Shown here: positions 1 to 27,420 of the stretch, in pieces
Layout of the letters: every line of letters starts with the position of its first letter
How positions within the stretch are numbered: the stretch's first letter is position 1
Assembly (NCBI GenBank): GCA_048938005.1
Contig: JBHLMQ010000042.1
Span: 1 to 27,420 of the forward strand
Direction of reading: 5' to 3'
DNA from: Promethearchaeota archaeon
GTDB taxonomy: Archaea > Asgardarchaeota > Lokiarchaeia > Sigyniarchaeales > SOKP01
DNA: 27,420 nucleotides
The notes under the pieces: generated by a model
Seen by the model: the letters and a program-made list of their open reading frames with translations, nothing else
What the model was told of the DNA's origin: nothing
Databases searched by the model: none
Translations under genes and position numbers: made by a program

Positions 1-1
1 T

Positions 2-82
2 TGCCCTGAAGAAGCTATTAGATTAGAACGAACAGGTCCAAGAATTGTTTTTGTTCCTCCACCAAAAATAAAACAAAACTAA
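2..82 (+). CDS. 3' end of a probable 4Fe-4S ferredoxin-domain protein (partial, runs off the window start)
   Basis: Frame 2 reads CPEEAIRLERTGPRIVFVPPPKIKQN* (TAA 80-82). CPxxAI is the typical end of a 4Fe-4S dicluster motif. Confidence 0.6.
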   Translation, partial: CPEEAIRLERTGPRIVFVPPPKIKQN

Positions 83-159
83 CTCTTTTCTTTTAATTTT
101 AAACAATATTATTAAACTATTTTAAAAAAGAACTTAAATCTTAAACTAAACGCTGTATC

Positions 160-1689
160 TTGATGGAAATGAGCGAAAAATTTAATGTTTTGTTTATTAT
201 TACTGATGCAATGCGCGCAGACCATATGAGCTGCGCAGGGAATCCAATATTAAGGACACCTAATCTTGATAGATTAGCTAAGGAAGGTATAAGATTTACA
301 AATCATTTTTGCACTAATCCAATCTGTATGCCAAATAGGGCAACTTTAATTACAGGAGTTTATCCCAATGTGCATGGTGTTAGAAGTAATGGGATAAATC
401 TAAGGCCAGAGATTCCTACAATTATTCAAACTCTTAGGAAAAGAGGATGGTATACAGCAGCAATAGGAAAACTACACCATCAATACTGGTTAGGGCCATT
501 TAAACATAAGAGTAGATCTGCAGAATGTCTGACGGATTGGTCTATAATTAGAGATAAAAGTTATCCAGTTAGAGAGAATTTTCCATTACCATATTATGGT
601 TATGAAGAAGTTGAAGTGATTTCTGGAAATGGCACTATATGTGCAGGACATTATACTGAATGGCTGGAGGAAAAGGCTCCTGAAATCGCTGAGGACATGA
701 AAATTAGAGTTCAAAATTACGATAATCTATTTAGCCTTTTCTGTGATGCGATACCTGAAGAATTTTATAATACTACGTGGGTAAAAGAAAGAACCTTGGC
801 ATTCCTCGAAAGATATGCTCAGGGAAATTATGGGAATAAACCCTTTTATTTACATTGCTCGTTTCCTGATCCTCATTATCCATTATATCCACCTAAAAAA
901 TATCAAGATATGTATAAACCAGAAGATATTGAGCTACCAGCTAATTTTAATAATATTAAAAATTTGTATAACCACAAATTTTTAGGATACCATTTGAGAA
1001 ATCCACCTTTCAAAAAAGCATTTTTACGCGAATCATCTGAAGATGAAATCCGTAAGATCACAGCATTGACATATGCTTCAATTGCATATGTAGATTATAG
1101 CATAGGACAAATCTTAGCTTCATTAGATAAATTAGGATATTCAGAAAATACTATCGTTATCTTTATGAGTGATCATGGCGATTTAATGGGCGATCATGGC
1201 CTATTATTTAAAGGACCTTGTCCTTTTAATGGCGTTTTACAACTTCCCCTAATATGGAAAGTGCCAGGTTTAACAAATCCAGGAAGTGTGTCTGATTCAT
1301 TATTAAGTTCAATAGATTATCCAAAAACAATTTTAAATCTTCTGGGGATAAATGAAAGATACTCAGATATGCAAGGATATGATATTTCTCCTATTTTAGT
1401 GGATGCTAAAAAGAAAGTAAGAGATAGTATTTTAATTGAAAATGACGAGGAAGTAGGTACTCTTGAAGCAAGATTACGACACCTTATAACAGAGGATTAT
1501 AAATTAACGATTTATGAAAATTTGGATGATTTCGGTGACATTTATAATCGTAAAAATGATCCCTATGAATTAAATAATTTGTGGTATGATAATAATTTCA
1601 GACGCAAGCGATTTGAACTCATTAATAAGTTATTAAGAGAAAATTTAAAAGCCCAGGCAAAATACCCGCAAAGAATTGCCGCTACGTAA
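160..1689 (+). CDS. Sulfatase (arylsulfatase/choline-sulfatase-like, Cys-type)
   Basis: N-terminal NVLFIITDAMRAD, formylglycine motif CMPNRATLITG (CxPxR), GKLH, FPDPH, SDHGD and C-terminal DPYELNNL. Confidence 0.93.
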   Translation: MMEMSEKFNVLFIITDAMRADHMSCAGNPILRTPNLDRLAKEGIRFTNHFCTNPICMPNRATLITGVYPNVHGVRSNGINLRPEIPTIIQTLRKRGWYTAAIGKLHHQYWLGPFKHKSRSAECLTDWSIIRDKSYPVRENFPLPYYGYEEVEVISGNGTICAGHYTEWLEEKAPEIAEDMKIRVQNYDNLFSLFCDAIPEEFYNTTWVKERTLAFLERYAQGNYGNKPFYLHCSFPDPHYPLYPPKKYQDMYKPEDIELPANFNNIKNLYNHKFLGYHLRNPPFKKAFLRESSEDEIRKITALTYASIAYVDYSIGQILASLDKLGYSENTIVIFMSDHGDLMGDHGLLFKGPCPFNGVLQLPLIWKVPGLTNPGSVSDSLLSSIDYPKTILNLLGINERYSDMQGYDISPILVDAKKKVRDSILIENDEEVGTLEARLRHLITEDYKLTIYENLDDFGDIYNRKNDPYELNNLWYDNNFRRKRFELINKLLRENLKAQAKYPQRIAAT

Positions 1690-1918
1690 GACTTATTTTA
1701 AAATTACAAAATAATAAATACCGCAAATATTTTTATAAGAATAAGTAAATTAAGAATATATTTAACAAGACAGGAACCTATAATTTCAAAAATAAATAAA
1801 TTATAAAAAAATAGTTTATAATTACGTAGTTAATTTATTGATATAAGAATTAGTAGTCTAACATACAGGTATCACAATTGTTATAATTATATATTTATGA
1901 ATTTATATTATTAGGAAA

Positions 1919-4180
1919 ATGATAAAGAATATAAAAAAGAATTTGGCTTTAACTGTTCTATTTACTTCAATTATTATATTAAGTTTATTTCAAAATGTAA
2001 ATATAACTTATGGTCAGGGTAATGGGGATCCTCTCACAGTATATTCTGACTTTAAAATGTTAGAATTAGGAGAAACAAATGGTGAAATGTTAAATGCTAG
2101 TTCAATTGAATTTTCTCTACCCTCTGAAAATTGGAATTTAACTAATATAGAGTTAAATTTTACTGGTATTCAATCTAGGAGGGAAATTAAAGATATAGAA
2201 ATTCTACCTGTTGCAGCTCTACTTTTATATAAAACCAGAAGAGGAATGGGAGTGCAAATAAATATTACAAAACCTACTGAAATTTATAGGGTTCATATAT
2301 ATGGATATGAGAGTGCTCCTATCACTACAACTAATGTATCTATTCAAATTAGTGGATATGATTCAATCGCAAACCGACCAAATGAAACCATATATGGATC
2401 CACACAAATAAATATATCAAGCGAAATAAATTGGTATATTCAAAATTTTTCTAAGCCCGTTTTTCTCAATCCAGGAAATTATTATTTAGTAATGAATGGA
2501 ACAGGAATGGTGTCCTCAGATAATGGGCGATATTATTGGTTTAATAACAATAATCCAGAAAATCCAAATTTACATACATCGGAATGGGATAAAGATCTTG
2601 GGGTGTGGACTAATGGAATTACTGGAGAACCATTTCTATACAAATTAGATCAAAAGATAATTGGTCAGTTTTATCCAGAACACATGAATATGACTGTTGA
2701 CATTGATGGAATATCCTATCCAGTTTCAGATGGAGTTGATCCTGGAACTGGTTTTTTAAACGAAAGTATATCCCTTGCTCCAAGTGATCATAATATAACT
2801 ATTCCCATTAGAATTAATAGCTCAATAAATTTAATCTTCAATTTAAGTTATACTTTTAATTTACAGACTCAATTAATTTGTGATGGTTCAGCAATAATAA
2901 ATCACGATTCCCCAATTTTTTGGACATTAACTCCTATAATCGAGAGATTTTATGATTATCAATTTATTCAATTCTTATATCCAAAAAGTTGGTATAATTT
3001 TACTATATTTCAACAAATAGCGAGTATCTGGGAAAATAAAACTTCAGAAATTTATTTTAATGAAAATTATTTTATTATCACCAATAATACAATAACTAAT
3101 GATGATAAATGGATGATTACTGCGAATTCTGCAAATATAAATTTGAATTTGAACTTACCTATTACAGAATTGAAACCTAGACAGAATTTACAATTTTCTA
3201 GTACCATTGTAGAAGGTAATTTTACAGTCTTTATAACCAATCCAGGAAATTTTCGTTCCCAAGAATCTATGAATATAACTCTTGGATCAGGAGAAACAGT
3301 ATTTTCATATACAATTCCCGGTAATTCACATGAGGGAACCTATCTTTTAGAAATATATTGGAATAATGCTACAGATGCGGGAGCTCAATCTAAACAATTT
3401 GAGGTTATTGTACCTCTACCTGGCGTGGATCCAATGATGATTGTTATAGGTGTTGTTATTGCAATTGTAGTTTCAGCTTTAAGTGCCTTTTCTTATATAA
3501 AAATTAAAAAATATAGAAACAGAAAGATAGAAGAGGCTCAGAATATATATGATAAATGTATGGATGTGTTAAATTTAGATTATATAATTGTCTCTAATAA
3601 AAAATCTGGATTAAACGTGTATCAACAGCAATTTACAGAAAAAGAAATTGATGCTGCGATGATTTCAGGATTTCTACAAGCAATCCACTCCTTTGGAATT
3701 GAGTTAATAAAGATTGAAGATCAATCGCAAACTATAAAGCTAGAATACAAAGACTCAATCATAATTATGACAGAATTTGTAAATCTTCGATTAATCCTAA
3801 TCATGAAGGAGCATCCTTCTCCTAATTTTTTATATTCACTTGAAGACCTATCGTATGACATCTATAAATATTATGGCAAATTTATTGATGAATTTACTGG
3901 CGATATTAAACCTTTTAAACCAATTGAGAAATTGCTAAAACACCATCTAAATACTTCACTTACTTATCCATTACAGATAGCAAGGATAGAAAAGTTGGAA
4001 AGCATTAAAATAAAGCCGAGTGAAAAGTCATTTATTAATAGAGCAATTTCTTCTATGAAAAGGAATAATATAGATTATTTTTATTTAAATTCATTATTAC
4101 CTGAAAAATCTTGTACTCCAAAGGATATTGAGATTATCATTAATCTTATGAATAACAATATTATTCAAGTTAAGGAGTAA
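1919..4180 (+). CDS. Single-pass surface glycoprotein with a cytoplasmic longin/roadblock-like domain (Asgard-type)
   Basis: N-terminal hydrophobic signal/anchor, a beta-rich ectodomain with about 20 N-x-S/T sequons, TM helix MMIVIGVVIAIVVSALSAFSYI followed by a basic KIKKYRNRK, then YIIVSNKKSGLNVY...MISGFLQAIHSFGIEL...FTGDIKPF, which resembles Asgard longin-like domains. Confidence 0.7.
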   Translation: MIKNIKKNLALTVLFTSIIILSLFQNVNITYGQGNGDPLTVYSDFKMLELGETNGEMLNASSIEFSLPSENWNLTNIELNFTGIQSRREIKDIEILPVAALLLYKTRRGMGVQINITKPTEIYRVHIYGYESAPITTTNVSIQISGYDSIANRPNETIYGSTQINISSEINWYIQNFSKPVFLNPGNYYLVMNGTGMVSSDNGRYYWFNNNNPENPNLHTSEWDKDLGVWTNGITGEPFLYKLDQKIIGQFYPEHMNMTVDIDGISYPVSDGVDPGTGFLNESISLAPSDHNITIPIRINSSINLIFNLSYTFNLQTQLICDGSAIINHDSPIFWTLTPIIERFYDYQFIQFLYPKSWYNFTIFQQIASIWENKTSEIYFNENYFIITNNTITNDDKWMITANSANINLNLNLPITELKPRQNLQFSSTIVEGNFTVFITNPGNFRSQESMNITLGSGETVFSYTIPGNSHEGTYLLEIYWNNATDAGAQSKQFEVIVPLPGVDPMMIVIGVVIAIVVSALSAFSYIKIKKYRNRKIEEAQNIYDKCMDVLNLDYIIVSNKKSGLNVYQQQFTEKEIDAAMISGFLQAIHSFGIELIKIEDQSQTIKLEYKDSIIIMTEFVNLRLILIMKEHPSPNFLYSLEDLSYDIYKYYGKFIDEFTGDIKPFKPIEKLLKHHLNTSLTYPLQIARIEKLESIKIKPSEKSFINRAISSMKRNNIDYFYLNSLLPEKSCTPKDIEIIINLMNNNIIQVKE

Positions 4181-4258
4181 TTTCTTTTCCTATTTTAGAG
4201 TTATTAAACTCTTACATTAATGTTTTGAATATAATAAAAAAAAAAATTTTTTAACTTT

Positions 4259-4846
4259 TTATTCTGATTTTTTACGCCATACGGTTAAATAGACAATAAG
4301 GAGAATTACCGCTGCGGGAATTCCAAAATAAATTACTAACCACATTACTGTTAAAAACCCTGCCCTAACGAAATAACTATATTCTAAAAAAGCAAATTGA
4401 GTGTCATAAAATCCATCTACAGCTACAAAGATACAAAACGCAATAAACATAAAAAGACCACCCCCACCGCCGCCACCCCAAGTTCTTGCTCTATGTGTTT
4501 CTTTCTTCGTTCTAGATTTAAATTCTTGCTTTTCTTCATCCGGTAATCTACGCCACCATAAATATCCTCCTATACCAAAAAATAATCCTGTAGGAAGACC
4601 AACAAATAATAGTTCCCATAATATTAAAAGAATCGCGAAACAGACTACATGCATTAATGTCCACTGATTAAATGTCCATGTACCTTGTCCACCAATAGGA
4701 GATGTTAGCATAAACCAAAACACCACTAAAATAGCACCTAAACAAGCGACAACTCCAGCAATAATTGCGATCATAAATGTTTTCCAATGTTCTCTAATTT
4801 TTTTTCCCCAAAATTTTTCGTCACTTAATTCTTCACTATTTTCCAT
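4259..4846 (-). CDS. Hypothetical membrane protein (about 4 TM, internal two-fold repeat, poly-Gly linker)
   Basis: 195-aa ORF with hydrophobic segments and a G7 run. It lies downstream of arsR on the same strand. Confidence 0.75.
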   Translation of the reverse strand: MENSEELSDEKFWGKKIREHWKTFMIAIIAGVVACLGAILVVFWFMLTSPIGGQGTWTFNQWTLMHVVCFAILLILWELLFVGLPTGLFFGIGGYLWWRRLPDEEKQEFKSRTKKETHRARTWGGGGGGGLFMFIAFCIFVAVDGFYDTQFAFLEYSYFVRAGFLTVMWLVIYFGIPAAVILLIVYLTVWRKKSE

Positions 4847-4990
4847 TCAAATTACCTATAAATTATATAAAAATTTTGTATAAGAAATAAATAGGACTAT
4901 TTAAATATTTGGTCTTTATAATTTATTTACTCTTTATAATTGAAGTAGTTCCTATATATACCCAGACTTAAAACGAAAATAAACCTTAAA

Positions 4991-5383
4991 CTATCCAAAA
5001 CTGAATTTTTGATTAAAATTAGTAAGATACTTTTCAAATTCTTTCTTTAATAAGGTATAGTATGTAAATTTCCCTTTTTTCCATCCACGAATCAAGCCTA
5101 CTTTTTCTAATTCTCGTAAATGATGAGATATTGATGGTTGAGATTTATCCAAGATCGCTTCCAATTCGCAAACACAGCGTTCTTTATCCTTTAATGCAGT
5201 TAATATGGTTAATCGTTCCCTATTTCCTAATGCATGAAGAAATGTTAACAGCGAAGTTAATTCTTGATCAAATTTTAAATCGTTTCCAATTTGGTGTAAA
5301 TTTTTAAAGTATTTATCACCATTAGAGCAATCATCACATCCACATAATGTATCTTTAATCTTTTGCTTTCTTTCGATATTCAT
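4991..5383 (-). CDS. arsR: ArsR/SmtB family metalloregulatory transcriptional repressor
   Basis: ALGNRERLTIL...ERCVCELEAILDKSQPSISHHLRELEKVGLI...GKFTYY: winged HTH with an alpha3 CVC metal site, plus an N-terminal CGCDDC. Confidence 0.93.
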   Translation of the reverse strand: MNIERKQKIKDTLCGCDDCSNGDKYFKNLHQIGNDLKFDQELTSLLTFLHALGNRERLTILTALKDKERCVCELEAILDKSQPSISHHLRELEKVGLIRGWKKGKFTYYTLLKKEFEKYLTNFNQKFSFG

Positions 5384-5447
5384 CCAAATAACCTTGTATT
5401 CTTATATTGTCACTATAATAGAACGATTGAAATTATAAAAATTTTAT

Positions 5448-5491
5448 TCATATCTAAAAAGATTGATTCATATCCAAATATTTTTATATGA
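5448..5491. promoter_or_regulatory. Candidate ArsR operator(s) in the divergent promoter region
   Basis: 5468-5491 TCATATCCAAAT|ATTTTTATATGA is a 12+12 imperfect palindrome (10/12 match). A degenerate copy, TCATATCTAAAAAGATTGA, lies at 5448-5466, and ATTCATATC is directly repeated. Confidence 0.55.
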
Positions 5492-5592
5492 TATATTCTT
5501 TTATTATTTCAGCTTCTTTAAAGTTAAAATTTATAAAAAATGAAAATATCAAAAATAAAAATAAAATTGATTTAATGAGGTAGTAAATGTAA

Positions 5593-5676
5593 ATGGGAGA
5601 GAAAACTAAAGAATGTTGTTCTGAAGAATCAAAAAATGATGATGGGGAATCCCAATCAAAAGAAGGATGTTGTTAA
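5593..5676 (+). CDS. 27-aa peptide with two Cys-Cys pairs (putative metal(loid)-binding micro-protein); not in the ORF track
   Basis: MGEKTKECCSEESKNDDGESQSKEGCC*, preceded by GAGGT at 5577-5581. It is the first ORF of the operon divergent from arsR. Confidence 0.65.
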   Translation: MGEKTKECCSEESKNDDGESQSKEGCC

Positions 5677-5745
5677 AGTAAAAAGAATTCACTTTAAGGC
5701 AATATTTGAAATATAGAAGATCACAATTTTTAGGAAGTTCAAAAA

Positions 5746-6357
5746 ATGAATATTATTGGTATATCAGGGACCCCTAGAAAAAATGGGAATAGTGAAATCC
5801 TCTTGGAGTATGCTTTAAAACCTTTTAAAAATAATGGATGGAATGTTAAAACTTTTCTATTAAGTGAGTTAACTATAAATCATTGTAAAGCTTGCGATTC
5901 ATGTAAGGAAACTGGAACTTGTATTATTAAAGATGATATGCAAGAAATTTATGATGCATTTCGATGGTGTCATGCCATCATAATCTCAAGTCCAGTTTAT
6001 TACCTCAATGTTAGTGCTCAATTACTTTCCTTACTTGATAGACATTACGCCGTACATGTCGAAAAACCTTTAGAAGGAAAGGTAGGGGGAGCACTTACGG
6101 TCGGTAATGGAACATGTGGAGGTCAAACATTAGCACTTAATACAATTTATTCATGGATGCTTTCATGCGGAATCATATGCATTCCCGGGGAATTAAATGG
6201 AGTCAAATCTGTAGCCGACAAGCCAGGAGATATTTTAAATCAAGAAAACCAGTTAAAACAAGCAGAAATTCTTGGATTTAATATACTAAAAGTGACAAAA
6301 GAATTAAAATCCATTACTGGGTTTAATAAATATCCTAAATACAATAAAAAGGTGTGA
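5746..6357 (+). CDS. Iron-sulfur flavoprotein (Isf) / flavodoxin-like NADPH-dependent FMN reductase family
   Basis: GTPRKNGNS FMN loop, compact CKACDSCKETGTC (Cx2Cx2Cx5C) cluster motif, DDM, and SPVYY. Confidence 0.9.
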   Translation: MNIIGISGTPRKNGNSEILLEYALKPFKNNGWNVKTFLLSELTINHCKACDSCKETGTCIIKDDMQEIYDAFRWCHAIIISSPVYYLNVSAQLLSLLDRHYAVHVEKPLEGKVGGALTVGNGTCGGQTLALNTIYSWMLSCGIICIPGELNGVKSVADKPGDILNQENQLKQAEILGFNILKVTKELKSITGFNKYPKYNKKV

Positions 6358-8033
6358 ATAAAATCGCTGTAGTATATATGCGAAAGCTGGAATTAGAACC
6401 AGAAACCTATGATTCAAAATTCACAGAACTTACTAAAAGTACGAATATTAAAGTTCATGATTGGATATTAGAAAGGATTAAAGTACCGCAAATAATCTTA
6501 GAAGTAGGATGCGGAACAGGTACTCTTGCTAAAAAGATGGCATTAAAAGGCAACGAAGTTCTAGCGATTGATCAAAACTTGCAAATGATAAATATTGCGA
6601 TGAAAAACTATTCTTCTAAGGAAGAACTGAAACTTTTATATCAAATAGGCTCTATTCATAATTTACCTGTAGAAGATAATTCTAAAGATTTAATTGTTAG
6701 TACATTCATGCTTTCAGAGCTTAGACCATTTGAACAACAAATCTTTCTCAGAAAAATATGGAAAGCATTGAAGCCAAAAGGACGAGTTCTTCTCGCAGCA
6801 GAATTTATGCCCTCAGGATTTTGGAGGATATGGTTCAAAATAAAGAGATGGTTGTACAAAAAAAAATTAAGGAGACTTCGGTTAGAGAGTACGTTTATAG
6901 TAAAATGGTTTTTCAATTATTTAGAACCTATAGGTTTTAAAATTGTAGCAGAAAAAAAATGGAGACATGGATCTATTCGAGCAATTGAACTAGAAAAAAT
7001 TGATGATGAGAATTTAAACGAACCAGGATTTTACCGTCCTAATCCCCGAAAATTTAAGGGTTTACGTGCGCAAATGAATATTTATCGTTGCATTTTTACA
7101 GGACAAGTAGACCATGTTCCAATTGAACCAGGAATTTACCAATCTGGAAATCCAGATGAGAATTCTCCTGTTATAGTAACTGCAAATTATATTTACACTT
7201 ATATTAAAGTAATGCGTGCTCTTAAAGGAATAGATGCATGGGTTTTGTGTGTAGATTCAAGAGGAATAAATGTATGGTGTGCTGCGCGAGGAAATGATTT
7301 TGGAAACAAGCAATTAATTGAAGCAGTTGAAGCAACTGAAATTGCAAAGATCACCAGTAAGAAAACATTATTTCTACCTCAACTATCTGCTGGAGGGATA
7401 GCAACACCTCTAATAAAAAGTGAAGCAGCAAATTTTCCATTTAATTTATTATACGGTCCTGTTTGGGCTAAATATCTACCTCAATTCCTTGAAGAACGCC
7501 CTGCCCATAAACCTGATAAAATGAAATTGGCAAGATTTTCATTATCCCATCGTCTTCGAGCTGGAATAACACATACTACTTTTTTATTTCGAAAAGTTTT
7601 TCTATTACCTAGCATTGCTTTGTTTCTGCTATTGATGGTACTTGTACTTACTGATACCTTATGGATAGGTAAATTATGGATAGTTGGTGAATTTTGGCTC
7701 TGGATAATTATAACAAACGCTTTAATTGCGATATTAATTCCTATTACAAATTTCACACGGAAATTTATCATTAAAGGAATAATTTTTGGAGTTATCAACA
7801 TACTATTGTTCATTGGGATTTCTTGGCTTTTAGGTACCTCAATACCTTCGATTTTCTTGAGTCTTTGCTTGTATTTTTGGTTAGCATTTTTCGCTACAAT
7901 GTCGTTTAGTGGATATACGATGGCAACCAGCCCTCGAGAAATTCAAGACGAATATCCCATTTTTACTAAAATAAATATAACTTTATTAATAATTGGTCTC
8001 ATAACCAAGGCAATTGCTTTTATTTTTTTTTAA
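6354..8033 (+). CDS. hgcA: Fusion of a class I SAM-dependent methyltransferase and an HgcA-like corrinoid-binding/transmembrane protein
   Basis: Residues about 1-215: LEVGCGTG, AID, DLIVSTFML, LKPKG. Residues about 250-385: IEPGIY.GNPDENSPVIVTANY...AWVLCVDSRGINVWCAA...LPQLSAGG...YGPVWAKYLP, collinear with the HgcA/CdhD-like cobalamin domain. Then about 5 TM helices with MSFSGYTMATS, matching the HgcA MNFTGSTxxTS position. The GTG start overlaps the Isf stop (GTGA). Confidence 0.85.
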   Translation: MNKIAVVYMRKLELEPETYDSKFTELTKSTNIKVHDWILERIKVPQIILEVGCGTGTLAKKMALKGNEVLAIDQNLQMINIAMKNYSSKEELKLLYQIGSIHNLPVEDNSKDLIVSTFMLSELRPFEQQIFLRKIWKALKPKGRVLLAAEFMPSGFWRIWFKIKRWLYKKKLRRLRLESTFIVKWFFNYLEPIGFKIVAEKKWRHGSIRAIELEKIDDENLNEPGFYRPNPRKFKGLRAQMNIYRCIFTGQVDHVPIEPGIYQSGNPDENSPVIVTANYIYTYIKVMRALKGIDAWVLCVDSRGINVWCAARGNDFGNKQLIEAVEATEIAKITSKKTLFLPQLSAGGIATPLIKSEAANFPFNLLYGPVWAKYLPQFLEERPAHKPDKMKLARFSLSHRLRAGITHTTFLFRKVFLLPSIALFLLLMVLVLTDTLWIGKLWIVGEFWLWIIITNALIAILIPITNFTRKFIIKGIIFGVINILLFIGISWLLGTSIPSIFLSLCLYFWLAFFATMSFSGYTMATSPREIQDEYPIFTKINITLLIIGLITKAIAFIFF

Positions 8034-8092
8034 TATTTTAGAATAAAACAAAATAAATAAGATAAAAAAATATTATTAAATTAGAAAAAAAG

Positions 8093-8398
8093 GTGGTTAA
8101 AATAACTTTAAAAACAACATCAGTTAAGATGCATTTAGTTATTCCAAAAATCTCGATAAATCCTGATTTATGCACTGGTTGTGGTATATGTGGAGAAGTA
8201 TGCCCTTTTGGAATTCCAAAGTTAAATGATAATGGAAAATTCGAAATGTATGAACCTGAACGTTGTACAGAGTGTTCTGCTTGCAAACGGAATTGCCCTA
8301 CAATGGCAATAATGTTACAAGAGCAAAAAGGTTGTGGCTGTTTATGGAATGCTCGTTATATTGCTAAAAATCCACAAAATAATAGTTGTTGTGGATAA
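8093..8398 (+). CDS. hgcB: HgcB-like 2x[4Fe-4S] ferredoxin with C-terminal cysteines (alternative start at ATG 8129)
   Basis: CTGCGICGEVCP and CTECSACKRNCP clusters, then GCGC (HgcB GVGC position) and terminal SCCG. It lies immediately downstream of the hgcA-like gene. Confidence 0.82.
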   Translation: MVKITLKTTSVKMHLVIPKISINPDLCTGCGICGEVCPFGIPKLNDNGKFEMYEPERCTECSACKRNCPTMAIMLQEQKGCGCLWNARYIAKNPQNNSCCG

Positions 8399-8448
8399 AG
8401 AACTTTCATATTTCTGAATTATATTATGAAGGTACTTTATATAGGTAT

Positions 8449-9282
8449 TTAATACTCAAATTCCTTCTTTTTTTTTTCAAGAAACCTTTTTCTGGTCAAT
8501 AGATCCATTTCAGCATTTAACCAACAAAGTTCATCATATGTACAGCTTGAATTGAATACTTCCTCTGCCTTCCTCTTAATATCTTCAATAGAAGGCATAT
8601 CAAAATTCATCTTCTGAATTTTTTCTCCAAGGAGCCAGCATAACTGGTCGTATGTATATCCATCTAGTGAAAGGAAATAAGCTGCTTCCCTTATTTGTGT
8701 ATTAAAATCTACTTCTACCGGTTCTTCTCTTACTTCTTTTATAATAGCAACCTTTTCGTCCTCTTTTTTTTTTACTTGAACTGGAGGTTGTTCAAACCTA
8801 ATGAACTTAACAGTAGTAGAAGGTTCTTGTACTTTTTGCGGTTCAACCCTCCGATGATCTTTAATTTGCTTGAACCATCTTAGTAATCTCTCTTCAACAC
8901 TAATTTCTCTCTCTTTTGGAGTTCCATTAAGACCAATAGATTTGATAGTTTCGGGGGGTACTTCAAATACAAATTCTGGTCTTCGCTCAACTGTCTTGCC
9001 TGGTATTAATCCCTTTTCTAAATTGTGCATCATAGCTAAAAAGGAACCATATTCTCGTTTTTGTTTCATTATGAGAATTTTTGCTGATCCGCCACGTTCT
9101 TTATCTATTTTCCTTGCAATGTCCGCAGTAATATCTTTTTTTGCTTGAGATACTTTTAATCCTACCCAAATATAAATAGTGTTTTTTTGTTTATCATCAA
9201 CAAGAAAAACCTCGTTTTCTTCGAAAGATAATTTATCTAACTTAATTAATTCTGCCTTATCATTAATATTAAATAATCGCAT
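8449..9282 (-). CDS. Gelsolin-domain protein with a C-terminal tandem helical repeat (Asgard gelsolin-like)
   Basis: SFEENEVFLVDD...TIYIWVG...AKKDITADIARKID...KREYGSFL matches a single gelsolin fold. The C-terminus has two TYD(Q/E)LCWL repeats. Confidence 0.7.
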   Translation of the reverse strand: MRLFNINDKAELIKLDKLSFEENEVFLVDDKQKNTIYIWVGLKVSQAKKDITADIARKIDKERGGSAKILIMKQKREYGSFLAMMHNLEKGLIPGKTVERRPEFVFEVPPETIKSIGLNGTPKEREISVEERLLRWFKQIKDHRRVEPQKVQEPSTTVKFIRFEQPPVQVKKKEDEKVAIIKEVREEPVEVDFNTQIREAAYFLSLDGYTYDQLCWLLGEKIQKMNFDMPSIEDIKRKAEEVFNSSCTYDELCWLNAEMDLLTRKRFLEKKKKEFEY

Positions 9283-9453
9283 AACATTCTCTTAAAAGAA
9301 AACTCTAATAATATAAGAATAAATAATTTACAAGTTTAAAAATCTTTTTTACTTAGATAAGTTTTTAATTTCCTTAAGTTTTTTAATAAAAACCCTATTA
9401 TTTTGTTAAAGAATATTTACAATTTTTTAACACATACAAAAATTTTTTAAGAT

Positions 9454-9888
9454 ATGACTAAGGAACCTACTCTCATAGAATATGAAAATATCATCGCGGA
9501 ATTAATGAAAGAGAATAAGAGTCTAAAAGAAAGAATTATGCAATTAGAAGAGAAAATTAAATCAATTAAAAAACCACAATATACAATTCTAGAAAAAACT
9601 TCACCTAAAATTGAAGAAATCACATCTGAAACTCCTATATTAAAAACAGACATAGCTGTTTCCAAATTTTCTTTTTCTCAAGATAAAGTTTCACTCGAAA
9701 AGGGTAAAGGTCCAATTGTTCAAGGAATTTCAAGAAGAGAGTGCCCCATATGTGGAAATAGGAATAAAGCACAGATTCATGAAACGATAGATAGGACACA
9801 TATAATATCTGCGTATCCAAGGCTCTATGGTAAGAAATACAAATGTGGTTCGTGTGGAAGAGAATGGAAATTGCCAGTGGAAATATAA
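9454..9888 (+). CDS. Coiled-coil plus C-terminal zinc-ribbon protein
   Basis: Heptad-like IAELMKENKSLKERIMQLEEKIK, followed by CPICG...KCGSCGREW. Confidence 0.75.
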   Translation: MTKEPTLIEYENIIAELMKENKSLKERIMQLEEKIKSIKKPQYTILEKTSPKIEEITSETPILKTDIAVSKFSFSQDKVSLEKGKGPIVQGISRRECPICGNRNKAQIHETIDRTHIISAYPRLYGKKYKCGSCGREWKLPVEI

Positions 9889-10044
9889 ACTAAGATTTAA
9901 TAACTTCTAAGTGATATAAATTTCAATCTCTACTAGAAGAAATAATTAAAAATTCCCTCTTCTAAGATGTTCGGGTTTAGTTTTAAATTTGAAACTTCTT
10001 TATTAATGTTAAAAAACAATTATACTAAAGAAAATGAGAATTAG

Positions 10045-10371
10045 ATGAGTGATAAAAATTTTAAAAAAGAAATTTTAAATTTAGAATCAATGATTGCCTT
10101 TCAAGAAGGATCTGTTATTAGTAGAGCTTTAATTAATAAAGATGTTGGTACAGTTACTTTATTTTCTTTCGATAAAGGAGAAGGTTTAAGTGAACATACT
10201 GCTCCATTTGACGCACTTGTATACATTTTTAATGGAAAAGCTGAAATAATAATTTCAAGTGAAACATTTATTTTAGAGCAGGGGCAGATGATTATCATGC
10301 CTGCCAATGAGCCACATGCATTAAAAGCCATAGAAAAGTTTAAAATGATGCTGATAATGATAAAATCTTGA
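10045..10371 (+). CDS. Cupin domain protein
   Basis: FSFDKGEGLSEHTAPFDA...MPANEPHALKA cupin motifs. Confidence 0.9.
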   Translation: MSDKNFKKEILNLESMIAFQEGSVISRALINKDVGTVTLFSFDKGEGLSEHTAPFDALVYIFNGKAEIIISSETFILEQGQMIIMPANEPHALKAIEKFKMMLIMIKS

Positions 10372-10415
10372 AAAAATTAAGAAACCTATAAATTTTTTCT
10401 TATTATTTTAATATT

Positions 10416-10574
10416 ATGAATGATAAAGATATCTCTGATGATGAATTACAGGAAGAATTAGATAAAGCACTTAAAGCTAGCGAAAAAAAAAGAGATGTAT
10501 TCAGCATTATAAGAAAAGAGAAGGAATCTTTAGATTTAAAAGAAAAAAGAATTAAAGATAAATTTAAGTATTAA
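10416..10574 (+). CDS. Small charged helical hypothetical protein (52 aa); not in the ORF track
   Basis: MNDKDISDDELQEELDKALKASEKKRDVFSIIRKEKESLDLKEKRIKDKFKY*. Purine-rich, coding-like composition that fills the intergenic gap. Confidence 0.55.
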   Translation: MNDKDISDDELQEELDKALKASEKKRDVFSIIRKEKESLDLKEKRIKDKFKY

Positions 10575-10613
10575 ACAATTTAAATAATTTAAGATGCGAT
10601 AATCTTAAGGTGT

Positions 10614-11855
10614 TTACATGTCAGTTTGAATCTCTCCTTTTTCTAAAATGACACGTTTTGCTATATTATATAATAAAGCCATTACTATAATGAAAATCAC
10701 CGATGCCACTAAAATAGCAATATAAACTCCTATAATACTAAAAGCATTTGAGAATGGCGCTAGTGTTATAGGGACTAAAGCGATACCGGTAAAATAACCT
10801 GCAGTCAATAATCCTGCTAAAACACCACGTCTTTCAGGTGATAACACTTGGCTATAATAAGTAATTGTAGTAAAAAGTATTCCTCCTGAAAATCCTGCCA
10901 GAATCCAACCTAATGCTAAAAATATGAATCTTTCTGGATTATTAATATCCCCAATAACTAGTAAGATTGCTAAGGAGCAAAATAAAATCAACGAACCTGT
11001 AAATAATGGAATACCGACACCTTTTCTTTTTATTAAATTTCCTGTTATTACTCCGGTTATTGCTGCTCCAACACCAGCTAAACCAAGAACTATCCCTATT
11101 AATGTCTCATTTATGACATGAGATTGTGCCAGTGTTTTTGAAGTCCAGATGTTTATTGCTAAGTATGTATGTGCGATTAAAAAGGCAGATAATATCATCA
11201 GAATGATCGTAAATCGACGCGATTCTTTTGAAATTTGAGATAATATGATACGAATTCCAGACTCCTCAGGGATTTTTTGAGGAGGTCTTTTAGCCGTAAT
11301 GAAATAAATCAAACAAAAGCAAGTAATTATAATGAATAACACATAGATTGACTGCCAACCAATTAAAATCATCTGAGAAGCAATTAAGGGACCAATACCG
11401 ACTCCTAAATTTGCGCTAGCACCTAGGTATCCCAATTTCTTAGGGATATTCGGCGGAGATGTAATATCAGTTATTAAAGCTATAAGAACTGGATTAATAA
11501 AACCAAACCCTATCCCTCCTATTACATTAGCAATTATATACATCTCCAGACTAAATGACAATACCGCTATTAACATTGCAATCGCAAATAAAATTAAACC
11601 AAAAATTAATACTGGGATTCTACCTTTAATATCTGAGATTGCACCAGAAAAAAGTTGTGTTATAGCAAATGGAAACATAAATGCTGGAATCGCATTTAAT
11701 ATATTATCTGGTGAAACTTGAAAATCGGAAGAAAGAACACGAAATAAAACATTGATTATGTTTCCAGTTAAGGGACCTAATAGAAAAAGTAAAAATATTA
11801 CAAACTCAAGCGATTTTGAATGACTAGTATGTTGTTCTTGCTTATTTTTAGTCAT
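10614..11855 (-). CDS. MFS transporter (drug/metabolite efflux-like)
   Basis: About 12 TM segments, motif A GAISDIKGRIPV, and PERRG. Confidence 0.9.
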   Translation of the reverse strand: MTKNKQEQHTSHSKSLEFVIFLLFLLGPLTGNIINVLFRVLSSDFQVSPDNILNAIPAFMFPFAITQLFSGAISDIKGRIPVLIFGLILFAIAMLIAVLSFSLEMYIIANVIGGIGFGFINPVLIALITDITSPPNIPKKLGYLGASANLGVGIGPLIASQMILIGWQSIYVLFIIITCFCLIYFITAKRPPQKIPEESGIRIILSQISKESRRFTIILMILSAFLIAHTYLAINIWTSKTLAQSHVINETLIGIVLGLAGVGAAITGVITGNLIKRKGVGIPLFTGSLILFCSLAILLVIGDINNPERFIFLALGWILAGFSGGILFTTITYYSQVLSPERRGVLAGLLTAGYFTGIALVPITLAPFSNAFSIIGVYIAILVASVIFIIVMALLYNIAKRVILEKGEIQTDM

Positions 11856-11960
11856 GTTTTCTACTATTAATAATTCTTATTTAAAGTATTGTCTTTTAAT
11901 TTAAAGGAAGCTTATTAGATATCATTAATCGGCAAATAAAGAGATATTAAGTAAACTTCT

Positions 11961-12443
11961 ATGGATTTAAATATGATAGAAATTAAAGAATCATTATCTG
12001 AAGAATTAATTAGGCAAACTCGAGAACTCTTTATAGAATATGCTAATTATTTAGGTTTTGATTTGAGCTTTCAAGATTTTGATGAAGAACTAAAAACCTT
12101 ACCAGGGAATTATGCGCCGCCGGAGGGTAGTATATTATTAGGATTTTATAAAGGTAAATTGGCAGGATGTGTTGGTGTAAGAAAATTCAGAGAGGAGATA
12201 TGTGAAATGAAGAGACTTTATGTTCGTCCGGAATTTCGCAGAAAAAATATTGGTAAAATTCTTTCAAAAGCAATAATAACCAAGGCATGTGAAATGGGAT
12301 ATAAATTCATGCGTTTGGATACTCTTCCTTTTATGAAAGAGGCAATATCGCTTTATCTATCTTTAGGATTTAAAGAAATAAAACCATATCGTTATAATCC
12401 CTTTGAAGATGCTAAATTCTTCGAGTTAAAGTTGATTCTATAA
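11961..12443 (+). CDS. GNAT family N-acetyltransferase
   Basis: CEMKRLYVRPEFRRKNIG acetyl-CoA motif and LDTL...AISLYLSLGF. Confidence 0.92.
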   Translation: MDLNMIEIKESLSEELIRQTRELFIEYANYLGFDLSFQDFDEELKTLPGNYAPPEGSILLGFYKGKLAGCVGVRKFREEICEMKRLYVRPEFRRKNIGKILSKAIITKACEMGYKFMRLDTLPFMKEAISLYLSLGFKEIKPYRYNPFEDAKFFELKLIL

Positions 12444-12550
12444 ATTATACAAACTTGTATTAACAAGTTCGAAAGATTTATATAAAATACTATCAATTTT
12501 ATTACGACTTTAATTTTGAAATTAAAGTTAATATTAATAAAGGTGAAATC

Positions 12551-15493
12551 ATGTATCTAAAAAAAATTAGAATATACGCAATAACAGTTCTATTTATCTT
12601 AGGATTTTGTGCCTTTATAACTCCGGCTTTTTCTTGGGCTGGTGGAAAATGTTGGTATAAATGTGGGAAGCCAAAGGTACCATCCGAAGATGAGATGTTC
12701 GGTTGGATTGAAGACTTATGGGAAATAGGTGATCAGGGTAAGTATGGATATAGAATGCCAGGAACAGCGGCAGATCATGAAGGTGCAGAATATGTCTTAG
12801 AGAAATTTGAGGAGTTTGGATTAGAAAATACATTTATGGAACCTGTATCTATACCTGTGAACTTTCCTGATGTATGGAGTTTAACAATACACGTAGGTGG
12901 AGTAGATACATCACTACCTTGTGGTTTTGTCCGTTATGCGAAATTCACACCTCCAGGAGGAATTAAAGAGGAAATGGTTTATGTTTATACGGGATCTGAG
13001 ACAGATTTCGAAGAAGCAAATAATACTGTAGGAGTTGCAGACAAAATAGTTGTTGTAGATTTGATTGCGCCAGGTATTCCAATGGCGGTGCTTGACTTTT
13101 TTGACTTATATACTTACGATCCAGATAACAACTTGCCGGGAGATAAGATTACTGAAAATTGGCCCGTAGCCAATATCAACAGTGCTTATGATTTAGCTGC
13201 TGAATACGGTGCTGCTGGATTCGTTGGCATCCTTACATTTACAGCTGATGATATTCATCAATACCTGCATGCATACGTCGATGGTTCTATTCCAGGAGTT
13301 TATATAAGCCCAAATGATGGTACTGAGTTAAGGAATTTATTATTGAGTGGAACTCCAGTTGAAGCGACAATGGTTTTAACCGGATATGAAGGAATAGGAG
13401 AAACTTACAACGTATATGGTTTTCTACCAGGGAAATCAGATGAGATAATTGTAGTTGTTTCTCACCATGATGGATGGGCAACCAATGAAGGTTCAGGAAT
13501 GTCAGTAGTCATGGCTTTGGCAAAATATTTCGCTAAGATTCCTAAATGCAATAGGGAAAGAACATTGATGTTCCTTGCATTGTCAAGTCATTTTGGAATA
13601 AGACCTGGTTTATTAGATTTATGTCCGCAAGTTGCTGCTTTGCAAGATAAAATTGTTGCTGATGTTAGCGTTGAGATGATTTCAAAACAATATAAGATTA
13701 TTGGTGGAGAATTTGTCGAAACTGGTTTAATTTCTCCAAGAGCACTATTTGTTTCAGGACTTCCAGGGTCGGGAAATCCGTACCTATTAGATTTTGCTAT
13801 AGATGCGGTTATTGAAAATAATTTAGACCGTACATCAATTCAACCTGCTTCTGGAGGACTTTTCCCTCACGCCCCTGGAGAAGGCGGATTATTTGATGCT
13901 ATAGGCATACCAACTGTGCACCTTATCGCTCATAACGCTCCTCAATTTACTCATATGGATACTCCAGAGACAGTCCAAAAAGATGCTTTAGTGCCAACAG
14001 TAAAAGCTTTAAGAGATATCATCAACAGAATTGACAAAACCTCAGCACCCTTATTGAAATGGGATATGACGGTCGACAGTCGGAGTGTGAAAGCATATCC
14101 TGAATTAAGAGAATATATTTGGGAGTTAGAACGCCCACCATTTGGTCCATTTGATAGAATAGGTCTACATAGATTAGTGAAGACAGGTGTTGAACCAGAA
14201 GGAGTTGTATTCCTCTTACCAGGAACTTGGAGTAATGGTGAACAATTAACTTCAAATCCGCCTGAAGACATGTGGATCCACTATGAAAATCATAGCTTTG
14301 CTTTCTATCTTGCAAATAGAAATTTTGACGTCTATGCAATAGATTATAGAACCCACTTTGTAAATCAATACTTGAATCCCCCTGATCTTGCCTTTATGGC
14401 AGACTGGGGCTGGGATGAGTGGATTAGCGATATAAAGGAAGCAGTAGAATTAGCAAAAGTGGTATCTGGAGATGATAGAGTATATATAGCCGGTGATAGT
14501 TTCGGCGGAAGTGCGGCTATGAATTATGCATCAATGTATTGGAAGGAAGATCTCAAAGGTATACTCCTACGGGATGGTGGAACCGGAGCTAAATATCCTT
14601 GGCTTGTAACTAATACGTCTAATTTACCTTTAATGATTGCTGGAATGAAAGCAACAGGTCAGTGGGCTAGTGAAGTAGGTGGGAGCCCCGGGTCGATATT
14701 TTTAATGAAATATGCTGATGAAAATCCTACAGCTCCAGCTGTATTTCCACCAGGACATCCATATGAAGGTATACCTCTCCCACCAGGAATAAATAACCAT
14801 ACTGGATTACCATTCGCTAATATCGCTGAATGGGCTGCGTGGTCAATACATTATGCTTGGGGTCCCGGCGTGGTTAGTAATATCTATGGTGGTTATGGTG
14901 ATCCTGCCGTTATGATACACATTGATGCTACGTTTGATAGGTATTGGCCATCAAGACTAAATCTTGAGAGTTATGCAATTAGAGATTGGGATAACTGTCC
15001 ATATGTATCCTTTGATTTTGACGATTACTATTATGAGATTGATGTTCCACTTCTCGCTTTTACAAGCGAGTTAATGGGACTAGCTTATTGGGGTCCATTT
15101 ATGCACGGTATTGCTAATCCAGACTTTACAGGAACATATCTTTGGGGATATGGTCACTTGGATGTCTATTCTGGTGAATATTCTGCAGTACAAGTCAGTC
15201 AACCTACTTATGAGTGGCTAATGAGCCATAGAATGCTTGTTGGATCTGGTAGAATTTGGTCCAATGGAGATTGGATCTGGGGAGAAGCAGCAATCTATAT
15301 TAATGCATTAACAATTGAACTAAGAATTGATGAAATACGTGTATCATGGGATATAATTAGTCACCAAGTTGGATGGAAGCACGAGATTTATAGAGGAAAG
15401 AATAATTTCGGTAAGATCACGGTCATTATTACTAAAAAATGGTTGTCAGTTGCTTCTGGTCATAAAGTTTTCTTTATCGGGTGTAAAGTATAA
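12551..15493 (+). CDS. Secreted PA-domain/M28-like peptidase fused to an alpha/beta hydrolase
   Basis: Signal peptide, RMPGT, PA domain (DKIVVVD...GAAGF), SHHDG, NEGSG and HMDTP. The second half has LPGTW, AIDYR, the GDSFGG nucleophile elbow and GYGHLD. Confidence 0.75.
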   Translation: MYLKKIRIYAITVLFILGFCAFITPAFSWAGGKCWYKCGKPKVPSEDEMFGWIEDLWEIGDQGKYGYRMPGTAADHEGAEYVLEKFEEFGLENTFMEPVSIPVNFPDVWSLTIHVGGVDTSLPCGFVRYAKFTPPGGIKEEMVYVYTGSETDFEEANNTVGVADKIVVVDLIAPGIPMAVLDFFDLYTYDPDNNLPGDKITENWPVANINSAYDLAAEYGAAGFVGILTFTADDIHQYLHAYVDGSIPGVYISPNDGTELRNLLLSGTPVEATMVLTGYEGIGETYNVYGFLPGKSDEIIVVVSHHDGWATNEGSGMSVVMALAKYFAKIPKCNRERTLMFLALSSHFGIRPGLLDLCPQVAALQDKIVADVSVEMISKQYKIIGGEFVETGLISPRALFVSGLPGSGNPYLLDFAIDAVIENNLDRTSIQPASGGLFPHAPGEGGLFDAIGIPTVHLIAHNAPQFTHMDTPETVQKDALVPTVKALRDIINRIDKTSAPLLKWDMTVDSRSVKAYPELREYIWELERPPFGPFDRIGLHRLVKTGVEPEGVVFLLPGTWSNGEQLTSNPPEDMWIHYENHSFAFYLANRNFDVYAIDYRTHFVNQYLNPPDLAFMADWGWDEWISDIKEAVELAKVVSGDDRVYIAGDSFGGSAAMNYASMYWKEDLKGILLRDGGTGAKYPWLVTNTSNLPLMIAGMKATGQWASEVGGSPGSIFLMKYADENPTAPAVFPPGHPYEGIPLPPGINNHTGLPFANIAEWAAWSIHYAWGPGVVSNIYGGYGDPAVMIHIDATFDRYWPSRLNLESYAIRDWDNCPYVSFDFDDYYYEIDVPLLAFTSELMGLAYWGPFMHGIANPDFTGTYLWGYGHLDVYSGEYSAVQVSQPTYEWLMSHRMLVGSGRIWSNGDWIWGEAAIYINALTIELRIDEIRVSWDIISHQVGWKHEIYRGKNNFGKITVIITKKWLSVASGHKVFFIGCKV

Positions 15494-15775
15494 AAAAGCT
15501 TTTTAAAAATTGTTAAATCCTTTTTTTTTTATTATTATTGAATTTTTTTGATACTTTATGTGAGAATTCAATTGTTATATTTTTTAAAGGTAAAATTATT
15601 TTCATTCTGGGAAGAGCTATAAATGAACTCATTAATTTAATTGATACAATACAAAAAACATACATAGGTAAAATTCTAGAAAAATTTAAAAAAAAGTAAT
15701 TAATTAAAAAGGATCTCTATAGTAATAAGTTAGAGAAAGAAAATAATTTTTAACCAACAAAAGATCACCAGAAAG

Positions 15776-17296
15776 ATGACTACTATTCAAATTTTTGATG
15801 GTAATAACACAATTGGAGGAAATAAAATATACATTGAAGAAAATGGAGAAGAATTTTTTCTTGATTTTGGAATGAATTTCAAAAAATATAGTGAATTTTA
15901 CCAAGAATATATTTCTCCACGAGGTATTCGAGGGATTTATGATCTCTTTCAGCTGAATTTGATTCCTAAACTTAACATATACCGCAAAGATATTATTCCC
16001 TCAGACTTTGATGTTTCCACATTTCCGACTTTAGATATAAAAGCGGTTTTATTAACTCATGCTCATATGGATCATTTTGGAAATATTGGATTACTAAATC
16101 CAGAATACCCTATCGTAACATCTCCCTCCACTTTAGCTTTACTTAAAGGGATTTTGGATACTTCAAGTGTTAAAATTGGCACCGATGTTGCTTACTTCTC
16201 AATTAAAAAACCTAAAGAAGATGGAACAGTTTTAGAATCAGACAAATACAATCTTATTGGCCGGGATTTCATTTGTACTGAAAGTTATCCGGATCCATTG
16301 AGCGATTTCATGGAAATAAGTGCTAAGAGTAGAAAAACCCTCAAAGGAGGTAATCTCACTCTTTTAAACGAGTTTTCTTCAAATTTCGAGATTAAAGCAT
16401 TTGAGGTTGATCATTCCATTTATGGAGCGACTGCTTACATTCTTTCTGGTAATAATACTATTGCGTACACGGGTGATTTTCGGCTACATGGTAAAAAAGG
16501 AGAGAAAAGTGAGAAATTTATTAACGAGGCAAAAAACGCATCCATTTTAATAATCGAGGGCACTAGGGCTGCTAGAGAAGATATTCATGAATCTGAAGAT
16601 ATTGTCTATGAAAATTGTGTAAAAACAGCTGAAGATTCTAAAGGACTTGTTGTAGCAGATTTTTCAGCAAGAAACTTTGAAAGATTAGAAGCATTTAAAA
16701 AAATTGCTAAAGAAGTTGGTAGAACTCTCGTAATTACTGCAAAAGATGCATACTTACTAAATGCACTTAAAAAAGCTGATGGAATAGATAGAATAAAAGA
16801 TACACTCATATATAAAGAATTAAAAACTTCAACACGATATTGGGAAGATAAAATCCTTGCTGAGGATATTGAAATAAATTATTTAGATCCTTCCTCTATA
16901 TCAAAAGATCCTAATAGCTACTTGTTATGTTTTTCTCTTTTTGATATAAAAAATTTATTAGATATTAAATTGAAAGGAGGAACGTACATTTATTCCTCAA
17001 GCGAAGCTTTTGAGGAAGAATCTGAATTTGATTATTTAAGATTGAATAATTGGCTTAAGTTTTTTGAATTTAAGATTATAGGATTCAACATTATTGAGGA
17101 AGATGCTCGTATTAAACCACAATTTATAAAAGGATATCATGCTTCTGGGCATGTTTCAAAATCCGAAATAATTAATGTTATTGATATAATAGATCCTGAT
17201 ATAGTAATTCCTGTACACACTGATCATCCTGAGTGGTTTAGTGCAAATTTTGATAATGCTGTTCTCTTAAAAGATTATGAAATATATACAGTTTAA
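15776..17296 (+). CDS. MBL-fold beta-CASP metallo-hydrolase, RNase J-like
   Basis: IGGNKI, LDFG, THAHMDH, VDHS, YTGDFRLHG, IEGT, HASGH and PVHT motifs. Confidence 0.88.
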   Translation: MTTIQIFDGNNTIGGNKIYIEENGEEFFLDFGMNFKKYSEFYQEYISPRGIRGIYDLFQLNLIPKLNIYRKDIIPSDFDVSTFPTLDIKAVLLTHAHMDHFGNIGLLNPEYPIVTSPSTLALLKGILDTSSVKIGTDVAYFSIKKPKEDGTVLESDKYNLIGRDFICTESYPDPLSDFMEISAKSRKTLKGGNLTLLNEFSSNFEIKAFEVDHSIYGATAYILSGNNTIAYTGDFRLHGKKGEKSEKFINEAKNASILIIEGTRAAREDIHESEDIVYENCVKTAEDSKGLVVADFSARNFERLEAFKKIAKEVGRTLVITAKDAYLLNALKKADGIDRIKDTLIYKELKTSTRYWEDKILAEDIEINYLDPSSISKDPNSYLLCFSLFDIKNLLDIKLKGGTYIYSSSEAFEEESEFDYLRLNNWLKFFEFKIIGFNIIEEDARIKPQFIKGYHASGHVSKSEIINVIDIIDPDIVIPVHTDHPEWFSANFDNAVLLKDYEIYTV

Positions 17297-17371
17297 TAGA
17301 AAGTTTAAATATAAAAAATTTTAATTTAAAATAATTGAATTAATAAATCAAAGAATTATAAAAGAGATGTA

Positions 17372-17974
17372 ATGATGAAAAATAAAATTAAAATTGGAGC
17401 TTATTTATTTCCTATGCCTGTTGGACTTATTGGGGCAAATGTAAACGGAAAACCAAATTTTGAGCCACTTGCATATGTCGGTATTGTAGAATCTAATCCC
17501 CCATTGATTTCTATATCCTCGTATGAAACTCATTATACAAATATTGGTATAAAAGAAAATGGAACTTACAGTGTAAATACACCTTCAGAGGGGATGATTG
17601 AAGTTACCGATTACTGCGGATTACATTCAGGGAAAGAAATAGATAAATCAGAAATCTTCGATGTTTTTTATGGAGAGTTAAAAACGGCACCAATGATAAC
17701 ACATGCACCTTTAAATCTTGAATGCGAGGTTGTAAAAACTATTGATACTAAAGATATCACTGGAGCAGAAAAAAGCCACGAAATTTTCATTGGACGAATT
17801 GTACAAGCTTACGCTGATGAATATTATTTAATAGATGACGAAACTGATGATTATTACTTAAAGCCTGATATAAGAAAATTAAATCCTCTAATATATTCAA
17901 CTAGTAAATATTGGAAACTATCTGAAAGTATTGGTGAAGCTTTTAGTATAGGACATAATTACAAAAAAGATTAA
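17372..17974 (+). CDS. Flavin reductase family protein (flavoredoxin-like)
   Basis: FPMPVGLIG, HYTNIGIKENGTYSVN, DYCG..SG..IDK, APMI, LECEV and HEIFIGRIV. Confidence 0.88.
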   Translation: MMKNKIKIGAYLFPMPVGLIGANVNGKPNFEPLAYVGIVESNPPLISISSYETHYTNIGIKENGTYSVNTPSEGMIEVTDYCGLHSGKEIDKSEIFDVFYGELKTAPMITHAPLNLECEVVKTIDTKDITGAEKSHEIFIGRIVQAYADEYYLIDDETDDYYLKPDIRKLNPLIYSTSKYWKLSESIGEAFSIGHNYKKD

Positions 17975-18025
17975 CACTATTAAAGCTATTTTTGGTTTCT
18001 TAGCATATTCATAGTAATATTATGA

Positions 18026-18472
18026 TTAAAGCCATTCAATGTCCAAGGTTTGAGCCGATACAGTTAGCTCAGCAGCAGCTCTAGTATATTTTAATATTTT
18101 TGCCATGTCTCCTTCAAGTTTGGCTTTTCCTGATAGCATTGCTCGAATAGAATCTTCTTCACCCATTGTGATTTTTTTCCATGTTTCATAGTCTGTTGTA
18201 TAGATATATTCAACCTCATATCCTTCTCCACTCGGTTTTTCTCCGGGTTCTAAGAGTCTAACTTTATCTTCAGGTTCCAACTTTTTAGCTCCTGTACATT
18301 TACCGTGATAAAGTCCTATCCACATTCTCTGTTCATGGTCTAAGGGACCACTTGGTGTAGCCACCCATACAAAATCACCTTCCCAATCTGCGGCAGCATC
18401 TCTATAATTTTCGTTTTTATTTAATGCTTCGCGATATGCATCAGCAAACTCTTGAGTCCCATATTTCACCAT
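18026..18472 (-). CDS. SCP2 sterol/lipid-binding domain protein
   Basis: AAADWEGD...W..ITMGEED..RAMLSGKAKLEGDMAKIL is the SCP2 C-terminal signature. Confidence 0.8.
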   Translation of the reverse strand: MVKYGTQEFADAYREALNKNENYRDAAADWEGDFVWVATPSGPLDHEQRMWIGLYHGKCTGAKKLEPEDKVRLLEPGEKPSGEGYEVEYIYTTDYETWKKITMGEEDSIRAMLSGKAKLEGDMAKILKYTRAAAELTVSAQTLDIEWL

Positions 18473-18753
18473 TTTTCTAATTCTCCCTTTATTATTTGTG
18501 TTTTAAGACGAGATATTATAATTATATTTTCTCTTTATACCTTTTAAAAGCTTAGTTTTTATAAACTTAATTACCGACCTACTAATAAGAATCCAGATAA
18601 AGATATCTTCTAAAAAATAAAAAAAAGGGAATATGCAAGATGCAAAATAATCATAAAAAGAAGTTCATAAACTTATTTTCATATATTTCATATCTTCCAA
18701 AATTCCTTCTATTTAAATCATTTACTTCTTTTTTTAATTAATAAACTATTTTA

Positions 18754-19008
18754 TTAATAAAAAGATCTTCGGCTATTCCTACTTGGGCGGGGTCCCTTTT
18801 CAATTATTTTTACGTTGCTAGCTTGTGGACCCTTTTGACCCTCTGAAACTTCATATTCCACGATATCTCCCTCATAAATTATCTTGAATTCACCAGCTTC
18901 TCCTTGTATGGCAGAATAATGAACAAATATATCAGGAGATCCGTCATCTGGAGTAATGAACCCATAGCCCTTTTTTTTGTTAAACCACTTTACTGTTCCT
19001 TTTCCCAT
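18754..19008 (-). CDS. csp: Cold-shock domain protein with an Arg-rich tail
   Basis: [13 protein letters not shown] (RNP1), DIFVHYSAI (RNP2) and KGPQASNV. Confidence 0.95.
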
Positions 19009-19386
19009 TGAAAAAACCTATAGAAATTTGGGATTATTAAATGTAAGTATTTCTTTGTAATAAGTTTATGCTAAAATTTTTTTGCATGTGATTATTCAAA
19101 CTCAAAATAAATTAAAAAAATTATCCAAATTTTACTCATTATAAATCATTAAAAAATTTTGATGAATTTTGATGATATTAGTCTTCAATCTATTATATTT
19201 TGACAAACGAAATGTATAGCGTTGAGAAATTTAAAGGGTGAATAATAATCAAAATAAAAATTTTGAAGAACTACTCCGTCCGAGGTCAGTGCTTTATAAC
19301 CTTAATCATCCTGATGAGAAAATCAGGTTAAAAACACTAAAAAAATATAAAAGGATAAATTAGTATCTTGTCCTTTCCTTTTAAAA

Positions 19387-19656
19387 GTGGCAGAAACCCA
19401 TAGAGCGGAAAAAGCAATATCAACGGGACTATATTCAGTAATACGACATCCACAATACTTTAGTGGCATTTTAGCTCATATTGGAATTTCTATTTTATTA
19501 TCTTCATTCCTAGCTTTAATAACTATACCACTTGTAGTTTTATTAAATTATCTCATCGCATGGAAAGAGGAAAGAGAATTAATTAATGATTTTGTTAAAG
19601 AATGTGAAGATTATAAAAAAAAAGTTCCTATATTTATACCAAAATTAAGAAAATAG
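19387..19656 (+). pseudogene. C-terminal fragment of an ICMT/PEMT-family membrane methyltransferase (probably 5'-truncated)
   Basis: TGLYSVIRHPQY and EE.EL...F...EDYKKKVP.FIP motifs are present. An in-frame TAA at 19348-19350 leaves no room for the usual N-terminal TM helices. Confidence 0.55.
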
Positions 19657-19753
19657 TTATAAATTACTTTTTAAATGGTTTTTTGATCTTTTAAAAAAGT
19701 ATTTGAGTAAAGTACTATTTTGCTTTTTAATTTAATAAGAATAGCTTAAAATT

Positions 19754-21031
19754 GTGCAAGAACAGAAAAAAGCTCAAGAAAAAACTACTATTACAAAACA
19801 ATCGTTATTAGCTTATCGAGCATGGCCAGTTTTCCTGCTAGCGTTTATAAGATTATTTTATGTTTCTATTTTTGAAAGAGCTTTATCGAATTATCTATAT
19901 TATGATATAGGGATTAACGAAAGTACTTTAGGTTTTATATCTAGCGCTGGTGCTCTTATTTACATTGTAGCTCCAATTTTTGGGCAATTTCTTACAAACA
20001 AATTTTTAGGAACTAGAAATGCTCTTATATTAACTTCAGTTTTAACACCATTATTAACTGGGCTTCAAATATTATATCCCGAGGCTTGGTTCTTAATTAT
20101 TTGCCGTATTTTACTAGGATTAATATTGGGATTATATTGGCCAAACAGCCTCAACTTATTAAGTAAATGGCAAAAAATAAGTAGTATTGAAAAATCAAAG
20201 AAGAATTTTGCATTATTTAATCTTTCTTGGAACTCGGGATTTATAAGCGGGCTTATTGTTGGTTTTCTTTGGGCATTCTCTTGGAGTGATTTTCTTGCTA
20301 TGATTCTCTCGTGGTCAATATCTTTTTTGTTAATCCCTGTAAGTTTTTTCATAAAAGAGGAAAAAAAACCGGAGATTTCAAAAGAACTTGTAATTTATCA
20401 ATCAGAAGACCCACTTTCTCACTTAGATATCGAAGAAGATTTGGTAGTTAATGGAAATACACCCATGATTGTATATCCTGTTCTTTTTTCATGGATAAGC
20501 ATAATTTTTTTAGCGATATCAAAATCAATTTTTATTTTTGGTTATCCTATTCTTGTAAAAGCCCTTCTATCCGAGGAGTTTTCCTATTTAACTTATCTCG
20601 TACAATGTGGAGTACAATTTATGCAACTCGTTGGTTTAATTTGGATAAATTCAATGAAAATCTATAGTAGAAAAATAGCTTCACTGATAAGTATTATAAC
20701 AGTCTCTTTAATCGCACTAACAATTGTTCTTGTTGGAGATATTTGGTACATTTCAATAATAAGCGCTATTAGTGGACTACTTTTAGGTTTAATTCATGGT
20801 GTTGGGATGAAAATAATGCTTGAATATGGTACAGCAGAAAATAGCTCAAAATATTCCACAATAAATGAAATCTTAATAGGAATAGGTTTCGGTTTAACTC
20901 CAATAATTGCAGGATATGTTATTGAAGTATATCTATACGGAATACACTGGTTTTTAACAATTCTAGGACCTATTATTTTAATACTTCTTATATTTCTTTC
21001 TCGAAATATCAAAAGAGAAGGAATCAAATAG
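19754..21031 (+). CDS. MFS transporter
   Basis: About 12 TM helices in 6+6 arrangement with a central hydrophilic loop, and GQFLTNKFLGTR (motif A-like). Confidence 0.85.
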   Translation: MQEQKKAQEKTTITKQSLLAYRAWPVFLLAFIRLFYVSIFERALSNYLYYDIGINESTLGFISSAGALIYIVAPIFGQFLTNKFLGTRNALILTSVLTPLLTGLQILYPEAWFLIICRILLGLILGLYWPNSLNLLSKWQKISSIEKSKKNFALFNLSWNSGFISGLIVGFLWAFSWSDFLAMILSWSISFLLIPVSFFIKEEKKPEISKELVIYQSEDPLSHLDIEEDLVVNGNTPMIVYPVLFSWISIIFLAISKSIFIFGYPILVKALLSEEFSYLTYLVQCGVQFMQLVGLIWINSMKIYSRKIASLISIITVSLIALTIVLVGDIWYISIISAISGLLLGLIHGVGMKIMLEYGTAENSSKYSTINEILIGIGFGLTPIIAGYVIEVYLYGIHWFLTILGPIILILLIFLSRNIKREGIK

Positions 21032-21067
21032 TCTTATAAAATTTTAAAAAAAAAGAGAAAAAAAATT

Positions 21068-21430
21068 TTATTCTATTTTAACATCTATAGTATCTTTCAG
21101 TGTGTCTATATATGGGACTTCAATCTTAAGTAATCCGTTTTTATAAGTTGATTTCGCTTTCTCAGGGTCAACGGGACAACACAATTGATAAATCGCACCA
21201 TAATTAATTGTATCACTTTCACCATAAACAACTAAATTATCATTATTCATTTTTAATTTAATAGTATCCTTTTCTACTCCGGGTAGCACGATTTCAATGA
21301 CAGAGCCTGTACTATCTTCATTATTATATGTGCAGATCTCAGGAATTACGATTCTCTTTTTAGGCTTTTCTTCTACTTCTTCAATTTCACCTTTTTCTTC
21401 AACTTCTGCTAATTCTGACATAAATTTCAC
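21068..21430 (-). CDS. hsp20: Hsp20/alpha-crystallin small heat-shock protein
   Basis: IVLPGVEKDTI and VDPEKAKSTYKNGLLKIEVP. Confidence 0.9.
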   Translation of the reverse strand: MKFMSELAEVEEKGEIEEVEEKPKKRIVIPEICTYNNEDSTGSVIEIVLPGVEKDTIKLKMNNDNLVVYGESDTINYGAIYQLCCPVDPEKAKSTYKNGLLKIEVPYIDTLKDTIDVKIE

Positions 21431-21577
21431 CTTAATTTTTTTTGTTTTAATTACTTTAAAATGAAAATCTATAGATTTCTATGTTCGTATAATAAAAAAT
21501 CAAAAGTTCTTTGAAAATGAGTTAAAAAAATTAAGTGAATTTTGTTGAATACTTTTAAAAATAAAAAAACCTATCAA

Positions 21578-22093
21578 TTATTGCATTCTATACTTCTTTT
21601 GATGATTTATATTTTTTTCATTTTGATTTTTAATTATGCCATTTAAGTGATTTACTAATTTTGCTTCTAAATCGGGATTAGTTGGATATCCCCTCTCAAT
21701 ATTTTTTGTAATATGATTTCTTATAAAAAATTCAAGGTCTGTTGAAGACCCAAGTTTTTCAATTAGATAGTTAATTTCATATTCATCGTCCACAACATTG
21801 GATAAGAACATATAAATCATTATACTTACTGCTTCTTCTAAATCTCTAGCTCCAACCACGAGAACAGTCCCTCTACTGAACCAGTCTCCATTATAACTAA
21901 AGAGATTTGTGTTCCCCCATTTTTTTATCCGGTCTTTCAAGAAATCTAATACACCAAGAATCTCTAAAGGCGATTTGTGTTGATTCAGCTTGAAAAATAT
22001 ACCACATTCAGCCTTTTGCTCATAAATGGTTATTAAATTATTTATTTGTATTTTTAATTTAACCTTCTGTGATAGCAAGTTATTTTTTTTCAT
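21578..22093 (-). CDS. Hypothetical protein
   Basis: 171-aa ORF with globular-looking composition and no recognised motif. Confidence 0.65.
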   Translation of the reverse strand: MKKNNLLSQKVKLKIQINNLITIYEQKAECGIFFKLNQHKSPLEILGVLDFLKDRIKKWGNTNLFSYNGDWFSRGTVLVVGARDLEEAVSIMIYMFLSNVVDDEYEINYLIEKLGSSTDLEFFIRNHITKNIERGYPTNPDLEAKLVNHLNGIIKNQNEKNINHQKKYRMQ

Positions 22094-22220
22094 ATTATCA
22101 TATTATCAAATAAAAAAAACCTCTTATAGATATCTAATAATAAAAACCTATATTTTTCTATTCTTATGCAAGAATTGGACTAATGAAGACTTAAGATTAC
22201 TTTTTTGTATAATCAATTTA

Positions 22221-22451
22221 ATGACTATATTATTTTCATTATTTGAGGATTCTTGGACAACTCCAATCCCAGAAGATACCGCAGTAGAGATTTGCCATCA
22301 AATTCAGAAATATCATAAGGAAAAAAACATAATCTATTCAAATTGTCTTTGTCATTTTTGCGAGAGGAATATTTTCAAAGATGGTAAAAATAATAGAGGT
22401 TGTTCTTTAATAAACCATCAATATGATAAATTTCATCAAAATCTACTCTAA
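22221..22451 (+). CDS. Small Cys/His-rich hypothetical protein (76 aa; in-frame restart of the 22026 ORF)
   Basis: MTILFSLFEDSW...EICHQ...NCLCHFC...RGCSL. The ATG at 22221 avoids overlap with the divergent 21578-22093 gene. Confidence 0.5.
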   Translation: MTILFSLFEDSWTTPIPEDTAVEICHQIQKYHKEKNIIYSNCLCHFCERNIFKDGKNNRGCSLINHQYDKFHQNLL

Positions 22452-22550
22452 TTGTGTTAGAGGTTATTTGATTTTTATTTTAAAACAAACAAAAAATTTA
22501 ATTGAAATTCATTTTATTCTAATGTAAATTTTAAATGAGAAATTATTCTG

Positions 22551-23660
22551 GTGTTAATATTGTTTTGTTATAATTGTGGTCAAAAAATTGATGCTGCTGC
22601 TATATATTGCGAGCAATGTGGAGTTAAAGTAAGAAAAGAAGATGCGACAAAATGGATTAGTGAATCCGAAGGATTGAATCGGTATTATGAATTAGAATAT
22701 GAATTAGAAGATATAAATGATGAATTAGGCACCTTAACCTCAAAACAAGCATACTTAGCTCGTTTACAACAGTCCAGAGATCAAAAGTTTAACCAACTAC
22801 AACTTGTTCGCAATGTAATGTTAAAAGAAAAAAAGGATTACGATTCTCTAGTAAAAGTAAGTTTCTCTTCAATAAAAGCGCGATTAAGTGGAGATTTAGA
22901 TGAAAGAAAACGAAAAGAGGAAATAGAATATTTAGAGGCCTTGGCTAATTTCGAATATGTAGAAAAAGAACATAATCAACTCGATGCTGAAGTTAAAAAA
23001 GTTCAAAATGAAATAGACCGCATTAAAGGATTAAAATCACATATTCCAGCACTCGAAAATGAGATGGAAAAAATATTGGCTCAAATTACTGCGGGTAAAA
23101 CAACAGATAGACTTAAAGAATTGGAACGACAATATGAGCAAATAGAGAAAGATGTAACAAAAGCACAAGACATTGAGAATAAATTTAAACAAGCAGATTC
23201 ACTTCTACTTGAAGCAGAAAATCATTTGAATAGCTCGTTAAATAGCCTAAGATCTGCTGAAGGATTAGGCACATGGGATACATTCTTTCGTGGAGGTTTC
23301 TTTATTGATTCTATAAAACATGGTAATTTAGATGGAGCACGTCACAATATTAATCAAGCTCAAGCACTTGTAAGGCGAGCTAAAGAATTAGTTGATGTAA
23401 TTGATGACATCTATATAGATTTTGAAGCACCTAACTTATTCTTCGACATGTTTTTTGATAACTTTTTCTTTGATCTATTTGGCAATACAAAAATCACTCG
23501 TACAAGAGAAAGAGTCGAAGGTGCCATCTATCAGCTTAATAATAGTCGAACAACATTAAATAGTAATCTAAACCAGTGGCAACAAAAGAGACATGATTTG
23601 ATTGCTAATATAAATAAAGTTAGAAAACAAATTCGAGAAGAGAGATTATCCCTATTATAA
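22551..23660 (+). CDS. Zinc-ribbon plus long coiled-coil protein
   Basis: CYNCG...CEQCG, extended heptads, and C-terminal TWDTFFRGG and FDMFFDNFFFD motifs. Confidence 0.8.
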   Translation: MLILFCYNCGQKIDAAAIYCEQCGVKVRKEDATKWISESEGLNRYYELEYELEDINDELGTLTSKQAYLARLQQSRDQKFNQLQLVRNVMLKEKKDYDSLVKVSFSSIKARLSGDLDERKRKEEIEYLEALANFEYVEKEHNQLDAEVKKVQNEIDRIKGLKSHIPALENEMEKILAQITAGKTTDRLKELERQYEQIEKDVTKAQDIENKFKQADSLLLEAENHLNSSLNSLRSAEGLGTWDTFFRGGFFIDSIKHGNLDGARHNINQAQALVRRAKELVDVIDDIYIDFEAPNLFFDMFFDNFFFDLFGNTKITRTRERVEGAIYQLNNSRTTLNSNLNQWQQKRHDLIANINKVRKQIREERLSLL

Positions 23661-23689
23661 TCAATAAAGAATAAAAAAAAAATTAACTT

Positions 23690-24841
23690 TTATTTTCTAT
23701 ATTTCCCATAAGTTTTACATGTGTCTATCATAATTTTTACATTTTCAAGTTTAGCATTATCAGGTATTTCTGAACCTACAAAAAGTCCACCACCTTCAGC
23801 ACATTTATCAATTATCTCTTTTGTTTGTTTTTCAACCATAGCTGGAGTTCCTAATGTAAATAAAGAAGGTTTTAGATTTCCTTGAATGCACATATGATCA
23901 CCCAATATATCCTTTGCTTTGAAAATATCGGTTCTCTCATCCATATGCATGTAAATTCTTCCTTTTGGTAACTCCCTTAAATAGTGTAAACGATCTGTCC
24001 AATTAGTATCCATGTGAAGTTGTACAATAAATCCATCGTTTACATATCTGGAGACCATTTTCTTGAAATACGGCCAGAACAATTCTTCAAAATGCTTGAT
24101 AGAGATAAAATCAGAACTCGCTCTTGCTGCCCCAACTAAAATAGTCTTTCCACCGGATTTTAAAAAACCATATTCTCCCATTAAAATCAATTTATCAATC
24201 AGATAATCACTTACTTCTATTATTTTATGAGGGTACCGATATATGTCTTTCATGAAGTTAGTTGAACCCCTAAATACAGATAAAAGATCGAAAGGAGGAA
24301 TTGCTGCTCCATCATTGAAGGTAGGTACTTGAAATTCTGTCCACCATTTTACAGTATTTTCTTTAACTTTTTCACCTATTTTTCCTAACTTCCTCATATC
24401 TTTCATGCTTGCCCTTCTAAAATTTGCTAACCAGAACAATCCTTCTTCGATTATGCGATCATAATCGTTTTCAGTCATAAATGGATCTGTAAGGCTTTGC
24501 TCAAAAAGTTGTGGCGATGCATTTTTATCTAGCATACGTCCGGGTAATCTCCAATCAAGGTAAAAAACTGAAAAAAAATCGGGAAAGGGATTAACGTATT
24601 GCATATACATTCCACCTCCTGCCATAGCAATATCATATCCACCTAATTTATGATAGATCCACTCATTTGCTGCTTGTGATTTATCCGGATCTTCAATCAT
24701 TTCCTGAGCAGTAACATCAGTATAGTATACCGGAAGAAAGTCTATTAGAGGCCAAACAGGTACTCTATCAGGTTCCTTTAAATCTATAGCAGTTAACACC
24801 CTTTCAACTGAAGTCATAGGTTCTTCCATGATATCCTTCAT
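23690..24841 (-). CDS. Uroporphyrinogen decarboxylase / MtaA-CmuA family methylcobamide methyltransferase
   Basis: ERVLTAI...PDRVPV, LHMD, CIQGNL, GTP..VEKQTKEIIDK, and IPDNAKLENV. The start was moved to ATG 24841 because of a strong upstream AAGGAGG. Confidence 0.85.
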   Translation of the reverse strand: MKDIMEEPMTSVERVLTAIDLKEPDRVPVWPLIDFLPVYYTDVTAQEMIEDPDKSQAANEWIYHKLGGYDIAMAGGGMYMQYVNPFPDFFSVFYLDWRLPGRMLDKNASPQLFEQSLTDPFMTENDYDRIIEEGLFWLANFRRASMKDMRKLGKIGEKVKENTVKWWTEFQVPTFNDGAAIPPFDLLSVFRGSTNFMKDIYRYPHKIIEVSDYLIDKLILMGEYGFLKSGGKTILVGAARASSDFISIKHFEELFWPYFKKMVSRYVNDGFIVQLHMDTNWTDRLHYLRELPKGRIYMHMDERTDIFKAKDILGDHMCIQGNLKPSLFTLGTPAMVEKQTKEIIDKCAEGGGLFVGSEIPDNAKLENVKIMIDTCKTYGKYRK

Positions 24842-24843
24842 CT

Positions 24844-25485
24844 TTATCCCTCCTTCACCCATTTTGTTATTATATTCACACCCTCAAAAGCATTGTCAGT
24901 AAATGCATCAGCTCCTGCTTTTTTCATCCACATTTCGTCAACAGGTAAACCACCAATTATGATTTTTACTTTATCTCTTAACCCTTCCGTTTTCAATGCT
25001 TCTGTTATTTCTTGCATAGCCTCAAGAGCTACTGTGAGTAATCCTGAATATGCAACAATACGAGCATTTGTTTCTTTTACTTTTTCAATAAATACTTCGG
25101 GTGGAACATCAACACCTAAATCGAACACTTCAAATCCAGCGGATTGCAAAAGTGTAACAAAAATATTTTTTCCGATATCATGCACATCACCTTGGACTGT
25201 TCCAACAACAACAGCTATACCCTGCTGTCCGCTTTCTGTCTCCTTTTCTAATGCAGGTTGAAGAATTTTAGCAGATTTTTGGAATATTTCTCCAGCCATT
25301 ACAAGCTCAGTTAAAAAATATTCTTTTTTATTAAATTTATCTCCAATAATTTCAACGCCCTTGCGTAGAATATCAATTATATCCTTTGCATTAGTTCCCT
25401 CCTCTAACAATTTCCTCACAAGGGAATATGACCTTTCTTCTTCCAACTCTACAACTGCATCAATAAGTTCTTCTTTACTGCTCAT
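24844..25485 (-). CDS. Corrinoid (B12-binding) protein, MtaC/MttC-like
   Basis: B12 cap domain (EYFLTELVMAGE), GDVHDIGKN (DxHxxG), DLGVDV, YSGLLT and IGG. Upstream GGAGG. Confidence 0.93.
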   Translation of the reverse strand: MSSKEELIDAVVELEEERSYSLVRKLLEEGTNAKDIIDILRKGVEIIGDKFNKKEYFLTELVMAGEIFQKSAKILQPALEKETESGQQGIAVVVGTVQGDVHDIGKNIFVTLLQSAGFEVFDLGVDVPPEVFIEKVKETNARIVAYSGLLTVALEAMQEITEALKTEGLRDKVKIIIGGLPVDEMWMKKAGADAFTDNAFEGVNIITKWVKEG

Positions 25486-25639
25486 TTCTTTCTTTACCTC
25501 CTTTCTTTTTCTTCATATAGGCAAAGATTAAACGTTTCATAGAAAATTTTTTTCCATTTTTCCCCCACAGAATCTTTCCTATCGCTTCATAAACCTCATC
25601 TTTATCGGCATAATTCGGTTTCTTTGAAAATTCTTCCAT
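25475..25639 (-). CDS. Small basic hypothetical protein (54 aa) leading the corrinoid operon; not in the ORF track
   Basis: MEEFSKKPNYADKDEVYEAIGKILWGKNGKKFSMKRLIFAYMKKKKGGKERNEQ*, with upstream GGGAG. Its stop overlaps the corrinoid gene start by 11 nt. Confidence 0.55.
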   Translation of the reverse strand: MEEFSKKPNYADKDEVYEAIGKILWGKNGKKFSMKRLIFAYMKKKKGGKERNEQ

Positions 25640-25776
25640 TTTTTAAGCTCCCGTTTATATTTCCTAATCAAAATTTTTATAACAAATATAATTCAATCTT
25701 AGAATTAATAAAACTTAATTTTTTTACAAATTATTTCTTTTTTAACTTAAAATACTGAAAAGCAAAATCTGTGGCT

Positions 25777-27420
25777 TTAAAAAGTTTTTGGAAAATACTC
25801 CTCAATAATTTTTACCCAAGGATGGCTTTTAACTTTTTGAGTTTCAAGATATATATCTTTGTCATTTTTTATTTTTATAATACATTCTTGAATCTTTTCT
25901 ATCGAGCTTGATTTCACATTAACTAAATATTGAGATATTCGGTTAATTAAATTTATATTTAAGGCATCCATTTGAAATTTGTGGCAAAATATCACTTCGA
26001 AGATTAAAAGATTTATCAACTCCTCAAAGAATAAGATAAATTCCTTGTTTTGCTCTCTTAAAGTATCGTTACTATTCATAATAATCATAATATCTGAAAT
26101 AAAATTAAGAATTTCATAATCCTCCCGTAGATTAAGTGGTAGTCTATTGACATTATTCACTGAAATTTCTGTTGTTAAATGTGCCCCTAAATTAAATACA
26201 AAATCATAATAAAAATTCATTAGTTTTGAATTCATTAATAGTAGAAGGTATTTTAAACTAATATCTCCATCAAGACCCTCTTTTGGAATAATAGTAATAC
26301 ATGTGCTTAAAGGATAATAATTTTGATTATCATAAGCCGCAGTAAGATTTGAACTAATTGTTCGGATAATTAATTTCTCAGTTCTTAAAAATATCTTTTC
26401 GTTTCTAGCTCTATGAAGTAATTTAGGATTATAATGTATGTATAAATCTTCGAAATCTATATAAAACCGTCCGATATTTTTACCTCTGAGAGTTTTCTTA
26501 TATGAGTCGTTAATTTTATAATTTGCTAAGAATTTCGCATCATCTCCGGTAGCTATGCATGTTTTAGCTTCAAAGTACTTAGCTAAATCGCAATCTTTAT
26601 TTTCTTTAATATAGTTAATTATTTCAAGTTCCTCATATTGGAGGTTTAAATTAATATTATAGTTTTCTTGTTCTAAAAAAGTATTTTGGGCTATATGTTT
26701 TACTGTCAAATCTCGAAATGTAAAATATTTTTGATTAGATAATTTAGCTTTTATTAGTATTTTATGACCTTCTGCAGGAGATCTTGTTGTTAATACTATA
26801 ATTACCGTTTCAGCAGTTACAAATTGAAATGCTCTTGCCCCTACATCGATGATTTCTTCAATTGTAGTATCTTCTAAAAGGTGCTTCCTTAACAAAATAT
26901 AATTATTTGAGCGAATAATATTCTTGTGAACAATGTAACTGATCCTTGAAGATGTGTGGCATAATTTGATAGATCGTTCAATAAAAATTCCAAATGCATT
27001 CATTAAACCCTTTGGCGTCTCATACCTGTCTTGATATATTGCTTTCTCGAGAGGACTCAACTGTTTATTAGAAATATAGGGCGGATTTTCGATAATAATA
27101 TCGAAACCACCTTTTGCCATTATTTCGGGAAATTCATTGAACCAATGAAACGGCTTTAAAGCTAATACCATAGTTTTCTTTTCTTTTTCTGTTAATTTAA
27201 TCTTCTTTAAATCTTTGTGAGTTAGAAAAATACTTTTTATTTCATCATAAAAGCAATCATTTAAGTCTGTATAACGTGAAGTATCAATTTCTGTTTGATT
27301 TATGAAACCAATTATAGCATTACCTACTTTGTAATTGAATTCAATATTTGGTAAAGTCCTACCATTCTCTGTATATGAATCCATTTTTTCAAGAGCTAAA
27401 ATTAATCTCTGCTTGGTAAT
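25777..27420 (-). CDS. N6-adenine DNA methyltransferase, Eco57I/TaqI-like (partial, 5' end outside the window)
   Basis: The frame is open to the window edge (ITKQRLILAL...LPNIEFNYKVGN), with FHWFNEFPEI..GGFDIIIENPPY (motif IV) and a TaqI_C-like target-recognition region (LRGKNIGRF, EKLIIR, LLMNSKL). Confidence 0.88.
   Translation of the reverse strand: MTKQRLILALEKMDSYTENGRTLPNIEFNYKVGNAIIGFINQTEIDTSRYTDLNDCFYDEIKSIFLTHKDLKKIKLTEKEKKTMVLALKPFHWFNEFPEIMAKGGFDIIIENPPYISNKQLSPLEKAIYQDRYETPKGLMNAFGIFIERSIKLCHTSSRISYIVHKNIIRSNNYILLRKHLLEDTTIEEIIDVGARAFQFVTAETVIIVLTTRSPAEGHKILIKAKLSNQKYFTFRDLTVKHIAQNTFLEQENYNINLNLQYEELEIINYIKENKDCDLAKYFEAKTCIATGDDAKFLANYKINDSYKKTLRGKNIGRFYIDFEDLYIHYNPKLLHRARNEKIFLRTEKLIIRTISSNLTAAYDNQNYYPLSTCITIIPKEGLDGDISLKYLLLLMNSKLMNFYYDFVFNLGAHLTTEISVNNVNRLPLNLREDYEILNFISDIMIIMNSNDTLREQNKEFILFFEELINLLIFEVIFCHKFQMDALNINLINRISQYLVNVKSSSIEKIQECIIKIKNDKDIYLETQKVKSHPWVKIIEEYFPKTF

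Follow-up and report, generated by a model that had tools for sequence, protein, structure and literature searches.

ArsD, encoded in arsRDABC operons beside an ArsR-family repressor, binds As(III) through vicinal cysteine pairs and hands the metalloid to a downstream enzyme. Metallothioneins, both bacterial and eukaryotic, are small peptides that have no hydrophobic core and take on a fold only around metal thiolates, and they are induced via metal-sensing repressors of the ArsR/SmtB type. In the HgcAB system, a double mutant of the C-terminal cysteine pair of HgcB has its activity reduced by 95%. According to the available portions of two reports, this HgcB tail and the N-terminal extension of HgcA are proposed to acquire Hg(II) or methylmercury and pass it on (PMC7305189; bioRxiv 10.1101/2022.07.06.499078), and the second of these describes a CC or Cys-Sec motif within the extension of canonical HgcA (bioRxiv 10.1101/2022.07.06.499078). 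Regulation of the system has also been addressed: the accessible part of one study describes an arsenic-responsive ArsR-like regulator that controls hgcAB in a bacterium (bioRxiv 10.1101/2022.10.17.512643). A study of hgcAB neighborhoods found ArsR, MarR, GntR and antitoxin-like regulators upstream of hgcA, and its available text reports no small Cys peptide (PMC10349881).

Here we describe a micro-gene, called cc, that encodes a small acidic peptide with two vicinal cysteine pairs and lies upstream of HgcA-like and HgcB-like genes in an Asgard archaeon. It is located in a stretch of 27,420 nucleotides (the window) from a Promethearchaeota archaeon (contig JBHLMQ010000042.1, positions 1 to 27,420). 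In the main texts of the literature searched, we found no description of the cc peptide and none of a methyltransferase::HgcA-like fusion with a separate HgcB-like gene; nor did any of the papers listed contain the name 'CpaM' in its present sense or the full family name. A phylogenetic study places Asgard sequences among the fused HgcAB proteins (PMC10083202). That fused arrangement corresponds to a second locus in the same genome (contig C37) and not to the cc locus.

A 27-residue peptide with two vicinal cysteine pairs

The cc gene occupies 5593..5676 of the + strand (84 nt including the stop), with an ATG start at 5593 and a TAA stop at 5674-5676. Its product, an acidic peptide of 27 aa in which residues 8-9 and 26-27 are CC, is identical to the one given in the original prediction. 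As was also said there, it lies under the size limit of the ORF list (27 aa against a 60-aa default), and a ribosome-binding-like GAGGT precedes it: this Shine-Dalgarno-like site is present at 5577..5581 (+ strand), 11 nt upstream of the ATG. The four cysteines make up 15% of the 27 residues. Eight residues are acidic and four basic, and after Met1 there is no aliphatic or aromatic residue, such that the peptide is strongly acidic and without a hydrophobic core.

Fusion orthologues (at least 63% identity, or a fragment at 86%) were present in 22 of the 24 other genomes drawn from the same genus, and half of the 20 loci fetched carried a CC-bearing small ORF upstream of the fusion orthologue (10/20). 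A cc profile was built from 9 such ORFs, and then from 26, and used in a six-frame search over whole genomes. Homologues were recovered from 29 of 54 genomes of the same genus, its own included, and from 3 of 42 genomes of the sister genus. No credible homologue came from the other 304 genomes of the phylum: 39 genomes in the family's other genera gave none, and 265 genomes of other families gave three marginal matches (E 0.02-0.05, one with an internal stop). Among the representative genomes searched, the cc gene is confined to two genera, and a second copy was not found in its own genome.

Across 30 aligned sequences, the invariant residues are the two vicinal Cys pairs alone, spaced 16 residues apart. 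The four Cys columns are written with 109 TGT and 11 TGC codons and no others. Beyond the cysteines, Lys4, Glu11, Lys14 and Ser22 are each conserved in at least 90% of the sequences. All differences in length amount to whole codons, and there are at least six separate internal indel types, with insertions of 2, 5, 7 and 9 codons and deletions of 1 and 2 codons, in addition to C-terminal extensions of 1-2 codons; some of the insertions add a third CC pair. Pairwise differences at codon positions 1, 2 and 3 were 0.27, 0.18 and 0.37, respectively. Summed pN/pS was 0.53 in frame versus 0.68 and 0.71 in the two shifted frames, a signal that is genuine, yet moderately under the shifted-frame controls. 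The translation signal is also shared: an SD-like match of at least 5 nt at -22 to -3 was found for 24 of the 30 copies versus 2/30 and 1/30 in control windows, and for 2 of 23 long window ORFs when these are counted from their longest-ORF starts.

The profile by which the family members were gathered had itself been made from sequences with CC. That the Cys pairs never vary is nevertheless not merely an artefact of this collection, since the same profile also recovered two copies that lack the C-terminal pair. In one of these, a truncated copy in G003, the 3' half of cc has been replaced and reads into the flavoprotein start, without the second CC pair. The other is a second cc copy in G051, located between the flavoprotein and fusion genes, which has no SD-like site and whose terminal pair has decayed. 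This duplicate shows the appearance of a cc copy that is no longer constrained.

Contigs from four DNA runs were compared over 5380-5800, a set in which pieces of other species are also present. Near-identical contigs from two of the runs carry a strain variant at 5622, within cc, that is a synonymous change of a Ser codon. Another contig, of 175 nt, skips 5487-5741; its short side measures 23 nt, it has 10 other differences, and it is most likely derived from a relative with a different gene order.

The original prediction had named syntenic loci as the place to look for conservation of the cysteine pairs. There the frame and both CC pairs are kept, with synonymous variation, and we saw no loss of conservation of the kind that would have spoken against a gene. 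At just 84 nt, cc could be a chance, untranslated ORF in AT-rich intergenic DNA. This account is contradicted by the conservation of frame, start codon, SD site and four Cys codons in 30 species-level genomes, where indels occur in frame only, and we regard it as extremely improbable. On these comparative grounds, cc is confirmed as a conserved, lineage-restricted protein-coding gene and not a chance ORF, and its translation is probable.

The peptide had also been described as unannotated. With respect to families and function this holds, as cc matched no Pfam and no NCBIfam family at E ≤ 0.01; as a bare entry it does not quite hold, for a 36-aa member has an exact match in the ESM Atlas, labelled as a hypothetical protein. 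The best scores in the ESM Atlas with the 36-aa member, 0.80-0.81, were under the meaningful level, and a profile search of the PDB with cc gave no match at E ≤ 10.

Genes surrounding cc in the window

Downstream of cc on the same strand is a gene for an FMN_red-family flavoprotein (5746..6357, + strand; PF03358, 95.2 bits) with a compact four-Cys motif near residue 47. It is followed by a 559-aa fusion of a CpaM-like SAM methyltransferase to an HgcA-like protein (6354..8033, + strand), composed of an N-terminal methyltransferase, a corrinoid domain and a membrane C-terminus. The best NCBIfam match of its N-terminal part is CpaM, the corrinoid protein-associated methyltransferase (NF043040, 134.5 bits against a cut-off of 180). 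The fusion scores 173 bits against HgcA (NF040863, cut-off 275), 176 bits against HgcAB-like (NF043039, cut-off 285) and 52 bits against CdhD (PF03599). All 25 loci in which this portion of the gene is present conserve a corrinoid-domain Cys in a cap-helix-like stretch, and the fusion protein of the window has no vicinal Cys pair. Next comes an HgcB-like ferredoxin (8093..8398, + strand; NF040864, 56.7 bits, cut-off 99) with two Fer4 motifs for two clusters and a Cys-Cys-Gly tail, the latter kept in 22 of 24 loci. The gene after it, on the opposite strand, encodes a gelsolin-domain protein.

To the left of cc are two divergent genes. One encodes an ArsR/SmtB-family regulator (4991..5383, - strand; HTH_5, 58.7 bits; NF033788, 76.7 bits, cut-off 55). 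Its cysteines include a cluster of three at the N-terminus and a CVC motif, and five of them are invariant among six orthologues. A CVC-type site is typical of metal(loid) sensors. The other is a 195-aa membrane protein with a glycine run and no Pfam match (4259..4846, - strand), which forms the left flank of most cc loci.

The placement of cc at the head of an operon, as had been proposed, agrees with this arrangement: in the window, it is the first ORF after a conserved promoter-like element on the ArsR side, and the flavoprotein, fusion and HgcB-like genes follow on the same strand. As for the term 'hgcAB-like', HgcA-like and HgcB-like genes do lie downstream, but both score under the NCBIfam cut-offs, so that the neighbors are HgcAB-like and not HgcAB by NCBIfam criteria, and the context in which cc occurs is wider than such an operon.

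Gene order across cc loci

The most common order is a membrane protein gene facing away, then a Cys-rich MarR gene, cc, in some loci an Fe-S flavoprotein gene, the SAM-methyltransferase::HgcA-like fusion and the HgcB-like ferredoxin, all in the direction of cc. In 23 of 27 loci, the gene directly upstream of cc, and on its strand, is of the MarR family (with ~1.2 kb between the two in G008), and in the other four a divergent ArsR gene stands beside cc (the window, G050, G046 and G003). Five cysteines of the MarR protein are invariant; among them are a CxC immediately ahead of the recognition helix and a vicinal pair close to the C-terminus. The fusion gene follows cc on the same strand in 22 of the 27 loci, and the flavoprotein gene adjoins cc in 14, mostly 3' of it; it is 5' of cc in G046. 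Linkage of cc to a corrinoid/SAM methyltransferase, a CC-tailed ferredoxin and often an Fe-S flavoprotein is thus shown by gene order.

We retrieved 26 named contigs with the fusion protein, the related contigs being Promethearchaeota MAGs (Asgard archaea). The cc gene is present in 13 of these, each flanked by the 195-aa membrane protein on the left and the gelsolin-domain gene on the right. Another 11 have no cc, a fusion identity of at most 66%, and mostly the order divergent ArsR, fusion, HgcB-like ferredoxin; the remaining two are cut short. When the fusion was placed in a quick maximum-likelihood tree, the loci with cc fell into a single clade (15 rows, SH-aLRT 100), within which ArsR-type regulators occur twice. 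Every complete locus of this clade has cc (13/13).

Outside these loci, the enzyme pair is found without cc. Three same-genus loci have the membrane protein directly beside the fusion, with neither MarR nor cc, and no remnants of cc were seen by eye in the cc-less intergenic regions between membrane protein and fusion. Six fusion orthologues from the same order (~50% identity) have no Cys-rich small ORF upstream, nor does the second, classical CpaM and HgcAB-like locus of the same genome (contig C37). The reverse also occurs. Five of the 27 loci have MarR and cc, with or without the flavoprotein, and no fusion; one of these (G012) retains the membrane-protein flank, and the other four lie 3' of an aldehyde:ferredoxin oxidoreductase-like gene or 5' of endonuclease IV. 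The G058 locus also has cc without the fusion. In the sister genus, MarR and cc are followed by an unrelated TPR protein in G245 and by the flavoprotein and dap genes in G248, neither with a fusion, while in G264 cc is followed directly by the HgcB-like ferredoxin.

This distribution bears on the possibility that cc serves the neighboring enzyme as a substrate, either as a thiol methyl-acceptor of the corrinoid methyltransferase or as a precursor peptide that the enzyme modifies. Thiols are common acceptors in corrinoid-dependent methyl transfer, and cc adjoins a SAM methyltransferase::corrinoid protein together with a ferredoxin. However, the occurrence of cc without the enzyme and of the enzyme without cc argues against such a dependence, as does the lack of a leader/core organization in the peptide and of other maturation genes at the loci. 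We consider this role very unlikely.

The fusion-less loci, with MarR, flavoprotein, endonuclease IV and the aldehyde:ferredoxin oxidoreductase-like gene, point towards redox stress. In three of them (L046, L047 and L056), MarR, cc and flavoprotein stand between the oxidoreductase-like gene and endonuclease IV, and L040 has the same setting without the flavoprotein. This raises the possibility of a redox role for cc. As a mini-protein of the thiol/disulfide or iron-binding type, serving as a minimal carrier with Fe(Cys)4 or a dithiol, it would belong to an oxidative-stress module with the Fe-S flavoprotein and a thiol-oxidation-sensing MarR; the HgcA-like adjacency would then reflect co-regulation and not shared chemistry. 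The flavoprotein that adjoins cc in 14 of 27 loci and the invariant MarR cysteines would fit such a module, and thiol-oxidation sensing is common among MarR-family regulators. The ArsR of the window also matches the redox regulator MsvR, weakly (26 bits, far under the cut-off of 220). Desulforedoxin, which has 36 residues, an Fe(Cys)4 site and one vicinal Cys pair, shows that such chemistry is possible in a peptide of this kind. Against this, the regulator that takes the place of MarR is an ArsR with a CVC-type site, cc is linked to the fusion (22/27) more often than to the flavoprotein (14/27), the peptide has no hydrophobic residues with which to shield a redox center, and it has no Pfam match to desulforedoxin or rubredoxin. 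On this evidence a redox role is the main alternative to the reading that we favor, though we judge it unlikely.

Candidate regulatory DNA upstream of cc

All 27 MarR-type sequences share a BRE-like CGAAAC and an A/T-only octamer, followed immediately by a 14-nt palindrome. Nine of the palindromes are perfect, and none of the 27 has more than three mismatches; the site lies ~52-67 nt 5' of the ATG and is absent from the three ArsR-type sequences. Three of five genomes searched have a single perfect palindrome, and it lies at the cc promoter; the remaining two have a copy with one mismatch there. Other one-mismatch sites in the five genomes were no more common than those of a reversed-pattern control, and no MarR regulon could be defined from them. 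The genome of the window has neither a MarR orthologue (best match 24% identity) nor a copy of the palindrome.

The ArsR-type intergenic regions have a common conserved layout of their own with two divergent TATA-like boxes. In the window, a BRE/TATA-like element in the cc-proximal part of the arsR-cc intergenic region (5474..5489, + strand) is conserved in seven ArsR-type loci and is the putative cc promoter, and two 9-nt direct repeats (5446-5454 and 5466-5474), located between the divergent TATA-like boxes, are a candidate ArsR operator. Two ArsR loci without cc (L017 and L018) have the cc-side promoter-like element ~70 nt before the fusion gene. From their position and conservation we infer that the conserved elements are promoters and operators.

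A dedicated promoter-like element also bears on a suggestion of the original prediction that cc is a leader peptide, which is now disfavored. As a cis-acting leader or upstream ORF, cc would be translated in order to tune downstream genes and its product would have no function. Its small size, its location at the 5' end of the window's operon and its four Cys codons would all suit a leader. Such a role is made unlikely by the conservation of residues other than Cys (Lys4, Glu11, Lys14 and Ser22, at least 90%), by the possession of its own promoter-like element and SD site, and by its variable position, as cc stands before or after the flavoprotein gene (after it in L038), is followed in some loci by a T-run or unrelated genes, and stands alone with MarR in others. 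Rfam gave no matches in the window and two further loci, and no attenuator-like structure was found there. We therefore see the leader role as highly improbable.

The association of cc with its regulators could have a more direct meaning. In CopZ-CopY, a small metal carrier, itself a folded ferredoxin-like domain with a CxxC site, is encoded with its own repressor and acts on it. In a comparable way, cc might be a regulator accessory that delivers the sensed ion to MarR or ArsR, or an acidic anti-repressor that competes with DNA. MarR followed by cc is the most constant pair (23/27 loci) and stands alone in L040, L042 and G245; the palindrome follows the TATA-like box, and its single perfect copy in three of five genomes is always at the cc promoter; and the peptide is strongly acidic, as a DNA competitor might be. 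Yet cc persists where MarR has been swapped for ArsR, and is kept where both MarR and the palindrome are gone, as in its own genome. We regard an accessory role as distinctly unlikely. A predicted complex of two MarR chains with the 36-aa cc of G248 scored 0.02, where the mark is 0.32, and this speaks neither for nor against contact.

Proposed function of cc

The reading that we favor, tentatively and with close to an even chance, is that cc serves a soft metal(loid) as thiolate ligand, buffer or shuttle, in line with the metallochaperone or buffer role put forward in the original prediction. Its four thiolates would wrap a thiophilic species such as Hg(II) or As(III), and the peptide would act as a soluble buffer or shuttle. 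The HgcB-like ferredoxin, at its CC tail, and the fusion, at its corrinoid site, could then receive the ion from cc or give up the methylated product to it. Expression of cc would be set by a dedicated Cys-rich sensor-regulator, MarR at the palindrome in most relatives and the divergent ArsR in the window. We infer metal binding, hand-over and regulation by MarR or ArsR from the sequences and their context. A thiophilic theme at the locus speaks for this reading, namely the Cys-rich MarR, the Cys-rich ArsR and the CC-Gly tail of the HgcB-like ferredoxin, as does the linkage of cc to the fusion (22/27 loci) and, in G264, to the HgcB-like gene. The work on true HgcAB cited above, on the HgcB cysteine pair, the HgcA extension and the control by ArsR, lends support to its logic.

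In this scheme, cc may correspond, as a separate peptide, to the N-terminal extension that carries CC or Cys-Sec in canonical HgcA. The fusion has no vicinal pair and bears the methyltransferase at its N-terminus, so that an independent CC peptide could take over what the extension does. The available text of one study gives SAM as the methyl donor of HgcAB (PMC11588087), which fits the SAM methyltransferase that is fused here. A more specific version, in our view doubtful, is that cc is a diffusible substrate arm that captures a thiophilic substrate in the cytosol, gives it up to the HgcB-like CC tail through thiolate exchange and accepts the methylated product, doing in trans what the HgcA extension does in cis.

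Several observations weigh against a role of cc in metal(loid) binding. The enzyme pair occurs without cc, which is absent from the sister clade, the three same-genus loci and the six same-order loci, and cc is therefore dispensable for the pair. In turn, cc stands without the fusion in 5 of 27 loci and in G245, G248 and G058, often among genes that point towards redox stress. Four cysteines in 27 residues together with a net negative charge are unlike classical metallothioneins. Finally, the neighboring enzyme is HgcA-like only, under the NCBIfam cut-offs for HgcA.

Taken together, cc appears to be a small thiolate peptide tied to metal-sensing repressors, and the gene itself seems to be newly recognized. 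Micro-proteins under the limits of gene callers are mostly invisible, and cc is a comparatively validated Asgard example with a dedicated promoter-like element and a candidate operator. It also sits at an open question of Hg/As methylation biochemistry. If cc binds soft metal(loid)s, it would give a testable handle on substrate supply and product release in HgcAB-type corrinoid methylases, a step that published models, in the part of the source available, leave open (PMC7305189). It would also bear on what the widespread Asgard HgcA-like paralogues act on, and the swap of MarR for ArsR at one promoter would become a natural experiment on the controlling signal, metal(loid) or oxidant. Were cc indeed a substrate arm, current HgcAB models, which speak of an 'unknown source' of Hg(II) and an 'exogenous thiolate', would gain a first named candidate for these; were it instead redox-active, it would be among the smallest redox-active gene products described.

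Comparison with known systems

Metallothioneins and cc differ in how their cysteines are arranged, with many Cys in CxC and CxxC clusters in the former and four Cys as two CC pairs in the strongly acidic cc peptide. Membership of a metallothionein family was considered and rejected, as no model matched (0 Pfam and 0 NCBIfam at E ≤ 0.01). Membership of the desulforedoxin/rubredoxin group was likewise rejected for want of a Pfam match and on the CC...CC motif: desulforedoxin pairs a CxxC with a CC in a folded beta structure, whereas cc has CC with CC and no hydrophobic residues. For CopZ-CopY the likeness would be one of arrangement, and contact between cc and MarR or ArsR is hypothetical.

ArsD shares with cc its vicinal Cys pairs and a gene beside an ArsR-family repressor. 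However, ArsD has ~120 residues, a thioredoxin-like fold and an N-terminal Cys triad, whereas cc has 27 residues, no Pfam match and no homology to it. The HgcB tail and the HgcA extension have in common with cc a vicinal dithiol on a flexible, disordered stretch beside a corrinoid methyltransferase and a two-cluster ferredoxin. Unlike them, cc is a separate gene product with its own start and stop and two pairs of cysteines, and the proline-flanked Cys-Sec pentapeptide motif found in the HgcA extension is missing from it; its neighbor, moreover, is only HgcA-like, with a SAM methyltransferase fused at the N-terminus. Given the absence of model matches, the differing length and motif, and the separate gene, cc is a member of none of these groups; in its working it probably comes closest to the tail of HgcB and the extension of HgcA, to ArsD or to a metallothionein of minimal size.

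Regulators and flanking genes of the cc locus

The regulator has been exchanged while the locus stayed the same. A Cys-rich MarR gene on the same strand, with a palindromic site, accompanies the 27-aa micro-gene cc (window 5593..5676) in 23 of 27 loci, whereas the remaining four carry a divergent Cys-rich ArsR gene and a promoter region that differs from the MarR type. The window belongs to the latter group, its ArsR gene (4991..5383) having MarR as its counterpart in relatives such as L022-L047. In the tree of the fusion protein, ArsR appears twice within the cc clade. The MarR gene also appears to be split at one locus of the sister genus (L057 of genome G264), as we recovered it in two tblastn segments with a premature stop. 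Here, cc is directly followed by an HgcB-like ferredoxin and a flavin-reductase-like ORF.

The genes on either side of the module are conserved. Its divergent neighbor in most loci is a membrane protein, in the window a 195-aa product (4259..4846, minus strand) that has seven glycines in a row and matches no family. To the right, the cc-bearing loci share a gene for a gelsolin-repeat protein (8449..9282, minus strand; PF00626, 28.6 bits).

The region 3′ of cc

A non-coding stretch of roughly 130 nt is conserved 3′ of cc in loci L022, L023, L030-L032, L036, L043, L051 and L055; only its first part is kept in the window (5677-5745). No conserved ORF was found in this stretch, and a search of the window and two loci returned no Rfam match. 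A TATA-like box and a long T-run lie within the stretch, which may therefore act as a terminator or as an internal promoter.

Loci that lack cc

At L019, an ArsR-type locus of genome G014 that lacks cc, the position of cc between promoter and fusion gene is taken by an unrelated ORF (1290-1430), which encodes a basic 46-aa product with one Cys-Cys and has a Shine-Dalgarno-like site. The tail of the HgcB-like protein is about 20 residues longer and carries an extra CxC in 6 of 11 cc-less loci (L075-L080) versus none of 13 cc-bearing loci, which is not an independent correlation because all six fall in one clade.

Architecture of the HgcA-like proteins and a possible further corrinoid pair

Two ORFs of 213 and 390 aa on the minus strand (23690..25485) may be another pair of corrinoid protein and methyltransferase. 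A cobalamin-binding-type Asp-x-His-x-x-Gly stretch was seen by eye in the 213-aa ORF.

The same genome holds a second, classical locus (L064, contig C37:37458-38938), where a separate CpaM-like methyltransferase precedes a fused HgcAB-like protein and the upstream region contains no Cys-rich small ORF. In the cc module, a CpaM-like SAM methyltransferase is fused N-terminally to an HgcA-like corrinoid/membrane protein (6354..8033), and the HgcB-like ferredoxin is encoded separately (8093..8398). This arrangement is among the matches listed for 22 of the 24 further genomes drawn from the genus and also occurs, at about 50% identity, in genomes of the same order. The fusion scores below the NCBIfam cut-offs of both HgcA and the HgcAB-like fusion; together with its separate HgcB-like ferredoxin, it is a third HgcA architecture.

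Follow-up and report, generated by a model that had tools for sequence, protein, structure and literature searches.

The window, namely the whole stretch of 27,420 nt analysed in this study, comes from a Promethearchaeota archaeon (GCA_048938005.1, JBHLMQ010000042.1:1-27420), the genome of which is a MAG of 101 contigs with a contamination of 7.2%. On its plus strand, an open reading frame with a GTG start occupies 6354..8033, overlaps the stop of an FMN-reductase gene (5746..6357) by 4 nt and runs without internal stop to its own stop codon at 8031-8033, thus encoding 559 aa in one frame. Pfam and NCBIfam place in this frame a class I SAM methyltransferase domain and an HgcA-like domain, which bears out the uninterrupted fusion read by an earlier note on this DNA. 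The methyltransferase domain (6354..6998, plus strand, residues 1-215) carries the SAM motif I, LEVGCGTG, at residues 49-56 and matches Pfam Methyltransf_25 over residues 48-143 (E 2.4e-17). Its best NCBIfam family is CpaM (NF043040, a profile of 216 positions), with 134.5 bits over residues 6-213 and 137.6 bits in the genome search; although both scores miss the cut-off of 180 bits, the next family, BioC, reaches 49.8 bits, the next generic methyltransferase of the source genome reaches 59 bits on the CpaM model, and other fused proteins do exceed the cut-off (P0135 with 211.5 bits and P0260 with 192.2 bits). When the AlphaFold2 model was compared with the PDB, the fold matches of this domain were class I methyltransferases, e.g. 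8ys9 and 3l8d. No exchange of G52, G54, G56 or D73 occurs among 62 fused homologues of 27-85% identity, and M9, L12, E13, a nearly invariant Y19 and an LSE motif are conserved at the N-terminus of the methyltransferase family. In ArsM, conserved cysteines of the methyltransferase domain bind As(III). We considered and rejected an ArsM-like chemistry performed by the present domain alone, since residues 1-230 hold a single Cys, C53 within motif I; on the arsenite methyltransferase model PRK11873 the fusion scores 40.5 bits against a cut-off of 263.

A linker (6999..7118, plus strand) with one helix at residues 237-248, whose C246 is kept in at least 90% of fused homologues, leads to the HgcA-like corrinoid-binding domain (7119..7538, plus strand, residues 256-395). 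Here Pfam CdhD (PF03599) matches residues 241-346 (E 5.4e-14), NCBIfam HgcAB_like gives 176 bits over residues 255-522, HgcA_corrinoid (NF040863) gives 173 bits over residues 256-553, and the large-subunit chains of CoFeSP match residues 242-382. The cap helix reads NVWCAARG, with the codon of Cys309 at 7278-7280, and N306, V307, W308, C309 and A311 are invariant in the same 62 homologues. The remainder is predicted by AlphaFold2 (pLDDT 91.6, pTM 0.87 for the whole model) as an HgcA-type transmembrane domain (7542..8027, plus strand, residues 397-558) of five helices at 397-432, 438-465, 471-492, 497-521 and 527-558, and the best PDB match of the fusion model is the deposited HgcAB model 9a0b_A (E 3e-12, TM 0.60 on target). 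The cap-helix Cys, the five helices and this fold match uphold the proposal of an HgcA-like cobalamin domain followed by an HgcA-type membrane region.

A separate frame 59 nt downstream (8093..8398, plus strand) encodes a 2[4Fe-4S] ferredoxin of 101 aa, with two CxxCxxCxxxCP motifs (C27/30/33/37 and C58/61/64/68), a GCGC (C81 and C83) 13 residues past the second motif, and a terminal SCCG (C98 and C99). HgcB is described, in the excerpts available of PMC7305189, with two CxxCxxCxxxCP motifs, a Cys some 12 residues further on and C-terminal Cys residues; the ferredoxin keeps equivalents of HgcB Cys73 and Cys94/95, the roles of which are treated in those excerpts, and the HgcB cysteine layout claimed for it is entirely present. 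HgcB (NF040864) is in fact its best NCBIfam family, although the 56.7 bits lie under the cut-off of 99, and an HgcB-like partner is thereby supported. The partner also recurs: a same-strand ferredoxin lies directly downstream of the fusion in 47 of 50 loci, two of the three misses being ended by the locus edge, with GCGC visible in 46 and the terminal CC pair in 43 of these 47, and both sets of cysteines are kept even in clades only 30-35% identical.

Upstream of the fusion and divergent from it, an ArsR/SmtB-family metalloregulator gene lies at 4991..5383 on the minus strand (Pfam HTH_5, E 5.3e-16; NCBIfam HTH_metalloreg, 76.7 bits for a cut-off of 55). Its product bears a Cys cluster at the N-terminus and a CVC motif in the region of the DNA-binding helix. 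Of 50 loci examined, 11 have an ArsR homologue close to the fusion, distant clades included, a count to be read with the fact that 29 of the 50 comprised no more than 1.5 kb of flanking DNA; CVCE is kept in all 11. [quoted passage not shown] The intergenic region at 5384-5745 holds imperfect, AT-rich inverted repeats, from which no operator is derived, as well as a small plus-strand ORF (5593..5676) for an acidic peptide of 27 aa, with Cys pairs at 8-9 and 26-27, which may bind a metal(loid). In 21 of 30 genus-level loci the same strand carries, upstream, an ORF of 25-38 aa that has two or more CC pairs, and none was found upstream of the fusion in the 20 more distant loci searched; neither the 27-aa peptide nor a 195-aa membrane protein matched an NCBIfam family at a meaningful score. 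The gene at 5746..6357 (plus strand) encodes a flavoprotein of the NADPH-dependent FMN reductase family (Pfam FMN_red, E 3.8e-27) with a CxxCxxCx5C motif, presumably resembling iron-sulfur flavoproteins, and is a candidate electron feeder; a gene of this family lies upstream in 12 of 50 loci, 11 at genus level and one in a relative (L053) fetched separately.

It might be argued that such a fusion is merely an artefact of assembly or of gene calling, and an assembly chimera had been named as what would overturn the finding. Nevertheless, Logan contigs built from sequencing runs of two further studies cross the junction without joints (X4 over 6243-7768, X7 over 6229-7226 and X5 over 6807-8394), a full-span match within a single frame occurs, among the matches listed, in at least 131 of 400 Asgard genomes, and the gene is present in the complete, named chromosome NZ_CP042905.2 of a cultured Asgard archaeon, reached via locus L073. 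A chimera is hence rejected, and the probability left to an artefact is negligible. Among 20 sequencing runs listed for this DNA, none is an RNA run. The best 120 of 597 homologues measure about 505-578 aa, with 62-100% identity over 90-100% of the query. The own family of the source archaeon accounts for 90 of the at least 131 full-span genomes, again among the matches listed. Stops inside the frame in two other genomes (G277 and G261:C14) were tried as selenocysteine codons and turned out to be gene boundaries. The earlier note's statement that hgcA homologues occur in Asgard MAGs is confirmed by the parts available of PMC10083202 and PMC12484752.

Regarding the methyltransferase half, CpaM is the NCBIfam abbreviation of "corrinoid protein-associated methyltransferase", which shows that database curators already know the pairing, and we found CpaM with HgcA-like proteins in three fusion states. 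The first is that of the 559-aa protein, with CpaM fused to the HgcA-like part and a separate HgcB-like ferredoxin. In the second, a stand-alone CpaM lies directly upstream of an HgcAB-like fusion; this was seen in all 17 Asgard CpaM loci with downstream DNA, three further loci ending too early, and the source genome itself holds a copy. In the third, found at four metagenome loci, CpaM, HgcA-like part and ferredoxin share one ORF, and in both of the two triple fusions checked with NCBIfam the two models score above their cut-offs. We surveyed 80 metagenome loci, with canonical ones defined by the cap helix WCA[AS]GK. Where a non-canonical locus extends 500 nt or more upstream, a CpaM-type match of 110-195 bits is present every time (27 of 27 loci; 24 adjacent on the same strand, three in-frame), generic methyltransferases reaching at most 77 bits on the CpaM model in this survey; a 28th non-canonical locus, L129, with 267 nt upstream only, has CpaM in-frame. 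Within 3 kb of canonical hgcA, CpaM was found at none of 44 metagenome loci. CpaM genes thus accompany non-canonical HgcA-like genes and not canonical hgcA, and the Rosetta-stone logic which the earlier note applied to the fusion holds up in this linkage and in the split form of the source genome. Its remark that the architecture was not a described one holds in part: the literature search found no published description of CpaM or of a methyltransferase-HgcA-like fusion, but the NCBIfam model exists and NCBI names some fused proteins of about 548 aa CpaM.

As to the corrinoid half, the fusion is not a canonical HgcA. On NF040863 its 173 bits (174.7 in the genome search) stand against a cut-off of 275 and against 344-420 bits for four canonical HgcA representatives, and on the HgcAB-like fusion model NF043039 its 176 bits stand against 285, the ferredoxin not being in the same polypeptide. 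HgcA above the curated cut-off occurs in only one of 400 Asgard genomes. The HgcA cap helix contains a strictly conserved Cys, Cys93 of ND132 (excerpts of PMC7305189), and the residues after NVWC are AARG in the fusion versus AAGK in canonical HgcA. In a careful IQ-TREE tree of 53 rows the canonical HgcA clade (100/100) excludes the fusion's clade (99/95), and a quick tree of 121 rows agrees. A quick tree of the 53 rows had placed the fusion's clade as sister to canonical HgcA with SH-aLRT 85, a position which is gone in the careful tree, where the branching among the fusion's clade, the AB-fused clade, other methyltransferase-fused lineages and canonical HgcA has low support (deep nodes 25/25 and 13/0); these trees carry no root, as the outgroup fills only 49% of the columns. 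Concerning CdhD/AcsC, only positions 307-446 of the 450 of the CoFeSP gamma profile, i.e. its last about 140 residues, match the fusion (64.6 bits vs 306), and full CdhD/E copies lie on other contigs of the source genome. The corrinoid half hence falls within the HgcA superfamily and not with CdhD/AcsC, as anticipated, while the identification with HgcA proper stands only in so far as superfamily, cap-helix Cys and five helices are concerned and falls with the cut-off and the canonical clade.

On this basis we consider, with a probability of roughly 0.55, that the fusion acts, within the HgcA superfamily, as a corrinoid methyltransferase of three modules driven by SAM, passing a methyl group from SAM to cobalt and then to a thiol-bound metal or metalloid. 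The electron path, the loading of cobalt by the Rossmann domain and the nature of the acceptor are what we infer in this scheme; the domain layout with its conservation, the linkage of CpaM to HgcA-like proteins in three fusion states and the separation from canonical HgcA are what the sequences show. The HgcB-like ferredoxin, possibly fed in this genus by the translationally coupled FeS-flavoprotein, would reduce the corrinoid cobalt to Co(I), with the corrinoid held "Cys-on" by Cys309; the CpaM-type Rossmann domain would bind SAM and methylate Co(I) to give methyl-Co(III) and SAH. As acceptor of the methyl group, a soft metal or metalloid bound by thiols would be held out at the membrane face by the five helices, with the help of the ferredoxin's GCGC and terminal CC cysteines; the divergent ArsR-type thiolate sensor probably sets expression. 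The acceptor is probably a sulfur-loving metal or metalloid. Docking of the domains lends this weak support: it scored 0.48, 0.39 and 0.51 in three runs (median 0.48), while the best of three controls scored 0.00, with an own alignment and a riding SAM making the reference counts rough; between runs at least 93% of contacts coincide, and the partner pLDDT is at least 80. The docking mark is reached by 58 of 80 solved complexes and by two of 110 mismatched pairs, and at scores up to 0.60 by seven of the 80 solved complexes and also by both passing mismatches.

That purified canonical HgcAB uses SAM as donor supports the scheme (PMC11588087), as do the ferredoxin cysteines, the recurring ArsR and the CC...CC peptide gene. 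Against it count the ability of HgcAB to do so with no extra methyltransferase, the cultures of organisms with fused HgcAB in which no methylmercury formed, the lipid and small-molecule fold relatives of the Rossmann domain, the prevalence of the gene in its own family, and the ArsR seen at no more than 11 of 50 loci, most of the flanks being short. Several other readings have to be weighed against this one. That the protein is a true mercury methylase, an HgcAB orthologue with an acquired N-terminal domain and with Hg(II) as natural or competent substrate, seems to us unlikely though worth keeping in mind. The cap-helix Cys, the five membrane helices and the separate HgcB with its Cys73 equivalent and CC tail argue for it, as do the ArsR context shared with P. 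mercurii (preprint 10.1101/2022.10.17.512643, in the part available), the fact that canonical HgcA representatives are the best-scoring relatives of the corrinoid half after its own family, and the sister position in the quick tree. However, organisms that carry a related fused HgcAB made no methylmercury in culture, according to the excerpts available of PMC4646819 and PMC10087281, both HgcA and HgcB scores stay below their cut-offs, the cap helix has AARG, and the careful tree leaves the fusion outside the canonical clade with its sister position lost. The Rossmann domain, for its part, might not load cobalt but methylate the substrate or product in a tandem or second methylation, or repair Co(II) by reductive methylation, with the methyl source lying elsewhere, which we regard as improbable. 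The SAM-binding module of methionine synthase repairs oxidised Co(II) in this way. The nearest folds of the Rossmann domain belong to lipid and small-molecule methyltransferases instead of corrinoid-directed enzymes, and the conserved M9, L12, E13, Y19 and LSE motif could form an acceptor site. In addition, the earlier note is right about SAM as methyl donor: purified canonical HgcAB takes methyl from SAM without a separate methyltransferase (PMC11588087, in the part available), therefore a dedicated loader is not chemically required. On the other side, the single Cys in motif I leaves no ArsM-like thiol site for a metalloid, and the simplest reason why CpaM so strictly accompanies a corrinoid protein, in three fusion states, is a direct hand-over from one to the other.

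A link to metals may also be lacking altogether, the protein being then a corrinoid methyltransferase anchored in the membrane, with an organic substrate, perhaps a lipid or a quinone-like compound, and a core function in Asgard archaea; this we hold to be quite improbable. Its very high prevalence in the own family of the archaeon, which provides 90 of the at least 131 full-span genomes among the matches listed, means that a core function fits as well as detoxification, and its best fold relatives include a phosphatidylethanolamine N-methyltransferase and Coq5/UbiE-type enzymes; but the retention of HgcB-type GCGC and CC cysteines across such divergent clades, the ArsR with its thiolate CVC site and the CC...CC peptide gene all speak against it. 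The AB-fused relatives, mostly without the Cys tail, might suit an organic substrate better than the 559-aa fusion does.

What HgcAB does in nature and where its methyl group comes from has been argued over for ten years, and the report of SAM as an "unexpected" donor dates only from 2024. That a SAM methyltransferase occurs naturally fused to an HgcA-like protein, and that non-canonical forms go with CpaM and canonical ones without, gives independent comparative evidence for SAM use across the superfamily. It is also a concrete ground for assaying the "non-methylating" fused HgcAB proteins again, this time with CpaM as partner. Furthermore, metagenome surveys which count cap-helix-bearing sequences as mercury methylators may include this Asgard family. 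A bolder scenario, speculative and in our opinion unlikely, is that the CpaM-type methyltransferase was the original loader of the whole HgcA superfamily, that canonical HgcAB lost it and reacts with SAM directly, and that the Asgard form, with both loader and HgcB cysteines, is an active methylase of Hg, As, Sb, Se or Te. If true, Asgard archaea, the cultured strain with the complete chromosome among them, would be a source of methylated metal(loid)s in marine sediments that has so far gone unrecognised. Because the fusion gene is found in that cultured and completely sequenced archaeon, tests of expression and activity are feasible.

Compared with known systems, the fusion with its ferredoxin resembles canonical HgcA/HgcB (NF040863/NF040864), with which it shares the corrinoid domain related to the CoFeSP large subunit, the cobalt-ligating cap-helix Cys, the five-helix membrane domain, a separate 2[4Fe-4S] ferredoxin with a post-cluster Cys and a C-terminal Cys pair, an ArsR-type gene nearby, and SAM as methyl source, shown for HgcAB and implied for the fusion by its SAM domain; in contrast, the canonical form has no N-terminal CpaM-type Rossmann domain (0 of 44 loci) and carries AAGK in place of AARG, and the fusion falls below both cut-offs and outside the 100/100 clade. 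The HgcAB-like fusion with adjacent CpaM (NF043039 plus NF043040), the "fused HgcAB" of the mercury literature, has the same order of methyltransferase, HgcA-like part and ferredoxin, uses the same methyltransferase family and is present as a copy in the source genome, whereas its ferredoxin is fused and its methyltransferase free, the reverse of the 559-aa form; its tail usually ends just past the second cluster motif, with GCGC and CC absent in 27 of 29 tails, and the two forms make separate clades. The excerpts available of PMC4646819 and PMC10087281 on fused HgcAB mention no methyltransferase. In PMC10083202, as far as its available text goes, the first 327 alignment positions were trimmed as poorly aligned, which could have hidden a methyltransferase domain in Asgard sequences, and the Asgard "fused-HgcAB" sequences of that work may belong to the CpaM-fused family. 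The CoFeSP of the Wood-Ljungdahl pathway (AcsC/CdhE plus AcsD/CdhD) likewise has a homologous corrinoid domain, reduction to Co(I) through an FeS centre and a separate methyltransferase that loads the cobalt, but its loader is a TIM-barrel enzyme using methyl-tetrahydrofolate or methyl-pterin, its corrinoid lacks a Cys ligand, it has no membrane domain, and its acceptor is the nickel of acetyl-CoA synthase. Finally, SAM also methylates Co(I) or Co(II) cobalamin, and the methylcobalamin then the substrate, in radical SAM methylases that depend on cobalamin and, likewise, in methionine synthase with its reactivation module (cf. the discussion in PMC11588087), although these use radical-SAM or MetH-specific folds and not the class I Rossmann fold found in the present fusion.

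The fusion protein is encoded at 6354..8033 on the plus strand by an uninterrupted ORF of 559 aa; its GTG start and the stop of the preceding gene (5746..6357) share 4 nt. Pfam matches are to class I methyltransferase models at residues 48-143 (E 2.4e-17 for Methyltransf_25) and, at residues 241-346, to the CoFeSP family PF03599 (E 5.4e-14), while in NCBIfam the N-terminal half is best described as CpaM, the "corrinoid protein-associated methyltransferase" (residues 6-213, 134.5 bits against a cut-off of 180). An AlphaFold2 model, computed with 62 homologues as input, is confident (pLDDT 91.6, pTM 0.87); it has a Rossmann domain and a corrinoid domain of the alpha/beta type, and its C terminus forms five long helices (397-558). 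Its top fold match in PDB is the deposited HgcAB model 9a0b_A (E 3e-12, TM 0.60 on target), followed by class I methyltransferases; by sequence, the PDB relatives are methyltransferases and CoFeSP large subunits only. ORF listing, domain families and model thus bear out the claim of the earlier note that one open frame joins a methyltransferase to an HgcA-like protein. Invariant in 62 fused proteins are the SAM-binding G52, G54 and G56, the acidic D73 and the cap-helix residues N306-V307-W308-C309. Stand-alone CpaM shares with the fused proteins an LSE motif and an N-terminal one, made of M9, L12, E13 and a nearly invariant Y19.

To which family the corrinoid half belongs was examined by a HMMER search of residues 240-559 against 1.84 billion representatives, which gave 958 matches at E <= 1e-3. 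Methyltransferase-fused proteins with the cap helix NVWCAARG ranked best, followed by canonical HgcA-type proteins (NVWCAAGKG, about 330-400 aa) and, below these, by forms with a C-terminal ferredoxin. Ten representatives were checked for their NCBIfam labels: HgcA is the label of four without either fusion (344-420 bits) and HgcAB_like that of two with a fused ferredoxin (386 and 448 bits), CpaM is matched by three with a fused methyltransferase (P0135 with 211.5 and P0260 with 192.2 bits above the cut-off, P0161 with 130.2 bits below it), and the tenth, P0199, has HgcAB_like as its best family with 218.9 bits, below the cut-off. Trees were built from the corrinoid and membrane part of 118 of 150 representatives, the 32 others being dropped because the cap motif was missing or the sequence was incomplete, together with the protein of the window, the paralogue from its own genome and, as outgroup, the CdhE of that genome. 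In the quick tree of 121 rows the window falls into a clade of 10 rows (starred there), outside both the canonical clade of 95 rows and the ferredoxin-fused clade. The careful tree has 53 rows, namely all 12 methyltransferase-fused, all 10 ferredoxin-fused, 4 odd and 26 canonical ones, the last hand-picked from 91 rows lacking either fusion, and the outgroup; it supports the canonical clade with 100/100, the window's clade with 99/95 and the ferredoxin-fused core with 99/98. The branching order among these groups has node support of 25/25 and 13/0 only. A quick 53-row tree had made the window's clade the sister of canonical HgcA (SH-aLRT 85), a position lost in the careful one. There canonical HgcA has as its sister a methyltransferase-fused protein from a bacterium, named Candidatus Abyssubacteria (89/93).

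Together, these NCBIfam scores and tree placements assign the corrinoid half, as judged from sequence, to the HgcA superfamily and to neither CdhD/AcsC nor canonical HgcA. The name HgcA given to it earlier therefore holds at the level of the superfamily, but not in the strict sense: it scores 173 bits against a cut-off of 275 with HgcA_corrinoid (residues 256-553) and 176 against 285 with HgcAB_like (residues 255-522), and it stands outside the canonical clade. The NCBIfam model search found no HgcA above the curated cut-off in the window's own genome, and among 400 genomes of the phylum one was found (G397:C110:1082-2017, locus L087, 436 bits), which may not belong to the archaeon because it lies on a short contig in a genome with about 9% contamination.

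A chimeric junction, which the earlier note named as a refutation (no spanning reads or homologues), would explain the fusion as an assembly artefact. In runs of two other studies, contigs read through the domain junction with no joint (X4 over 6243-7768, X7 over 6229-7226 and X5 over 6807-8394). Among 597 homologues, the best 120 measure about 505-578 aa and are 62-100% identical at query coverage of 90-100%; their contigs reach 3.3 Mb, and where a name is given it is one of Promethearchaeota, Hod-, Thor-, Loki- or Hermodarchaeota. Matches at E <= 1e-10 occur in 268 of 400 genomes of the window's phylum, and at least 133 of them, in at least 131 genomes, run in one open frame, beginning no later than query residue 7 and ending no earlier than 537; this was counted among the 150 matches listed, and since 377 further matches lie outside the count, the figure of 131 is a lower bound. 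Ninety of these genomes, the window's own included, come from its family, 8 from the same order, 1 from the same class and 32 from two other families at 29-35% identity. The complete chromosome of Promethearchaeum syntrophicum MK-D1 (NZ_CP042905.2, locus L073) has the fusion in a 550-aa frame at 54% identity, and also a separate CpaM and HgcAB-like pair. Bridging contigs, homologues, the spread over at least 131 genomes and the complete chromosome rule out the artefact.

Such a separate pair is also found in the window's own genome, where contig 37 (826-2606 of locus L003, minus strand) carries another set with a different fusion pattern. Its CpaM stands alone (223 aa, 258.9 bits) and lies directly upstream of an HgcAB-like fusion (366 aa, 370.8 bits); both exceed their cut-offs, 180 and 285 bits. 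Scanning species genomes with this CpaM gave 20 Asgard loci at 52-86% identity, with an HgcAB-like gene next in line in all 17 that have downstream DNA, the 3 others ending too early. A scan of metagenome contigs with an HgcAB-like protein gave 80 loci, whose ORFs were scored by an HMM from a 13-row CpaM alignment; in calibration, true CpaM or fused domains reached 165-322 bits and other methyltransferases at most 77 bits. The cap helix is non-canonical in 36 of these loci and canonical in 44. Among the former, the ORF immediately upstream is on the same strand and of CpaM type in 24 (110-195 bits), CpaM is part of the same ORF in 4 (184-189 bits), and 8 have less than 430 nt of upstream DNA. 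Every non-canonical locus with at least 500 nt upstream (27/27) thus has a CpaM-type hit, whereas the same HMM gave none within the 3-kb flanks of the 44 canonical loci. The single ORFs of 598-627 aa (L124 2227-4020, L127 1792-3672, L129 268-2118 and L136 2140-4020) join CpaM, HgcA-like protein and ferredoxin; two of the four were checked with NCBIfam and passed both cut-offs (CpaM 273 and 278 bits, HgcAB_like 376 bits each), therefore triple fusions exist. Fused, adjacent and single-ORF cases mean that the three modules occur in three fusion states, which at the sequence level is the classical signature of proteins working together, and the Rosetta-stone argument of the earlier note gains from the split form and from the difference between the two kinds of loci.

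The HgcB-like ferredoxin (8093..8398, plus strand, 101 aa) has two CxxCxxCxxxCP motifs, GCGC 13 residues past the second motif and a terminal SCCG. The HgcB cysteine layout read from it earlier is present in both clusters, GCGC and terminal CC, but HgcB, its best NCBIfam family, scores 56.7 bits, below the cut-off of 99. According to the accessible text of PMC7305189, a Cys about 12 residues past the second cluster motif of HgcB is essential and at least one C-terminal Cys is needed. A same-strand ferredoxin follows the fusion in 47 of 50 loci examined, and in two of the three exceptions the locus breaks off there. Of the 47 ferredoxins, 46 visibly have GCGC and 43 have the terminal CC pair, which is kept also in clades at just 30-35% identity. 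The ferredoxin tails of AB-type proteins, that is, HgcA-like proteins with a C-terminal ferredoxin, lack the GCGC and CC cysteines in 27 of 29 cases.

As to the neighbourhood, an ArsR-family gene lies near the fusion in at least 11 of the 50 loci, a lower bound because 29 of them held only 1.5 kb of flank; all 11 keep the CVCE motif, and two distant loci have ArsR directly upstream. An FeS-flavoprotein-like FMN reductase is an extra of the window's genus (12 of 50 loci) and is translationally coupled to the fusion in the window. Between ArsR and the operon, an unannotated small ORF (5593-5676, plus strand) encodes an acidic peptide of 27 aa that has two pairs of vicinal Cys and matches no NCBIfam family; same-strand upstream ORFs for such peptides of 25-38 aa occur in 21 of 30 genus-level and 0 of 20 distant loci. 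Convergent with the ferredoxin is a 277-aa protein with a gelsolin repeat (8449-9282, minus strand, E 1.3e-6), whose position is kept in most genus-level loci. A 195-aa multi-pass membrane protein with a seven-glycine run and no family match (4259-4846, minus strand) recurs beside the fusion, in divergent orientation, in genus-level loci without the flavoprotein.

Elsewhere in the window (23690-25485, minus strand), a 390-aa methyltransferase of the URO-D family (MtaA/MtbA-like) and a 213-aa B12-binding protein form a separate corrinoid methyl-transfer pair with overlapping ends. An Eco57I/TaqI-type restriction-modification methylase (25777-27420, minus strand) runs past the window end. GC is 0.39-0.41 at 13001-15000 against about 0.27-0.33 elsewhere, and this stretch falls inside a 980-aa ORF (12551-15493) with only a weak hydrolase match.

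For purified HgcAB, the accessible part of PMC11588087 reports methylation of Co(I) by SAM, yielding methyl-Co(III) and SAH, as well as Cys ligation and, in HgcB, two [4Fe-4S] clusters. For the fusion, the modules, how they are conserved and how they are linked are shown by the analysis, and from these we infer as most likely a three-step cycle, in which the ferredoxin would reduce the cobalt, the Rossmann domain would deliver the methyl from SAM, and the methyl would pass to a soft metal(loid) that is bound to thiols and that the ferredoxin cysteines would present at the membrane domain. Against loading by the Rossmann domain, canonical HgcAB needs no extra methyltransferase (PMC11588087). 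The fusion and the CpaM linkage are comparative evidence of an independent kind in favour of SAM as the methyl source in the HgcA superfamily. Complex prediction with the two halves as separate chains and SAM riding along weakly supports their pairing, with a median of 0.48 against 0.00 for the best control. Of the solved complexes 58 of 80 reach the mark, and of the mismatched pairs 2 of 110, where scores of 0.60 or less came from only 7 of the 80 and both passing mismatches; agreement between runs is at least 93% of contacts, with partner pLDDT of at least 80, and the output named no contacts. Mercury as the substrate of the cycle is opposed by organisms with related fused HgcAB, which made no methylmercury in culture according to the available portions of PMC4646819 and PMC10087281. 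The CpaM linkage suggests why tests of "fused HgcAB" may have been incomplete. The fusion is testable in a cultured Asgard archaeon.

The earlier note did not recognize this architecture as described, and our searches of the available literature found no paper on an HgcA-like gene with a methyltransferase fused to it or next to it. However, NCBIfam holds the CpaM model and NCBI names some 548-aa fused proteins CpaM, therefore the association is already known to curators. The fusion is not categorically new. Asgard sequences are placed in a "fused-HgcAB" clade in the accessible text of PMC10083202, where the first 327 alignment positions were trimmed. The closest relatives of the window's form are canonical HgcAB, with which it shares the free, Cys-tailed HgcB, and the CpaM and HgcAB-like pair, with which it shares the CpaM module; it is thus a third arrangement, which combines the CpaM of the pair with a free, Cys-tailed HgcB of the canonical type.
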